Below, in pieces: positions 1-64,000 of a stretch of DNA of 64,000 nucleotides. The translations under genes were made by a program, and so were the position numbers. The stretch covers positions 26,981-90,980 of the forward strand of contig JBAZMT010000001.1 in assembly GCA_041649615.1 (NCBI GenBank), written 5' to 3'. The stretch's first letter is position 1, and each line of letters opens with the position of its first letter. Source of the stretch: Parcubacteria group bacterium. GTDB lineage: Bacteria; Patescibacteriota; Minisyncoccia; UBA6257; Colwellbacteraceae. The notes under the pieces were generated by a model, which saw only the letters and a list, made by a program, of their open reading frames with translations, had not been told where the DNA came from and did not search any database.

Positions 1-180
1 CACATAGCTGCAATTGCGTATTGTGGCTTACTTAAAGGCCCTCATTATCCGAGAGACAGCGAACTAATGAAGCGCCTTTCGGATTTCAAGAAGGACCCGA
101 TAGTCAGGGAAAGAGGAACGATAGAGCTTGTTGTGAACTCTCTTAAAAGATACCGCTTGATGCATGAGGGTGATTTGTAA
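1..180 (+). CDS. 3' end of an unidentified protein-coding gene (partial at window edge)
   Basis: Frame 1 is open from base 1 to TAA at 178-180. The stop overlaps the ATG of the next ORF (TAATG), which is typical operon coupling. No recognisable motif in the 59 aa seen. Confidence 0.3.
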   Translation, partial: HIAAIAYCGLLKGPHYPRDSELMKRLSDFKKDPIVRERGTIELVVNSLKRYRLMHEGDL

Positions 181-392
181 TGGATGTGAAAAAGCGGCGA
201 GACGAACTCGCGAGATACTATTACGGAGAGCCTTACAGTAACGTTTGTTGGTTGCGTCAGGGTATTATCGATAATCGGATAGACATGGAGATTACCGAAG
301 AGAGAGAACAGGCGGCAAAGAAAGCGAGAGAACAAAAGGCCGCAGACTCCGGCAACAGAAATAGGAAGTTTAACATCAGGAATTTCTTTTAA
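180..392 (+). CDS. small hypothetical protein (70 aa, charged/Lys-rich C-terminus)
   Basis: ORF is start-coupled to the upstream partial ORF and followed by an intrinsic terminator hairpin at 409-436. The antisense ORF 45..410 was judged a shadow. Confidence 0.35.
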   Translation: MDVKKRRDELARYYYGEPYSNVCWLRQGIIDNRIDMEITEEREQAAKKAREQKAADSGNRNRKFNIRNFF

Positions 393-408
393 AGAACCTC
401 CAAAACAC

Positions 409-436
409 ACCCGCGTAAAGGCGGGTCTTTTATTTT
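409..436 (+). terminator. rho-independent terminator (acccgcgtaaaggcgggt + T-run)
   Basis: Perfect 6-bp GC-rich stem with 6-nt loop followed by cttttatttt, directly after ORF 180..392. Confidence 0.6.
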
Positions 437-454
437 GTATGTTACACTGATTTC

Positions 455-1633
455 ATGAGTGAAATTGTGGAGAAACAAGAACAAAAACAGGAAGAAATTA
501 AAAAGAAACCGAAAATTTGGATATTTTTGATTATTGGTTTAGTCATTTTGTTTATCGGAGGAATTTCATGGTTTTTGGGATCTCTTGTTATAGATAATTT
601 CTTAAAGTGGTCACCGCCGGAGAAGCTTCAAGAGACTTTGCCTCAGTCTATGATCGGGTCAAATTCAATTGATTTGTCTGCCGTTCAAGTGGAAAGAGGA
701 GAAAATATTGAGGGTTCAATTTATCCAGTAAAAGTTATCGGTCGAGCGGTCGGTGACCAAAAGGCCGATTTATTATCGAACGGCGATTTTATGTGCCAGC
801 CGGAGCTTTTCGACCCGAAAACTACCGTATTTTACAAAGTTAAACTTGAAAATCAGTCACCCTCGGAGCTTTACAAAGTGGAGTGGCCAGACGGAACGTC
901 CACCGAGAATATGATGATAGACGGCTGGTGGAACGGGGAGGGCTCAAATAAAATTAATCTTCCGGAGCCGTTTGATGTAATTGTTTATAATTTTGGTTGC
1001 ATTACCGGCTGGTCTCATGTTCTTGAGATAACTAAAGACGGGGAAAGATGGGCACTATATACACACGTTTATGATTATAATTTTTCCGATGACGGAAAAA
1101 CGCTATATTTAGTAAACGAGGTCAAACAGCAAGGTGGTTTTGCGATGCGTAGACGAATAATCGATATAGATACCAAAAAAGCGGGAGAAATACCGAACTT
1201 AGGTTGCGTATCTCCATGGCGTCCGGCTTTATGGAACGGAGACAGATTGTTAACTTATGCTGAACAAGAGTATGGCGTTGATTATCAGCATGATATTTGC
1301 ATTTGGGACAAATCCGCGAATTTAATTTCAAGGTTAAGTACAACGACTGCAAGAGGAGCCTCAAACGAAGGTTATTTAGCCGAACAGATAGGAGTTCTAC
1401 CAAATGACCCAAACATCTTTTATGCTTATACTCACAAGGATACGAATACTTGTTCGTTAGTCTTAGCGGATATTACCGAAACAAATTCTTACAAATCTAT
1501 AGATATTTTAAGTGATAGAGATTATCCCTCTTCTTACCATTGCGTTGCCCCGGAGGTGAAATTTGATTTTTCCGATGTTTATTTTGACCGAGGAATTCTC
1601 AAATACGAGATATGGTCCGAAGACAAGAAATAA
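455..1633 (+). CDS. hypothetical membrane-anchored secreted protein (N-terminal TM helix)
   Basis: 392-aa ORF with a hydrophobic stretch IWIFLIIGLVILFIGGISWFLGSLVI near the N-terminus. No family recognised. Confidence 0.55.
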   Translation: MSEIVEKQEQKQEEIKKKPKIWIFLIIGLVILFIGGISWFLGSLVIDNFLKWSPPEKLQETLPQSMIGSNSIDLSAVQVERGENIEGSIYPVKVIGRAVGDQKADLLSNGDFMCQPELFDPKTTVFYKVKLENQSPSELYKVEWPDGTSTENMMIDGWWNGEGSNKINLPEPFDVIVYNFGCITGWSHVLEITKDGERWALYTHVYDYNFSDDGKTLYLVNEVKQQGGFAMRRRIIDIDTKKAGEIPNLGCVSPWRPALWNGDRLLTYAEQEYGVDYQHDICIWDKSANLISRLSTTTARGASNEGYLAEQIGVLPNDPNIFYAYTHKDTNTCSLVLADITETNSYKSIDILSDRDYPSSYHCVAPEVKFDFSDVYFDRGILKYEIWSEDKK

Positions 1634-1634
1634 T

Positions 1635-3902
1635 TTAAAGTTTTTTCGCTTTAAGTCTTAGTGAGTTGCCGACAACCGAAACGCTGCTTCCGGCCATGGC
1701 AAGCCCCGCAAAAATAGGGTTCAAAACTATTCCCCAGAGCGGAAAAAGCAATCCGGCGGCGATGGGGATGCCTACCACGTTATAAATAAAGGCCCAGAAT
1801 AGATTTTGTTTTATCGTTCTTATGGTCGCGCGGGAAAGTTTCATCGCTTCGGCGAGTTTGACTATGTCTCCGTGAAGAAGAGTTATACCCGCCGATTCTA
1901 TGGCAACGTCCGTACCGGTCGCCATGGCGATTCCCACGTCCGATTGCATAAGCGCCGGCGCATCGTTAATTCCGTCTCCCACCATGGCCACTTTTCTGCC
2001 TTCACTCTGCAATTCTTTTATTTTTCCGGCCTTATCTCCCGGGAGGACGTCGGCTATCACTTCGCCGATTCCGGCAAGGTCTGCGATATAACGCGCGGCG
2101 GAATCGTTGTCTCCGGTGAGCATCACAATTCTAATTCCTTGCTTCTTGATTCGGGAAATGGTTTCTTTCGCTTCGGGTCTTAAAATATCGCTCAAGGCGA
2201 TCATGCCGACTTTTATGTCGTTCAATTCAACGATGACCGCGGTTTTGCCTTGCTTTTGCAAGCGGATCAAACGCTCATCAATATCTTTTTCCGTTGGTTT
2301 GTGGATATAGACGTTTTTTTTGCCGATCTTCGCTTTTATACCTATTCCTTCAAGCGCGTGAAAATCAGATTCCGCAACCAAAGAAAGGTTCTGTTTTGAA
2401 GCTTCGGCGACTATCGCTTCGGCCAAAGGATGTTCCGACATTTTTTCCGCGCTGCCGGCAAACTTTAAAATCTCATTCTTATTCAATGATTCATCCAAAA
2501 TTATCACGTCGGTTACTTCCGGCTTTCCTTTAGTGATGGTGCCGGTTTTGTCAAAGACTATCGTGTTCACTTTGCTTAAAATTTCCAGGGCTTCGGCGTT
2601 TTTAATTAAAATTCCGTATTCCGCGCCTTTGCCGACTCCGACGATAATAGCCGTTGGCGTTGCAAGACCCAAGGCGCAAGGACAGGCAATGACCAATACT
2701 CCCACAAAAGAGAAAATCGCATACGATAAGGCCGTTTCAAAACCGATCGCAGAAATGCCGAATACGAGCCAGAGAATAAAAGAACATACGGCAATGATAA
2801 GAACGGTGGGAACGAAAATACCGGAGATTCGGTCTGCTAAAGCCTGGATCGGCGCTTTGGAACCTTCCGCTTCTTCAACCATTTTTATAATCTGAGCAAG
2901 CATGGTGTCCGTGCCGACTTTCGTAGCTTTGAATCTAAAACTTCCTTGCTTGTTTATGGTCGCGCCGATGACCAAATCACCGGCCGTTTTATCGGTCGGG
3001 ATCGGTTCTCCCGTTATCATGGATTCATCAACGGAAGTGTTTCCTTCGGTTATCACTCCGTCGGTCGGAATTTTCTCTCCGGGTTTTACGATAATTATGT
3101 CTCCCACGACGACTTCGCTCACTGGAATTTGGATTTCCACTCCTTTGCGCACGACCAAAGCGGTTTTTGCCTGAAGACCGAGCAGTTTTTCAATGGCTTC
3201 GCCGGTTTTAAATTTGGAACGCGCTTCAAGATATTTACCGAGGCTCACGAATCCGATAACGACAATGATTACGTCAAAGTAAGTCGTTTCGGGAAGACCA
3301 AGAAGCATTCTTATTTGGGGGAAAAGAGTAATAATCGCGCTGTATAAGTACGCGGTAAAAGCGCCGATACCGATAAGAGTATCCATATTGGCTGCCCGAT
3401 ACCTTATAAATCTCACTACGCCCAAGAGAAACGGTTTGCCGATCCAGAATATGGTGACCGAAGAAAGACCCAAGAGAATTACGTTTATGACATCCATTGA
3501 GAGCGGAATAGAAGGCAAAAGGCTTAAAAATTGCGTGGCGATATCCCACATCATAAAAAGGAAAACGGCGGCTGCGACGGGGAAAATAAACCTGACTTTG
3601 GTTTTTTGTTTGGCTAATTCCTGTTCTTTTTGACTTTTGGTCATTCCGGCACCCGTATGTTTGCTGTGATCCTCGGAGCTCATATTCATTTCGGCAGGGG
3701 AGAGAACGTATCCGAGCTTTTCCATCTCGTTATTTATTTTTTCAACCGAAGTTTTCTCTGGATCATATTCAATGTGCGCTTTTTCGGCCGCGAAGCTGAC
3801 ATCAGCTTTTTCAATTCCTTCCATTTTTTTCAGCCGGGAAGAAATGATATTGGCGCAACTCGCGCAATGCATACCGCCTATCGTGAAATTTTGTTTTGCC
3901 AT
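1635..3902 (-). CDS. copA: copper-translocating P1B-type ATPase
   Basis: N-terminal HMA motif GMHCASC; membrane CPC motif (ACPCALG); DKTGTIT phosphorylation site; [10 protein letters not shown] hinge. 755 aa. Confidence 0.9.
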
Positions 3903-3908
3903 ATTTAT

Positions 3909-5249
3909 TTAATTTACCACTTTTAACGTTCCTCTCGGCACGCCCATCGCGCAGGTAATCTGGTAAGTACCCGTTTTATTCGGCGTGAATTCCATAACGA
4001 GCGTACGTCCTTTCTTTAAAGATAATGGTTTTTGCCAGAGTCCAGGGATCATTATGGTACTCATACATCCGTAGCTGTCGTCTTTTACGATTATTTCAAA
4101 CCTGACCGGCTTATTACCCACCTTTACTTCAAAGGAACTCGGCTGAATGTCGGACGCTCGCGAATAAACGGCCTTTATTGTTTGAATTTCCGAATCGGGT
4201 TTTAAGACTCTCGTTTGATTGTCTTTTCTCAAATTCCATTTTTCCACGATAAACCTCGTGATGCCGAATTGAAAATTAAGGTTATAAGCGACAAAGAAAA
4301 TTATGAGAATGCCCGCGATTTTAAGAAATTTTTCGGAAAGCTTTTCGTTACTTAAGAATTTAGTACTTGAGAAACTAATTATCAAAAGCGGAATTGCGGT
4401 TCCCAGCGCGAATAACATCATTATGAGAAATCCGCGAAGCGAACTGCCGGACAAAACGGCAAACCCTTCGGCTACGATCGTAAATCCGCAAGGAAGAAGA
4501 AAAGTCAAAAATCCGACAATAAAAGGCTCCATGGAATTAAATTGCTGGTTTTTAATTAGAAAACCGGAAAGCTTTTTTGGTAGAGCGATCCTGAATCGGT
4601 TGAAAGATTTGAGACCGATCATCTGAAACGCCAGAACGATCATTATTCCCGAAACGAGAACCACAAAGACCGAAGTTATCACGGGAGATATTTTGAATTT
4701 TTCTCCCAAAAATCCGAGCAAAAGCCCAAGCAAGGAGAAGGAGATGAGACGCCCGAAATTGAATAAGAAGTGGGGCTTACTTTTTTCCATCAGGCTGTTG
4801 CCCTTGCCGAAACGTCCGCTCCATTGTTTTGAAAGAGACAAAACCAATCCTCCGATCAAAGCGGCGCAACTGGATATTCCGGCAATAAGCCCGAAAATAA
4901 AGAAAGCGGAGAGGGAACTAGCCGAAGACAGATTGATGAGCGATGACAAACCGGAATTTACGATGACTAAAAATATCGCTATCGCTAAAACTGCTCCAAC
5001 GATTATTTTCCAGAGATCGTTATTTTCTTTCTTAAAGGCTTTTTCGGAGAATGTATATCCGTGACTCTTAAATTTTTCGTTTAGCGTTTCTACGTCCGGT
5101 TTTTCTTTTTCGTAGCCGATGTTGACCGATCCGCGGGAGAGCGAAGCATTGGCAAACGTCACGCCGGTAATGGAAAGAAGCTCGCGTTCAATCAATATTT
5201 CACAGGAAGCGCAGCGCATGCCTTTCACGTAATAAGTATGTTTCATCAT
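3909..5249 (-). CDS. heavy-metal-associated (HMA) membrane protein with DsbD_2/CcdA-like permease core and C-terminal cupredoxin_1-like domain
   Basis: N-terminus has GMRCASC (HMA). Multiple TM helices carry a conserved LLPCGF cysteine. The C-terminal approx. 90 aa (FEVKVGNKPVRFEIIVKDDSYGCMS...FTPNKTGTYQITCAMGVPRGTLKV) matches the cupredoxin_1 pattern (C..H/M..C..GM). Confidence 0.7.
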   Translation of the reverse strand: MMKHTYYVKGMRCASCEILIERELLSITGVTFANASLSRGSVNIGYEKEKPDVETLNEKFKSHGYTFSEKAFKKENNDLWKIIVGAVLAIAIFLVIVNSGLSSLINLSSASSLSAFFIFGLIAGISSCAALIGGLVLSLSKQWSGRFGKGNSLMEKSKPHFLFNFGRLISFSLLGLLLGFLGEKFKISPVITSVFVVLVSGIMIVLAFQMIGLKSFNRFRIALPKKLSGFLIKNQQFNSMEPFIVGFLTFLLPCGFTIVAEGFAVLSGSSLRGFLIMMLFALGTAIPLLIISFSSTKFLSNEKLSEKFLKIAGILIIFFVAYNLNFQFGITRFIVEKWNLRKDNQTRVLKPDSEIQTIKAVYSRASDIQPSSFEVKVGNKPVRFEIIVKDDSYGCMSTIMIPGLWQKPLSLKKGRTLVMEFTPNKTGTYQITCAMGVPRGTLKVVN

Positions 5250-5250
5250 A

Positions 5251-5523
5251 TTAGCGATTAAACATTTTGGTTACGGAGAGAATCTCCTTGGTCATCTCGG
5301 CTTTCTTATTTTCGTTTTTGGTCGCCATGGCGTCTTTGAAGCAGCTGTTCAGGTGGCCTTCCATAAGCATCTGGTGGGCCGACCTCAAAAGGCCGATCAC
5401 CGCGAGATTCTGCTGCATGATGTCTATGCAGTAAGTGTCTTTTTTCGCCATTTCTATGATTTTCGTGAGATGACTCTGCGCTTTTTTGAAATTGGTTAAA
5501 GTTTTTTCTTTGCTTAAGTTCAT
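5251..5523 (-). CDS. csoR: CsoR/RcnR-family metal-sensing transcriptional repressor
   Basis: 90-aa helical protein with the C-x(n)-H-x(3)-C signature (YCIDIMQQ...HQMLMEGHLNSC). It sits at the head of the HMA-copA cluster on the same strand. Confidence 0.75.
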   Translation of the reverse strand: MNLSKEKTLTNFKKAQSHLTKIIEMAKKDTYCIDIMQQNLAVIGLLRSAHQMLMEGHLNSCFKDAMATKNENKKAEMTKEILSVTKMFNR

Positions 5524-5680
5524 AATTTCATTAACTTTGGTTTTTTAATTACGACCTATACCTGAGGTATAGGTCTATTTTAAGCTTCGGATAGCGGCTG
5601 TCAATGGTAATAATCTTTTGCTTCGGATTCGGCTTTGGAGTTAGAATCCACAGGTGCTGTCTTTTACAAAATAATTTGGT

Positions 5681-6901
5681 ATGAACGATAAAAAAAGGAA
5701 GACGAGGCAGCTAGCGACTATACTTTTCACTAATCTCATCAGCGTCATAGGAATGAGCGTGGTGATACCCATATTGCCTTTCTACGTTGAATCTTTGGGA
5801 GCGAGTCCGATAATAGTTACGGCTCTTTTTTCAGTCTTTTCAATCTGTTCCTTCGTGAGCGCGCCTTATTTGGGTTCGCTCTCTGAAAAATTAGGCAGAA
5901 AGCCCGTGCTTATGGCAAGCATTGCGTCCACTTCCGTAGGCTGGTTCGTTTTTGCCATCGCTAGAAATCCGATCTTGCTTTTTGTCGGACGAATAATAGA
6001 CGGTTTGGCGGCGGGGGATTTTTCCATAGCCCAAAACATATTAGGAGACATAGCCGAAGACGAAAAAGAAAGGAAAAAATTTTTTGGCTTTTTCGGCGCC
6101 ACTTTTGCCGCCGGATTCATATTGGGACCCGTTTTAGGAGGTCTTCTTGCGGAATATTCGCCTTCGGCGCCTTTTTTCATCGTATCGGGACTTGCCGTTT
6201 TGAATCTCATTATGGTCCATTTCGTGATTCCCGAAACTAATATGCACGCGGACAAGCAAAAGAAAGTGGAGTTAAATCCCATTAATCCGATTTTAAAAGC
6301 CGCAAAAGACAGAGAATTACGCAAAGTGATGCTTTCCTGGTTCTTCTTCATGATGAGCGTTTCGGGGGTGCAGTCCGTGGCGTCTCTTTATATGAAAGAG
6401 CGTTTTATGTTGAGGCCCATGTTCATAGGACTTGCAATGGTTGTGGGGAGCGTAATAGTCATCTTAAACCAGATTTTCGGAATGAAATTTTGGACGGCCA
6501 GCCGTAAGGACGAACTCGTGGAGCGCGGAATGCTTTTAGTCGCTTCCATCGGGTATTTTCTGATTATCGGAAATATTTTCATTGCCGTACTCGGCGCTTT
6601 GATCTGCACCATTACCGAAAGCACTTTGAGAGCATTTTTTTCCGAGAGAATATTTTCCAGGGCGAAACCCGGCGAGCAAGGGGAGATAATCGGAACTCAG
6701 TCGTCTTTGATGTCTCTCGCTTTCGCCATTATGCCGATGTTTGCCGGGCTCGCGTTCATAAACCACAAATCGCTGCCGTTTATAGCTAGTTCAATCTTAA
6801 CTTTTGTCGCTTTTACCATATCCACTAAATTTCTACCGAAAGAATTTCCAAGCAAAGTTCAGCCTGAAAATCTGAATGCCGATGAACTCTCCGGTTTTTA
6901 G
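5681..6901 (+). CDS. MFS transporter (drug:H+ antiporter-like)
   Basis: 406 aa, approx. 12 TM segments. MFS signature GRIIDGLAAG after TM2 (G-x3-D-R/K-x-G-R motif region). Confidence 0.8.
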   Translation: MNDKKRKTRQLATILFTNLISVIGMSVVIPILPFYVESLGASPIIVTALFSVFSICSFVSAPYLGSLSEKLGRKPVLMASIASTSVGWFVFAIARNPILLFVGRIIDGLAAGDFSIAQNILGDIAEDEKERKKFFGFFGATFAAGFILGPVLGGLLAEYSPSAPFFIVSGLAVLNLIMVHFVIPETNMHADKQKKVELNPINPILKAAKDRELRKVMLSWFFFMMSVSGVQSVASLYMKERFMLRPMFIGLAMVVGSVIVILNQIFGMKFWTASRKDELVERGMLLVASIGYFLIIGNIFIAVLGALICTITESTLRAFFSERIFSRAKPGEQGEIIGTQSSLMSLAFAIMPMFAGLAFINHKSLPFIASSILTFVAFTISTKFLPKEFPSKVQPENLNADELSGF

Positions 6902-6904
6902 AGA

Positions 6905-7138
6905 TTATTTGGCTAAAAATTCAAACAATTGGTAAACCAAAAATGCCGGCCAGGCGAGAGCTTTAAGAAATCCCAGAACGCCGAACCAAAAACTCGTAGC
7001 TTCACCGATGAAATAAACGGCCGCTCCGATAAGACCTATGCCGTAAACGGCTCCGCCGCAACCGCACTTCGGTTTATTGCACTTTTCCCCTTCGGTCTTT
7101 TTACCGAATTTTTTAAAACAATCGGAAAGTTTGTACAT
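6905..7138 (-). CDS. small Cys-rich membrane protein (2 TM)
   Basis: 77-aa ORF with CNKPKCGCGG followed by two hydrophobic helices. The overlapping + strand ORF is less protein-like. Confidence 0.4.
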   Translation of the reverse strand: MYKLSDCFKKFGKKTEGEKCNKPKCGCGGAVYGIGLIGAAVYFIGEATSFWFGVLGFLKALAWPAFLVYQLFEFLAK

Positions 7139-7176
7139 AAATTAATTATAACAGGGTTTTATGATATAATAGCCTG

Positions 7177-7596
7177 ATGGAAAAGAAAGTATATACGTGG
7201 CTTGCAGTGTTAATTTCCGCGTTTATCGGCGGTCCGTTCGGCGGAATTTATATGTTGAGCCAGAATTACAAAACGCTAGGCAAGGATGACCTCGCTAAAA
7301 AGTGGTTGCTCTTCGGAAGTTTGGCGATCGTCGGTTTTCTTGTCGTAATGTCGCTCCTGCCCGCGTCTTTCACGAGCCCCACGGCCGGAGCCGCGGCTTC
7401 TAGCGCGATCGCCATCGGACTCGGTCTTACCGCGAAGCAAAAACAGGATAAAGAAATCAAAGAAATCCTTGCCGCGGGCGGAAGGAAACAATCCGTCGGA
7501 AAAATCATAGGGATTAACGTACTCTCAATACTCATAACGCTCGTGTTAACTCTCGTTGTTACCGGAATTTTTGCGCTAATCGGATTAAATAAATAA
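7177..7596 (+). CDS. hypothetical integral membrane protein
   Basis: 139 aa with 4 predicted TM segments. No family recognised. Confidence 0.5.
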   Translation: MEKKVYTWLAVLISAFIGGPFGGIYMLSQNYKTLGKDDLAKKWLLFGSLAIVGFLVVMSLLPASFTSPTAGAAASSAIAIGLGLTAKQKQDKEIKEILAAGGRKQSVGKIIGINVLSILITLVLTLVVTGIFALIGLNK

Positions 7597-7657
7597 TTTT
7601 TATGAGGCAGGAAAAAAACTCGCTAAGTTGAGCGATTTTTTTATAGGCTATTTGTTT

Positions 7658-8881
7658 TTATTCATATCTCAAGGCTTCAATCGGATTTAGCGCTCCGGCT
7701 CGCCGAGCCGGATAGTAACCGAACGTAATACCGATAGCCGCCGAAACGCCAAAGGCGAGAAGAATGGAAGAGAGGGATATTTTAACGGGAACGATACCCG
7801 AAGAGCCGATAATTAAGGAAACAACGCAACCGAGAGCGACGCCGATCGTGCCGCCTAGAAGCGTGAGCACGATGGATTCAAATAGGAATTGCTTATTGAT
7901 ATCGCCTTTCTTTGCCCCCAATGCCTTCCTGAGACCGATTTCTCTGGTCCTTTCGGTAACGGTCGTGAGCATCATATTCATTATTCCGATGCCGCCGACA
8001 AGGAGCGAAATGCCCGCGATAGCGGCCAAAAGGAGGGTCAGGGTGTCCATAACGTCTGAAACCATATCCACGAGCTCCGCTTGGTTCATAACCGTAAAAT
8101 CGGCGGAATCGGGGTCTTTTATATTGTGTGCTTTTAACAGAATTTCGGTAACTTTTTCTTGAACGGCGGGCATAACGTTCGCCGAAGCGGCGGCGATGCC
8201 GATAGTTGAAAGATTTTCGCTGCCGACGAGAATTCGCTGCGCGGTTGAAAGGGGAACATAGATAATATCGTCCTGATTGAGCATTCCGCTGGAACCTTTA
8301 CTTTCCGTAACGCCTACGACTTTGAATTTCGTTCCGCGGATTTTCACGGTTTCGCCCACGGGGTTAACGTCCTCGCCGAATAAATCTTTAGCGGTTGTAG
8401 GTCCAAGCACGGCGATTTTGGAATAATTGGCTACGTTTTGTTCCGAAATGAAATCCCCGTATCGCATTTCCACGTTTCTCACAACCGCATATTCCGCACC
8501 GGTCCCCACAACCGAAGTATTCGTGTTACTGCCTCCGGCGGTAATCTGATATCTACTCGTAACTACGCCCGTTACGCCTATTACGTTTTTAAGCTCACTT
8601 TGCAATTTTTCAAGATCGCTCATTTTAAGCGAATCGGCCGAACCAAGCCCTGAGGAAACACGCGAACCGGAAGTCGTGAGCGCGCCTGGCATGACGGTAA
8701 TGAGATTTGAACCGATTGACTCTATTTGCGAAGTGATGGAATTTTCCGCTCCGTTGCCGATCGAGACCATGGTGATTACGGAGCTGATGCCGATAACGAT
8801 ACCTAAAATAGTGAGTCCCGAGCGGGACTTGTTTCGCTTTAAGGCGACAGTTGTTTCTTCCAAAATGTCAGACAGCTTCAT
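7658..8881 (-). CDS. ABC transporter permease, MacB/FtsX family
   Basis: N-terminal TM (LTILGIVIGISSVI), large periplasmic domain, C-terminal FtsX-like 3-TM bundle. Adjacent to the ABC ATPase. Confidence 0.85.
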   Translation of the reverse strand: MKLSDILEETTVALKRNKSRSGLTILGIVIGISSVITMVSIGNGAENSITSQIESIGSNLITVMPGALTTSGSRVSSGLGSADSLKMSDLEKLQSELKNVIGVTGVVTSRYQITAGGSNTNTSVVGTGAEYAVVRNVEMRYGDFISEQNVANYSKIAVLGPTTAKDLFGEDVNPVGETVKIRGTKFKVVGVTESKGSSGMLNQDDIIYVPLSTAQRILVGSENLSTIGIAAASANVMPAVQEKVTEILLKAHNIKDPDSADFTVMNQAELVDMVSDVMDTLTLLLAAIAGISLLVGGIGIMNMMLTTVTERTREIGLRKALGAKKGDINKQFLFESIVLTLLGGTIGVALGCVVSLIIGSSGIVPVKISLSSILLAFGVSAAIGITFGYYPARRAGALNPIEALRYE

Positions 8882-8892
8882 TGAATTTCAAT

Positions 8893-9627
8893 TTAAAATT
8901 TATAATTTTCAATTTCCATTAAATTCTCAATTTCTAATTTTCTTTTTCCATTCACCGGAGCGTCGCTCACGAGGCCGTCTTTAATGTGAATGATCCGGTC
9001 GGCGTAGGCGGCCACTTCCGCTTCGTGAGTGATGACGACTATGGTTCTTTTTTCCTGCGTGTTCAGACGGCGGAAAATATTCATAACCGTTTCGCCGGAA
9101 ACGGAATCAAGATTTCCGGTCGGCTCATCGGCCAAAATAATACTCGGGTTATTAACCAGAGCGCGGGCGATGGCGACCCGCTGCATTTGTCCTCCGGAAA
9201 GCTGATTTGAAGAGTGATGAAAATATTCTTCGCCAAGTCCCACGGATTCCAAACACTTTTTAGCACGTTCAATCCGCTTGTCTTTTTTTTCGTCGGTATA
9301 AACCAAAGGAAGGGAAACGTTTTCTACGGTTGAAGTACGGGGAAGGAGATTGAAAGACTGAAAAACGAAACCGATTCTTTCTCTTCTTATTTCAGCGAGC
9401 TTATCATCGGGCAGTTCCGAAACGTCCGCGCCGTCCAAGAAATATTTGCCTTCAGTGGGACTATCAAGACAACCCAAGATGTGCATGATGGTTGATTTTC
9501 CGGAGCCCGAAGGACCCATAATGGCGACGAATTCGCCGTCGTTCACGCTAAAGCTTATGCCTTTTAGAACTTCGGTTGAAACGTCTCCCGTCAGATATGT
9601 TTTTTTGACGTCTTTGACTTCTATCAT
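8893..9627 (-). CDS. ABC transporter ATP-binding protein (MacB/LolD-type)
   Basis: Walker [13 protein letters not shown] signature [15 protein letters not shown], Walker [12 protein letters not shown]. Confidence 0.9.
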
Positions 9628-11327
9628 CTCATTCTCGGCGCGCTTCCGCCGTTACTGCCAAACATCATTACATTGCGGTTGCTTCCAGAAGCAGATTCGC
9701 TTGCGCGGCTCGCGGAAGAAGAATTGCCTGAAACTGTTCTTTCAATGACAACATCTCCTTCGTTTAGTCCCGAAATTATTTCAACGTAATCGTCATTTTG
9801 GATTCCGATCGTGACCGGGACATTTTCCGGAACGGTTGAAAGCGCCACGGCTACCGAAGCCAATTTGGACGGGGGATTTTTAACGACCGAAACATAACTT
9901 TTGCCGCCTTGCGTTTTAACGGCGCTCGCGGGCACCAAGAGAATGTTTGCTTTGGTTTCGGTGAATATGGTGGCATTCACGTTCATACCCGATCTAATTT
10001 GCTCGTTTTCCACGTCAAAAGCGATTTTTGCGCCATAGGTAACGACTCCCTGCGAGGAAGATCCTACGGCGTCAACTTCGGTGACGATACCGGTAATGGT
10101 TACGTTATCAACTGCGTCAAAATCAAGAACGGCTTTTTCTCCGGTTTTGACCTTTGCGACATCAACTTCGTTTAAGGAAATTTCGGCAATACTTTTATCG
10201 GTTACGATGGTCGCGATGGAAGAACCGGAAGAAACGGAATCGGAAGAAACCGAGTCGGCGTTTTTAATATTCATTTTGGCGACCGTGCCGTCAAAAGGGG
10301 CGCGAATGTAATAGTCGCCCAATTTTTCCTTGGCGTCGGTTAAGGCGTTTTCTCTTTGAGTGAGGGAAATTTTGGCGGTCAAGGGATCCAGTGCGTCGCG
10401 AAGAGCGCTTTTGCGGGCAGAGAGTTCGGAAAGGCGGGAATTAAGAGCGGAGATGTAGCCGTCAACGGTTCTCAAGTCTTCCGTGATGGAAGCGGGGACG
10501 GTCTCGTTTCGATTGTTGAAATCGTCGCGAACGACGGTAAGGAAAACACGAGCACTTTCCGCCGTATCAAAGACGGCTTTGACGAGATTATAGGACGATG
10601 CGAGAGAAGAAAGCAGTTCATCGTGATCATCGCCTTGAAGAACGACTTTAGCCGAAGCTGACTTATAAAGTGAAACGGCGTTCAAGTAATTTTCATCGGC
10701 GAGCAAGGCGGCCGATGAAGCTTTATCCCGGCTGTTTTGAGTAAGACTTTTATAGTAATTGAAATTAGTCATGTATGAATAACCTCTGTCGTTTTCATAC
10801 ATTAGGTCGTCAAGATCTGATATGGTATCCGACATGGCCACAAGGGAACTAGAAACGGAATCGCGACTATTTATAATTTCACGGTTAAGCGAATCTTCGG
10901 TTGCTCTTGTTGTTTTTTCATAACTTAATCTTGCGTTCTCCAGATTAAGCTCTGCATCCCGAACGGCTTTTGCCGCGTTCTCATCGTCTATGCGGGCGAT
11001 AAGCTGCCCCTTTTCTACTTTGTCGCCGACTTTTACGCCGACGTAGACCACATCGCCCGAGACTTTTGGTTTGATGTCCACCTGGCTTTCGGCGATTACC
11101 GTTCCGCTGCCGGAGACGCTTGAAGAAATATTGTCTTTTATCGCGGCGGCCAAAACGTATTTGGTTTCATTCTTTCCTTGAGAAACTAGTTTAACTATGA
11201 CTATGACGGCGATAACGACCGCAAGGGCGATCATGATAGAAATGACCTTATGAGCCTTCATGAATCTACGAACGGCGTTTATAGCCAGTTTTATTTTTTC
11301 TTTCATTTTTTTTGTTTTTTGGGGCAA
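9624..11327 (-). CDS. HlyD/MacA-family periplasmic adaptor (membrane-fusion protein) with long coiled coil
   Basis: N-terminal TM anchor, biotinyl/lipoyl-like beta hairpins, about 250 aa of coiled coil, C-terminal beta-barrel. 4-bp overlap with the downstream ABC ATPase. Confidence 0.75.
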   Translation of the reverse strand: MPQKTKKMKEKIKLAINAVRRFMKAHKVISIMIALAVVIAVIVIVKLVSQGKNETKYVLAAAIKDNISSSVSGSGTVIAESQVDIKPKVSGDVVYVGVKVGDKVEKGQLIARIDDENAAKAVRDAELNLENARLSYEKTTRATEDSLNREIINSRDSVSSSLVAMSDTISDLDDLMYENDRGYSYMTNFNYYKSLTQNSRDKASSAALLADENYLNAVSLYKSASAKVVLQGDDHDELLSSLASSYNLVKAVFDTAESARVFLTVVRDDFNNRNETVPASITEDLRTVDGYISALNSRLSELSARKSALRDALDPLTAKISLTQRENALTDAKEKLGDYYIRAPFDGTVAKMNIKNADSVSSDSVSSGSSIATIVTDKSIAEISLNEVDVAKVKTGEKAVLDFDAVDNVTITGIVTEVDAVGSSSQGVVTYGAKIAFDVENEQIRSGMNVNATIFTETKANILLVPASAVKTQGGKSYVSVVKNPPSKLASVAVALSTVPENVPVTIGIQNDDYVEIISGLNEGDVVIERTVSGNSSSASRASESASGSNRNVMMFGSNGGSAPRMR

Positions 11328-11449
11328 AAAAGCCCTTTTACTTCAGGTAATAATAAACTCCTAAAGGCAGAAAAAATCAATAAATTCTCTTGACAAAAAA
11401 CTATAAATATGATACGGTGGGGGTGTAATCTGATAAAAATGGCGTAAGC

Positions 11450-11490
11450 TAAAAAAAACACCGTATTTCTGCGGTGTTTTTTTTATTTTT
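11450..11490 (-). terminator. rho-independent terminator (bidirectional)
   Basis: aacaccgtatttctgcggtgtt hairpin flanked by A-run and T-run. Lies immediately downstream of the minus-strand gene 11494..12087. Confidence 0.55.
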
Positions 11491-11493
11491 TAA

Positions 11494-12087
11494 TTATTGG
11501 CACTTAAATTGCGCGCGGCAATCTGTTTTCATTTCCTCAACGGGATACAAGTCGCAGATGGCGCATTGGTCCGATGTGGCCTGAATTTCGCCACTTCCGT
11601 CCATAAACGTTTGGAACGTTATGTTTGACGGCAATTCAAAGACGGAATAATCGTCTATCGTTTCTTTACAATTCATATTGAATCCTCGGACGAAATCAAT
11701 ATTTATGTTGCGTGAATCACTGAAAGATTGGTCGCTCATATCTCCCACATATATTTTCACTCCGTTATTACTGCCGGTTTCCCACGTATAAGCATATCCG
11801 TCTTTAATGAGACTATGATTGCTTAAGGTTTCTCCGTCGGAGGAGATAGTTTGATCCTGTCTTATTTTTCCTTCCGTTACGTATATTTTGTAATCTATCT
11901 CGCTTCCCGACGTATTATCTAAAACCGTGCAGGTTACCGACTTATTGGATGCGATAAGCTCGTTAAGCGATTCCGTTATGGTCATTTCGCTTCCGCCATC
12001 CGCGGAGTTCTTAATGTAGATGTATACTCCCGCTCCTGCGGCGATTATCGCAATGACAATGCCTATTATTATGAATATTTTGCTCAT
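11494..12087 (-). CDS. hypothetical secreted/membrane-anchored protein (Cys-containing)
   Basis: 197 aa with N-terminal TM/signal IFIIIGIVIAIIAAGAGVYIYI. No family recognised. Confidence 0.5.
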   Translation of the reverse strand: MSKIFIIIGIVIAIIAAGAGVYIYIKNSADGGSEMTITESLNELIASNKSVTCTVLDNTSGSEIDYKIYVTEGKIRQDQTISSDGETLSNHSLIKDGYAYTWETGSNNGVKIYVGDMSDQSFSDSRNINIDFVRGFNMNCKETIDDYSVFELPSNITFQTFMDGSGEIQATSDQCAICDLYPVEEMKTDCRAQFKCQ

Positions 12088-12126
12088 GCCTTTATTTTAC
12101 GACAAGCGCTTGACCTGTGTCACTCG

Positions 12127-12603
12127 TCAGTTACTAATTATCTTTAGTTCTTTAAGCCATTCGCACCAAACGGGTTCAATTCCGGGATTCTGTTCCCAAT
12201 CCTCTCGGCTTATTTGCCCTTTGAGATATTTTTCGGTTTTTAACGCCAATAAATTCAGTTCGTCTTTATCGTAAAAACCGACTTGTTTCGTTTCTTCTTC
12301 GCTGGCTTTGATTTCTCCGTTTGTATTTACTTCATAAATTTTCCAATAATGCCAATTTCCGTCTTCGCGGCGGCAATGATTTTCTTTCCGTCCTTCCGTA
12401 AGAAGTTTAATATCGTTGCCAATCAAGCCGACTTCTTCTTGCAATTCACGTTTGGCGGCCGATTCAAAGTCGTCTCCGTCTCCATCCACGTGCCCGGCAG
12501 GAGGAGCGAAACCGAAAGGAAATCTTTTTCTTTCAATTAAAAGCAGCCGATCATTTTTCCAAACCAACATGCCAACGCTTTTATGATCGCATCTATCGGG
12601 CAT
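12127..12603 (-). CDS. NUDIX hydrolase
   Basis: Canonical Nudix box GHVDGDGDDFESAAKRELQEEVGL (G-x5-E-x7-REUxEExGU). Confidence 0.75.
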   Translation of the reverse strand: MPDRCDHKSVGMLVWKNDRLLLIERKRFPFGFAPPAGHVDGDGDDFESAAKRELQEEVGLIGNDIKLLTEGRKENHCRREDGNWHYWKIYEVNTNGEIKASEEETKQVGFYDKDELNLLALKTEKYLKGQISREDWEQNPGIEPVWCEWLKELKIISN

Positions 12604-12604
12604 A

Positions 12605-12991
12605 TTATTGCAGTTTTTTGGCTAATTCTTCCGGAGAAGAAATTATTTCTCTGAATAAGACGTGCCGGCACAATTCATCATCTTTTGCCAAAGCGTATAA
12701 CGGCTTTCCGGAGGCTACCGCGTAGCCAATCTCCAGAGTTGTGCTGTTGCCGGAGTATCCGTCCTTATTGTAGACAAAAACGGCATCGGCCATTTTAATT
12801 TTATAGAAATGATCATGGGTCAATCCCAGAGCGATGAATTTTTGATAATCTTCCGACAGCCTTTCCCATTCTTCCTGCCCGGAATGGAGATACGGTTCAT
12901 ATACGACTACGCCCAATTCTTTAAGTTTTTTTGCAAATTCCCTTATTTCCGGTTTAAAACGGCGACTGCCGCACATTACGATTGATTTCAT
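12605..12991 (-). CDS. nucleoside 2-deoxyribosyltransferase-like protein
   Basis: 128-aa Rossmann-like pattern: MCGSRRF N-terminus and ADAVFVYNKDGYSGNSTTLEIGYAVASGKPLYAL C-terminus, as in the N-deoxyribosyltransferase-like superfamily. Stop is 2 bp from the NUDIX start. Confidence 0.5.
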   Translation of the reverse strand: MKSIVMCGSRRFKPEIREFAKKLKELGVVVYEPYLHSGQEEWERLSEDYQKFIALGLTHDHFYKIKMADAVFVYNKDGYSGNSTTLEIGYAVASGKPLYALAKDDELCRHVLFREIISSPEELAKKLQ

Positions 12992-13061
12992 ACGGCTATT
13001 CTAAATCATTCACGATCTTTTAAAAAACGAACCGGGGTTTTGGTTTTTGGAGCAGGGGATA

Positions 13062-15773
13062 TTAAGCCTCGTCGGCTTTAGGCAAAAGAAGCAATTTATT
13101 GGAGAGAAACTTCATTTTTAGCATATCAATGAGGACGATTTCGCATACGTTCACGGCAAGGATTATTATCCACTCTTTTGGCGAAAGAGCGACGGTTGAA
13201 AGTAATTTTTGAAGGACGGGAATGTAGATTGATCCAAGAACCATAAGAAAGCTGATTATAACGGCGCCAGTGAGCCAGCGGTTATTAAATAAACTTTTTC
13301 GCCAAATATTCCTATTGAATGAGCGCAAGGAGAACGCGAGAAGGAAGGATTCAAGGCACATGAGGACCATAACCATTGTTCTGGTTTTTTCCAAGTCTCC
13401 GGTTATGGACAAAGCAGTCAAATACAACGCCGTTGCAACGATACCACTCAAAAAGAAAGAGGTTATCATCCATAGCAATATAGGTTTGTTCACGACCGAT
13501 TCTCCCGGTTTTCTCGGGGGTTCCTGCATAATTCCGTCACGTTCTTCTTCTATAGTGAGCGCTATATCCGGAAGACCGCTTTCTACGAGATTTACGAAAA
13601 GAAGTTGCGCGGCGATCAAAGGAAGTGGAAGACCGAACGCGATAGAGAACAGAAATATGAAGAATTGGGAAAAATCTTGAGTGATAAGATACAAAAATAC
13701 TCTGCGGATGTTGTTAAAAATGATTCTGCCTTCTTCAATGGCTTTTACGATTGTGTTGAATCCGCTGTCCATAAGCACGATGTCGGCCACTTCGCGAGCC
13801 GCATCTATTTCGGGATTTACCGCAACGCCGATATTTGCCGCTTTTAGCGCGGGAGCATCATTAACGCCATCGCCAAACATTGCCACGGTTTCGCCAAGCT
13901 CTTGAAACGCTTGGACGATTCGCAACTTATGGCGCGGCGAAACTCTCGCGTACAATAACGTATTCTTGGTAGCTGCCTTGAGATCGGCATCGCTCATTTC
14001 TTCAATTTGGTGCCCAAGAAGGACTTGATCCTTGGTTATCGGAAGCCCGATTTTTTCGACAACCGCAAGGGCGGTCATATAGTGATCTCCTGTTACGATT
14101 ACCGTTCTAATTCCCGCATCACGCGTTTTCTCAAACGCACGCGGCACTTCTTTTCTGACGGGGTCATTTAGGGCGATGAGTCCGATGAGACTTAGACCTT
14201 TAATTTCCGAGCTCACATTATCGTTTTTTTTCCAGGAAGAAATTTCTTTTTCTACGCAGGCGACAAGGCGAAAACCTTGCTTGGCATACGTTTCTATCTG
14301 TTCTATGACTTCTTTATACGCTTTGCTTCTTTTTTTCTCATATCCTTCAGAGGTTTTAATAAAGGAAATGTGTTCAAGCATTTGCTCCGGCGCTCCGACA
14401 GCGTAAAGAAAGACATGACCCGACTGATCTTGTCTGACCGAAGCCGAATATTTGCGTTCGGAAGAAAAAAAGAGGGTATCAAGCACGACGCGCTCCTGAT
14501 CAAGAATGTCTTTTTTTAAGCCGTATTTGAATCCGGCGCGCAGAAAAGCTTGTTCAATTGATCTGCCGCGGATTACGAGCTTTTCATAAGGATCGTCAGG
14601 GTTTTCAATGAACGCGTCGCTTGAAAGCAGCGAAGCTTCAAGAGTCTGCCTGGCTAGCACGGGTAATTGAGAATTATTGCCGTTTGTTTCCGTGATTCCC
14701 TCGGCCGTGATAATGCTACTTACCGCCGTAGTTCCAAGCGTGAGAGTACCGGTTTTATCGGTGCAAATGACTGTAACCCCGCCCAGGGTTTCCATTGCCG
14801 CAAGCCTCCGGACCAACGCTTTTTGTTTAATGATGCGTCTCATGCCGAAAGTGAGAACGATAGTGATTGCGGGCAGGAGCCCTTCGGGAATAGAGGAGAC
14901 GAAAAGAGCCAGCGCTATCGCGAATATTTCCGCAAACGACCGGCCGGCAATATAACCCTCAATGACGATCAAAAGTATGACTAGGGAGATAAAAAGACCG
15001 ACTATTTTTAAAAGACCGCCAACCGTTTTTTGCAGGGGAGTCGGCTCTTCAGGAGTTTCCCTAAGCAGTGAAACAATATCTCCGTATTCCGTGCGCAATC
15101 CGGTTTCTACCACCACAATTTTTGCCGATCCTTCTTCAACGAGAGTGCCCATGAAAACCATAGACGTTCTTTCGCCGATTTCGGTAACTTCCAAAGATTG
15201 ATTAAGCTGTTTTTCAACGGATTTCGCTTCGCCAGTGAGATTTGATTCGTCAATTCTCAAACCGTTTAATTCAAAGATCCGGCCGTCCGCCGGAACTTTA
15301 TCTCCCACCCGGAGTATGACCACGTCTCCCGGAACGAGTTCGGATGCCAAAACTTCTTGTTCTCTTCCTCCGCGCAGAACTCGGGTCTCTTGTTTTATGA
15401 GTCCTTTAAGGGCATTAAGCGATTTGTTGGCTTTATATTCTTGGTAAAATCCGACCGAAGCATTGCTTAGCGTTACGATGATTATGAAAATAGTGTTGGA
15501 AACGTTGCCGATAAAATAGGAAATGAACGTGGCCAAAATCATCAAATACATGAGCGGGCTGCGGAATTGGTTTACAAAAAGTTTCCAAGGCGGTTCACCT
15601 TCGTTTTGCGGCAATTCATTTAAACCAAAAGATTGCAGTCTCTTTGCCGCTTCAACGTTTGATAATCCTTCCGGAGAACTCTTTATTTCCTGCCATACCT
15701 CTTCAAGAGAAAGAGCGAACCACTTCTTCTTTTCGGTTGAAGCACGCGGGCGTAAAATTTTTTTAAAATTCAT
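13062..15773 (-). CDS. P-type cation-transporting ATPase (P2-type, Ca2+/Mg2+-like)
   Basis: CTDKTGTLT phosphorylation motif, TGDHYMTA, MFGDGVNDAPALK. 903 aa with 10 TM segments. Confidence 0.9.
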   Translation of the reverse strand: MNFKKILRPRASTEKKKWFALSLEEVWQEIKSSPEGLSNVEAAKRLQSFGLNELPQNEGEPPWKLFVNQFRSPLMYLMILATFISYFIGNVSNTIFIIIVTLSNASVGFYQEYKANKSLNALKGLIKQETRVLRGGREQEVLASELVPGDVVILRVGDKVPADGRIFELNGLRIDESNLTGEAKSVEKQLNQSLEVTEIGERTSMVFMGTLVEEGSAKIVVVETGLRTEYGDIVSLLRETPEEPTPLQKTVGGLLKIVGLFISLVILLIVIEGYIAGRSFAEIFAIALALFVSSIPEGLLPAITIVLTFGMRRIIKQKALVRRLAAMETLGGVTVICTDKTGTLTLGTTAVSSIITAEGITETNGNNSQLPVLARQTLEASLLSSDAFIENPDDPYEKLVIRGRSIEQAFLRAGFKYGLKKDILDQERVVLDTLFFSSERKYSASVRQDQSGHVFLYAVGAPEQMLEHISFIKTSEGYEKKRSKAYKEVIEQIETYAKQGFRLVACVEKEISSWKKNDNVSSEIKGLSLIGLIALNDPVRKEVPRAFEKTRDAGIRTVIVTGDHYMTALAVVEKIGLPITKDQVLLGHQIEEMSDADLKAATKNTLLYARVSPRHKLRIVQAFQELGETVAMFGDGVNDAPALKAANIGVAVNPEIDAAREVADIVLMDSGFNTIVKAIEEGRIIFNNIRRVFLYLITQDFSQFFIFLFSIAFGLPLPLIAAQLLFVNLVESGLPDIALTIEEERDGIMQEPPRKPGESVVNKPILLWMITSFFLSGIVATALYLTALSITGDLEKTRTMVMVLMCLESFLLAFSLRSFNRNIWRKSLFNNRWLTGAVIISFLMVLGSIYIPVLQKLLSTVALSPKEWIIILAVNVCEIVLIDMLKMKFLSNKLLLLPKADEA

Positions 15774-15872
15774 ATCAAAATTGTCTTAATTTTATCTTTT
15801 TTTGCCTTTTTAAAGAAATCAAACGGAAAATTTGGCGCCAAACGAACAGAAAAATGGCATAATAGATATAGG

Positions 15873-18800
15873 TTGGCAAATAATTGTAAAATAAAGCAAA
15901 TGCACCATAAATCTAGAAAACTGCGTTCCGTGTTTTTGATTGCCGGGGTTGTTGCGTTACTTACGGGTACGGCGTATGCCGCGAACGTTGCTCGCGACAT
16001 GCTTGTTTACCGCGGCACCATTACATCGGTTCCGGTCTATAGGACTCATGACGGATCGACTTTCTCAAGTGAAAGCTCCGCTTTGTCCGTCAGCGTCGCC
16101 ATTAACAACATAAAAGTCGTTTCGAAACCGGGAACGGGCGCCGTTGAAAAAGTAATGTGCGCGACCAACACCTCTAACGACGTGTATTGCCAAGTTTACA
16201 ATGGAGCTTCTTGGGGAAATTCCATTACGCTTTCAACCGCCACCGGAGGACAAAGAGCTTTCGATCTGGCCTACGAGAGCGTTTCCGGTCGTGCCGTGGC
16301 TTGTTATCGCAGTCCGTTGAATACCCAGATGCCGTATTGCGCGATTTGGGATGGGTCAAGTTGGGGGACGCCTTTTACCGCAACGGCGACAGGTTCGGCT
16401 CTTACGACAATGCGATTGATTTCCGATCCGAACTCAAATTATATCGCGCTCATTACCCGCAACGGCGGGAACGACCTCAATACGCAAATTTGGAACGGAT
16501 CTTCTTTCAGCGCGATTCAATCCTTGACGGCGAACGGCTCGAATTGCGCAGGGTGTTTGTCCTATGCTGGCGCGTGGGAGGGAAGTTCCGGAGATTTTGT
16601 AGCCGGATGGTTTGATAACACTACGGGTAATTTACAAAGCAAAGAGTTCAATAAAACATCGGGTTGGGTAGCGACAATTAACAATGTAATTACTTCTGTA
16701 TCGACCGCCAATGTGTGGATTGAAATGGCTTCGCGACCTTTTGCGAACGATATTCTCGTGGCGGTTTTGGACGGTAGTAGCGTATTAAGAGCCAATCATT
16801 GGTCGGGCTCTAACTGGGATACAACAGGAACGACGGCAATAACACTCGCTTCGCCGATTTCGGGCACGGTTTCGTCCACAAACCATTTATTCGACATCGC
16901 TTACGAGCAAAGGGCGGATTACGACGCAGTCGTCGCTTACGGCTCGACCGCGAGCAGTTTGCAATACCGCGTTTGGGATACCGGCACGAATACTTGGGGG
17001 ACCGCCGCAACTCTGCCGACGGCTTCGCAGAACGCGACGTGGCTGCAACTGGCATCGGATCCAAAATTGGCAAATATCATGTTGACGCTGCTTGGTTCTA
17101 CGAACATCGGCACTCTTGAATGGAACGGGAACGCCTGGGATCCTTCGTGGACGGCGCAAAGCACCGCGAGCAACGATAACCGCTGGAATGCCTGGTTCGC
17201 CTACGATAAAGAGGACGAGAACGATCATGCGCCGTCTATCGTCATAAATAGTGCCGCAGAGAAAACGAACGGATCGGGACTCGTCGATATTTCCGTTAGC
17301 GTGAGTGACGTCGGTTTGGATAACGCAAAACTAAAAGTGGAATACGGTGCGTGCGATGGAACTTGGCAAAACGCCGCGATTACAAGCTTAGTTTCAGCGA
17401 CCTATGGAACTCCGGACATCAGCGGCGGCGATTATCAAATAGGCACGAATACTCCGATTGTCACAAATCCAGCTATCACGGGCTCTAGCGCGAACACACT
17501 CACATTTTTATGGGATTCAAAAACGGATCTGGCAAACGGAAACGCAACGTATTGTTTAAGATTCACCGGACATGACGGTGTAAGCGCCACGGAAATTCCG
17601 CCGACGACAACGTTGATGATAGATAACGTGAGGCCAGCAGTCCCTACAGATTTTCAGGGAGTCGGCACAACTTCGTCTATACAGCACTTAAACTGGACGT
17701 CCGCGTCAGATACGAATTTTAACCATTATGAATTTTGGTACGGCACAGACCAAACAAAAGTTGAAGATCAGATAAGTTCTCCGGGCGAAGCCGTGGAGTT
17801 CGGCCCGGCTGATTTTCCAACCCTAAATAATGCGGCGACTTATCACGCCCATATTATGGAGCTTGACCCGCTAACGACATATCACTTTGCGTTGTGGGCG
17901 GTTGACGATTTTGGAAATGAAACAATGGCGATGCTCAAGTCAGGTTTGGACGCTCCAAATGATTCGGGCGACTCGCTTACTTATACGACTCTTGAAACGG
18001 ATTTTAACGCCACTCCGATTTCGGCTGTTCCAACGGATATGGAACAAGTGGAAAATGACACGCGATATGTAACTTTTAGCGCGAGGATTTACGACATAGA
18101 TTTGGATGATGTTTTGATGCGCGTGCGATTTGCGACGGATGCAGACGGTTTTGCGACTTTTAATAATGCCAATATTGTTTCAGCCGAAGTCATAAATCCC
18201 GTAACGGACCCCGAAGGTCCTTGGGATGACGATAACATTGCCATAGATAATACGTTTGATTTTCAGGTTGGAAAAGGAAATCCCATAAGCCTCAATGAGT
18301 TTACGCCTCACGAAGATCTTGACGGAAACTCCGAAGGCGCCGTTCTTCTGATAATTTGGGACACAAAAGCCAGTGAACTTAATGGTTTTGCCGGAGACGT
18401 AAAAATTCAAGTAACGCCAATGGATATAAACGGTCAGATCGGTTCAGTTTACACAAGCGCCGAATTTGAAATAGACGATAAATATCCCACTTTGACCGAG
18501 ATTATTCCCGTACCGCAATATACGAACGACGCAACGCCAAGTTACACTTTTAATTCGAACGATGTTGCGACCCTTGAGTACGATGGATCTTGCAATAGTT
18601 CAACGACGTCAATATCGGCGGGAAATAAGACAATAACTCTTTCCGTTCCGGGCGAGGGAACGTATGACGACTGCACTATCACGGCCACGGACGATAATTA
18701 TAATTCGGATCCCGTTTTATCGGTTCTACATATCACTCCGTTTGTCGTTGATACGACTTTGCCGACAGGGTTAGCGAGTCTTGCGGCCGGAACTTCAACA

Positions 18801-19520
18801 ACCACAACCCAACAATTAACCTGGAATTCCGCAACAGACGCGAATTTTGATCACTATGAGATATGGTACGGAACGAATCAGCCTGATGTGGAGAATCGTG
18901 CAGGTTCGGCAAAAAAATGGAGCGTCACGAATGATGTGACGCTTGGTATTGCGGTAACCACCGAAACAACGATTAGCGGATTAACCTCTGGAACCACTTA
19001 TTCCTATAAAATATGGGCGGCTGATATTGCGGGAAACGAAGCGACGATTTCCGGCATTTTTAAAGCCACGAGTTCTTCTGGCGGAGGAAACAATAACGGA
19101 GGGAGTGGGAAAGGAAGTTCCTATATTCCACCACCGCCCTTACCTATAGAACAAGCAAGTCTCGGAGAGCTTATAAATCAGGTAAGGATTCTTATCGGGC
19201 AATATGTCGCCGCCGGCGGCACGCTTACGCCGGGTATGGTCGCTTTTCTTGAAACAAGCAATATTTTGGCGCCATCATCGTTGCCGGTGAGGGATCTCCA
19301 ATTCGGAATGATCGGCGAGGACGTGCGTACTTTGCAGAGAATTTTGATTGATCTGGGATATGCCATACCATCCGGCGCAACCAGCCGGTTCCTATGGGAA
19401 ACGCAAGCAGCTCTTTCCGCCTATCAGCGCGACCATAAAATTTCTCCGGCAGTGGGAATGTTCGGCCCGGTCACAAGAGCCTATATGAAAGAAGCTGGCG
19501 TCCCCGGGATTTGGTGGTGA
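15873..19520 (+). CDS. large secreted surface protein with repeated Ig/FN3-like modules and C-terminal peptidoglycan-binding (PG_binding_1-like) domain
   Basis: 1215 aa. Signal peptide LIAGVVALLTGTAYAA. Internal repeats NWTSASDTNFNHYEFWYGTDQ / TWNSATDANFDHYEIWYGTNQ. C-terminal LQRILIDLGY...AYQRDHKI resembles PG-binding helix-bundle repeats. Confidence 0.7.
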   Translation: MANNCKIKQMHHKSRKLRSVFLIAGVVALLTGTAYAANVARDMLVYRGTITSVPVYRTHDGSTFSSESSALSVSVAINNIKVVSKPGTGAVEKVMCATNTSNDVYCQVYNGASWGNSITLSTATGGQRAFDLAYESVSGRAVACYRSPLNTQMPYCAIWDGSSWGTPFTATATGSALTTMRLISDPNSNYIALITRNGGNDLNTQIWNGSSFSAIQSLTANGSNCAGCLSYAGAWEGSSGDFVAGWFDNTTGNLQSKEFNKTSGWVATINNVITSVSTANVWIEMASRPFANDILVAVLDGSSVLRANHWSGSNWDTTGTTAITLASPISGTVSSTNHLFDIAYEQRADYDAVVAYGSTASSLQYRVWDTGTNTWGTAATLPTASQNATWLQLASDPKLANIMLTLLGSTNIGTLEWNGNAWDPSWTAQSTASNDNRWNAWFAYDKEDENDHAPSIVINSAAEKTNGSGLVDISVSVSDVGLDNAKLKVEYGACDGTWQNAAITSLVSATYGTPDISGGDYQIGTNTPIVTNPAITGSSANTLTFLWDSKTDLANGNATYCLRFTGHDGVSATEIPPTTTLMIDNVRPAVPTDFQGVGTTSSIQHLNWTSASDTNFNHYEFWYGTDQTKVEDQISSPGEAVEFGPADFPTLNNAATYHAHIMELDPLTTYHFALWAVDDFGNETMAMLKSGLDAPNDSGDSLTYTTLETDFNATPISAVPTDMEQVENDTRYVTFSARIYDIDLDDVLMRVRFATDADGFATFNNANIVSAEVINPVTDPEGPWDDDNIAIDNTFDFQVGKGNPISLNEFTPHEDLDGNSEGAVLLIIWDTKASELNGFAGDVKIQVTPMDINGQIGSVYTSAEFEIDDKYPTLTEIIPVPQYTNDATPSYTFNSNDVATLEYDGSCNSSTTSISAGNKTITLSVPGEGTYDDCTITATDDNYNSDPVLSVLHITPFVVDTTLPTGLASLAAGTSTTTTQQLTWNSATDANFDHYEIWYGTNQPDVENRAGSAKKWSVTNDVTLGIAVTTETTISGLTSGTTYSYKIWAADIAGNEATISGIFKATSSSGGGNNNGGSGKGSSYIPPPPLPIEQASLGELINQVRILIGQYVAAGGTLTPGMVAFLETSNILAPSSLPVRDLQFGMIGEDVRTLQRILIDLGYAIPSGATSRFLWETQAALSAYQRDHKISPAVGMFGPVTRAYMKEAGVPGIWW

Positions 19521-19784
19521 ATGGTAGAATTGTAATAATACTTTGTTTCAACTTCCTCCCAACTTTATATGGGATATCGTAAAAATGATGGGCTGGTTTT
19601 TTATCAAACTTTGGTATGTTTGGGTGATAGTGATAGGGATTAATTTATTTTATTGGTGGTTTGATAGATGGATTAGTAAAAAGAAAAGGGAATTAAGAAA
19701 AAAACGGAGATAAATCGCTTTTTTCTTAATATTGGCTAGAACCAATCAGAACAAGACCGTTAATTATAAGCGATAAAAAATGTA

Positions 19785-20168
19785 TCAGGCTTTAATCTCT
19801 CTTATTTCTAATTGCGATTTACCTTCCTTTTTGGGTTGCTGGAAATTTATTAGAAGACCAATTTTTATTTTTAGAGTTTTCATATAATTTTTTATTTGTT
19901 GTTCCTCAGAGGGACCTAAATTTCCACTGATAGCTTTTAACTCAATTATTATTTTATTTTCGCCGGAGTTTACTATTATGTCGGGATATCCTTCACCTAC
20001 ATAATGATCTTTATATTTTATTTCTACTACCTTCTGACTCTCATATTTTGTTTTTGCTAAGCGAAGACTTACTTGCATAGCCCTATCATAAACCTTTTCG
20101 TCAAATCCAGAACCAAGCGATTGATAAACTTCTTTTGCTATTTGTTTGATTTTTGCGATATTTATCAT
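19785..20168 (-). CDS. GxxExxY-family protein (PD-(D/E)XK-like fold)
   Basis: 127 aa with GSGFDEKVYDRAM (GxxExxY) near the N-terminus and (D)IIVNSGENKIIIELK...GLLINF at the C-terminus, matching the GxxExxY family pattern. Confidence 0.65.
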   Translation of the reverse strand: MINIAKIKQIAKEVYQSLGSGFDEKVYDRAMQVSLRLAKTKYESQKVVEIKYKDHYVGEGYPDIIVNSGENKIIIELKAISGNLGPSEEQQIKNYMKTLKIKIGLLINFQQPKKEGKSQLEIREIKA

Positions 20169-20229
20169 TTTCGATGTATCTTAATCTTTAACCCTTTTTG
20201 TTTTGTTTCGATACAGTGTTGACTTGGTG

Positions 20230-20300
20230 CTGCCGGGCAGGGATTCGGACCCCGATACCATGCTCCAGAGGCATGTGTCCTACCATTAGACGACCCGGCA
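20230..20300 (-). tRNA. tRNA-Gln (anticodon CUG)
   Basis: Reverse complement TGCCGGGTCGTCTAATGGTAGGACACATGCCTCTGGAGCATGGTATCGGGGTCCGAATCCCTGCCCGGCAG folds as a cloverleaf: 7-bp acceptor, anticodon stem CATGC/GCATG, loop CTCTGGA. CCA is not encoded. Confidence 0.8.
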
Positions 20301-20343
20301 ATATCTTAATTTAACCCCGATATAATATAATTAAAGCACTAAA

Positions 20344-20928
20344 ATGGCAAAGGAAATTATTGCGAAATCTTTGGAGATTACAGCTGATCTGGACGGCATA
20401 AGTCTTAAGGCTTTAACGGAGCATTATAAACTTTACGAAGGATATGTGAAGAAAGTTAGCGAAATTCGCGAGAGATTGAAAACAGCCGACAGAACGACAG
20501 CGAATGCGACATACAGCGAGATAGGGGAATTGGGAAGGCAAGAGACATTCGCCTTGAATGGAGTGAAATTGCATGAGATTTATTTTGGAATCTTAGGAGG
20601 TGACGGAAAAATAAAAGGAAAAATAGCGGATATGATTACTCGGGATTACGGATCAGTTGAGAATTGGACTGCTATTATGTCTGCGGCGGGGCTTTCGGCG
20701 AGAGGATGGGTAATAACCGCTTATGACATCAACGAAGAAAGACTCCGGATTTTCAATGCTGACGCGCATAACGTTGGCATCGTTGCAGGAATTATTCCTT
20801 TAATAACGCTTGACGTTTACGAACACGCTTACTTTATGGATTACGGAACGAATCGCAAAGGATACATTGAAGCGTTTTTCAAGAATTTGAGTTGGGACGC
20901 AATAGATTCGCTCGCGAAAAATATATAG
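20344..20928 (+). CDS. Fe/Mn superoxide dismutase-like protein
   Basis: C-terminal LDVYEHAYFMDYGTNRKGYIEAFFKNLSWDAI matches the SOD C-terminal domain (D-x-W/Y-E-H ligands). Candidate N-terminal His ligands are in TEHYKLYEGYV and KLHEIYF. 194 aa. Confidence 0.5.
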   Translation: MAKEIIAKSLEITADLDGISLKALTEHYKLYEGYVKKVSEIRERLKTADRTTANATYSEIGELGRQETFALNGVKLHEIYFGILGGDGKIKGKIADMITRDYGSVENWTAIMSAAGLSARGWVITAYDINEERLRIFNADAHNVGIVAGIIPLITLDVYEHAYFMDYGTNRKGYIEAFFKNLSWDAIDSLAKNI

Positions 20929-20939
20929 CAAACAAAAAA

Positions 20940-21275
20940 ATGAAAACCCCTATTTTAAAAAACGCCATAGTCAATGCTTCTCTTGCCGCCGCATATATCG
21001 TAGCGGTATCTTTCGTAATGTTTAATAGCTCTAAATTTTTTGGAGGTTTCGAGAATACTATCTTTGTTCCCATTCTTATGCTTTGTTTGTTGGTGTTCTC
21101 CGTAGCGTTAATGGGGGCGCTCATCTTCGGCCGGCCGGTTATGTGGTATATAGATGGCAAGAAGAAAGAGGCTGTGTCTTTGCTTTTATGCACGCTTGGA
21201 GTGTTTTTTTTGTTTATTATCGTTATATTTGTGGTTTTGTCTGTCGTTCAGCCGAATCTGCCTTTTCATTTGTAA
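20940..21275 (+). CDS. hypothetical small membrane protein (3 TM)
   Basis: Start trimmed to the internal ATG at 20940 to remove overlap with the upstream gene. Hydrophobic helices throughout. The antisense ORF 20879..21193 was rejected. Confidence 0.4.
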   Translation: MKTPILKNAIVNASLAAAYIVAVSFVMFNSSKFFGGFENTIFVPILMLCLLVFSVALMGALIFGRPVMWYIDGKKKEAVSLLLCTLGVFFLFIIVIFVVLSVVQPNLPFHL

Positions 21276-21305
21276 TCAAATTGAATTTCCCGATTGATTT
21301 GAATC

Positions 21306-21893
21306 ATGCAGTCTTCAAATATAACAATAGAGCAAGCTCGAGAGTTGGTGCGTAAATATATCACGAGTCCTGTAACCAAATTACATCTTTTAGAAACGGA
21401 AGCTTTTATGCGATCTTTGGCAAAAAGATTTGGCGAGGACGAAGAAACGTGGGGAATAATCGGATTGCTTCATGATATAGATTGGGATTTAACAAAAGAC
21501 AATTACGCGGAGCATTGTATTAAATGCCAGGAAATATTGAAGGAAGCCGGGGCAAGTAATTTCCTGATAGAGACGATTGTCTCTCACGGATACTCCAATG
21601 AAGCGATTCCCAAGCTGAAGGATAAACAACGCGCGACAACTTTGGAACATTGTCTTGTCGCGGCTGAAACTTTAACGGGACTTATCATCGCCTCCGCGTT
21701 AATGACGTCCGATAAAAAACTTAAAAGTCTCTCAATTGAGAGTTTGAAAAAGAGATTTAAAGAGAAAAAATTTGCCGCGAAGTGCGATAGGAATTTGATT
21801 TTGGAATGCAAAAAAGCCGATATTCCGCCAGACGAGTTTTTACAGATCGGCCTAACTTCATTACAAAGTATTGCCGAAGAATTGGGCTTTTAG
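21306..21893 (+). CDS. HD-domain phosphohydrolase
   Basis: H...HD motif (GLLHDIDW) and downstream metal ligands in SHGYSNE. 195 aa. Confidence 0.7.
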   Translation: MQSSNITIEQARELVRKYITSPVTKLHLLETEAFMRSLAKRFGEDEETWGIIGLLHDIDWDLTKDNYAEHCIKCQEILKEAGASNFLIETIVSHGYSNEAIPKLKDKQRATTLEHCLVAAETLTGLIIASALMTSDKKLKSLSIESLKKRFKEKKFAAKCDRNLILECKKADIPPDEFLQIGLTSLQSIAEELGF

Positions 21894-22687
21894 TTAAAAA
21901 CGATTTTGAAGATGAATTGGTCCAGGAGGACCAAAGCGCCCAGGAGAAAAACGTAAAAAGAAAAGACTTTCATACTGGCGCGGGAGAAGAAATCAAGCAT
22001 AAAACGGATGGCGAAGTAGCCCGTAACGCCAGCGACAAGCATTCCCAAAACAAGAGGCCAAACGCCGACAATTTGGAACGTTTCTCCGGTTAAATTTTTA
22101 ACATCAAAAAGAGCCGAGCCGATAATCGCGGGGACGGACATCAGAAAAGAAAATTTAATGGCAAATTCTTTTTTAAACCCTCTGAACAATCCTACGGAAA
22201 TAGTTGACCCGGAACGGGAAAGAGCGGGGATTATCGCTGCCGCCTGAGCAAGCCCTACAAAAATCGCGTCCATATAAGACATACTGTCCAGGTCTTTGCC
22301 GTAGTGAATCTGTTCTTTATTCCGGTCGGCCAAAAAAAGCACGATACCCGTGAGGATAAAACAGGGCCCCAAAAATTTTCCCGATGAAAAAGCGTATTCA
22401 AAGAAATTATGAAAAGCGAATCCTACGACAACGGCGGGAATGGTCGCCAAAACAACGAGACGGGTCAGTTTGCTTAGAGGTCTTCGGATCATAAGCCAAA
22501 TTTCCCGCCAAAAAACGGCGATCACGGCTACGAGAGTCGCGACATGCAGAGCGATGTCAAAAGCGAGCGCTCCCTCGCTTACACCGAACACTTTTTGGAG
22601 AAGAACCAAATGACCGGAACTGGAGACGGGCAGAAATTCGGTCAATCCCTGAACGGCGCCTAAAACAACAGATTCTAAAATACTCAT
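21890..22687 (-). CDS. uppP: undecaprenyl-diphosphate phosphatase
   Basis: N-terminus SVVLGAVQGLTEFLPVSSSGHLVL is the BacA/UppP signature. 8 TM, 265 aa. Confidence 0.9.
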   Translation of the reverse strand: MSILESVVLGAVQGLTEFLPVSSSGHLVLLQKVFGVSEGALAFDIALHVATLVAVIAVFWREIWLMIRRPLSKLTRLVVLATIPAVVVGFAFHNFFEYAFSSGKFLGPCFILTGIVLFLADRNKEQIHYGKDLDSMSYMDAIFVGLAQAAAIIPALSRSGSTISVGLFRGFKKEFAIKFSFLMSVPAIIGSALFDVKNLTGETFQIVGVWPLVLGMLVAGVTGYFAIRFMLDFFSRASMKVFSFYVFLLGALVLLDQFIFKIVFN

Positions 22688-23526
22688 CGGATAATTATGG
22701 GTTTCTTACCTTCAACTTGAATGGACTTAATTATCAGTTTACTCTCAATAATTTCCGCATCCAAAAGCTTGACTCTTTTTCCGTTTTTAACGGTCCAACA
22801 CCCCGGTTCCGGAGTATAGGCTCTGATTTTTCGTTCAATAATATTTGGAAGGTCGTTTTCGCCGGCTTCGGCCGACTCAAGTTCTTTCGGAGAAACATAG
22901 GCGTCATCGGTCGTGATTTTTTTGGTGAAAGTCGCTTCGGTTTCTTTTTGAGATTCAAGTTTAAGAGAGGAAGAAATGGAGGGAATAATTTCCTTAACCA
23001 TATCGCTTCCCAAAATGGCGAGTCGGTCTCCCAAAGATTCGGTATTATCCTCTGAATGGATTACGAGCGAACGCGAAAGAATAATCGGTCCGTGATCCAT
23101 TTTCTCATCAATTAGGTAAAGAGTAGCACCTGTTTCTTTAAGTCCGTTTAGAATGGCGGATTGAATAGGTGTTGTGCCACGGAGCTTGGGAAGGAGGGAA
23201 GGATGGACGCCGATCGTCCCATAGCGGGGAATGTCAATCAGTTCTTTCGGCAGGATTTTTCCGTAAGCGGCGACAAGAAAAAAATCGGCGTTGAATTCGC
23301 GAAGACGGGCTAGAAATTCTTCGTTAATTTTTTCGGGCTGAAGAACGGGAATGCGGGGGTTTAATTTTTGGGAAGTGATTTTCGCGGCCGGAGAAGTGAT
23401 AACTTTCTTTCGACCAACCGGACGATCGGGGTTCGTGACTATCGCGAGAGGAGAAAGCCCTCCCTCAATAAGGCGGCCCAAAACTATGGCGGCAAATCGC
23501 GGAGTGCCGAAAAAAACGAAATTCAT
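22684..23526 (-). CDS. fmt: methionyl-tRNA formyltransferase
   Basis: Start moved to the internal ATG (MNFVFFGTPRFA) matching the Fmt N-terminus. Formyltransferase core and C-terminal Fmt domain present. 4-bp overlap with uppP. Confidence 0.9.
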   Translation of the reverse strand: MNFVFFGTPRFAAIVLGRLIEGGLSPLAIVTNPDRPVGRKKVITSPAAKITSQKLNPRIPVLQPEKINEEFLARLREFNADFFLVAAYGKILPKELIDIPRYGTIGVHPSLLPKLRGTTPIQSAILNGLKETGATLYLIDEKMDHGPIILSRSLVIHSEDNTESLGDRLAILGSDMVKEIIPSISSSLKLESQKETEATFTKKITTDDAYVSPKELESAEAGENDLPNIIERKIRAYTPEPGCWTVKNGKRVKLLDAEIIESKLIIKSIQVEGKKPIIIR

Positions 23527-23642
23527 ACTTTTAAAGAATACCTTGAAAATGGGGATTTTTGGAAGATTTGTTGACTGCACTCAAGAAAAAAGCGAATATA
23601 GGCAAATCGGTTTTTGAAAAATTTATAAGGAGGAACTATCGA

Positions 23643-24575
23643 ATGAACGAGATTGCCAAAGGAATAGACCTTTCGGCTTTGAAAGGCAATCAATACGACT
23701 GGTTACTCGCAAGACTCATTACGGAAGGGACGGAAACGCCGAGTCCGCAGAAAGAATCCGCGTGGAGGCTTCCGCCCGTAACTTTGGCCTACGACTTAAG
23801 GGTAGAAACTGGCGAAGCAGACAGGATTTTACTACCCGTGCCGAAGAGCAGTTCAAAAAACGGTATTTTCTCCGCTATCGGGGAAATAACGGCTTTTATG
23901 AACGGCGTCGTGACCCACGAAGGGTTAATGGAGTTTGGCTGCGACTGGTGGGAAAGATGGACGAGCGAGGAATATCTTAAACATTGCGAACTCGATCTTA
24001 TGCCCGGAGAATTGGGGCCCGGATCGTACGGAGCGGCGCTTCACGATTTTCCGACAGCGGAAGGAAAACCCTTCAACCAGGTGAAACACGTGACGGAGCA
24101 AATAAAAGAGCTCCCGTATCTTCGTACGCATCTTTGGACCACATGGATTCCGCAGTATATCGGAAGAGGCAAGGGCAAGAAGAGGCAAGTGGCGGTGGCT
24201 CCGTGCCATGGCACTATCACGGATTTTGTTCCGAACATACAGACGAAAGAGCTATCGCTTTATCACGTACAGCGCTCGGGTGACGTGCCGGTCGGCGTGA
24301 AATGGAACATAATCCAATATTGCGCGGCTCTTTTGATGATGGCGCATGTCACCGGCTATAAGCCCGCCTTCTACTACCATATCATTCTTGACCCGCACAT
24401 CTATGCGCGACAGGTGGAACCCGTGAAGGAATATCTCAAATTCCCGGAAAAAGATTTTCCGAACCTTGTTCTCAAAAATACCGACATCACGGATATCTTC
24501 GCTTTTCGTAATACGGATTTTGAGCTCGAAGGTTACCTCAAGAGGCCGTACATCAACATACCGACACCCGACTGA
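23643..24575 (+). CDS. thyA: thymidylate synthase family protein (ThyA-like, divergent, N177-type)
   Basis: Start chosen at the ATG preceded by a strong RBS (taaggaggaactatcgaATG). Catalytic APCH cysteine motif, QRSGD, KWNIIQY (Asn retained) and LDPHIYARQVEPVKEYL align with ThyA PCH / QRSxD / PFNIASY / GDxHxY. A Thr follows the conserved Arg of the RR pair. Confidence 0.75.
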   Translation: MNEIAKGIDLSALKGNQYDWLLARLITEGTETPSPQKESAWRLPPVTLAYDLRVETGEADRILLPVPKSSSKNGIFSAIGEITAFMNGVVTHEGLMEFGCDWWERWTSEEYLKHCELDLMPGELGPGSYGAALHDFPTAEGKPFNQVKHVTEQIKELPYLRTHLWTTWIPQYIGRGKGKKRQVAVAPCHGTITDFVPNIQTKELSLYHVQRSGDVPVGVKWNIIQYCAALLMMAHVTGYKPAFYYHIILDPHIYARQVEPVKEYLKFPEKDFPNLVLKNTDITDIFAFRNTDFELEGYLKRPYINIPTPD

Positions 24576-24594
24576 CTTCCGAAGGAGGATAAAT

Positions 24595-25548
24595 ATGAAT
24601 GCAATGCCTAAGGTTGCGATCATCGCGGCAGTATCGCTCAACGGCGTAATCGGAAAAGAGGGGAAAATCCCTTGGAAAATTCCGAGCGATCTCAAGAGAT
24701 TCAAAAAGATCACAATGGGACATCCTGTCCTTATGGGGAGGAAAACCTACAGGTCTATTGGAAAGCCTTTGCCCGGAAGGATGAACATTGTTCTTACAAG
24801 GAACCGCGATTGTTCCTTAGAGGGATGCGTCGTGGTCCATTCTTTTGACGAGGCGTTTGTCGCGTGCGACAAGAACGAAACACTTTTCGTAATTGGCGGA
24901 GGAGAGGTTTATCGCGAAGCGTTAAAATACGCGAGCGAGTTTCATTTCACGAGAGTAAATAAAGTGATTGAGCACGGGAACGCTTTTTTCCCGGAATGGG
25001 ATCAAGACCAATGGGAGGATGTCACTTTTCCGGAGTATTCTGATCTTTTGCAAGAAGGTGACGAGGTCTCCTACACTTTCAGGTCGCTCCGGCGAAAAAA
25101 TCTTTATACTACCGACAATGCCCGGACAGCCGATCAGCGCGAAGCAATGGAACGTATAATGGCCGGAGGCAAATGCAATTTCTGCTTGCCTGATCTCGGA
25201 GAAGAGCACAAGAAGCCGATCATTTACGTGGGCGAGCACTTCAAAGTAACGGAGAACCAATGGCCTTATCCGGCTGCCAAGAACCACATTCTTATCATTT
25301 CCAAGACTCACGTCAGTCGTCTTGCCGATCTGCCAAAAGGAGCGGGAGACGAATTGATACGCATCGCCTGTATGCTTCAGGAGACGTATAGCGTGAAAGG
25401 CGGAGCAATCTGCATGCGGTTCGGAGATTCAAATCTGAACGGTGCGAGTGTGGAGCACTTTCACGTTCATTTTCTAGTTCCGGACCCGGAAAAAGAAGCT
25501 CTCTTTTTCTGGATTGATAAAAAAGACAAAATAATAAGCCCCGTCTGA
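24595..25548 (+). CDS. folA: dihydrofolate reductase fused to a C-terminal HIT (histidine-triad, Hint-like) domain
   Basis: Start at the ATG after RBS ggaggat. N-terminal approx. 165 aa is DHFR (VAIIAAVSLNGVIGKEGKIPWKIPSDLKRFKKITMGHPVLMGRKTYRSIG, VIGGGEVY). C-terminal approx. 150 aa has CNFC and the histidine triad EHFHVHFLV. Confidence 0.75.
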   Translation: MNAMPKVAIIAAVSLNGVIGKEGKIPWKIPSDLKRFKKITMGHPVLMGRKTYRSIGKPLPGRMNIVLTRNRDCSLEGCVVVHSFDEAFVACDKNETLFVIGGGEVYREALKYASEFHFTRVNKVIEHGNAFFPEWDQDQWEDVTFPEYSDLLQEGDEVSYTFRSLRRKNLYTTDNARTADQREAMERIMAGGKCNFCLPDLGEEHKKPIIYVGEHFKVTENQWPYPAAKNHILIISKTHVSRLADLPKGAGDELIRIACMLQETYSVKGGAICMRFGDSNLNGASVEHFHVHFLVPDPEKEALFFWIDKKDKIISPV

Positions 25549-25568
25549 TCAGACGGGGTCTTTTTTTA
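25538..25568. terminator. bidirectional rho-independent terminator
   Basis: gccccgtctgatcagacggggtc hairpin flanked by A-run and T-run, between the convergent genes DHFR-HIT (+) and the dCMP-deaminase fusion (-). Confidence 0.65.
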
Positions 25569-26391
25569 CTTTGACTATCCCGATGCCGTTTTCCGCAAAA
25601 ATGCGTTTTGCGTCCAATCTTGAATATCCTTCCGTGACGTAAAGCGTTTTAATGCCCGCTTGTGAAAGAAGATTGGCACAAGGGGGACAAGGGAAAGTGG
25701 AAACGAACACTTCTGCTCCGGCAAGGCTTATTCCTTTTTTGGCCGCTTCAGCAATAAGGGCGGCTTCGGCGTGAATGGAGGAAGAAAGTTCAATGTGTTC
25801 GCCGGCGTTAAACGGCGTTCTCGGGTCACCCGAATAATACGGTTCAAGTTCGGTTGGCAGATGATGGTTATGGGCGGCAAGCAAAATATTTCCATCACGA
25901 AACGCGACCGCTCCGATTTGCCGCCACCAGTCGGAAGACAATTCTTTTTCACGAAAGGCGGTTTTCAATACGGAGGAGTCAAAATTTTCGCTTGTTATTT
26001 CTTTATCCCAAAAAACAGGTTCTTCCTGAAGAACGTTGAATTTATTCCAACGAAGAAAAACCGAATCAAAAACAATGTTCGTTTCGGTTGGCAATAACTT
26101 TGCGATTTCGGAAGAAATATCTTCTTTCGGCATGATAATGGGGCCTTTACGAGATTCGGCGATAATGTCGTTTATGTCGGCGTTTTTTATTTCATCTAAA
26201 ATGCCGAGAGACCTGATGGAAGAGGAAATTTCTTCGTTTTCCAGAGCGCGCATGTCTCTTTTGAGATATTCAATCGCACTTATTATGGTCTTATCGGGAA
26301 TCAGGAGAGTTCCTCCCGCGTATTTTTTGAAGAACTCAATATACCCGCGATGCAGAACCGGAACGTAGGCAACAATGGTATTTTTTTTCAT
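25549..26391 (-). CDS. dCMP/cytidine deaminase zinc-binding domain protein with approx. 150-aa N-terminal domain of unknown function
   Basis: C-terminal HAEAALIAEA and TFPCPPCANLL are the CMP/dCMP deaminase Zn ligands (H-A-E and P-C-x-x-C). The N-terminal half has no recognised motif. Confidence 0.7.
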   Translation of the reverse strand: MKKNTIVAYVPVLHRGYIEFFKKYAGGTLLIPDKTIISAIEYLKRDMRALENEEISSSIRSLGILDEIKNADINDIIAESRKGPIIMPKEDISSEIAKLLPTETNIVFDSVFLRWNKFNVLQEEPVFWDKEITSENFDSSVLKTAFREKELSSDWWRQIGAVAFRDGNILLAAHNHHLPTELEPYYSGDPRTPFNAGEHIELSSSIHAEAALIAEAAKKGISLAGAEVFVSTFPCPPCANLLSQAGIKTLYVTEGYSRLDAKRIFAENGIGIVKVKKDPV

Positions 26392-27062
26392 CAGCTGATT
26401 CCCGATAATTCGTTAAGCGCCGAATTAATCTTCTCTTTGACTTTGGCAAGAGTATCCGTATGCAATTTGTGTATTTTACCGGTCGTAGAAGTTTCCGCTT
26501 GAGGGGGAAGAATCAAAATATCTTTTGCCCAATTTTTGATTTCTCCGATCATTCCGTCTCTGCCGCCTTCGTGCAAGAAATCGGTGGATTCAGACAGGAT
26601 GAGAAAATCCGGTTTGATGAGTTCGCCCAATCTCCAGCTATATTCTTCCTCTTGCTTGATTATCACGTAATCCACATCTGTCGTGTAGGTTAACATTTCA
26701 GCGCGTTCATCTTGCGGGACTATCGGGCGATGTTCTCCTTTTCTCTTTCTGACTTCCGTATCGCTGTCAACGGCCACGATTAGAATGATGTCGTCCTTGT
26801 CCTTGCTTGTTTTTCTGGCGACACTTTCAATGGCAGACAAAAAATATCGGCAATGTCCGATATGAAACAAATCAAAAGTGCCGCTTAAAAAGACAATAAC
26901 CTTACCCAATACTTTTTGGGCATTAACTATCTCAACCAACCTGTCATAAGAGGGAATTATCTTTGAATTTTTTCCTTCACTTATACCGTTCATGACGTGA
27001 TACCTTAAAGCTAAAGCTTGATTGTATCCAGTGTCAATTGACAAAAAATCGCCATATTTCAA
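26391..27062 (-). CDS. cytidylyltransferase-like nucleotidyltransferase (RfaE-II/TagD-like HxGH family)
   Basis: GTFDLFHIGH (T/HxGH motif) followed by VAVDSDTEVRKRKGEHRPIVPQDERAEMLTYTTDVDYVII, as in TagD / RfaE domain II. Stop/start overlap with the deaminase gene. Confidence 0.6.
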   Translation of the reverse strand: MKYGDFLSIDTGYNQALALRYHVMNGISEGKNSKIIPSYDRLVEIVNAQKVLGKVIVFLSGTFDLFHIGHCRYFLSAIESVARKTSKDKDDIILIVAVDSDTEVRKRKGEHRPIVPQDERAEMLTYTTDVDYVIIKQEEEYSWRLGELIKPDFLILSESTDFLHEGGRDGMIGEIKNWAKDILILPPQAETSTTGKIHKLHTDTLAKVKEKINSALNELSGIS

Positions 27063-27070
27063 GGCGATTT

Positions 27071-27520
27071 TTATTTTAAGTAGTCAATTATCAGTTTTCC
27101 GTTCAGGTGATCGGTTTCGTGCTGGAAAATCCTAGCAAGAATTCCGAAGGCTTTGATTTTCAGCTTTTTGCCGGATTTGTCTTCGGCTTCAAGGGTAATC
27201 GTTTCGGAACGGGAGACGGGGACGATGACGCCGGGAACGCTCAAGCATCCTTCCTCCATTTCGGTCGTTTTTTCGGAATACTTCGTGATTCGCGGATTGA
27301 AAATAACGTAAAACTTACCGTCATAACTTACGATGAACATTCGCCAATTCAGTCCAACCTGATTTGCCGAAATACCAACGCCGTCACTTGCCTTCATCAT
27401 TTTTCTCATTTCCGAAACGGTCTGTCTTATCTCCTCTACAGAATGTTTCTTGAAATCAAAATCGGGCGTTTTACGCTTTAAGATTTTTCGGTTTTTGCTT
27501 TTTGTCGTGACTAATTCCAT
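27071..27520 (-). CDS. def: peptide deformylase
   Basis: EGCLSVPG and QHETDHLNG metal-binding motifs. 149 aa. Confidence 0.9.
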   Translation of the reverse strand: MELVTTKSKNRKILKRKTPDFDFKKHSVEEIRQTVSEMRKMMKASDGVGISANQVGLNWRMFIVSYDGKFYVIFNPRITKYSEKTTEMEEGCLSVPGVIVPVSRSETITLEAEDKSGKKLKIKAFGILARIFQHETDHLNGKLIIDYLK

Positions 27521-27866
27521 TTTTGTTGGTCTTAGAATTTAATCGCCAAACTTTCATAAAGTAGGCTCCTTTGTTTTTGACGCGGGGATTTTCGGCGATG
27601 GATTTGGCCGTGTAGAGCATTTTTTCTCCATTCTCTTCGCGCGCCATTTTAATATAGAGGGATTTGTGATCGTTGTCTCCTAAAGTTTCCGCAACCATCA
27701 AGCCGATCATCTGATGACGCGAATGAATCCGGTTTTTTTTCGCCCGCTCTTTTATCTTATCAAGATAAGCGTTGAATTGAGGTTTACTGTCCACAAGTCC
27801 ATTACGCCATAACTTTATAGAAATGTCAAACATCAGAAGATGCAAAATGCAAAGCGCAAAACGCAA
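27471..27866 (-). CDS. hypothetical basic protein
   Basis: 131-aa ORF on the same strand upstream of def, overlapping the def start by 50 nt. No motif recognised; the true start may be an internal Met. Confidence 0.25.
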   Translation of the reverse strand: MRFALCILHLLMFDISIKLWRNGLVDSKPQFNAYLDKIKERAKKNRIHSRHQMIGLMVAETLGDNDHKSLYIKMAREENGEKMLYTAKSIAENPRVKNKGAYFMKVWRLNSKTNKNGISHDKKQKPKNLKA

Positions 27867-27912
27867 GATTAATGTCTTTCACCGAAGGTGAAAATAATAT
27901 AGAATTTTCGTA

Positions 27913-29115
27913 ATGGCGGATAAAAAGAAAATTTTGAAAATAGGAATTTTGGTTTTGGCGGGCACGGTTATAGCGGGAGTGTTTCTTTACGGAGGATACA
28001 GATGGGGATACAGCCAAACCAAACTTATCAAGATAGAAGGAGTCGCGGACATTAATCCGGGAAGCGACGTTACCGCCGATTTCAGCGTATTCTGGCAGGC
28101 TTGGAGTAAAATAAAGGAAAATTATCTGCGCGCGGGAAGTCTCTCGGAAAAAGACATGGTTTACGGGGCGATAAAAGGACTCGCCGAAAACATTGGCGAT
28201 CCTTATACGACTTTCTTTTCGCCCGAAGACGCTCAAAAGTTTGAAGAAGATATCAGCGGAGAGTTCGGCGGAATAGGAGCCGAACTTGAAGAAAAAGACG
28301 GACAAATATTGGTGCTTGCGCCTTTAAAAGACACGCCGGCGGAGCGCGCGGGACTCAAGCCCAAAGACGTAATCGTTAAAGCGGGAGATATGGAACTTTT
28401 CGGCAAAACGGTTCAGGACGCGGTAAAAGTAATCCGCGGAACTCCCGGAAGCAAAATAAAGCTCGTAGTTTCGCGTGAAGGAACTTCAGGAGCGATGGAG
28501 TTTGAAATTACGCGCGAGATTATTACTTTGCCGGTGGTTGAATGGGAGTGGAAAGACAATAAGGTGGCTTATATCCGACTTGACAGTTTCAGCCAGACGG
28601 CGCCTTACGCGTTTTACAGCGCCGTCCGAGAAATAGCGGCGGGAGATCCGCGGGCGATAATACTGGATTTGAGAAATAATCCGGGAGGATATTTGGAAGT
28701 GGCGGTAAATCTCGCCGGATGGTTCGTGAATAAGGGAGAAGTGGTCGTTAAAGAAAGATATTCTTCCGGAGAAGAAACGGCATTTCGTTCTTATGGCAGT
28801 TCGGCTCTTAAAAAAATACCGACCGTTGTTCTTGTAAACAGTGGGACGGCTTCCGCCGCCGAAATTATGGCGGGAGCGATGAGGGACATTAACGGAACGA
28901 AGCTCGTGGGCGAACGCACCTTTGGGAAAGGAACGGTGCAGACTTTGGATGAACTCAAGGATGGGTCAATGCTTAAAATGACCGTGGCAAATTGGGTAAC
29001 GCCCGGAGGACATATAATTGAAGATTCGGGACTTGTGCCGGACGTGAACGTGGAACTTCCGGAGAAAGGAGACGAAGATACGCAGTTAAATAAAGCCCTG
29101 GAGTTATTACGATAG
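27913..29115 (+). CDS. ctpA: carboxyl-terminal processing protease (S41 family, PDZ-containing)
   Basis: N-terminal TM, PDZ domain, S41 catalytic region (NPGGYLEVA... VLVNSGTASAAEI with Ser/Lys dyad context). Confidence 0.85.
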   Translation: MADKKKILKIGILVLAGTVIAGVFLYGGYRWGYSQTKLIKIEGVADINPGSDVTADFSVFWQAWSKIKENYLRAGSLSEKDMVYGAIKGLAENIGDPYTTFFSPEDAQKFEEDISGEFGGIGAELEEKDGQILVLAPLKDTPAERAGLKPKDVIVKAGDMELFGKTVQDAVKVIRGTPGSKIKLVVSREGTSGAMEFEITREIITLPVVEWEWKDNKVAYIRLDSFSQTAPYAFYSAVREIAAGDPRAIILDLRNNPGGYLEVAVNLAGWFVNKGEVVVKERYSSGEETAFRSYGSSALKKIPTVVLVNSGTASAAEIMAGAMRDINGTKLVGERTFGKGTVQTLDELKDGSMLKMTVANWVTPGGHIIEDSGLVPDVNVELPEKGDEDTQLNKALELLR

Positions 29116-29122
29116 TACTTAG

Positions 29123-29542
29123 ATGAGGGTTATTTTTCTTAAAGATATAAAAAATGTGGGGAGAGTGGGGGATATAAAGGAAGTGACGGACGGGTATGCT
29201 AAGAATTTCTTGCTGCCTAAACGGTTTGCTAAGTTGGCGACTAAGGAAAGCTTAGGCGAGATGAATCAAAAAACGGCAGCGGAGGAAAAAACGGCCGCTG
29301 ATTTCAGGAAAAAAATAGAAGTGATAAAAAACACTCCCTTAACGTTCCACTTAAAAACGGGGGAGAAGGGAGAGGTTTACAATTCGGTAACGGAGACAGA
29401 GATAGAAAAAGAATTAAAGAAAAAGAATTTCGGCAAAGTGAAAGTGCACTTGGAAAAGCCGATAAGGACGTTTGGAGAATACGAAGTAGAAATAGGCATC
29501 GGTCACGGAACAACGGGAATAATAAGAATCACCGTGGAATAA
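29123..29542 (+). CDS. rplI: 50S ribosomal protein L9
   Basis: MRVIFLKDIKNVGRVGDIKEVTDGYAKNFLLPKRFA is the classic L9 N-domain. Confidence 0.9.
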   Translation: MRVIFLKDIKNVGRVGDIKEVTDGYAKNFLLPKRFAKLATKESLGEMNQKTAAEEKTAADFRKKIEVIKNTPLTFHLKTGEKGEVYNSVTETEIEKELKKKNFGKVKVHLEKPIRTFGEYEVEIGIGHGTTGIIRITVE

Positions 29543-29562
29543 AAAAACGCCTCTCGGCGTCT
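29540..29562. terminator. bidirectional terminator between rplI and rpmA
   Basis: acgcctctcggcgt hairpin preceded by an A-run; on the minus strand it is followed by a T-run. Confidence 0.5.
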
Positions 29563-29846
29563 TAAGCGGCGGCCGAAGAAATACTTACCACTTTTGATCT
29601 CCTAATTCTCGTGTTATAGCAAACTTTTCTTATGTCTTTAAAATTGACGATACCCGGTTTCATCGCAAAAAGAGTGTCGTCTTTTCCTCGTCCGACATTA
29701 ATTCCCGGAATGTATTTGGTGCCGCGCTGACGCAAAATAACTTCGCCGGCGGCAACAAACTGTCCATTATTTCTTTTTATCCCTAGTCTCTTAGAGCGAG
29801 AATCGCGTCCGTTTTTTGTAGAGCCTAGGGCCTTTGTATGGGCCAT
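29562..29846 (-). CDS. rpmA: 50S ribosomal protein L27
   Basis: [25 protein letters not shown]...[20 protein letters not shown] is the L27 signature. Confidence 0.9.
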
Positions 29847-30163
29847 ATGACTTAGACCAAATGCTATTATAAAAAGACCAATATGTCAAAGTTTTCCGAC
29901 AAAGGGGCGAGCGAAATTCCTCAATTTTCACTCGTTTTTTTGTGGCATAAAACTCCTTTTAAGCAGAAAATTGCGTTCGTTGTCATTTCAGTATTTGCTT
30001 TAACGCTCGCTTTTGGATTGGGCCTTATAGCGCAAGGGAAGCAGGATAGAGCGCCGATAATAATTGAGCAGTGCGTGGATTGACACAACACGCGTAAACT
30101 TATAGTTTGCAGATAGACGTTTAATAACGGGCTTCACCCGAAAATAAAGAGGAGTTGTTTTAG

Positions 30164-31066
30164 ATGAGTGAAAAGACTTCCGTGTTTGCACCGGTGCCAA
30201 TAGTAGCGGCGATGAAAAAGGTGCTACAGGTGTTAAAACTTTCCGAAGGTGCCGAAGCATGGGATCAAGTGCGGGCAACCGAACTGCAGCGCTCTTTCTT
30301 CCACGATTACTACGCGCTCCGAGGGAAAAACCCACTTGAGTGCTTTTCAAAAGACGAGCTCAAGAGTTACGCCTCCGCTTCCGCCGAGACGCTCAACAAG
30401 ATTCTCGAGAGAAACGGATTTCCCGACATGCGGCTCGCTGACCTGAATAGATGGGAATTCGGAACGGCCGCGATTCTCGACGTTATGCTTTCGTGGCGGA
30501 AGAAGGGCATAAAAACGAACCTGAAATACGAAGGAAAAAATTATCCGGCTGTCGAAATGGCAGGCGGGCTGGATGCCGGGTTTGAAATCGTAAGATACAA
30601 AGGAAACGACGTCGCGGCGATTAAGACGAAGAACGGGGACGTTGTCTATATGACGATTGCCGACAAAGCTTACGAGGGTTTCGCGCTCGCGAATCGAATC
30701 AATGCCATTGCGGACACGACCCCGAAAAATTCGGAAGAGAAAGTTGACAGCCTCTATTTTCCCATGATTGACGCGAAAGTCGACTCGGATATTTCGTGGC
30801 TTTGCGGCTTGCGGATAAAGCGGACGGATTTCTATATCGCGCAAGCTTTGGAACAGACCAAAATAAGAATGGATGAAACAGGCGTCCGGGTCACAAGCGC
30901 CGTATCGCTCGGCATGCAAATTACGGCTTACGCGCGAATCGTCCGCATTGATAAGCCGTTTTTCATGTGGATCGAGAGAACGGACAAGGAAGGAGGAAAA
31001 CTCCGGTATTTCTACGGATACTTCGCGGAAGATTCGTGGAAGGCTCCGGAAGGACTCACAAGATAA
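30164..31066 (+). CDS. short serpin-like (SERPIN superfamily) protein
   Basis: N-terminal SVFAPVPIVAAMKKVLQVLKLSEGAEAWDQV resembles the serpin NxFFSPxSIxxALAMxxLGA block. C-terminal IRMDETGVRVTSAVSL...IDKPFFMWIERTDKEGGKLRYFYGYF resembles the hinge/RCL and DRPFLFxI...LFxGRV blocks. Only 300 aa. Confidence 0.45.
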   Translation: MSEKTSVFAPVPIVAAMKKVLQVLKLSEGAEAWDQVRATELQRSFFHDYYALRGKNPLECFSKDELKSYASASAETLNKILERNGFPDMRLADLNRWEFGTAAILDVMLSWRKKGIKTNLKYEGKNYPAVEMAGGLDAGFEIVRYKGNDVAAIKTKNGDVVYMTIADKAYEGFALANRINAIADTTPKNSEEKVDSLYFPMIDAKVDSDISWLCGLRIKRTDFYIAQALEQTKIRMDETGVRVTSAVSLGMQITAYARIVRIDKPFFMWIERTDKEGGKLRYFYGYFAEDSWKAPEGLTR

Positions 31067-31072
31067 GACTAC

Positions 31073-31101
31073 AGCGAGGCTTTAAAGCCTCGCTTTTTTA
31101 T
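31073..31101. terminator. bidirectional rho-independent terminator
   Basis: agcgaggctttaaagcctcgct hairpin + ttttttatt, between convergent genes. Confidence 0.65.
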
Positions 31102-31859
31102 TTGTAGCCGATTTGTTTTAGCCAGGGTAAGTGTTCCCATTCCCAAAGCTTTTTAGCTCCCAAGAAGGCTTCGTAATCTTCGGCGAAATCGGGAAATTCC
31201 TGAATTTCTATTTCGCCTTTAACGGCGCTCCATTCATGTTCGCAGTTTTTGGCAAAACCGTTTCGCCAAGGAAGCTTTATTTTTTCGTTTCCGCCTTTCG
31301 TTCTTTTTATCGCTCCGCATTTGCGGCAAGACTGGTTTTGATCCACGCGCAGAATCCAGCGAGTTGAAATTTCGGGAATTTCATAACGGAGAGGCTCCAT
31401 ATAAGCCGAAGTTTGGAGACAATAATCGCGATATATGGCTTGCGAAGTTTTAATGTCCAGTACGCCGACTTTGCCGCCGATTTCAACAATCGCATCGGCG
31501 GTGCCGGAATATCTTTCGTCAAAATTGATAATTCTTTTTTCAACGTGTTCGCGACAAGTGGAAATCTTTAACCCTTCATTTATTTTTATAAAAGCTTCCG
31601 CCGCTCCGCGAATATCATCCGTAAGGGTAGGGGAATCACCAACCATGATCGCTTGGATAATTTCATGAATTGCCGTTCCTTCGTCGGCTGATTTTTGTTT
31701 GATCGCTTCTCCCATCGCATAACTCGGGAGAGAAGCATAGTACCGATATAAGGCAGGTTTGGCTTTGATATTTACGATACTCGTAACTCGGGGATACCAA
31801 ATGTCACCTATCACATAACCGGCTCCGGCTTTAAAGTCTTCCAGATTTTTATATTCCAT
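31098..31859 (-). CDS. Cas4-like / RecB-family PD-(D/E)XK nuclease with 4-Cys cluster (stand-alone)
   Basis: D...E-x-K core (SGTADAIVEI...VLDIKTS); one N-terminal Cys (STCREH) plus C-terminal CRKC...C. QxxxY-like YRDYCLQTSAY. 253 aa. No cas genes nearby. Confidence 0.55.
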   Translation of the reverse strand: MEYKNLEDFKAGAGYVIGDIWYPRVTSIVNIKAKPALYRYYASLPSYAMGEAIKQKSADEGTAIHEIIQAIMVGDSPTLTDDIRGAAEAFIKINEGLKISTCREHVEKRIINFDERYSGTADAIVEIGGKVGVLDIKTSQAIYRDYCLQTSAYMEPLRYEIPEISTRWILRVDQNQSCRKCGAIKRTKGGNEKIKLPWRNGFAKNCEHEWSAVKGEIEIQEFPDFAEDYEAFLGAKKLWEWEHLPWLKQIGYK

Positions 31860-31960
31860 GGGCAGAAGGAATTATAAACCAAAAGCCGTAATGTGGATAA
31901 CTCGTTTGTCCCAGGATATATATATATAATTAATGAGTTATAATTAGAAAAAATAACAAC

Positions 31961-32581
31961 ATGATATTTGCAATGCACAGTGGTTCCAGTGGCAGGTCTC
32001 TTAAGGGCTTCACGCTTATAGAGCTTCTTATAGTCATCGCCATCCTCGCGGTTCTTGCCGCCGCCGTGGTGGTTGTGTTGAATCCGGCTGAACTTCTCGC
32101 TCGGGCGAGAGACACGCAGAGGTTAAACGATTTGGATACGGTAAGGAACGCGCTCAATATTTATATAACTACGGTTTCTCCGATAGATTTAGGAGACTGT
32201 GTCGCTGCCGGAAGGGCAACCTTTCAGCCAGGCGCCACTATGGGACCGTTTGCGAATCACGTGGGTAGCGTAACGGTACCTGCAGCAGCGGATATGCAAA
32301 AAGTGAATAATGCTGGCTGGGTAAACGTTAATTTTACCCAGATTCCCGGAGGAGCGCCTCTCCCGTATCTTCCGATTGATCCTACAAACGATGCTAATTA
32401 CTTTTATGCCTACGCTTGCAGTGAATCGCCAAATTACATTTATGAATTAGCCGGAAGATTGGAGTCTCAAACGCATCGGGATAAAATGAAAATCGATGGG
32501 GGAAGTAATAGTACATGCGCCACTTATATTGAAAAGACGTGTTTTTATGAGTTAGGTACCGCTCCGGGATTGTCGCTATAA
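31961..32581 (+). CDS. type IV pilin-like protein (prepilin N-terminal methylation domain)
   Basis: GFTLIELLIVIAILAVLAA prepilin cleavage/methylation motif near the N-terminus. Confidence 0.75.
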   Translation: MIFAMHSGSSGRSLKGFTLIELLIVIAILAVLAAAVVVVLNPAELLARARDTQRLNDLDTVRNALNIYITTVSPIDLGDCVAAGRATFQPGATMGPFANHVGSVTVPAAADMQKVNNAGWVNVNFTQIPGGAPLPYLPIDPTNDANYFYAYACSESPNYIYELAGRLESQTHRDKMKIDGGSNSTCATYIEKTCFYELGTAPGLSL

Positions 32582-32653
32582 GCTATTAAGCTGTAAGGAG
32601 ATTTTTAATTTTCAATTTCTAATTTCCGAAAGACTTCAATTTCCCTCCCTATC

Positions 32654-34066
32654 CTAACGGGATAGAAGAAGGGGAGTAATATCCGAGATGTTTCCGGCGC
32701 CCATTAGGACGAGGATATCGCCCTTTTTTAAGGAGAGCTTAGCTATGCTTGGTTTAATATTTTTAACATTCTTAATATAAGTTGCTTTTGAAACCTGGAT
32801 TCCCGCCTTCGTGGGAATGACGGAAGATGGGAGATTATTAATATCGCGCGCGAGGGATTTGGAGTTTTTGGTTTTGGATAATTCATCTCTTCCTTTGGGA
32901 TTATAGGCATCAAGAAGAAGAACGTAATCGGCGTCGTTCCAAGAGGAAACGAAATCTTTATACAAAGCGGTGAGCCTTCGTTGTTGATGAGGCTCAAAAC
33001 AGACGGCGATACTCTGGCTTGGAAATTTTTCGCGGAGCGCTTGCAAGGTCGCTTTTATTTCCGTTGGATGATGAGCGTAATCGTCATAAACTTTAACGCC
33101 GTTTTTCGTAACGCCTTTATACTCAATTCGACGCCAAACCCCTTTGAATTCCGATAAGGCGCTTAAAATTGTTTTCTCGTTTATTCCTAACTTCTCTCCA
33201 AGTTTATATGCGGCAAGAGCGTTCATTATATTGTGTGTTCCCGGAATTTTGATAACGCGTTTTATTTTTTGAATTTCGGATTTGTTTTTTTCTGAAAAAT
33301 TAATTATGTTCCCCCATCCTTTTAAGCGGGGGATTAGAGATGCCGAATTTTTGTTGTCGCCGTTCAGGATTATATCTCCTTTTTTCGGAACGGATTTGAG
33401 AAACTTCAAAAACGAATTCTTGACGGCCTTCAAATCTTCATAAAAATCAACGTGCTCCAGATCAATGTTCGTGACAATCGCGGCGTACGGCCTGTAATGC
33501 CAAAAGGCGCCTTTATATTCGTCGGCTTCAATCACGAGCCAGTCACTTTTACCGTGTCGCATATTCCAACCGTTCAATTTGGTTCCAATAATGACCGTAG
33601 GGTCCATTTTAGCCTTAATAAGGATCGTTGAGACCATTGCGGTCGTAGTGCTCTTGCCGTGACTGCCGGCGATGGCGATTGTCTTATACTTCTTTGTTAA
33701 TTCTCCCAGAGCTTCGGGATAGGTCTCTCGCTTAATATCCAAATTATCCGCCTTCTGTAATTCGGAGTTATCTAAGGGTATAGCGGCTGAATAGATAACT
33801 AAATCAGCCTTTTCGGGCAAATTTACCGATTTGTGCCCAATTTTGACCTTTATCCCGTCTTTCTTTAATTCCCTGGTAATTTGACTTTCTACGGCATCAG
33901 AACCTGTTACGAGCCAATTTTCGGCCAAAAACCAACGAGCTAAGGAGCTCATTCCAATGCCGCCTATACCGATGAAATGAACCACTTTTCTGTTGGCCTG
34001 ATAGGGGAGACTGACGCCTGAGCGAACTTTAGGTTTTACAAATTTAGACATATTCGGATACAACAT
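32654..34066 (-). CDS. murC: UDP-N-acetylmuramate--L-alanine ligase
   Basis: VHFIGIGGIGMSSLARWF Rossmann N-terminus, Mur ligase P-loop GSHGKSTTTAM, C-terminal KKGDILVLMGAGNI. True start may be the Met at 34051. Contains an in-frame copy of the palindromic repeat (residues SVIPTKAGIQ). Confidence 0.85.
   Translation of the reverse strand: MLYPNMSKFVKPKVRSGVSLPYQANRKVVHFIGIGGIGMSSLARWFLAENWLVTGSDAVESQITRELKKDGIKVKIGHKSVNLPEKADLVIYSAAIPLDNSELQKADNLDIKRETYPEALGELTKKYKTIAIAGSHGKSTTTAMVSTILIKAKMDPTVIIGTKLNGWNMRHGKSDWLVIEADEYKGAFWHYRPYAAIVTNIDLEHVDFYEDLKAVKNSFLKFLKSVPKKGDIILNGDNKNSASLIPRLKGWGNIINFSEKNKSEIQKIKRVIKIPGTHNIMNALAAYKLGEKLGINEKTILSALSEFKGVWRRIEYKGVTKNGVKVYDDYAHHPTEIKATLQALREKFPSQSIAVCFEPHQQRRLTALYKDFVSSWNDADYVLLLDAYNPKGRDELSKTKNSKSLARDINNLPSSVIPTKAGIQVSKATYIKNVKNIKPSIAKLSLKKGDILVLMGAGNISDITPLLLSR
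32797..32823. repeat. palindromic repeat element copy A (GGATTCCCGCcttcGTGGGAATGACGG), inside murC coding sequence
   Basis: 8-bp inverted repeat ATTCCCGC/GTGGGAAT with 4-nt loop. Shares flanks aacCTGG...GAATGACrGAA with the other copies. Translated in-frame as SVIPTKAGIQ within murC. Confidence 0.8.
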
Positions 34067-34068
34067 AC

Positions 34069-34096
34069 CGGATTCCCGGCGTACCGGGAATGACAG
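34069..34096. repeat. palindromic repeat element copy B (CGGATTCCCGGcgtaCCGGGAATGACAGAA)
   Basis: Perfect 8-bp stem ATTCCCGG/CCGGGAAT, loop CGTA. Lies 3 bp upstream of the annotated murC start. Confidence 0.8.
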
Positions 34097-34526
34097 AAAA
34101 AAAGAGAGGTAGAAGGAATTAAATATAGATATATACTAGCGGGATCAAAAATTAAAATTCAAAGAAGGGAAGGGATATCAAATAATATGTGTGTCGCAAA
34201 AGGTGCATTATGCGACATATGATTAAGATGCGCAAGCCTACTCCCCCTACATCTCCTCCTACATATTACCCATAACCTCCCTTGCCAATTTAGCGAGAGC
34301 ATCAAAAAGCAAACTTAAGACATTCAATAAAGCCTTCGCGGCCGGCAAAATGTATTGCCATGAATTCTTTAAAGCCTCAAGCACTTTTTGAAATTCCGGA
34401 GCTGAGTCCATGACTCTTATTATAGCTCAAACATGAAGAGACGTTAAAAGCGTTAAACGCCGAAATGTGAAAACGGTGAAGACGGATATGAAAACATCAC
34501 GCTTGGCTCCAGACTGTGCGGACGGG

Positions 34527-35741
34527 CTAAAAATAATTGTTCGGGTCCATGGTGGTACCGACAGGGACAACTCCGGCACCCGCGAAACCTTTAAGCTCCA
34601 TCGTTTGGTAAACTCCGAAGTGTAAGTGAGGACCGGTAGCGTAACCGGTGTTTCCCGAATAGCCGATTATCTCTCCTTGCGTGACAGACTGGCCCACGGA
34701 AACCGATTGTTGCGACAGGTGGGCGTAAAGGGTAAAGAAATTGTCATCATGCTTTATGACGATGTATTTGCCGTATTGATAATTACCATTATTGCCAACG
34801 GCTAATATTCTTCCCGAGGCCGCGGCGATGATGGGCGTGCCGATAGGCATTCCATAATCGTTTCCGTTGTGAAAGCCGGTCTTATAAGCCGTTTTGGCGA
34901 AATCCGTGGCGCCGTACCGCTGGGTCATAATCCGTGAGCCGGTGAAAGGATTTTTAAGGTATCCCCTGCCCGGCGCCAAGGCGGCGTTGAAGTTCTTTCT
35001 AAGAACCGCTTCCAATCCTTCAATTTCCTCATTGATACTTTCTTGTTTCTTTTCCAGTTCGGAAAGCTGGCGTTGAAAAGCCGATTCCTGATTCTTCGTT
35101 TCTTTGAGAAGAGTTTCTTTATACGATTTCTGGTCTTGCACTATCACTTTGCGGTTTTTGAGATTAAGCTGTTCGTTCACCAAACCGGTTTTCTTGGAAT
35201 CAGTATCTTTGATGTTTTCATCAAGAGCGGACGACAAGTTTCTAAGCAAAACGATTTCGTTCCCTAGGGATGCCTGAAGTTCGTCAAGGTTTGAGAGTTC
35301 CGTAACGCTGTCGGCAAGACTCTTACTTGAAAGAAAAGTTTCCAGAACGCCGACTTTTTCACGCTGGTTTATTTCCCTGATGATCGTCGAAATACTCGCT
35401 TTCTTTTCGGATATCATTCTTTCCGTATCGGAGAGCTGAATGCCCAGATTCTCAAGCTCAAGAGTGAGCTTGTCTATATTTATTTCACTCCCTTTGATGT
35501 TCAGTTCAAGATTCTTGATGGTATATTCGGTGCTTTGGATTTCGCGTGAAAGCGATTTGCTCTGGGAACTTACGTTGTCAAGTTTGCCTTGAGTATCGTT
35601 GATCTGGCTTTGAACGTTTTCCAGTTCTTTGCTTTTCGCATCAATGCGCGCTCTTAAGTCGGCTTCGTTTTCCGCGAAAGCCACCGGAACGCTTCCCAGT
35701 AAGAACAATATAAAGACCAGAACGTTAAGAGAACGCTTCAT
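34527..35741 (-). CDS. M23-family peptidase with N-terminal coiled coil (EnvC-like murein hydrolase/activator)
   Basis: Signal peptide, approx. 250 aa coiled coil, C-terminal M23 motifs HNGNDYGMP...HLHFGVY. Confidence 0.8.
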   Translation of the reverse strand: MKRSLNVLVFILFLLGSVPVAFAENEADLRARIDAKSKELENVQSQINDTQGKLDNVSSQSKSLSREIQSTEYTIKNLELNIKGSEINIDKLTLELENLGIQLSDTERMISEKKASISTIIREINQREKVGVLETFLSSKSLADSVTELSNLDELQASLGNEIVLLRNLSSALDENIKDTDSKKTGLVNEQLNLKNRKVIVQDQKSYKETLLKETKNQESAFQRQLSELEKKQESINEEIEGLEAVLRKNFNAALAPGRGYLKNPFTGSRIMTQRYGATDFAKTAYKTGFHNGNDYGMPIGTPIIAAASGRILAVGNNGNYQYGKYIVIKHDDNFFTLYAHLSQQSVSVGQSVTQGEIIGYSGNTGYATGPHLHFGVYQTMELKGFAGAGVVPVGTTMDPNNYF

Positions 35742-35747
35742 GACGTT

Positions 35748-37136
35748 TTATTCGGAAATTTTTTCCAGAGCTTTATTAATTCGGGAAATGCTTTCTTCTT
35801 TACCCAAGCCTTCCATTATTTCAAAAGGTCCCGGAGATTCTTTAGACCCAGAAAGAGCGACTCTTAACGGCCAGAGATACTCCCCTTTCTTTCCTTCGGG
35901 AATTATGGCGAAAATGGATGCTTCCAAATTTTCTTCGGCGAATTTACCGGTTTCCGAAATTACCGAGAGCAATTTTTCCAAATTTTCTTTGATATTCCCC
36001 TTTTCGCCTTTCCAATAAAGTAAGTCGGTCGGATAATCCGGAGATTCAAAGAAAAACCGTACAGCATCTTCTAAGTCAGATAATTTTTCTAGCCGGGTTT
36101 TGACGGCATTCATAATACTCGGAGTAAGCCGCCAGTCTTTGGGGATGAAGTCCTGTCCCCTATTTGTAAGCTCTTCCGCGGGAATAATTTCCGAAATATA
36201 TTTTTTATTCAGCCAATTCAGTTTTTGAAAATCAAAAACCGCTCCCCCTTTTTGAATTCGGGAAAAATCAAATTCTTTAACCAAATCTTCTTTGGAGAAC
36301 ACCTCTCTGTCGTCTTTCGGATGCCACGAAAGAAGCGCCAAAAAATTAATAATCGCTTCGGACAAATATCCCTTGTCAAAAAATTCAACAAGAGCCGTGT
36401 CTCCTCCTCTTTTGGACATCTTGCTTCGATCAGGATTCAAGATAAGCGGCAAATGTCCAAAAACCGGTTCTTTCGCGCCTAAAGCTTCAAAGAGAGCGAT
36501 TTGCTTCGGAGTATTCGCCAAATGATCTTCGCCGCGAATAACGTGAGTGATTTCCATTTCTATGTCATCAACGACGACAGAAAAATTGTAAAGAGGTTCT
36601 TCAAGAGATTTAGCGACAACCACATCGCCGATAAGCGAAGCGTCGTAGCTCACTTCTCCCCGAATCATATCTTTAAAAGATATTTTTTTGTGAGGCATTC
36701 GGAATCGCCAGACGTAAGGTTCACCCGAAGCGATTCTTTTGTCCGATTCTTCTTTGGAAATCACGGCGCACTTACCCGAATAAACGAAAGGTTTCTTTTC
36801 TTTTTCAGCTTTGATTCGCTCCGCGTCAAGTTCACTTTCGGAACAAAAGCAAGGGTAGACTTTATCTTTTTTAATCAGGTTTTCCAGACGCTCTTTGTAA
36901 AGATTCGTTCGTTCGCTTTGTCTGTAAAATTCGTCCCAGTCAAGACCAAGCTTTTTTAAGCCTTCCACGATACTTTCTTCGTATTCTTTTTTGGAACGCT
37001 CCTTGTCCGTGTCTTCAATCCGCAGAATGAATTTGCCGCCGTTTTGACGAGCGAAAAGCCATACAAAAAGACCGGCGCGAGCCGTGCCGATATGCATCAT
37101 TCCCGTGGGAGATGGAGCCAATCTGACTTTAACCAC
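35748..37136 (-). CDS. gltX: glutamate--tRNA ligase
   Basis: PSPTGMMHIGTAR (HIGH), KMSKRGG (KMSKS), class I catalytic core. 462 aa. Confidence 0.9.
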   Translation of the reverse strand: MVKVRLAPSPTGMMHIGTARAGLFVWLFARQNGGKFILRIEDTDKERSKKEYEESIVEGLKKLGLDWDEFYRQSERTNLYKERLENLIKKDKVYPCFCSESELDAERIKAEKEKKPFVYSGKCAVISKEESDKRIASGEPYVWRFRMPHKKISFKDMIRGEVSYDASLIGDVVVAKSLEEPLYNFSVVVDDIEMEITHVIRGEDHLANTPKQIALFEALGAKEPVFGHLPLILNPDRSKMSKRGGDTALVEFFDKGYLSEAIINFLALLSWHPKDDREVFSKEDLVKEFDFSRIQKGGAVFDFQKLNWLNKKYISEIIPAEELTNRGQDFIPKDWRLTPSIMNAVKTRLEKLSDLEDAVRFFFESPDYPTDLLYWKGEKGNIKENLEKLLSVISETGKFAEENLEASIFAIIPEGKKGEYLWPLRVALSGSKESPGPFEIMEGLGKEESISRINKALEKISE

Positions 37137-38286
37137 GAGCTAATTCTACCAGTTTTTCGGCAATTTTCCGAGCCGCATCCGGTTTTGCGAATTCTTTTGC
37201 CGAAGCGGCCATTGATTCCAAAAGGGAGGTTTTGGAAATCAGTTCTCCCAAGACTCGCAAAAATATAGACGGATTTAATTCCTCTTCCCTTAAAACTATG
37301 CAGGCTTTGGCGCGTTCGTAAGCGAGCGCGTTTTTAAGCTGATGGTTTTGAGCCGCTTCGGGAAGAGGAATCAAAATTGACGGCTTGCCAAGCGCGGCAA
37401 ATTCAAAGATGGATGATCCGGCGCGAGAAATGAAAATGTCGGCGGCGGCGAAAACTTCTTTAATATCGCGGTCAATGAAATCGGTCATTCGATAACCCGA
37501 TGAATTCATTTCTTCGGGAGAATCAAAAAGATTGCCGATCGCTCCACTTACTTCGGCAAACGATTTCGCTCCGGTCTGGTGAAATATCTGGAGGCCCATT
37601 CCAAGCATTTCGGAGACGGACGAAACTACGAGATCATTCATTCTCTGCGAACCTTGAGAGCCGCCGATAACAACCGCTAAAAGTTTTTCCGGGTTAAATC
37701 CCAAAGAAAGTTTGGCGGCACGTTTATCCGGCAGATTTTCAAAAACGATCGGACGCAAAGGATTTCCGACCACCTCGCTTTTTTTTCGGTCTTTGTCGCG
37801 AAGATCGTCCTTTGCGTCTTCAAACGCCAAAAATATTTTTCTTGCGAAACGAGCCGAAATTCGGGTCGTGATACTCGGAACGGAATCCGATTCGTGAATC
37901 ACAACCGGAAGAGAAAAAATCCGACCGGCGATAATCGGCGCTAAACTTCCAGGACCTCCTTTCCCGAAAATCACATCAGGCTTCTCTTTAAAAACAAGCA
38001 TCATGGATTGCACCAAACTCAAAATAAATTTCGGCGCTTCCAAAAAATTTTCAACCGAAAAATATCTTCGCAGTTTGCTCGGAATGATTTTTCTTATTGT
38101 AATTCCCAATTCTTCAAATTTATCCGCATAATCTCCCGGATTACCGACATAAACCAGTCGCAGGATTAGTCCTTTCTTATCCGCGATATTTTTTGCCTCC
38201 GAGCACACCGCGAGAAGCGGATTGATATGACCGGCCGTGCCGCCGCCCGCAAGCATAATTTTTATTTCTTTCTTTTCTCTATCCAT
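37129..38286 (-). CDS. murG: undecaprenyldiphospho-muramoylpentapeptide beta-N-acetylglucosaminyltransferase
   Basis: Start set at the internal Met (MDREKKEIKIMLAGGGTAGHINP). G-loop GGGTGGH and C-terminal GT-B UDP-GlcNAc binding region. Confidence 0.85.
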   Translation of the reverse strand: MDREKKEIKIMLAGGGTAGHINPLLAVCSEAKNIADKKGLILRLVYVGNPGDYADKFEELGITIRKIIPSKLRRYFSVENFLEAPKFILSLVQSMMLVFKEKPDVIFGKGGPGSLAPIIAGRIFSLPVVIHESDSVPSITTRISARFARKIFLAFEDAKDDLRDKDRKKSEVVGNPLRPIVFENLPDKRAAKLSLGFNPEKLLAVVIGGSQGSQRMNDLVVSSVSEMLGMGLQIFHQTGAKSFAEVSGAIGNLFDSPEEMNSSGYRMTDFIDRDIKEVFAAADIFISRAGSSIFEFAALGKPSILIPLPEAAQNHQLKNALAYERAKACIVLREEELNPSIFLRVLGELISKTSLLESMAASAKEFAKPDAARKIAEKLVELARG

Positions 38287-39373
38287 GTCGCAAAGCGTTA
38301 ACCATAAGTCCCGCCATAGCCATAAAAGTAACAAGAGCGGTACCTCCGTAACTTACAAAGGGCAGAGGCACTCCGGTTAAGGGAATGAACCCCGAAACGG
38401 AAGCTATGTGGGTAAAAGCTTGAAGGCCGATTATGGAAGAAAAGCCGATAAGTATCAACTTCCCGAAGTCGGAGTGGGCCCGCGCAGAACCCGAAAGGCC
38501 GGTAAAAACCAGAAGGAAATAAAGGGCGATAAAGAACATTGATCCCACAAAACCGAATTCTTCGGCGACCACGGCAAAAATGGAATCCCCGATCGGCTCC
38601 GGCAGAGAATTCTTGAGAGTGGAATTTCCGTAACCGACTCCCGTAAGACCGCCAGAACCGACCGTAATGAGAGATTGGTTCAGATGATAATTCGTGCCGC
38701 GAACATCCGTGTCGGGACTTAAGAAAGACAAAATTCTTGATTTTCTGTAAGGCGTAAAAGTGATAACGAGCGTAAGTATCAAAATGCCCACAAGTCCCAT
38801 AATGGCGATAAAAGACAGTTTCGTGCCGCTCATAAAGTAAACGATCAGGGTAGAAATCATAATGATTATCAAAATGCTCGTTGAAGGCTGCGCTAAAAGC
38901 AATCCGCCGATAACGGCGCAGATTATCATAAAAGGCAGAAGCCCTTCCGACAGATCTTTTTTGCGGTCTCTTCCTTTGGAGGTCAGCCAGGCGGAGATAT
39001 AAACGATAAAAGTGAATTTGAGCAGTTCCGAAGGCTGGATCTGAAAACCGAAAATATCAAGCCATCTCGCGGAAGTGCCGAACTCGCTGCCCAAGGGCGT
39101 GAAGACAAGGATTAATCCGGCGATATTGATGAGCAACAGAACGAAAGAAATCTTTTTGAGGAATTTAAGCGGAACGAACATGGCGGCGAGAAAAGCAACG
39201 AGCCCAATGCCCAATCCGAAAATAAACTGATGCTTCAGATAGTAATACGCGTCTCCGAATTTTATTTCGCCCAAAGAGGACGAAGCGCTCGCAAGAATCG
39301 CCATACCCAATACAATCAGGGCGGCGGAGATGACTATTATGATAACGTCGGCGTTTTTTTTAATGACGTGCAT
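38279..39373 (-). CDS. ftsW: SEDS-family peptidoglycan glycosyltransferase (FtsW/RodA)
   Basis: 10 TM, conserved SEDS blocks (NxxxL..xGxxxQPSE, PxxHTDFIF-like region IPEPIGDSIFAVVAEEFGFVG). Located in the dcw cluster next to murG. Confidence 0.85.
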   Translation of the reverse strand: MHVIKKNADVIIIVISAALIVLGMAILASASSSLGEIKFGDAYYYLKHQFIFGLGIGLVAFLAAMFVPLKFLKKISFVLLLINIAGLILVFTPLGSEFGTSARWLDIFGFQIQPSELLKFTFIVYISAWLTSKGRDRKKDLSEGLLPFMIICAVIGGLLLAQPSTSILIIIMISTLIVYFMSGTKLSFIAIMGLVGILILTLVITFTPYRKSRILSFLSPDTDVRGTNYHLNQSLITVGSGGLTGVGYGNSTLKNSLPEPIGDSIFAVVAEEFGFVGSMFFIALYFLLVFTGLSGSARAHSDFGKLILIGFSSIIGLQAFTHIASVSGFIPLTGVPLPFVSYGGTALVTFMAMAGLMVNALRHG

Positions 39374-39378
39374 AGTAT

Positions 39379-40836
39379 TCAGATATTAACTATTTCACCG
39401 GAATGGACGTTATTGAAAGAGCCCTCTTCAAAAGCGATTTCGCCGTTTACAATCGTGATTTCCGGTCGGTTGTTTTTAACAATGGTGATATCGGCGGCAT
39501 ATCCTTCCTTGATAACGCCTCTTTTTCTAAAACCCAAAATACGCGCGGGGGCGGAAAGCTTTTTGCCCACGAGTTCAGGCCGAATTCCCAGCCGGTCGGA
39601 GAGCCGGATAAATTCGGCAAAGGGATCGGAAAGTTCCCTGTGTTTTATGGATATTTTTGACATCGGACTCCAGCCGGAGCTGCCGATAATGCTTCTTCCG
39701 TGAGAAGCGATCTTTTCTATCAGTTCTCTATCAGCCATACGCGTTAAAAATTCCGTATCCGCGCCGCACATCGAAACGATGCGGACAAAGGCTTCTTCAG
39801 GGACTATTCCCCTATTTGCCGCAAATTCGGCGACCGATTTTCCCAGGAGAAACTTCATTTCTTTTCGCGGCGCAGAAAAGATAAACGTCTCCTGCGGATC
39901 GAAGGCTCGGGTTCTTTTAGAAAGAAAACCGAAAAACCTTTTTTTCTTCAAAGCGTCAATAAGCCCAACAGATTTTTCTCTGTTAACGGATTTCGGGAGA
40001 ATATCTGCGGCCTTGAAGCGATGGTAGGGATAAGGCGAAAAAGAGAAAGCAAATTCCGCTTTGGGAGATTTTCTCTCAATGGCGTTAACGATTTTTTCAA
40101 AAGCGGAGGCGGAAGAGAGCGAACCGTTCAAGTTTCCGATGATGACTTTAATGCCGGATTCAGCGAAGGGCGCGTAAGATTTATCTTCGGCGGAAAGAGG
40201 AATGAAAGCCGTTTTGTTTTCCTTGAGAAGAATATTTTTCAGGGTATTCAATTCTTCTTCAGAAGCGTCAAATTCGGCAAATCCCCTGTCGCCCACCGAT
40301 ACGCCGACCGAATTATCGGCAAATTCTTGTCCTAGGATGTGAGACAAGACGCCAATTTCTTTTACGCCCAGATTTCTCGGCTTTGGCGTAAGAGAACGCC
40401 TTAAAGTTTCATAGCCTAAAAAACTCGTGAAATTGACGCCCGGATGAAGCGTTTGCACCGAATTCAGATATTCACCCATTCCCCGCCAGCCGGCATTTGA
40501 GGAAGAAACGTCTCCTGCATACATAGCGGGGGCTAAAGACTTGCCTTCGGCGCCGCAAACTATAGTGGTAACTCCCTGTCTTAAAAAATCCGCCTGATCG
40601 GGTTCGCTCAAAAGCGACAAACGATGATCGGAGACGGATGAAATATCTATAAACCCCGGGAAAATCAAGCTTCCGGTTGCCGAAATGATGCGATTGGCTT
40701 TGTATGCCGGAAAATCTCCCAAAGCAGCGATGCGGCGGCCGATAATGAGCACGTCGCTTTTTTTCGGCGCGCCACCCAAACCGTCAATAACTTCGCCACC
40801 TTTGATAAGGAGAGACATTGCTCCATTATAACTCAA
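39379..40836 (-). CDS. D-aminoacylase-like amidohydrolase-family protein with degenerate HxH metal site
   Basis: N-terminal LLIKGGEVIDGLGGAPKKSDVLIIGRRIAALGD...PGFIDISSVSDH (amidohydrolase beta-sandwich + first strand) and C-terminal RGVIKEGYAADITIVK. The PGFIDxHxH His pair is replaced by SSV. No Mur-ligase P-loop, so not murD. Confidence 0.6.
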   Translation of the reverse strand: MSYNGAMSLLIKGGEVIDGLGGAPKKSDVLIIGRRIAALGDFPAYKANRIISATGSLIFPGFIDISSVSDHRLSLLSEPDQADFLRQGVTTIVCGAEGKSLAPAMYAGDVSSSNAGWRGMGEYLNSVQTLHPGVNFTSFLGYETLRRSLTPKPRNLGVKEIGVLSHILGQEFADNSVGVSVGDRGFAEFDASEEELNTLKNILLKENKTAFIPLSAEDKSYAPFAESGIKVIIGNLNGSLSSASAFEKIVNAIERKSPKAEFAFSFSPYPYHRFKAADILPKSVNREKSVGLIDALKKKRFFGFLSKRTRAFDPQETFIFSAPRKEMKFLLGKSVAEFAANRGIVPEEAFVRIVSMCGADTEFLTRMADRELIEKIASHGRSIIGSSGWSPMSKISIKHRELSDPFAEFIRLSDRLGIRPELVGKKLSAPARILGFRKRGVIKEGYAADITIVKNNRPEITIVNGEIAFEEGSFNNVHSGEIVNI

Positions 40837-40892
40837 ATCTTAAAACTCAAATGTCAAAACCGAAGCATATAAACCCTAAAACTGTGGAAAAG

Positions 40893-41942
40893 TTAAATTA
40901 TCCTATCTAGAAAGAACAGGATGAGGCCGGCGCCGGCGGTAACTCCGGAAATAATCCAAAAACGCATAGTGATTTGGGATTCAGGCATGCCTTTCGCTTC
41001 AAAGTGATGATGAATCGGCGTAGAGAGGAAAAGTTTCTTTTTAAATATCTTCTTGTAAATCATTTGGATGATAACGGAGAGGGATTCAATGACCATGACG
41101 AGAGCGAAGAAAGGAAGAAGGATGACCGTGTTCGTGAGCAAAGCGATTACGCCCATGGTAATCCCCAAAGCCATTGAACCGGTATCGCCCATGAAAAATT
41201 TGGTCGGATAGACGTTGTTCCAAAGAAAAGCGATCATGGCTCCGATCATGGCTCCCGTAAAAGCCGCAAGATCGTATCGGCCGAGAACGAAGGCTATCAC
41301 GGCGAGCGCTCCAAAAGCGAAAATTGATACTCCTCCCAGAAGCCCGTCCAGACCATCCGTTTCGTTTGCGGAAAAAGCGCTCGCGGCAATGATGAAAATA
41401 AAAATGGGAATATACCAAAGCCCGATATCGACGGCACCGAAGAAAGGGATATTCAACACGTGCCAATCCAAGTGGGTCGGCGAATAAAACCACCAAGCGC
41501 CAAAGGCCCCCAAAGCCGCATAAAGAAGAAGTTTGTGTTTTACGGAGAGTCCTCCTCCTTTGGGTCCGATCCTAAAAACGCCAAGCAAATCGTCCGCCAG
41601 TCCCACAAGAGCGGCGATAATCATCGCGGCAAGGGGTAAATAAGTTTCCGCCCGATCTATAAAATTAAGGTTTTCGTATATGCCGCCAAGGATTTTACTT
41701 GCAAGAAACATTAAGACGGCAGTCGCAAGAACGGTTCCCCAGATAATCACTCCTCCCATGGTCGGAGTTCCTTCTTTTTTGGCATGAAGAGCGGACATAA
41801 CCGGAGCGGAAGAAGCGTCTCTTATCTGTTTTTTAAGACCGAATCGGCGCAATAATTTCAAAATCAGCGGCGTAACCGCAATGGCTATGGCAAAAGCCGT
41901 CATCGTGACGGCAAGAACTTTAATCGCCTGAGTCAGTATCAT
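40893..41942 (-). CDS. mraY: phospho-N-acetylmuramoyl-pentapeptide transferase
   Basis: KKEGTPTMGG motif, DD and HHH-region motifs (STPIHHHFE), 10 TM. Confidence 0.9.
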   Translation of the reverse strand: MILTQAIKVLAVTMTAFAIAIAVTPLILKLLRRFGLKKQIRDASSAPVMSALHAKKEGTPTMGGVIIWGTVLATAVLMFLASKILGGIYENLNFIDRAETYLPLAAMIIAALVGLADDLLGVFRIGPKGGGLSVKHKLLLYAALGAFGAWWFYSPTHLDWHVLNIPFFGAVDIGLWYIPIFIFIIAASAFSANETDGLDGLLGGVSIFAFGALAVIAFVLGRYDLAAFTGAMIGAMIAFLWNNVYPTKFFMGDTGSMALGITMGVIALLTNTVILLPFFALVMVIESLSVIIQMIYKKIFKKKLFLSTPIHHHFEAKGMPESQITMRFWIISGVTAGAGLILFFLDRII

Positions 41943-42852
41943 CGTTTAAGAACCGAATTATTTTTTCGGCCTCCGTAATTCTATCATCCGCTCCGAGAAT
42001 GATAACGGCATAAGGTTTTCCTTTGACCGAAAAGACGGCAATGAGATTTTCGTTGGCGTCTTCGGTAAAGCCGGTTTTACCTCCCAGAAAATCGTTTCTC
42101 GCGGCAAGAGAATTAATATTCGTCAGACGAACGCTTTTATTGGAATTGAGCTCTTTGATAATGGTGGTTTTTCTGGAAGAAACGGAGAAAAGTTCCGGGT
42201 GAGCGCTCCAGGCATATTCCACGAGCAAGCTAAGATCGTTCGCGGTTCCCTGATTCAGCATGGAAAGCCCGGTGGTCTCCACAAAATGAGTGGCGTTCAT
42301 TCCGAGCTCCGCGGCTTTCCTATTCATAGCTTCCACGAATTGACCGGCCGGCATATTTTCGGACAATGCCACGGCCGCATCGTTTGAAGAGACGACCATC
42401 ATCGCGTAAATAAGGTCTTCAACCGAATATTTCTCCCCTTCCATAAATCCGCCGGAAACACCTTCGGTCGCAATGGCAGTTCCTGAAAAAACTATTTTTT
42501 GATTTAAATCCATTTTCTCCAAAGCCACGATGGAGCTCATTAATTTGGAAAGAGAGGCAAGAGGCCATTTTTCCGTTTTACGGAGAGAAAAGATTTCTTC
42601 TCCGGAAGACAGATCGGTGACCATGCCCGCCTGCATGGACAAATTTTCGGGCGTTTTCGGTTCTTTTTTGCCGGGAAGTTCTCCCGCTCCCGGAAGAGAG
42701 GGATTTTCAGCGGAAGGAATTGAAGAAACAATATTTGCCATTGTGTTCGTGTTTTTACCGTCGGAAGAAAAAGCCGCTAACCCTAATTTAGCGCCTAAAC
42801 CGACGAGAAGAAAGACGGCTCCAAAAATTACGGCTTTAACGGTATTACTCAT
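41920..42852 (-). CDS. D-alanyl-D-alanine carboxypeptidase (S11, PBP5-like)
   Basis: Signal peptide; SxxK (LASLSKLM), SxN (SSND) and KTG (GKTGFT) active-site motifs. Confidence 0.8.
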   Translation of the reverse strand: MSNTVKAVIFGAVFLLVGLGAKLGLAAFSSDGKNTNTMANIVSSIPSAENPSLPGAGELPGKKEPKTPENLSMQAGMVTDLSSGEEIFSLRKTEKWPLASLSKLMSSIVALEKMDLNQKIVFSGTAIATEGVSGGFMEGEKYSVEDLIYAMMVVSSNDAAVALSENMPAGQFVEAMNRKAAELGMNATHFVETTGLSMLNQGTANDLSLLVEYAWSAHPELFSVSSRKTTIIKELNSNKSVRLTNINSLAARNDFLGGKTGFTEDANENLIAVFSVKGKPYAVIILGADDRITEAEKIIRFLNDDTDSGD

Positions 42853-43378
42853 TTTCTATTTCTTCTTTTAATTTCTGGTATTTATCAAACTCAGGTAGTT
42901 CGTTCTTATCCGAGATTCCCAAATGTCTTATGAGATCCGCGGTCGGCCGGTAAAGATAAGCATTTGTTTTTTTGGGATGAGGAATTCGTTCGATCAGTCC
43001 GCGGATCAATAGATTCCGCAAAGTGAAACTTGAATTCACTCCTCTTATATATTCTAGCGAAGATTTGGAAATAGGGCTAAGGTAACTTATAAGCGATAAC
43101 GTTTCAAGAGCGGCCGGAGTCAGACTCTCGTGGATTTCCGTTTTCACGAGTTCTTCCAGAATAGGAGATAATTCGGGTTTGGTCGCAAGTTGTATGCCCG
43201 AATCGTGCGAGACAAGATGAATGCCGCTTTTTTCGGAAGCGTATTTTTGTTTTAAAGATTCTACAGCCTCTGAAACTTTTTCTTCTTTTTCATGGACGAT
43301 GCTCGCGAGTTTTTTAAGACTAACGGGATCTTCTATCGCGAAAAGCACCGCTTCAATTTTTTGTTCCGTGTTATCCAT
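42845..43378 (-). CDS. scpB: segregation and condensation protein B
   Basis: IEAVLFAIEDPVSLKKLASIV winged-helix N-terminus typical of ScpB. 177 aa. Overlaps scpA stop. Confidence 0.85.
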   Translation of the reverse strand: MDNTEQKIEAVLFAIEDPVSLKKLASIVHEKEEKVSEAVESLKQKYASEKSGIHLVSHDSGIQLATKPELSPILEELVKTEIHESLTPAALETLSLISYLSPISKSSLEYIRGVNSSFTLRNLLIRGLIERIPHPKKTNAYLYRPTADLIRHLGISDKNELPEFDKYQKLKEEIENE

Positions 43379-44066
43379 TGGGCGTTATCGTTATTTCCGA
43401 GAAGGGACTGTCTTGGCTGATGCTCACCTTATTATCTTTTAAGAGATGCAAAAGCGCCAAAAATAAAACAATCACTTCGTTTTTATTTCTGTTTTCGGCG
43501 ACACTGCCGAATTTGGAAACGCTTTTGCCGATCCTCGTAATGAGTTCCGAGACATAAGCTTCAAAATTAAGAGGTTCGTAGTCCTCGTATTGAGTTTTCA
43601 GAGCCGTAATGGAAGAGCGCATCGCGGCGATTGAGGCAAGAAGAGAAGGCAAGCTGATTTCCGAAGATGGAATGAAAACGGGGTTTTGTTCCAAAGGAGT
43701 CGGGTCTTTTGCAAAAGATATCCGATTTTTTTTCCAAAGACTCAAAAAGTTTTCCTCGGCATCCTTCAGCGATTTATAAATTATGAGCCGCCTTTCAAGG
43801 TCTTTTATCCCTTCCTCTTCTTCGGGAGTGAGCTCAAAATCGGGAATCAACGTTCTTGATTTAATGAGAATCAGTTTGGCGGCTACGGCAATGAAATCCG
43901 CGAGAAGACGAGGCTCGTCATTTTCCACGATCTTAAGATAATCCAAAAAATCGCCGGTAATTTTCGCCAGGTTTATTTCGGTTATCTCGTATTTTTTATC
44001 TTCTATGAATTCAAGAAGCTTTTGAATGGGTCCCTTAAATCCGGTTGTTTCAATTTCGTAGGCCAT
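43371..44066 (-). CDS. scpA: segregation and condensation protein A
   Basis: FKGPIQKLLEFIEDKKYEITEINLAKITGDFLDYL kleisin N-terminus. 231 aa. Confidence 0.85.
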   Translation of the reverse strand: MAYEIETTGFKGPIQKLLEFIEDKKYEITEINLAKITGDFLDYLKIVENDEPRLLADFIAVAAKLILIKSRTLIPDFELTPEEEEGIKDLERRLIIYKSLKDAEENFLSLWKKNRISFAKDPTPLEQNPVFIPSSEISLPSLLASIAAMRSSITALKTQYEDYEPLNFEAYVSELITRIGKSVSKFGSVAENRNKNEVIVLFLALLHLLKDNKVSISQDSPFSEITITPNG

Positions 44067-44067
44067 T

Positions 44068-45441
44068 TTAATAATTGGTTTTGAGCCAGTTTAAAATTTT
44101 AACGGTATCCGAATGGACGTCTTCCGACCCCAAAACGATAATCGCTACCGGACGTTCTTCGCCGGACAAATCAAGATTAAAAACGCTAAGGAACGTTTCT
44201 TTGGCGGCCGAAGTCTTCCCTATTTTCCCGCCGAAGAAAGAAGGATCGTCCCCGAAAAGGTTGAAATTTGAAAGGTTGCTGAAGGAAGGCCTTCCGTAGA
44301 CGGAATCTTTGAGGTCGCCCGAAGATATTTTCAAAATGAAGTTGCGGTTGTTATACAAATATTTTGCGAGATTAAAGAGTTCTACGGCGTTGCTTTTGTT
44401 TCCTTCGCTTGATCCCGAAGGGTCCGTGAAGGCGGTTTTATCCATTCCGATAGCTTTCGCTTTTTTGTTCATAAGCGATATGAACCGGTCTCGTCCCAGG
44501 TGATCTGCAAATGTTTCAGCCGCTTCGTTTGACGACTCTAAAAGAAGGGGGAACAAGAGATCATAAGCAGTAACGCTCATGCCGGCCGTTAAACGCGGCG
44601 TAGAAGTTTTGACTAACGCTTCTTCGGGAACAACCACGTTCGCTTCAAGATTGATGTATTCTCCGGCAATCAAGGCGGTCATAATTTTCGTGATAGAGGC
44701 GATCGGAAGAATGTCCCCCGAATCTTTTTCAAGCAGGACGTGATTGTTTTTTAAGTCAGCTACCAGGAAAGAATTGGTAGTCAGGTCGGAGGGACCGAGA
44801 CTGTAAACAAAATCATCGGCGTAGAAATCGCGTTCAAAAACGATGACGGGCATTCCGATATGCGCAAGGCGAAATATGTTTTCGGCAGATTCATCGGAAA
44901 GCCTGATGCAACCGCCCGAGAAGCTGGATTCAACCGGCCGTCCATCGGGATAATAGGGCCAGCCGTGAATGAAGAAATTTCCTTGAAAGGACATGCTCCA
45001 AGGCTGGTACACTCTCCCGAAAGAAGAGAAATGATTTTTCTCCATGGTTTCAATTTTGTATATGCCGGCCGGCGTTTCCCACCAGGAGCCTTCTTTTCCT
45101 TTGGTCAAGATGGGCGCTTCGTATTCCAAGTTACCTTTGAGGTAAACGCGAATAGTCATGTCCGATAAATTGGCTTCAATAAAGTCCGCTTCGTTTTTAA
45201 CGAAAGATTCTTTAACGTCCGTAAAAAAATCGGGGTTGGCCAGAGCGGGCAGTGCGCCGAATTCAAGTTCTTCCGGATTGGGAGAAGTGTTGCCGACAAA
45301 AAGAGAATAATTAACGTTCTCCCGAAAAACGGACATAAAAACGGAAAATCCGACAACCAAAAAAGCGAGCAAAGTCAAAACTATGCTTAGAGGAATTTTA
45401 GCGTTTAAAATATCTTTTATCTTTCTAACGGCAACCATCAT
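44068..45441 (-). CDS. fusion protein: L,D-transpeptidase (YkuD) domain + D-alanyl-D-alanine carboxypeptidase (S11) domain
   Basis: N-terminal TM; YkuD catalytic motif FFIHGWPYY...SGGCIRL; downstream SxxK (ASITKIM), SxN (ESSNEA) and KTG (GKIGKTS). Confidence 0.65.
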   Translation of the reverse strand: MMVAVRKIKDILNAKIPLSIVLTLLAFLVVGFSVFMSVFRENVNYSLFVGNTSPNPEELEFGALPALANPDFFTDVKESFVKNEADFIEANLSDMTIRVYLKGNLEYEAPILTKGKEGSWWETPAGIYKIETMEKNHFSSFGRVYQPWSMSFQGNFFIHGWPYYPDGRPVESSFSGGCIRLSDESAENIFRLAHIGMPVIVFERDFYADDFVYSLGPSDLTTNSFLVADLKNNHVLLEKDSGDILPIASITKIMTALIAGEYINLEANVVVPEEALVKTSTPRLTAGMSVTAYDLLFPLLLESSNEAAETFADHLGRDRFISLMNKKAKAIGMDKTAFTDPSGSSEGNKSNAVELFNLAKYLYNNRNFILKISSGDLKDSVYGRPSFSNLSNFNLFGDDPSFFGGKIGKTSAAKETFLSVFNLDLSGEERPVAIIVLGSEDVHSDTVKILNWLKTNY

Positions 45442-46641
45442 TTAGATACCCTTAAATCCTTCTTTTTGATCGTAATTGTTTTTGGGATCCCACATCATCC
45501 AGCCGGCATCGGAAGTGTCCTCCACGGCTTTGATCTGGGCTCTTACCTGATCTTCTCCGTATTCATATCCCAAATTGAAATCCTGAAGCCACGGACGAAG
45601 TTTTGTTTCCGGAAGTTCCCCTTCCGGCACGAGCGCTTGGATTCTTTTTTCCGCCGATTCGCCGGAATATTTTACCACTTCGTAAGGAAAAGCGGCAGGG
45701 TTTTTATAACCGATAAAGCCGGAAGCGAAGTGCGAAGGATAAACCATGGGACAAATGAAATCAAAATTACCGTAAGCATCCTCAAGATATTGGCCGATAC
45801 CCATATCATCCGAAGCACTCGTTACAAGACCGAACAAGTCGGCCGAAATAACTTCTCCCTTAAGCGCCTCCCTAAGATAGACAAAGAAATCTTTAATCGC
45901 TTCTCTTTTGGTTTTAATTCCGTTGTAAAAAGGAAAAGACATTTCGGAGAGAGCTCCGTCCGAAGGAAAACGCACGTAATCAAAATTCACTTCGTCAAAG
46001 CCTTTGGCAAAAGCGTTTTTGGCGATCGCAATGTTATAATCCCAAACTTCTTTTGAGGACGGATCCATCCAGGCAAGTTTTTTGTTATCTACCCAAATTT
46101 CTCCCGTTTTGGAATCTTTAACGGCGAGATCCGGTCGCGCAATCGCGAGCACGGGATCTTGAAAAACGACTACCCTCGCTATCACGTACACGTTTTCGGC
46201 ATGCAGTTTCGCGATAAGGGCGTCAACGTCTTTTATTTTCGGACTTTCGGTTTTATATTTCGCGATTTCGGGATCATTTGTTCTGTAAGCGATATAGCCG
46301 GAGAAGTCCTTAATATCTATGACTATCGCGTTGATTCCGGTTTCTTTGATGACTCGCAAAAGATAATCCACTTTGGAAGCTGATCCGGCAGACCAAGCAG
46401 TGGCGTAAATGGCTTTCACTTTTTCCGGCGGAATGGCGAGTTTTTCAGCCGACAGCGTAATTTCTCCGGCGCTTTCGCTTTCTACAGGCAGTACGGGATT
46501 TTCTTCTTCGGAAGAAACCGTTACCCCTGAAAAATCTTCCGTCCCGATAACGGGGTTTTTCAATTTTTCGCCAAAAATCAAAAAAGCGGCAACCGCCGCT
46601 ACAGTGATAAAAAAGATGAAGAAGACGGCTTTTTTCACCAT
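45442..46641 (-). CDS. secreted putative glycoside-hydrolase-like TIM-barrel protein (DUF4015/GH-like)
   Basis: Signal peptide; pattern AIVIDIKDFSGYIAY...DPSS...DEVNFDYVRFP typical of the hypothetical glycosyl hydrolase family often placed near cell-wall genes. Weak assignment. Confidence 0.4.
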   Translation of the reverse strand: MVKKAVFFIFFITVAAVAAFLIFGEKLKNPVIGTEDFSGVTVSSEEENPVLPVESESAGEITLSAEKLAIPPEKVKAIYATAWSAGSASKVDYLLRVIKETGINAIVIDIKDFSGYIAYRTNDPEIAKYKTESPKIKDVDALIAKLHAENVYVIARVVVFQDPVLAIARPDLAVKDSKTGEIWVDNKKLAWMDPSSKEVWDYNIAIAKNAFAKGFDEVNFDYVRFPSDGALSEMSFPFYNGIKTKREAIKDFFVYLREALKGEVISADLFGLVTSASDDMGIGQYLEDAYGNFDFICPMVYPSHFASGFIGYKNPAAFPYEVVKYSGESAEKRIQALVPEGELPETKLRPWLQDFNLGYEYGEDQVRAQIKAVEDTSDAGWMMWDPKNNYDQKEGFKGI

Positions 46642-46689
46642 AAAAGCGCCTTTATTTTACATTCATTTGACTTATAATGAAAGCATAAA

Positions 46690-47796
46690 ATGGCTTTCGC
46701 GATGTATCGGCGGTATCGCCCCACAAAGATATCGGAGGTTGCGGGGCAAGACTCCGTCTCCGAGGTAATAAAAAACGCCGCTAAAACGGGAAGACTTGCG
46801 CATGCTTATCTTTTTTACGGACCGAGAGGCACCGGAAAAACATCAGTCGCGCGAATACTCGCGAAGTTGGCAAATTGCGAAAAGAGAAAAAACGATCCGG
46901 CGTTCAGAAAAGAAGGAGAGCCGTGCAACGAGTGCCCGCGCTGCCGAGAAATAGATGAAGGAAGATCGCTTGACGTCATAGAAATTGACGCCGCCTCTAA
47001 CAGAGGGATAGACGAAATAAGAGAATTGAAAGAAGGAGCGAGATTGACGCCCGCGTATTCCGAAAGAAAAGTATTCATCATTGACGAAGCTCATCAGTTA
47101 ACCAAAGAAGCGTTCAACGCTCTTCTAAAAATCCTTGAAGAGCCGCCGGCGCACGTAATGTTTATTTTGGCGACGACCGAATATGACAAATTGCCCGCAA
47201 CGATCGTTTCAAGAACCCAGCGTTTTTCTTTCAAAAGAGCCTCTATCGGGAAGATAATGGAAAAACTCAAAACCATTTCCAAGGCGGAAGGAGTGAAAAT
47301 AAGCGATGATGCGCTTGAGGTTATCGCTTCGGCCGCGGAAGGAAGTTTCAGGGACGCGGAATCGCTTTTTGAACAAGTAGTGGCAATGGAAGACGAGAAC
47401 ATCACTCTTTCCGAAGTGGAGCGGATTTTGGGAAAAGCCGGTTCGCAGAAAACCGAATTACTCGCGGAAAAAATCGTGAACAAAGATTTACCTGGCGCTT
47501 TGGAAACGCTTGCGCGCATAAACGAGGAAGGATACAACCTTTCGCAACTCACGAAAGATTTGATCCATTACTTAAGAAGAGTCTTAGTTGTTTCTTACAG
47601 TCCCAGAATGGCGGACTTATTTAAAGATGAAGTCACTTCGGAGACGGCAAAAAAAATAACGCAAAGCGCCGAAGAGTGCGACAGAGAAAAATTGATCGTC
47701 GCGTTAAGGGCGTTGATTGAGGCGTACGGAGAAATAAAATACTCCCCTTTCGCCATTATTCCATTGGAAGTGGCGATAGTGGAAAGCCTTAAGTAA
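46690..47796 (+). CDS. dnaX: DNA polymerase III subunit gamma/tau (short form)
   Basis: YRPTKISEVAGQ, Walker A GPRGTGKTS, Zn module CNECPRCREI, SRTQRF sensor. True start probably the Met at 46702. Confidence 0.9.
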   Translation: MAFAMYRRYRPTKISEVAGQDSVSEVIKNAAKTGRLAHAYLFYGPRGTGKTSVARILAKLANCEKRKNDPAFRKEGEPCNECPRCREIDEGRSLDVIEIDAASNRGIDEIRELKEGARLTPAYSERKVFIIDEAHQLTKEAFNALLKILEEPPAHVMFILATTEYDKLPATIVSRTQRFSFKRASIGKIMEKLKTISKAEGVKISDDALEVIASAAEGSFRDAESLFEQVVAMEDENITLSEVERILGKAGSQKTELLAEKIVNKDLPGALETLARINEEGYNLSQLTKDLIHYLRRVLVVSYSPRMADLFKDEVTSETAKKITQSAEECDREKLIVALRALIEAYGEIKYSPFAIIPLEVAIVESLK

Positions 47797-47814
47797 GTTC
47801 AAAATTTCTAATTT

Positions 47815-48180
47815 TCAATTTCTAAACTTTCTCGCATCTTCTACTCGCTCGTAGCCATCAAAATAAACTTTATCTTCCGATAAAACTTTAACCACTTTAT
47901 AACGCCCTTTTGTCCAGACTTCGCCGTTACGAAGGAAGTGAGCGCTCTCCAAAATAATCACGCTCGCTTTCGGTTTGGATAAAACTCCCCCGCCTTTAGT
48001 TTCGCGAAGCGGGATTTCGCCCAAAAGCCAATAATGTTTCTGCCCGTTTTTAAGAAACGGATATTCTTTTCCTTCTTCCAGAGCTTCGGGGAGGCATTCG
48101 CTTTCTTCTCTCCTTCCCTCTTTGAGTTCCTTGATATTTCGGAGCGCAAGATCGGGACAATATTCGGCAATAATGGCCAT
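47815..48180 (-). CDS. hypothetical protein
   Basis: 121-aa ORF, no recognised motif. Divergent from the next ORF. Confidence 0.4.
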   Translation of the reverse strand: MAIIAEYCPDLALRNIKELKEGRREESECLPEALEEGKEYPFLKNGQKHYWLLGEIPLRETKGGGVLSKPKASVIILESAHFLRNGEVWTKGRYKVVKVLSEDKVYFDGYERVEDARKFRN

Positions 48181-48252
48181 GACGGGTTAATTTTGCCATA
48201 TGAAGGGACATATGTTAATCTCCCTCTAGTTTTTTGAAAGGAGATATGCGTC

Positions 48253-48633
48253 ATGTTCCAGGTCATAATTCTCGCGAGTCCTCAATTTGTTGAGGCGTTA
48301 TCGACCGATAGGTACAAGAACTGGAAAGAGACTCTTATCGGATTTATAACGTTTGCATGGCCGGCCGCAAAGGAAAGCACCATTCACCTTATAGTGATAA
48401 AGGCGGAATTCATTGAGGGATTAGATTTCCATATTGAGGTCTGCTACACTCCTGGACAATGGAAGTATGGGCGAAAGAAGTTCAATCCCGGCGAAGGAGA
48501 TAGAGATCATTTGTACAGAGTTTTGTATGAAAACCTGGACAATGTATTGCCGGGATTCAAATACTCTATCTGTCTCGTACCCAATGACAATGTTGTCTTT
48601 GGAACTCACGGGATTATTAAGACCGCCGAATAA
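48253..48633 (+). CDS. hypothetical protein
   Basis: 126-aa ORF, no recognised motif. Immediately upstream of tRNA-Gln. Confidence 0.4.
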   Translation: MFQVIILASPQFVEALSTDRYKNWKETLIGFITFAWPAAKESTIHLIVIKAEFIEGLDFHIEVCYTPGQWKYGRKKFNPGEGDRDHLYRVLYENLDNVLPGFKYSICLVPNDNVVFGTHGIIKTAE

Positions 48634-48686
48634 GGCGGTTTTTTTTCTTGAAAAAAAGGAAAGCAGCTCGTAAAATTCCATTAGAT

Positions 48687-48760
48687 TGTCAGGTCGTCTA
48701 ATGGTAGGACAGCGGCCTTTGAAGCCGTGAATCATGGTTCGAATCCATGCCTGACAGCCA
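48687..48760 (+). tRNA. tRNA-Gln (anticodon UUG)
   Basis: TGTCAGGTCGTCTAATGGTAGGACAGCGGCCTTTGAAGCCGTGAATCATGGTTCGAATCCATGCCTGACAGCCA: 7-bp acceptor, anticodon loop CTTTGAA, TTCGAAT T-loop, encoded CCA. Confidence 0.8.
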
Positions 48761-48778
48761 ACTTGTAAAATACAATAC

Positions 48779-49225
48779 ATGAACAAAATAACACTTCACA
48801 ATCAATGGATTGTTAAAGCTCCTATAAACGATGTATTTAGAATAGTAACCGACTTCGAAAAATTCCCGGAGTATTTTCCAAGGGTGGCTGAATCAATACG
48901 GATTAATAAACGGGAGGGAAATTATTTAGAAATGGAAGCAACATTAAGATCGTTCGGTAAAAGATTTAAGGTAAAGATGAAGACTCAAATTCTTCCAGGT
49001 AAAGGCTTTATTTCGGACAATGACAGTTATCAGTTTGGGACTTCTGGACATGAAGAGTTGTTGCTTTCTGAACACCCTAAAGGAACTTTGATTGACTATA
49101 CCTATCAAGTCACCATTCATAAAAAATGGCTAGGTATAATCGCTGTACCTCTATTACGCTGGTATTCGATGAAAGCCTGGGAAAAAGCAGTTATTGATCA
49201 GCTTAAAAAGATTCTTGAGAAATAA
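48779..49225 (+). CDS. SRPBCC-family (polyketide cyclase/START-like) protein
   Basis: WIVKAPINDVFRIVTDFEKFPEYFP is the typical SRPBCC N-terminal beta-strand/helix signature. 148 aa. Confidence 0.65.
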   Translation: MNKITLHNQWIVKAPINDVFRIVTDFEKFPEYFPRVAESIRINKREGNYLEMEATLRSFGKRFKVKMKTQILPGKGFISDNDSYQFGTSGHEELLLSEHPKGTLIDYTYQVTIHKKWLGIIAVPLLRWYSMKAWEKAVIDQLKKILEK

Positions 49226-49288
49226 TGGTTCTAACATTGTCCAAGGCTTCCAGCATATGCCAGAATCCTGTCCGATATGAAAAGAAAA

Positions 49289-49314
49289 GAGCCTCCGCAA
49301 ATTTGCGGAGGCTC
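49289..49314. terminator. bidirectional rho-independent terminator
   Basis: Perfect hairpin gagcctccgcaaatttgcggaggctc flanked by A-rich and T-rich runs, between convergent genes. Confidence 0.7.
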
Positions 49315-49336
49315 AAAAGTCAAAAGGAACAAATTT

Positions 49337-50140
49337 TTAAGGATTAGGCACCTTGTCGAACTTTCGTGCTGTGGACACGCCAACCGTGTCGCTACATTTG
49401 TCGAGCCACAAAGCACTGATAGATATGCCTTCCTCGCCAGAATAGCCTATGCTGACTCGACCACCGAGCCCCGGGTCGACGTCTCTACATCGAACACGGA
49501 CGTATTCGAAGAGTCGCTCGCCAGTTGTGAGATAGTGGCCGATGATCATGTAAGTCATCGCGCGAGTAGTCGGTGTTTCTTCATTTTTTGCAAGAAGCGC
49601 CTGCTGTCCAAACCAATCTCTATAAGTTGAGCCATCCACGGGAGTTTTTCGGATAAGGCACCAGCTTGCGTCGCCTCTTTCATTTGCGAATGCTTGCCCA
49701 TTAATCCAGGCATCCGCGTGATCTTCGAAAAGTTCATGTTCTACCCTGCCGCGGATATCGAGGATTGAAAGCGGAAAAACTGAAACGAGAACGTGCGTCT
49801 TTCTGCATTCTTTGAGCGTGTCTTCGGTGAACGGAACTTCAGCAAGAACGTCGAGCTGCTCTTTCGTAGGTCTGACTCCGAATTGAGCGATTGATTCCTC
49901 GATGCCAAACATGTTGCTTCCCATGATCTCACGGGCCTGCCTTTGAGATGTGGTAGCTTCGAATCCGCAATTTTGGATCAATCTTACCACTATCTTTGTC
50001 GCAAGCTCGTTGTTCTTGGATTCAATGACTCTCTGGGCAAGATTATTCGTGAGCCCTGCTTTCTCCAGCTTAAGGAGAAGTTCGTGTTCGACGTGCACCG
50101 AAATGATGCGTCCTCTCTTTTGGCCTACCATGGGTTCCAT
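49337..50140 (-). CDS. hypothetical protein (ORFan; atypically high GC; strong RBS)
   Basis: Start set at the Met preceded by aaggaggtg (MEPMVGQKRG...). Local GC is about 52-58 % versus about 42 % in neighbours. No recognised family; contains an R-x4-H (RGRVEH) motif of uncertain meaning. Confidence 0.5.
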   Translation of the reverse strand: MEPMVGQKRGRIISVHVEHELLLKLEKAGLTNNLAQRVIESKNNELATKIVVRLIQNCGFEATTSQRQAREIMGSNMFGIEESIAQFGVRPTKEQLDVLAEVPFTEDTLKECRKTHVLVSVFPLSILDIRGRVEHELFEDHADAWINGQAFANERGDASWCLIRKTPVDGSTYRDWFGQQALLAKNEETPTTRAMTYMIIGHYLTTGERLFEYVRVRCRDVDPGLGGRVSIGYSGEEGISISALWLDKCSDTVGVSTARKFDKVPNP

Positions 50141-50329
50141 AGCACACCTCCTTGTTTTTGTTTGCCGGAAATCTATCCAGCTGGATCTATTATAAAACGA
50201 GCATTCAAAAACCAATTTGGCAGTTCTAAACACTCGTATAATATGACCAATCCCGAAATCCTATTTATTAAAGAACGCCTCCTTTTTAACAGAAACGCAT
50301 TGTTCTTTCAATAGATTTACCATTTCATC

Positions 50330-51115
50330 CTACTTCCCCGTTGAGAAGAGCAAAAGAGTTACATCGCAAGGGCACTCGGACGGCGCGTTTTCGGGATTAT
50401 TTTGATAATCAATACGAAAACGAGTGAGAATAATTTCTCCATCTTTGCGATAACCGGCTTGGCCGCCAATATGCCCGCCAGCGTCTAAATCAAGCGCTTC
50501 GCTCCAACCAAGAGCTTTTAATTTTCCGTCGTAATATCCGCTGAAGGGCGTAATAATGCTTGCGGGATTCATACCGACTGATATCGGATCGGTAAAAATA
50601 CTTGTGCCGGTGTAAGATGAATCGCCGATTAAGAAACTTTCCGTAGTGGTCGTACTCCAAGTTGCACCCGTGTAGAGCGGATAAAGGTCTGCCGAAAGCA
50701 CCGGATGAGAAATAGTGAACAACGCGCTTTCCGCGAATATGTCGTCGGTGACAGGAATTGATCCATAGGAATGAACTTCAAGTACATAATTGCCATCTGG
50801 GTACATCGGCGAAATTTCCCATTCAACCGAACCCGTATTAGGTAAATCAAAAAAGACGATAGGATCAAATTCTTGACCTTCCGTCTTTAGCGGCGGAGGC
50901 GGTATACGGCGAATGATTACCGAAATTTTGTTGTCTTTGGAAATTCCGCGGGTTTTCCAAGAAATAACGTGTTTTTCGCCACTTTGCCACGTTTCACCGC
51001 CGGCAGGCGAAGTAACGACAACTGTCGACGTATTTGGCTGCCTGAAATACCAAAAACACCAAGCGGCTGCGCCAATAACAAGAATCACTAAAAGCCAGGG
51101 CAAATATTTCTTCAT
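50330..51115 (-). CDS. hypothetical secreted protein (signal/TM anchor, PPPP linker)
   Basis: 261 aa, N-terminal LPWLLVILVIGAAAW hydrophobic segment. No family recognised. Confidence 0.5.
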   Translation of the reverse strand: MKKYLPWLLVILVIGAAAWCFWYFRQPNTSTVVVTSPAGGETWQSGEKHVISWKTRGISKDNKISVIIRRIPPPPLKTEGQEFDPIVFFDLPNTGSVEWEISPMYPDGNYVLEVHSYGSIPVTDDIFAESALFTISHPVLSADLYPLYTGATWSTTTTESFLIGDSSYTGTSIFTDPISVGMNPASIITPFSGYYDGKLKALGWSEALDLDAGGHIGGQAGYRKDGEIILTRFRIDYQNNPENAPSECPCDVTLLLFSTGK

Positions 51116-51288
51116 TGTTCTAAGTATACCTTCTTATTAAAAAGCCGCGAAGGATAATCGCGGCTTTACAAAGTTTTTATTAACGCAATTTTCTCGGAAA
51201 GCGGCTTAACAGGCCGGTCCGACGTGTCACGGAGACTCTCTCCGGTGATGCCTTGCAGAAAACGGGCAAGCTTTAGCTCCTTTCCTCG

Positions 51289-51816
51289 TCAGACGGCGAA
51301 GAGAAGTGCCTTGTCCTTAGGAACCTTCTTGAAGACGACCTTCCCTATAAGTCTTCTCTGGTTGTCTCCGAGATGCGCTTCGGCAAAGAATCTCCTGCCC
51401 CGTAACACTCTCGGGAGCCAGAATCTGTCCGCCGGCGCCATGTCAAGAAGAGGCAAAGAGTTTCTCCAAAACCACGTGGGATTTATCATCTCTTCCGAAG
51501 GTTCCGGCATTCCGTTCCATCCGCGAAGAATGAAAACGTGCACCCGCCAAACAGATTCGCTTCCGTCAAGAGCGACATTGATGAAGTCAATAATCGCCAC
51601 TTTGCGCAAGCGAGCTTCGGAAGTCGTAATCTTCCCTTCTTCGTACGGTTCTCTCACCGCCGCTTCTAAAGGCGTTTCGCCTTTTTTGATCCGGCCGCCG
51701 TATCCGTTCCAGAAACCTTGAGCAATGCGCCTCATCTTCCATGCCATGAGAACTCGGTCTTCGTAGATCGGGAAAACGAGAACTGCCTGAGTAATCTTTC
51801 TCTCCAGTTCAGACAT
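51289..51816 (-). CDS. NUDIX-family hydrolase (divergent Nudix box)
   Basis: GYGGRIKKGETPLEAAVREPYEEGKI approximates G-x5-E-x7-REUxEExGU. 175 aa. Confidence 0.55.
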   Translation of the reverse strand: MSELERKITQAVLVFPIYEDRVLMAWKMRRIAQGFWNGYGGRIKKGETPLEAAVREPYEEGKITTSEARLRKVAIIDFINVALDGSESVWRVHVFILRGWNGMPEPSEEMINPTWFWRNSLPLLDMAPADRFWLPRVLRGRRFFAEAHLGDNQRRLIGKVVFKKVPKDKALLFAV

Positions 51817-51949
51817 GAGCGTTTACCTCCTTTCGCACCAGATTTTTAATTTTCAAAAACCGTACGAACAGACTATACCTTAAAACCGGAAAAGTAAAAT
51901 GTTATCAACAGTTATCCGCCATATTCAGTTGTTATAATGAGAATAACAA

Positions 51950-52375
51950 ATGAAAAGAAATTCTCTTCCTCCAAAAAGAAAAACTTTTATATTGATGTTC
52001 GTTTTGGTCGCCGCGGCAATCGTTTTAGTCACAACGGTCGTGTTCATGACAACGGATATTTACGTGAACAGAGCTTATCTCGCCAAAAAGGATTTTTGCA
52101 GCGCTTTTAAGGCGAGACTTACGGGCAATTGCGACATGTTCAATAAATACATTCTGAAAGACACCGAGGGATGGAAATCAAAATGCGCGGCGGAGAAAAG
52201 TTTGACAACCGAACCTTTTTACGGATTCAGGATTTTAAACGTTACGGCTAACGGGGAGGACGCTTTCGTTCAAGTGGAACTTAAGAGAGGGGTGAGAAAA
52301 GAAACTTATCCCGTAACGTACGAAATGAGGCTCGTGGACGGCGTCTGGAAAATAAACCAGTCCGCCAACAATTAG
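51950..52375 (+). CDS. hypothetical membrane-anchored protein
   Basis: 141 aa, N-terminal TM FILMFVLVAAAIVLVTTVVFM. Confidence 0.45.
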   Translation: MKRNSLPPKRKTFILMFVLVAAAIVLVTTVVFMTTDIYVNRAYLAKKDFCSAFKARLTGNCDMFNKYILKDTEGWKSKCAAEKSLTTEPFYGFRILNVTANGEDAFVQVELKRGVRKETYPVTYEMRLVDGVWKINQSANN

Positions 52376-52812
52376 GATTCTTTTTCTTCGCAGGAAACGG
52401 AATTAATCAGCCAGCGATTGTTTTCTGATATGAGTTTGACGCGCGCTTGCAGGGAAGAAGCCGGATTATTCCAGATGACGGTCGCTTTGTCGGCTTTTAT
52501 TATCGCGGGACTCACCGTGAAGTTCGCCGGAAACGATTCCGAACAAGTAACGGGATTCAGTTCTCCCGAGTAACCGATTAGAGAATCATTGAATTCATCC
52601 GTTAAATCCGTCTTAAAGGTATGGAAGCCTTCCGAGAACGGATCTTTTTCTTTTTTCCACTTTACGTAGAAAGAAGAAACGATTTCTTCTGGAGTCAGGT
52701 TTTCTTTTTCTTTAATTTTGTCTGACGCGTTTTTCGCGACTATGGAACACCCAACAATCGTGCCGACTCCGAACAAGATGATTATGATAGACAGTCTTTT
52801 AATCGTATCCAC
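52372..52812 (-). CDS. hypothetical membrane-anchored protein
   Basis: 146 aa, N-terminal TM LSIIIILFGVGTIVGCSIV. Confidence 0.45.
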   Translation of the reverse strand: MDTIKRLSIIIILFGVGTIVGCSIVAKNASDKIKEKENLTPEEIVSSFYVKWKKEKDPFSEGFHTFKTDLTDEFNDSLIGYSGELNPVTCSESFPANFTVSPAIIKADKATVIWNNPASSLQARVKLISENNRWLINSVSCEEKES

Positions 52813-52830
52813 CGTTAAAGAAATTATAAC

Positions 52831-52861
52831 AAAAAATGCCTCAATAATGAGGCATTTTTTG
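52831..52861 (-). terminator. rho-independent terminator downstream of rnpB (bidirectional hairpin)
   Basis: aatgcctcaataatgaggcatt hairpin flanked by A6 and T6, immediately 3' of the RNase P RNA 3' end on the minus strand. Confidence 0.65.
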
Positions 52862-53375
52862 TGCGGCCGGGTAAGCCGGATTCTGTAATCACCTCTCCAG
52901 TTTTACGTCTGTAAAACTGGAGAGGGATGATGGCAATTTATCTAGGTCTAAGATTACTCTTAGACTCAAGCGACTCCCTATGACCCGCTTTTGCTCTTGC
53001 GAGCTATAGCGAGGCATAGTACGGTCTTGCATTCCACAAGGATTTAGCCGTTTCACTTCCGTTTTTTGTCCCTATCACGGAATTAAGCCTTCTACGTTGG
53101 GATGGGGCTCTCCTCAGCTTTTCAGCTCGATATTTCTATCGGCTCGCTTTTGCGCTTGCGCGCTATAGCGTAGCGAAGACGTCACTGCTCGCACCTCTCT
53201 TATCAAATAAATTGGTAAGGACGGCTTTTAACCGCTGTGTTTTTCCCCTCTCCAGTTTTCGTAAAAACTGAGGAGGGAGAAAGTCCAGACTTTCCTCATC
53301 TCATTTCTTAATACTGATTCCCGCTTTCGTGGAAATAACAGAGAGAAACAAAACGCTGCCATCCGGGCCGCAATT
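52862..53375 (-). ncRNA. rnpB: RNase P RNA, bacterial type A (M1 RNA-like), unusually long
   Basis: Minus-strand sequence contains GAGGAAAGUCUGGACUUUC (P4 5' strand, cf. GAGGAAAGUCCGGGCUCC; + strand 53285-53297) and ACAGAAUCCGGCUUA (P4 3' strand; + strand 52872-52886). It also has CCUAGAUAAAUUGCC (cf. CCUAGAUGAAUGAC), GCUUGAG + P17-like hairpin, AAGGCUUAAU...AGGG (cf. AAGGCCAAAUAGGGG) and CCCAUCCCAACGUAGAAGGCU (cf. CCACCCGGAGCAAGGCC). A putative P1 pairs GCGGCC (53363-53372 region) with GGCCGC at the 3' end. Ends are approximate. Confidence 0.65.
53316..53346. repeat. degenerate repeat-like hairpin (GATTCCCGCtttcGTGGAAATAACAGAG), alternatively the P3 helix of rnpB
   Basis: Resembles the repeat consensus with 2 stem mismatches. 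On the minus strand it forms an AUUUCCAC-GAAA-GCGGGAAU hairpin (GNRA loop) at the position expected for RNase P P3. Confidence 0.4.
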
Positions 53376-53412
53376 GTTTATAACATAAAAATGCAACAAC
53401 GTCAATCAACCT

Positions 53413-53439
53413 GAATTCCCGCCTGCGCGGGAATGACAG
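53413..53439. repeat. palindromic repeat element copy C (GAATTCCCGCctgcGCGGGAATGACAG)
   Basis: Stem ATTCCCGC/GCGGGAAT, loop CTGC, flank aacCTGA...GACAGAAAAA. Intergenic between the rnpB 5' end and the ppiB start. Confidence 0.8.
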
Positions 53440-53476
53440 AAAAAGGAAAGAATAAATGTGGTAAAATGGGAAAAAT

Positions 53477-54151
53477 ATGAAAAATAAACTGATAATAGCG
53501 GGACTGGTCGCTTTAGTGGCAACGGCGTCAACGCTTATCTTTTTTGCCGCTAAGACCGAATCAAGTAAAAAGACCGCCGAACCGGAAGAGATAGTAATCA
53601 GCGAAACCGTTCCTTCCGAGGGAATAACGAATGAAGAAACAAATACAAACCAATCAACAAACAAAGTGGAAAATTTTAAACATATCGTAACGCTTGAGAC
53701 ATCTTTGGGAACCATAAAAATAGAAACTTATGACGCTGACGCGCCGAAAACCGTAGAAAACTTTTTGAAGCTCGCGAGCGATGGATTTTATAACGGTGTG
53801 ATGTTTCATCGCGTCATAGACGGATTCATGATCCAAGGCGGAGATCCGACCGGAACGGGCTTTGGAGGTCCCGGATACACGTTCGCGGACGAACTTAATC
53901 CGAAAACGGAGTCATACAAAAACGATTATAAGAAGGGCGTAGTCGCCATGGCGAATTCGGGACCGAATACCAACGGCAGTCAGTTCTTCATAGTGGTTGC
54001 CGATTATCCTTTGCCGCATAATTACACGATTTTTGGAAGGGTCATTGAGGGACAAGATGTGGCGGATAAGATTGCGAAAGTAAAAAGAGATTCAGCCGAT
54101 AAACCGTTAGAAGACGTAGTGATCAGAAAAGCAACCGTAACGGAAAAATGA
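53477..54151 (+). CDS. ppiB: peptidyl-prolyl cis-trans isomerase (cyclophilin type), membrane-anchored
   Basis: FHRVIDGFMIQGGDP...MANSGPNTNGSQFFIV cyclophilin signature. N-terminal TM. Confidence 0.9.
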   Translation: MKNKLIIAGLVALVATASTLIFFAAKTESSKKTAEPEEIVISETVPSEGITNEETNTNQSTNKVENFKHIVTLETSLGTIKIETYDADAPKTVENFLKLASDGFYNGVMFHRVIDGFMIQGGDPTGTGFGGPGYTFADELNPKTESYKNDYKKGVVAMANSGPNTNGSQFFIVVADYPLPHNYTIFGRVIEGQDVADKIAKVKRDSADKPLEDVVIRKATVTEK

Positions 54152-54268
54152 GCAAAAGAAAAACCCGCATCAATAAGATACGGGTTTTAAGGAAAGGAGT
54201 GGGGCAAAAATGTTTTAAGCTTCAATCTTCGTTATAGCATAGATAAACCGATTTGTCAATAGCAGGCT

Positions 54269-55096
54269 TTATTTCCAGGGGAGCTTTAAAGGATTTGAGG
54301 CATCAATCACAAAGCTAGCGGCCGCTTTATGCCCTCCTCCGCCGTATTTAAGGGCGATTCGCGATACGTCCACTTTGCCGTTTGAACGCAAAGAAACTTT
54401 GAGCTTATCCCCTTTTTTACACCAAACGATACCGATGCCTTTGGCTTTAGTTGCGAGAACGTGCCCGATCTCTGAAACAAATACAGGAGAATTCACGGCA
54501 AGACATTTTCGGCCGGCAAATTTGACCCATTCGGCCGTAGAAGAAAGAGTTTCTATGTTCTGTTTGGAAAAGCTAAGAATGGAAGAGCCTTTATTAAAGA
54601 ATTCTTTTCTTTTGTCCGGATTTTCAAAATCTTTTATTAGTTTGTCCCAAGTCTTGAGGTCAAAAGGTAAAGTATCCAAATAAGCCAGATATTCTCTCGT
54701 ACCTTTGAGAGCAAACTTCCAGGTGTCGTTATCCTGAATGTGAAGCAATAGTTTTGGAGCGCTCTTTTTGGGGAAGAAATATTTCCAGGCAAGAATGGCG
54801 CCGGAATTAGTTTCTCCAAAAACGTATTCCGTTGAGACCTTAACCGCCTCGCGCTGGCTCACGTGATGATCCAAAACGACAACTTTTGCGGCTGATTTTA
54901 AAACCGATTTCATTTTATCCTCGGAATAACAATAATCAACCATATACACTTCTCTGCCTTTTAAATCTTTAGGGGGCGAAGAAGGATGCGCGGCGGCGAG
55001 ATATTCGGCTTTGGCGCCGAATTTTTTGCGGGCTGCCCAAGCGGCGCCGAAACCATCGGGGCAATTTTTGTGGTAAATGACGAGGATCTTTTTCAT
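54269..55096 (-). CDS. DHH-family phosphoesterase (NrnA-like)
   Basis: DHH motif I (IYHKNCPDGFGAA), motif III VLDHH. 275 aa. Confidence 0.65.
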   Translation of the reverse strand: MKKILVIYHKNCPDGFGAAWAARKKFGAKAEYLAAAHPSSPPKDLKGREVYMVDYCYSEDKMKSVLKSAAKVVVLDHHVSQREAVKVSTEYVFGETNSGAILAWKYFFPKKSAPKLLLHIQDNDTWKFALKGTREYLAYLDTLPFDLKTWDKLIKDFENPDKRKEFFNKGSSILSFSKQNIETLSSTAEWVKFAGRKCLAVNSPVFVSEIGHVLATKAKGIGIVWCKKGDKLKVSLRSNGKVDVSRIALKYGGGGHKAAASFVIDASNPLKLPWK

Positions 55097-56151
55097 CTAT
55101 ATTTGATTCCCAGGGCTTCAAGAGCGGGAAGTTTTTTGCCTGCGAGAAATTCTAGCATCGCTCCGCCTCCGGTTGAAAGAAAAGAAAATTTCCTTTCCAG
55201 ACCGAAGGAAATAATGGCCGAGGTGGTTTCCCCACCTCCCACAACCGAAAAACAATCCGTCTTTGCTATCGCCTCCGCCACCGTTTCCGTTCCATGACTG
55301 AAAGCTTTGCGTTCAAACATGCCGAGCGGCCCCGCCCAAACAACGGTTTTGGAAGAGCGTACAATTTCCGCAAATTTTTTGGCCGTGTTCGGCCCGATGT
55401 CTAAGATATTCTTCTTAGAAGTTCGGAAATCAAAAGGATACAAGACTTTGGGATTTTTAATCAGTTTCTTCGCTTCCGGAATAAGCGATTTTTCAAAAAG
55501 AGAATTCATCACATCATAACCGGCAGCCTTGAGAGCGGTATTCCCCACTCCCCCTCCCAAGAGAACGTAATCCGCTTTAGCGAGAAGATTTTTGATGACG
55601 GGCAGCTTGCTTTTCATTTTTCCGCCGCCGACAATCAAGGTAAAAGGATGCGCCGGATGAGCCATTATTTTTTTAAGGGCCACTAGTTCGGTTTTCATTA
55701 TCGGGCCTTCAAGGCTCGTTAAAAATTCGGTGATGCCCACGTTTGAGGCTTGCGTCCGGTGAGCGGTCGCGAAATCGTCATTTATAAAAACGTCGCCGAA
55801 AGAGGCAAACGTTCTCGCGAGTGCGGAACTGTTTTTCATCTCTCCGGAAAAGAATCTAGTGTTTTCCAGAGCGAAAATACCTTTTTTTACAAGCACGCGC
55901 TCCAGGTGCTTTTCGGGAGAGCCTTCCAGGAAAGATATTCTCCGGCGGGATTTTTCGGAGAGCTCCTTAATAATCGGTTTTAGACTCAAGGAACCATCAA
56001 CTCCGTTCGGTCTTCCCCGGTGACTCAAGATGACGATTCGTCCGAATTTGGGAGACAGATTTTTTACGGACTCCACCGCTCTTTTCATTCGCAGAGAAGA
56101 AGAAACATCGTGAGCGTCAATATCAAGATTTAAACGGACAACCGCGTTCAT
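55093..56151 (-). CDS. pgk: phosphoglycerate kinase
   Basis: ILSHRGRP, FINDDFATAHR, GGGKMKSK, GGGETTSAI motifs. N-terminus somewhat short; an alternative upstream start is possible. Confidence 0.85.
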   Translation of the reverse strand: MNAVVRLNLDIDAHDVSSSLRMKRAVESVKNLSPKFGRIVILSHRGRPNGVDGSLSLKPIIKELSEKSRRRISFLEGSPEKHLERVLVKKGIFALENTRFFSGEMKNSSALARTFASFGDVFINDDFATAHRTQASNVGITEFLTSLEGPIMKTELVALKKIMAHPAHPFTLIVGGGKMKSKLPVIKNLLAKADYVLLGGGVGNTALKAAGYDVMNSLFEKSLIPEAKKLIKNPKVLYPFDFRTSKKNILDIGPNTAKKFAEIVRSSKTVVWAGPLGMFERKAFSHGTETVAEAIAKTDCFSVVGGGETTSAIISFGLERKFSFLSTGGGAMLEFLAGKKLPALEALGIKYR

Positions 56152-56219
56152 ATTTCCTTACTATAGTAAAGAAATCTCAAAACTCAAAACTCATCAGCCT
56201 CTAATCTTTTAAACTAAAA

Positions 56220-56243
56220 CCCCCTCCGCCAATGGCGGAGGGG
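56220..56243 (-). terminator. rho-independent terminator for the upstream minus-strand surface-protein gene
   Basis: cccctccgccaatggcggagggg hairpin; on the minus strand it is followed by a T-rich run. Confidence 0.5.
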
Positions 56244-56353
56244 GAAAGGTCTCGGGGCAAAGTAATCCTCGGAGTTGAACTTGCGTTCGTCCCTCGGAGA
56301 TAACTTCACTCGCAGGCGTATTGTAGCAGATTATCTCTTAAAAGTCAATGCTT

Positions 56354-58012
56354 TTAATTTTCCGGAGTGGCAGAAACAGAATTCTTTTGTCCTTTTTCTT
56401 CCTTCCGTTCTTTTTTTCTCATAACAACAAGGTAAACGATGGTGATGAGCATAAGAATAAAGAGAAGCAAGAAGAGCCAGCTGCCGGTGATTGATTCGGC
56501 GAAGCTAGAAAGAGAGGCGAGGAAATTAAATCGGCTACCACCGACAGTTACGGCAATGTAGGAATTAACCGTCTGTGCTCTTTTGGCCGCATCGGTGAAA
56601 TCAAGAGAAGAATTAAAGACGAGGTTCTGACCCTTGTCGGCGTCATCGTGTATTTTCACTTTGACGATAATGATTCCCTGACTGCCCTTTTCAACGTCTC
56701 CGATCGTGAAGGTCAAGTTATTGGCCATCCACGAGGTCGGTTTAACGTTCGCGTCCACGTATTCCGTTCCGTATGGAAGAAGGACTTTTATAACGGAACT
56801 GGTGATTTTTCCGTTTGAAGCGTTCCTATAGGTGAGAACGTAATCAATCGTGTCGCCCGCTTTGGGATCAAGATCGCTTACCGAAGGATCAAGCAAGACG
56901 CCTGAATCGTTCGTTACGACAATCGGCGGATTAACGATTATGCTGCCGCTAGCAGTTTTAAAGTATCTTATTTCACCGTAATTCGTGCCGTAGGAATTTT
57001 CCGCAACCGCGCGATAGTAATAAGTAACATTCGCGGCCAAATTGGAAACGTTAATGTAGTAGTCGTTTTGTGAAGCATAAGAAGGAACGGACACGCTTGA
57101 GGATCTGATGTAGAGATCGCTTGAAGTGGGACCGTACTCAAACCACATGGTCGCGGCAGAGCCGTTAGCGCTTACTCTTCCCTGAAGAGTAGCGGAATTT
57201 TGAAGAACGTTAGAGTGCCAAACGGTCGTTACTTGAGGAGCGTTGTAGTAAGTGGGAGGAACATAACCTCCGGAAGTATTGAAGCTCCGAGTGGAACTGT
57301 AGTCCGTGCCGTACGAATTGCGGGCAATCAACCGGTAATAGTAAGTAGTGTCTTCGTTCAAACTGTAAACCGAAGCGGAAACATTGGTGTTTCCATAATA
57401 GCTTCCGAGAGACCGAGTGCTCGTTCTCTGCGACAAATTGCCGCTTCGAGTACCGTATTCAAACCAGTATTCGGTTGAGGAACCGTTCGGGCTAACATAG
57501 CCTTCCAAAGAAGCCGAATTACGAGTGATGCTATAGGCGGAAGAAATTGAAACTTCAGGAGCACTGCCAACGGGACCCGGGGGGTTGTAACCGCCGGAAG
57601 TGGTAAAGGTTTTATCTTGACCATACTGAATTTCTCCTTGGCTGTTTTTGGCCACTACGTGAAACCTATAAGTAGTTCCCGTTTCAAGTCCGGAGATCGT
57701 TTTTGAAACAGCCGTATATCCGCTTCCGGATCCGATGGAAGAAGAGCTTGTTAACACATCAAACATGCTGGAACCGGAGGTAGTGTATTCAAACCAATAT
57801 TCGGTTGAAACGCCGTTAGGATTGACCTTTCCATTTAAGGTAACAGAACTTTGGGAAACATTTGTCGCATCGCTTGAAATAGCCGAAGGAGCGGAAGCCA
57901 AGGCTATGGCCGGGATAAGCGACGGTAAAACAGCGGTTATAGCCGCAATGGGTAATATTTTTCTAAACATAGTCATAAGGCGGAGCTTATCATAATTACT
58001 TAATTCTGTCAA
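56354..58012 (-). CDS. secreted surface protein with three tandem beta-sandwich (FN3/PKD-like) repeats, DUF11-like domain and C-terminal TM anchor
   Basis: Signal peptide; three repeats each ending ...TYYYR(A/L)(I/V)A(R/E)NSYGT(D/N)Y...F(N/K)T(S/A)GG; C-terminal hydrophobic anchor + basic tail. Confidence 0.6.
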   Translation of the reverse strand: MTELSNYDKLRLMTMFRKILPIAAITAVLPSLIPAIALASAPSAISSDATNVSQSSVTLNGKVNPNGVSTEYWFEYTTSGSSMFDVLTSSSSIGSGSGYTAVSKTISGLETGTTYRFHVVAKNSQGEIQYGQDKTFTTSGGYNPPGPVGSAPEVSISSAYSITRNSASLEGYVSPNGSSTEYWFEYGTRSGNLSQRTSTRSLGSYYGNTNVSASVYSLNEDTTYYYRLIARNSYGTDYSSTRSFNTSGGYVPPTYYNAPQVTTVWHSNVLQNSATLQGRVSANGSAATMWFEYGPTSSDLYIRSSSVSVPSYASQNDYYINVSNLAANVTYYYRAVAENSYGTNYGEIRYFKTASGSIIVNPPIVVTNDSGVLLDPSVSDLDPKAGDTIDYVLTYRNASNGKITSSVIKVLLPYGTEYVDANVKPTSWMANNLTFTIGDVEKGSQGIIIVKVKIHDDADKGQNLVFNSSLDFTDAAKRAQTVNSYIAVTVGGSRFNFLASLSSFAESITGSWLFLLLFILMLITIVYLVVMRKKERKEEKGQKNSVSATPEN

Positions 58013-58111
58013 GCCTCTCTTCGGGAGAGCTTCACCGCCGCATTATAGGGATTTTTGAATAAAAAAAGAACCCTCATCCGCTAAGATTTGGGTTCGTTCT
58101 GATAAGGAGGA

Positions 58112-58744
58112 TTAATTGCTCGGGGTCCATGTTTTGGTGGTCCCCGTGATGACCGTTCCGTCCAGCAATTTTATCATGGGCTGGATGGTGGTTTTTGAGC
58201 AAGGTTTTTCTATCCTTTGCTCAATCCTATGATTTCCTTGATAGACGCGCCAGGGTTCGCTTCTGCCGTTCAATTTGAACGACCACTGCGCAACTTCCGA
58301 CGTATCTCCCGTCAGGGCAAAAGTCATGATGAGGAAGGTTTCTCCGTCCACCGTTTCCTCTCGAATTGGCGGATCAAGATAGATACTAAGCTCCTCGGAA
58401 GGCACTTTTGTCTTTTGGGGTGTCTTTGTAGGCGCAGGTGTAGGTGTCTTGGTCTTGACTGGTCCCTTTGTTTTAACGGGTTTTTGCGTCTTCTTAGGCG
58501 CTTCCGTTTTGGCAGGGCACCCAGTTTTAACGCATATGCACGTCTCAACGGGTGAGTAAGCGTTCTCTACCTCGACATCTCTGTGCTCCGCAGGCCTTTG
58601 AAAAAATACTCCCCAAACGATCAGGCCGATTATGGCTAAACCGAGTACTACAATAGCCACGAATATTGCGATAATCCAGCCTTTTTGGTCGTCTCTTGGA
58701 GTTTCCTCATCTGGATCTGGGGGAACAATGGGCGGTCTCGGCAT
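58112..58744 (-). CDS. hypothetical membrane-anchored protein with Pro/Thr/Lys-rich linker
   Basis: TM IIAIFVAIVVLGLAIIGLIVWGV; PKKTQKPVKTKGPVKTKTPTPAPTKTPQKTKVP low-complexity linker. Confidence 0.5.
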   Translation of the reverse strand: MPRPPIVPPDPDEETPRDDQKGWIIAIFVAIVVLGLAIIGLIVWGVFFQRPAEHRDVEVENAYSPVETCICVKTGCPAKTEAPKKTQKPVKTKGPVKTKTPTPAPTKTPQKTKVPSEELSIYLDPPIREETVDGETFLIMTFALTGDTSEVAQWSFKLNGRSEPWRVYQGNHRIEQRIEKPCSKTTIQPMIKLLDGTVITGTTKTWTPSN

Positions 58745-58871
58745 TTCAGGTACCTCCTTTTCTAAAATTTTTATTGTCCAGCTTTCATTTTATCATAAAA
58801 GAACGATTTTGTCAATCTTCCTCCGCTGAAGCTAAGAAAGGATACAGCATAGGGATGATAACAAAAAACCT

Positions 58872-58898
58872 GGATTCCCGGTACGCCGGGAATGACAG
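58872..58898. repeat. palindromic repeat element copy D (GGATTCCCGGtacgCCGGGAATGACAG)
   Basis: Perfect stem ATTCCCGG/CCGGGAAT, loop TACG, flank aaaCCTGG...GACAGAAGG. Intergenic, 3' of the gtrA-like gene. Confidence 0.8.
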
Positions 58899-58929
58899 AA
58901 GGAGCGCATGTCCGCCCATAATAATGTAA

Positions 58930-59355
58930 TTACTTTTTGAAGACGATAAATTTATAGCCTAAGAAGTTCCAAATAAGAGAAATACCCGTGGCGAGGACGG
59001 CTCCGACATTTACCCATAACGCTTGAGAAAGACCGAACATCGGTTTGATGAAAGTTGAAATCAGATAAACTATCCCCGAATTTATCGCCCATCCGATAAT
59101 GCTTACAATCAAAAATTGACCGACTTGAAAAACGCGAACGGATTCTTTGTCTTTGAACGTCCAAAATTTATTCCACAAATAACTATTCGTGGTCGCGATT
59201 ATAAAGGCGGTGCTCGTTAACGGAATGATTGAGATTCCTTTCGTTATGCCCGTTATAAAAATGAGGAAGTTCAATACGCCAAAGTAGATCGCCGTATTAA
59301 GAACTCCGATCACGGCAAATTTTCCGAATTGAAGAAAAAGCTTTTTGATGTCCAT
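58930..59355 (-). CDS. GtrA-family membrane protein
   Basis: Start set at the internal Met (MDIKKLFLQFGKFAVIGVLNTAIYFGVLNFL), the typical GtrA N-terminus. The automated ORF extends further only by reading through a palindromic repeat located in the tpiA 3' end. Confidence 0.7.
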   Translation of the reverse strand: MDIKKLFLQFGKFAVIGVLNTAIYFGVLNFLIFITGITKGISIIPLTSTAFIIATTNSYLWNKFWTFKDKESVRVFQVGQFLIVSIIGWAINSGIVYLISTFIKPMFGLSQALWVNVGAVLATGISLIWNFLGYKFIVFKK

Positions 59356-59359
59356 TACT

Positions 59360-60118
59360 TTATTGTACTGGATTCCCGCTTCCGCGGGAATGACGGAGGG
59401 ATGCAATTACTATCGGGACTTCTTTTAATTTTAAACTAGCGCCGCCAACAAGAACACCGGAAACGTCCGGGGCTTCGGCGTATATTTCCGCGTTCGCCGG
59501 ATTAACCGATCCGCCGTAAAGCACTTTAGCTTTTTTACCGAAGATTTTTTGGAATCTTTCCGCCATCGCTTCCATAACCGGCGCCATTTCTTTCAAAGTC
59601 GCATTCCTTCCTCCGCTCGTGGTGCTTATGGCCCAAACGGGTTCGTAGGTGAGAATGATTTTATCCGCCTTTTCTTTCGGAACCCCCGAGAGAGAATCGT
59701 TTAATTGCGCAATAACCGTTTTAATGGCGGATGGAACGCTTGTTCTTTTTCTTTCGCCAACGCAAACAATGGGGATAACGCCCGCGTTTATCGCGGCTAA
59801 AGTTTTTTTGGAAACCGATTCGGAGGTTTCGCCAAAGTTTTTTCTTCGCTCTGAATGACCCAAAATGGCGTATTTAACGCCAAGACTTTCAAGCTGCGCA
59901 AAAGAATACTCCCCCGTGTATGCGCCCTCCGTATAAAATCCGTCTTGCGAGCCCAAGGACGCGTGTTTTAATTTGCCCGCGACAAGAGACAAAAAAGGCG
60001 CCGGCGGACAGACGATGACGTTTGGGGAATCCGAGGCGGAAGCAAGCAATTTCGCTTCGGCAGAAGAAGCGGGATTGCATTTCCAGTTCATAACTACGAG
60101 TTTATCGGAGGTTTTCAT
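59360..60118 (-). CDS. tpiA: triose-phosphate isomerase
   Basis: NWKCN, ILGHSERR, YEPVWAI(S/G)TG motifs. C-terminal 10 residues (SLRHSRGSGNPVQ) are encoded by a copy of the palindromic repeat. Confidence 0.9.
   Translation of the reverse strand: MKTSDKLVVMNWKCNPASSAEAKLLASASDSPNVIVCPPAPFLSLVAGKLKHASLGSQDGFYTEGAYTGEYSFAQLESLGVKYAILGHSERRKNFGETSESVSKKTLAAINAGVIPIVCVGERKRTSVPSAIKTVIAQLNDSLSGVPKEKADKIILTYEPVWAISTTSGGRNATLKEMAPVMEAMAERFQKIFGKKAKVLYGGSVNPANAEIYAEAPDVSGVLVGGASLKLKEVPIVIASLRHSRGSGNPVQ
59370..59396. repeat. palindromic repeat element copy E (GGATTCCCGCttccGCGGGAATGACGG), inside tpiA 3' end
   Basis: Stem ATTCCCGC/GCGGGAAT, loop TTCC. Encodes the last residues of TpiA (RHSRGSGNPVQ*). 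The automated ORF for gtrA read through it as SVIPAEAGIQ. Confidence 0.8.
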
Positions 60119-60126
60119 GGGAGTAA

Positions 60127-60594
60127 TTATATGACAGAAAGCAGATTAGAGCCCGTTTGCACGAAAAAAGAAACGATGATGCCCGAAATTATGGCGCCAA
60201 GAATTATCATTATAGCCGCTTTTTTAAGCGGAACGCCGAAAACAAGCGCCATTAACGTTCCCGTCCAAACGCCGGTCAAAGGAAAAGGCAGGGCCACAAA
60301 AATAAAAAGAGCGAGACTTTCCCACTTTTTAAATCCCCAGGAATGTCTTTTGCGCGTCATATCGGTGAGCCAGGCGAAGAGCCGGTTAAAATAGTAAAAG
60401 TGATCGGCGAGCTTTTCGGCTATAAAATTCCAAAATAAAAGAAGAGGAATAACCGGCAAAAGATTTCCCAAAGTGGAAAGCAGAAACGCCTTAAGAACCG
60501 AAAAATGCCAAATAAAAACGGCGAAGGGCATTGCTCCTTCCAATTCAAAAAAAGGAGAAGCGCCAATAAGAACGGTCAACAATTCTCCTTTCAT
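60127..60594 (-). CDS. small membrane protein (COG2426-like putative small multidrug export protein)
   Basis: 155 aa, 4 TM. Family call tentative. Confidence 0.45.
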   Translation of the reverse strand: MKGELLTVLIGASPFFELEGAMPFAVFIWHFSVLKAFLLSTLGNLLPVIPLLLFWNFIAEKLADHFYYFNRLFAWLTDMTRKRHSWGFKKWESLALFIFVALPFPLTGVWTGTLMALVFGVPLKKAAIMIILGAIISGIIVSFFVQTGSNLLSVI

Positions 60595-61628
60595 CGTCCT
60601 TTGAGAAACGCGGCGCCGTCATCCGGATCAACAACCGTTATTTCTATGCCCGTACCCAATTCAAAGCCCGCCGAGATAACGATCTTCGGCTGAATTTCAA
60701 TGTGCCAGTGATAAAAAGGATAATCTTCCCTGTTCTTGACCGGAGCCGTGTGAATGAAAAAGTTATAATCAACGCAGCCTAATCTGTCTTCAAGCATTTT
60801 TAGAGATTTTTGCAAAGCTTCGGCAATGTACTTCAGGCAAGACGGACCGCAATCTTCAAAAAACGGGGAATGAATTTTAGGGAATACTCTTATTTCAAAA
60901 GGTTCCCGTGAAACGAAAGGAAGAAAAGCGATCGCTCCCCGATTTTCAAAGATAATTCGTTTTTTCTCGGCTTTTTCTTTTTTTAAAATGGTGCAATGAA
61001 CGCAAGAACCGTTTTCTTTGTAATACCGTTCCGAACCGCGCAAAGAGTGGCTTACGTCCGGAGGAACGATCGGAATGGAAATCATTTGATAATGAGGATG
61101 ATAAACGGAAGCTCCCGCCGCGAGTCCCCAGTTGTGAAATATGGAAACGTACGCGATTCGTTCGTCTCTCGCGACCATGCGGTATCTTTCCTGCATTACT
61201 TCCAAGCACATTGTCGCTTCGGCCGGAGAAAGGCGCGGAAAATTTTCATCATGGCCCCGGGTTATGACGACATCATGATAGCCCACTCCTTTCATCAAGT
61301 AATAGGGACCGTTTTTCAGGACGGCGGTTGTTTGTTCGGTACCTGAAAAAACAGCCGGATAAAGATTCGGAACGACTTGGATCCGCCAGTTGCCGCGTTT
61401 GTCCTCGCGAATCAGAACCGGTTCGGCGTTTCCCGAAGCCTGGGGATTCTCAAAAGGACATTTATCTTTCGGAACAACGATCTTTTCTTTTTTTACTATG
61501 AGCTCTTGAGGTCTTTTTTTTCGTCCGGTCGCGATAAGAACCCAATCGCCGGACACGATGTCTTGCCTGAATTCGGATCCGTCAGAGGGAACGCTGGTTT
61601 TTTTTCGGCTGCCGAAAATTCCTGCCAT
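60591..61628 (-). CDS. galT: galactose-1-phosphate uridylyltransferase (GalT/HIT-like)
   Basis: IFHNWGLAAGASVYHPHYQ (HxHxQ active site), Cys/His zinc ligands CVHC. 345 aa. Confidence 0.8.
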   Translation of the reverse strand: MAGIFGSRKKTSVPSDGSEFRQDIVSGDWVLIATGRKKRPQELIVKKEKIVVPKDKCPFENPQASGNAEPVLIREDKRGNWRIQVVPNLYPAVFSGTEQTTAVLKNGPYYLMKGVGYHDVVITRGHDENFPRLSPAEATMCLEVMQERYRMVARDERIAYVSIFHNWGLAAGASVYHPHYQMISIPIVPPDVSHSLRGSERYYKENGSCVHCTILKKEKAEKKRIIFENRGAIAFLPFVSREPFEIRVFPKIHSPFFEDCGPSCLKYIAEALQKSLKMLEDRLGCVDYNFFIHTAPVKNREDYPFYHWHIEIQPKIVISAGFELGTGIEITVVDPDDGAAFLKGR

Positions 61629-63493
61629 TAATCAATATTAATTCTATTGTCATAATACCATCTAAAAACATCGTAGGCCACCGGAACGGCGTTTAAACTT
61701 CCCTCTTTTGCGTTTTCAACGAGAACCAAAAGACAAATGGGCGCGTAGTTTTCCGATTCAAGAGGCATCGGGCCGCAGCCGACAAAGAAGGCGTTCGTTT
61801 TCGCTTTATTCTGCACTTGCGCGCTGCCGGTTTTGCCGTAAGTTTCAAAGGGAAGAGAATTCAACATCGCGGCCGTGCCGTATGATTTCTGGACCGCGTC
61901 TCTCATTCCTTCGGCAACTTGGGAAAGTTCGTCTTTCAGATAACTCAAGTCGGCGAGTTTTTCGGGGTTAGCGCCAAAAACAAGATTCGGCTTCCAAAGC
62001 GTTCCACCGTTTACAACCGAAGAAACCGCCGTTATGAGGCCGATAGGCGTAACGGTAAGGTCTCCCTGGCCGATAGAAACGTTGTAGGTGTCGCCCAAGG
62101 TCCAATCGGTACCGGTTCTTTCTTTTTTGTCTTCGGCAGACGGAAGATATCCGACCGATTCGCCGCTCAAAGAAATGCCCGTTTTTTTATTAAGCCCAAA
62201 AAGAGAAAAATATTGTTTGAGTCTCCCGATGCCAAGCCCTACCGAAATATCGGAGTCCCCCATAAAGAGATCGCGATTGTAAGGCAGGCCTCCTCCCACG
62301 GCATAAAAGAAAATATTTGAAGATCTCGCGAGAGCGGAGTAAATATCAACCCAGCCGTGAGCTTTCCAGTCAACGAATCGCGTGGGAGATCCTGGATCGT
62401 ATTTGTTCGGAACGTCAAAGTAACCGTTCGAAAGAACCATTTCCCTGGTGCCGATTATTTTTTCTTTGAGAGCGGCTGTAGCCACGATGAGCTTGATGGT
62501 TGAACCGGGGCTGTAAAGACCGGTAACCGCCCGATTAAAGAGCGGCTTTTCCGGATCAGAAAGTCCCGCTGAAATATCAGAGGAAGAAAAGCTCGGCAAG
62601 CTGACCAGACTCAAAATTTCGCCGTTCAAGGGATTAACCGCTATTCCCACTCCTCCGGGACCGGCATTTGAAAGAGCTTGATTTAGCCTCTTGTAAAAAT
62701 ATCTTTCTAAGTCGGCGTCAATCGTCGTTTTCAGATCGGCACCGGTAACGGGTTCGCTAAAGGTTTGAGCGCCAAGAAGCTCGCCTTTAACGTTTCGGTA
62801 CTCAACCGTTTGGCCGTTTTTGCCGCGGAGAGTATCGTCATAAATCGCTTCCAGATTGGTTCTTCCCACGACATCCACGGAAGAAAGGTCTTTGTCTTCT
62901 ATTTCTTCCTTGTCAGGATAGCTGACATAGCCGACAACGTGAGCAAATTCATTCTCAAAAGTTCTTTTGGTGTCTTTTGCCACGTAAACGGATTTGAGAT
63001 CGGAACTTTCAACGGCGATCGCTTCGGCTTTCGTAATGTCTTTTTTAACGACCACTTCGCTTACTTTTTCAAGATTGCTTTCGGAAAGAATTTCCCTCAA
63101 TTGTTCTTCCGTTATGCCGAGGCTGCCGAGGAACGATTCCACTTTTTCGGCTTCGTCATACTTTATAAGTTCTGACGGCCGGAGCCTGAGGCTCAAGATG
63201 GGAACGTTTTCCACTAATTTCTCGCCGTACCGGTCGAAGATGAAGCCGCGATCTGCGGCGGTAATCGTAACTTTGTTAACGGCACCGTCCGCTCGCGCGC
63301 TGTAAAATTTACCTTTGATTCCGCCGAGATAAACGATTCTAAAAAGAATCACCGCGCCGAAAGCAAGAAATAAACCGGCAATGGCAAAAAAAACGACGTT
63401 CCTGAGAGGGTGTTCGCGACGATTAAGACCGGTACCCAAATTATCGGTAGTTATCTCGTCAAAGAAAAATTTTCTCTCGCGTTTTTTGGGCAT
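61628..63493 (-). CDS. mrdA: penicillin-binding protein 2 (class B transpeptidase, PBP2/FtsI family)
   Basis: N-terminal TM, dimerisation domain, STIK (SxxK), SSN (SxN), KTGS (KTG) motifs. Follows the mreD-like gene. Confidence 0.85.
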   Translation of the reverse strand: MPKKRERKFFFDEITTDNLGTGLNRREHPLRNVVFFAIAGLFLAFGAVILFRIVYLGGIKGKFYSARADGAVNKVTITAADRGFIFDRYGEKLVENVPILSLRLRPSELIKYDEAEKVESFLGSLGITEEQLREILSESNLEKVSEVVVKKDITKAEAIAVESSDLKSVYVAKDTKRTFENEFAHVVGYVSYPDKEEIEDKDLSSVDVVGRTNLEAIYDDTLRGKNGQTVEYRNVKGELLGAQTFSEPVTGADLKTTIDADLERYFYKRLNQALSNAGPGGVGIAVNPLNGEILSLVSLPSFSSSDISAGLSDPEKPLFNRAVTGLYSPGSTIKLIVATAALKEKIIGTREMVLSNGYFDVPNKYDPGSPTRFVDWKAHGWVDIYSALARSSNIFFYAVGGGLPYNRDLFMGDSDISVGLGIGRLKQYFSLFGLNKKTGISLSGESVGYLPSAEDKKERTGTDWTLGDTYNVSIGQGDLTVTPIGLITAVSSVVNGGTLWKPNLVFGANPEKLADLSYLKDELSQVAEGMRDAVQKSYGTAAMLNSLPFETYGKTGSAQVQNKAKTNAFFVGCGPMPLESENYAPICLLVLVENAKEGSLNAVPVAYDVFRWYYDNRINID

Positions 63494-63778
63494 TTAACTT
63501 AAAAACAAATAGGCGTTCATTATGGCAAAAGAAATGACGATGGAGAGAAAAACGTTTAACCCTCTGGCGAACGGGAGTTTTTCCTCTAAAATTGTTCCCA
63601 AAATCAAACTCGCGAGAAAAACAATGTTCGTAACATCAAATCCCGAGCGAAATTTCACAAAAAGCGCTATGGCGAGAATAATTATTCCCTTTACAAAAGG
63701 GCTCTTAAAAAAGGAGACGACAAGCAGGGCGGCTACAAGAGCGATATTTCCGGCATTAATGAGAGACAATAAGGACAT
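63494..63778 (-). CDS. small polytopic membrane protein, possibly MreD-like
   Basis: 94 aa, 3 TM. Positioned between the mreC tail and the PBP2 gene, as mreD usually is. No sequence motif to confirm. Confidence 0.35.
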   Translation of the reverse strand: MSLLSLINAGNIALVAALLVVSFFKSPFVKGIIILAIALFVKFRSGFDVTNIVFLASLILGTILEEKLPFARGLNVFLSIVISFAIMNAYLFLS

Positions 63779-64000
63779 TTCTCAAGTTTTTTATCTCAAA
63801 CATCGGCTCAACGGAAGCTTCTTTAAGCAATCCCTCGGAGACTTGGAGAGTGCGGCCTATTCCCAGGCCATAAGGCAGTGATGAGGCAGCGGAGACGATT
63901 ATTTCACCAGGAGGGATGGGCTTGTCAGAATCAATCATTTTTAATTTCGGATCCATTCCCCCGATATAGAGGGCATCTGTTTCGGCTTCCCCGATGCGGA
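63756..64000 (-). CDS. mreC: rod shape-determining protein MreC, C-terminal fragment (gene continues beyond window)
   Basis: C-terminal GEIIVSAASSLPYGLGIGRTLQV resembles the MreC GxVVTSGLGGxFPxGLPIG motif. The frame is open to the window edge. Confidence 0.5.
   Translation of the reverse strand, partial: RIGEAETDALYIGGMDPKLKMIDSDKPIPPGEIIVSAASSLPYGLGIGRTLQVSEGLLKEASVEPMFEIKNLRNVLIVSH

Follow-up and report, generated by a model that had tools for sequence, protein, structure and literature searches.

The tpiA gene of the 64-kb window (the whole stretch of 64,000 nucleotides that was analysed; all positions refer to it) runs through a copy of a short palindromic repeat just before its stop codon, and the ORF called for the downstream gtrA-like gene passes through the same copy in another frame. 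The question raised by this locus is where the C-terminus of the encoded triose-phosphate isomerase (TPI) comes from, which of the two genes is read through the repeat, and what kind of repeat this is.

Residues 7-234 of the tpiA product match the Pfam family TIM (E 1.4e-59), the product shares 100% identity with an NCBI entry annotated as TPI of Parcubacteria, and the catalytic residues K13, H88, and E159 are invariant in the alignment with relatives. MurC and the cyclophilin of the window likewise share 100% identity with NCBI proteins of a Parcubacteria group bacterium. The genes of this neighbourhood are all encoded on the minus strand: PBP2, a GalT-like gene, a small exporter gene, tpiA, the gtrA-like gene, and a hypothetical gene. 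With recomputed coordinates, the TPI ends in ...GGASLKLKEVPIVIASLRHSRGSGNPVQ*. An earlier note on this DNA had attributed the last approx. 10 codons to a repeat, named copy E there. The attribution was borne out. The copy is, however, the sixth by position (F) once a degenerate copy in rnpB is counted, and the number of codons was slightly under-counted, as the whole unit comprises 13 codons (A239 in part, S240-V251, and part of Q252). The hairpin core together with the tag and the tail of copy F encodes R242-V251.

The window was searched with a strict pattern, GGATTCCCG-N6-CGGGAATGAC, allowing up to 3 mismatches. This gave 5 matches in 64 kb versus 0.03 expected, and repeat finding (family D1) added a sixth, degenerate copy. 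The six copies are 33-39 nt long each (Table 1). Read on the minus strand, the unit consists of a pyrimidine-rich lead, C/T-GTC, ATTCCCG(C/G), 4 loop bases, (G/C)CGGGAAT, and CCAG(GTT). The tag is CGTC in copies F and A, TGTC in B, D, and E, and TGTT in the degenerate copy C. Copies B, D, E, and F possess an 8-bp stem, ATTCCCGC/GCGGGAAT or ATTCCCGG/CCGGGAAT; in copy A the stem contains a single A.C mismatch (on the tag strand), and in copy C two mismatches. The 4-nt loops are GGAA, GAAG, TACG, GAAA, GCAG, and CGTA, and the 3' tails are CCA (A, E, and F), CCG (B), TCA (D), and CAG (C). For five of the six copies, the hairpin is part of the predicted fold.

The three sense frames are free of stop codons in all six copies, and one antisense frame contains a TGA in each; counting both strands, most copies can be read in five of the six frames. 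The peptides encoded by the window copies are VIPxxAGIQ, SFPRKRES, HSRxSGNP, and DSRFRGND. All six copies are single and oriented alike, the minus strand being the tag strand; the chance of such uniformity is about 1 in 32. Five of them are located within or beside minus-strand genes and would be transcribed tag-first, and copy D is located between divergent genes. A connection of this orientation with the direction of replication was considered and rejected, the GC skew across the window being too weak.

Some variation was observed among the copies. Copies B and E carry a compensatory stem variant, CCCGG/CCGGG instead of CCCGC/GCGGG, and the loop of B (TACG) is the reverse complement of that of E (CGTA). 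None of the 165 instances sampled in other genomes has this stem variant, which may represent a lineage-specific subfamily. Copies A (in the murC mRNA) and C (in rnpB) share the stem ...CCCAC/GCGGG..., with an A.C mismatch on the transcribed strand and a G.T wobble on the other; in the murC copy the mRNA is predicted to fold without the hairpin. This could be due to selection against structure or to descent from one source copy.

Table 1. Coordinates of the genes, the repeat copies, and the elements of copy F in the 64-kb window
Feature	Positions	Strand	Basis
murC, holds copy A	32654-34066	-	
Copy A, in frame within murC (...PSSVIPTKAGIQV...)	32792-32830	-	11-codon insert vs empty-site L127
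Copy B, abuts the murC ATG (34066) on its upstream side	34065-34103	-	family D1
Copy C (degenerate), terminal loop of helix P3, RNase P RNA	53310-53348	-	lacking in the RNase P RNAs of L128 and L129
Copy D, intergenic, between rnpB and the cyclophilin gene	53408-53446	-	family D1
Hypothetical gene	58112-58744	-	tpiA neighbourhood
Promoter-like site TTGACA-17-TAAAAT (11/12, with TG), for the next gene	58787-58815	-	sigma-70-like consensus match only
Copy E, 25 nt past the gtrA stop, terminator-like hairpin followed by T-run	58867-58905	-	family D1; fold; terminator scan
gtrA-like gene, true CDS, 141 aa	58930-59355	-	Pfam GtrA_DPMS_TM; ATGs align in L001, L002, L003
Spacer between tpiA stop and gtrA start, 4 nt	59356-59359	-	direct reading; 5-10 nt in relatives
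Spurious 5' extension of the gtrA ORF, TTG start, MHPSVIPAEAGIQYNKV	59356-59406	-	without counterpart in relatives
tpiA, 252 aa including the repeat-encoded tail	59360-60118	-	Pfam TIM match
tpiA stop TAA, outside the repeat, possibly the native stop	59360-59362	-	direct reading; in-silico 33-nt removal
Copy F, whole CGTC-1 REP unit, tpiA frame gives (A)SLRHSRGSGNPV(Q)	59365-59403	-	family D1; alignment with other copies
Copy F, CCAG tail	59368-59371	-	alignment; consensus of other-genome instances
Copy F, hairpin ATTCCCGC-GGAA-GCGGGAAT, 8-bp stem, 4-nt loop	59372-59391	-	MFE and centroid folds, both strands
Copy F, unpaired CGTC tag	59392-59395	-	direct reading
Copy F, pyrimidine-rich 5' lead (CATCCCTC)	59396-59403	-	CT-rich run before the tag in 7/7 aligned copies
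Small exporter gene	60127-60594	-	tpiA neighbourhood

Judged from its sequence features, the window repeat is a CGTC-1 REP, a member of a described family (Di Nocera, De Gregorio & Rocco, 2013, BMC Genomics 14:522; PMC3733652) that had gone unrecognised in the earlier note. CGTC-1 units are defined by an unpaired CGTC tag (TGTC or CCTC are allowed), an 8-bp stem with complementary A-T in the first and second positions, a 4-nt loop, and a short unpaired 3' tail, mostly CCA (PMC3733652). The window copies display the CGTC or TGTC tag, with the exception of degenerate copy C (TGTT), as well as the 8-bp stem with A-T, the 4-nt loop, and the 3' tail. They are interspersed and numerous (six in 64 kb). 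The peptides encoded by them are the published ones, i.e. VIPAKAGI, SFPRKRES, CHSRESGNP, and DSRFRGND, which are given for intragenic CGTC-1 units in supplement file 4 of the same study (PMC3733652). The family also includes dRS3 of Neisseria and RPE-6 of Rickettsia conorii; its units are interspersed, mostly near gene 3' ends, and the CGTC REPs have no dedicated transposase (PMC3733652). Intragenic CGTC units have been reported, slightly more than 10% of them at ORF ends, and some of the peptides are C-terminal, as for example residues 232-240 of the 242 residues of RC0483 (PMC3733652). The hosts of CGTC REPs listed in that study belong to 5 phyla, none of them from the Candidate Phyla Radiation (CPR) (PMC3733652).

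Head-to-head dimers predominate in CGTC families, but many single ('S') units have also been tabulated (PMC3733652). The dimer arrangement, which is typical but not defining, was not seen among the six window copies, all of which are single and in the same orientation. Since many single units are listed in the published set, this does not exclude membership in CGTC-1.

A census of the 25-nt core, performed with one genome per species, revealed it in at least 120 loci from many phyla. The hosts include Neisseria, Sphingomonas, Azospirillum, Dehalococcoidia, Parcubacteria, Uhrbacteria, and Saccharibacteria. Among the matches listed (165 instances in 120 loci of other genomes), the base preceding GTC was C in 112 and T in 50 instances, the loop was mostly GAAA, GAAG, or GCAG, and the tail was CCA in 146 of the 165, followed by G in 99. 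Rfam covariance models gave no match at E<=1 in positions 58820-59450, and at gathering thresholds the whole window yielded two tRNAs only. No Y1/HUH or IS110 transposase was found in a Pfam survey (30 ORFs of the 64-kb window, 203-kb contig), in which the ORFs were housekeeping genes or had no match; this outcome is in agreement with the literature.

An alternative to be considered is that two contigs were falsely joined via a shared unit and that tpiA does not truly read into it. The short-read assembly of the same organism does break exactly at copies D and F. Namely, contig L130 from the independent Logan assembly of SRR8542065 starts inside copy D and ends inside copy F, so repeat units do break short-read assemblies. 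Over its length, however, this contig is 100% identical to window positions 53415-59397. The identity extends to inside copy F, which makes the presence of the repeat directly upstream of gtrA reproducible. On the tpiA side, the sequence is unbroken from the aligned helix codons into the repeat lead, and the tpiA-gtrA adjacency is conserved in all relatives that continue past tpiA (L001-L004); this conserved synteny argues against a false join on that side. We assign only a very slight chance to an assembly artefact.

The gtrA start predicted in the earlier note, position 59355, agrees well with the situation in the relatives. The ATG at 59355-59353 opens a product beginning with MDIKK, and in the three loci in which the gene is complete (L001, L002, and L003) GtrA comprises 141 aa, and its aligned ATG opens the corresponding M(D/N)IKK. 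The reading of the gtrA ORF through the repeat in another frame, also pointed out previously, originates from TTG 59406, which opens a 158-aa ORF (MHPSVIPAEAGIQYNKV-MDIKK...) overlapping the tpiA tail; the false N-terminus of this long form is MHPSVIPAEAGIQ. One could suppose that the long form is the real gtrA, with a start at TTG 59406, a 47-nt overlap with tpiA, and a repeat translated in two frames. The frame is indeed open, and in contig L130 the gene caller likewise ran gtrA through the repeat, up to the contig end. Against this stand the 141-aa proteins of the three relatives, the Pfam GtrA domain, which begins only at residue 29 of the 158-aa ORF, and the composition of the 17 extra residues, which are exactly the frame-1 peptide of the repeat (HPSVIPAEAGIQY), a frame open in every copy. 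Such a start is very improbable. By comparison with the relatives, gtrA starts at 59355, and the 158-aa ORF is an artefact of the ORF finder that arises from the lack of stop codons in the three sense frames of the repeat. The distance of 4 bp between the tpiA stop and this start, as given earlier, is correct. No Shine-Dalgarno-like sequence was detected before gtrA, either here or in the relatives.

Four syntenic loci from three relatives (L001-L004) were available for comparison of the tpiA-gtrA junction. The gene order PBP2-GalT-(exporter)-tpiA-gtrA is kept in all of them, with the gene downstream of tpiA cut by the contig end in L004; in L001-L003, tpiA is followed by the 141-aa gtrA after 5-10 nt. 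The palindrome was found in none of the four loci. The closest TPIs share 56-68% identity with the window protein, possess 233-245 aa versus 252 here, and end four residues past the helix aligned with LKEVPIVIASL of the window. The comparison of TPI C-termini proposed in the earlier note revealed the end RHSRGSGNPVQ in 0 of 24 aligned relatives and in 0 of 120 retrieved TPI matches. If this tail were native TPI sequence, its likeness to the repeat would have to be coincidental or convergent. An intact reading frame, and nothing beyond it, agrees with a native tail. By contrast, no TPI of the available relatives (none of which is >90% identical) ends in this way, the underlying DNA contains every part of a CGTC-1 unit (tag, stem, loop, and tail), and six copies occur in the window versus 0.03 expected. 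The probability of a native tail is close to nil.

The statement that the native tail after GGASLK had been replaced by repeat-encoded residues turned out to be too strong. TPI residues 229-241 (LKLKEVPIVIASL) still align with the last helix of the relatives, I(N/D)xKKAAAVIKL. Deletion of 33 nt (59369-59401) in silico restores a 241-aa TPI, which ends with ...PIVIAVQ* at the same TAA. Accordingly, a simple in-frame insertion accounts for the data, and no replacement has to be assumed. No more than the final ~4 residues of the relatives' TPIs (MQSK, IKAK, IRNI) are missing here. The relatives are ~67-74% identical in protein (nearest TPI ~67%), a distance at which insertion boundaries and a target-site duplication are not readable; because of this divergence, loss of up to 4 native C-terminal TPI codons alongside the insertion is possible.

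The AlphaFold (AF2) model of the TPI has a mean pLDDT of 87.8. Its last helix is placed at residues 234-242, and only residues 245-252 are below pLDDT 50. According to this model, the last helix of the TPI is intact, and the tail gained behind it, ~10 residues (HSRGSGNPVQ), is predicted to be unstructured. The core and the catalytic residues appear untouched, and the tail is therefore most likely a tolerated, neutral passenger.

The explanation that we consider highly probable is that a CGTC-1 REP unit lies in frame at the 3' end of tpiA and adds a tail to its product. A single unit is located at the extreme 3' end of the gene. With a length of ~33-39 nt and no stop codon in any sense frame, it lets tpiA run through and end at the TAA just beyond; the same open frames lead ORF finders to prolong gtrA on its 5' side across the repeat, in a second frame. 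To produce the tail, a unit inserted in frame directly before the native stop would suffice, and the 11-codon in-frame insert in murC, as compared with the empty site in L127, counts in favour of such an event at tpiA. Presumably the unit was inserted at this position and did not originate there. With the annotated ORF, translation of tpiA would proceed through the repeat in frame.

An in-frame unit of this kind is compatible with a further reading, in which the hairpin at the tpiA/gtrA junction is kept for function rather than being neutral. It could stabilise the 3' end of the tpiA mRNA or couple the translation of gtrA to ribosomes finishing tpiA. The copy F hairpin is predicted to be stable in the mRNA sense (about -18 kcal/mol in an 81-nt context, z -2.1), 16 nt separate the end of its 3' arm (59372) from the gtrA ATG, and gtrA has no Shine-Dalgarno-like sequence of its own. 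A role for such hairpins would also be in line with the terminator-like copy E downstream of gtrA and with the literature, in which many REPs have been argued to act as RNA elements. However, the same gene pair exists in relatives without the repeat, copy F has no U-tract, and units are also located in unrelated contexts (the murC coding sequence and the rnpB loop), which argues for opportunistic insertion. On balance, we regard a retained function as unlikely.

Copy F was also considered as an intrinsic terminator and rejected, given the absence of a U-tract (tail CCAGUACAAUAAAG) and of any flag in the terminator scan. The same scan flagged copy E (58874-58893), with ATTCCCGGCGTACCGGGAAT followed by the tail CCAGGTTTTT. 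A near-consensus promoter-like site was observed just downstream of copy E, upstream of the hypothetical gene, and suggests an operon boundary at this copy.

Other copies of the window are located in genes as well. Copy A forms an 11-codon insert, SVIPTKAGIQV, in a loop of the C-terminal domain encoded by murC, as compared with the empty-site L127. In L126 (69% identity), a CGTC-1 unit is present at the same murC site and in the same frame (3075-3113), together with partial tandem duplications; other relatives possess unrelated short inserts or none at this position. The murC site looks like an insertion hot spot or a variable loop. A class-A RNase P RNA of 519 nt was identified at 52856-53374 on the minus strand (72.6 bits, E 6e-22; below the Rfam gathering threshold of 100). 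Copy C, ~35 nt, fills the terminal loop of its helix P3. The RNase P RNAs of two relatives are 404 nt (L128, 2022-2425) and 423 nt (L129, 2024-2446) long and have short P3 loops without the repeat.

Several further units were observed in related or other genomes. The TPI relative P0021 (L131, 1501-2460; 62% identity) contains an in-frame insertion of ~80 residues between residues 141 and 224. This insertion includes one intact CGTC-1 unit (~2133-2162), a stem-variant ATTTCCCGC...ATCGGGAAT (~2020-2050), and decayed fragments; another variant unit is located past the stop codon (~2537-2566). In another Parcubacteria MAG (L044), a CGTC-1 unit is located at 6950-6975 in the ORF of queuine tRNA-ribosyltransferase (TGT), whose Pfam match is split in two. 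One more unit occurs at 1510-1535 of L089, a contig assigned by binning to Nanoarchaeota, within the ORF of a DNA methylase.

The sites in essential genes of this CPR clade thus comprise the tpiA 3' end, a cluster in the tpiA interior, the murC site in two lineages, TGT, and the P3 loop of RNase P RNA. One may speculate that CGTC-1 REPs are actively spreading in the tiny CPR genomes and have entered several essential genes independently in this clade, a scenario that we consider rather improbable. If true, presence/absence profiling across the CPR, whose genomes are gene-poor, could expose the mobiliser of CGTC REPs, i.e. the moving machinery, which is perhaps a host function and not a dedicated transposase.

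The tpiA tail is a new instance of the already described decoration of protein termini by CGTC-1 REPs, and it leaves the existing knowledge of how such elements behave unchanged. It extends a pan-bacterial, unusually conserved REP family to the CPR. We found no earlier literature description of a CGTC-1 REP in a host of the Parcubacteria group, and nothing relevant on REPs in Patescibacteria or on palindromic elements in RNase P or tmRNA; the repeat-encoded peptide strings had no match in the full-text literature. Essential enzymes of this clade tolerate the units at their termini and in surface loops, and the same holds even for the loop of a ribozyme; in Rickettsia, RPEs are accommodated in much the same way. 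There are also consequences for annotation. The deposited 252-aa TPI carries a repeat-encoded tail and gene callers over-extend gtrA; with their open frames, the units will continue to mislead gene prediction in CPR metagenome bins, where erroneous N-terminal extensions and small spurious ORFs result. Two by-products of the analysis stand out as most interesting: the P3-loop copy of RNase P RNA and the recurrence of units in essential genes of this CPR clade.

Among the known systems, GTAG REPs and REPINs, which are mobilised by RAYT in E. coli and Pseudomonas, resemble the window repeat as short tagged hairpins often located at gene 3' ends, where they can supply or abut stop codons. This identity was ruled out for the window copies, which have the tag CGTC/TGTC, form no doublets, and are not accompanied by a RAYT among the 30 scanned ORFs.

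Neisseria dRS3, whose core is ATTCCC-N8-GGGAAT, is closer, and loci of Neisseria lactamica and N. dentiae (L071, L107) are among the matches of our search pattern. The dRS3 elements flank RS units in large intergenic mosaic arrays and serve as integration targets for filamentous prophages and IS110-type elements; in contrast, no mosaic arrays and no prophage or IS110 integration were seen in the window. RPE-6 and other RPEs of Rickettsia are likewise small palindromic repeats placed in frame in housekeeping genes that are left intact. Rickettsia and the CPR are alike in their reduced genomes and host-dependent lifestyle, but the host organisms are unrelated. RPE-1 and several other RPEs are longer, about 100-150 bp.

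The CGTC-1 REPs as a family provide the best match. The window copies differ from those described so far in their CPR/Parcubacteria host, in being single units in one orientation instead of head-to-head dimers, in the stem variant CCCGG/CCGGG with loops TACG/CGTA of copies B and E, and in the location of one copy inside an RNase P RNA gene. They share with the family the tag, stem, loop, and tail, an interspersed distribution mostly close to the 3' ends of genes, the in-frame and C-terminal placement of copies, and the same encoded peptides.
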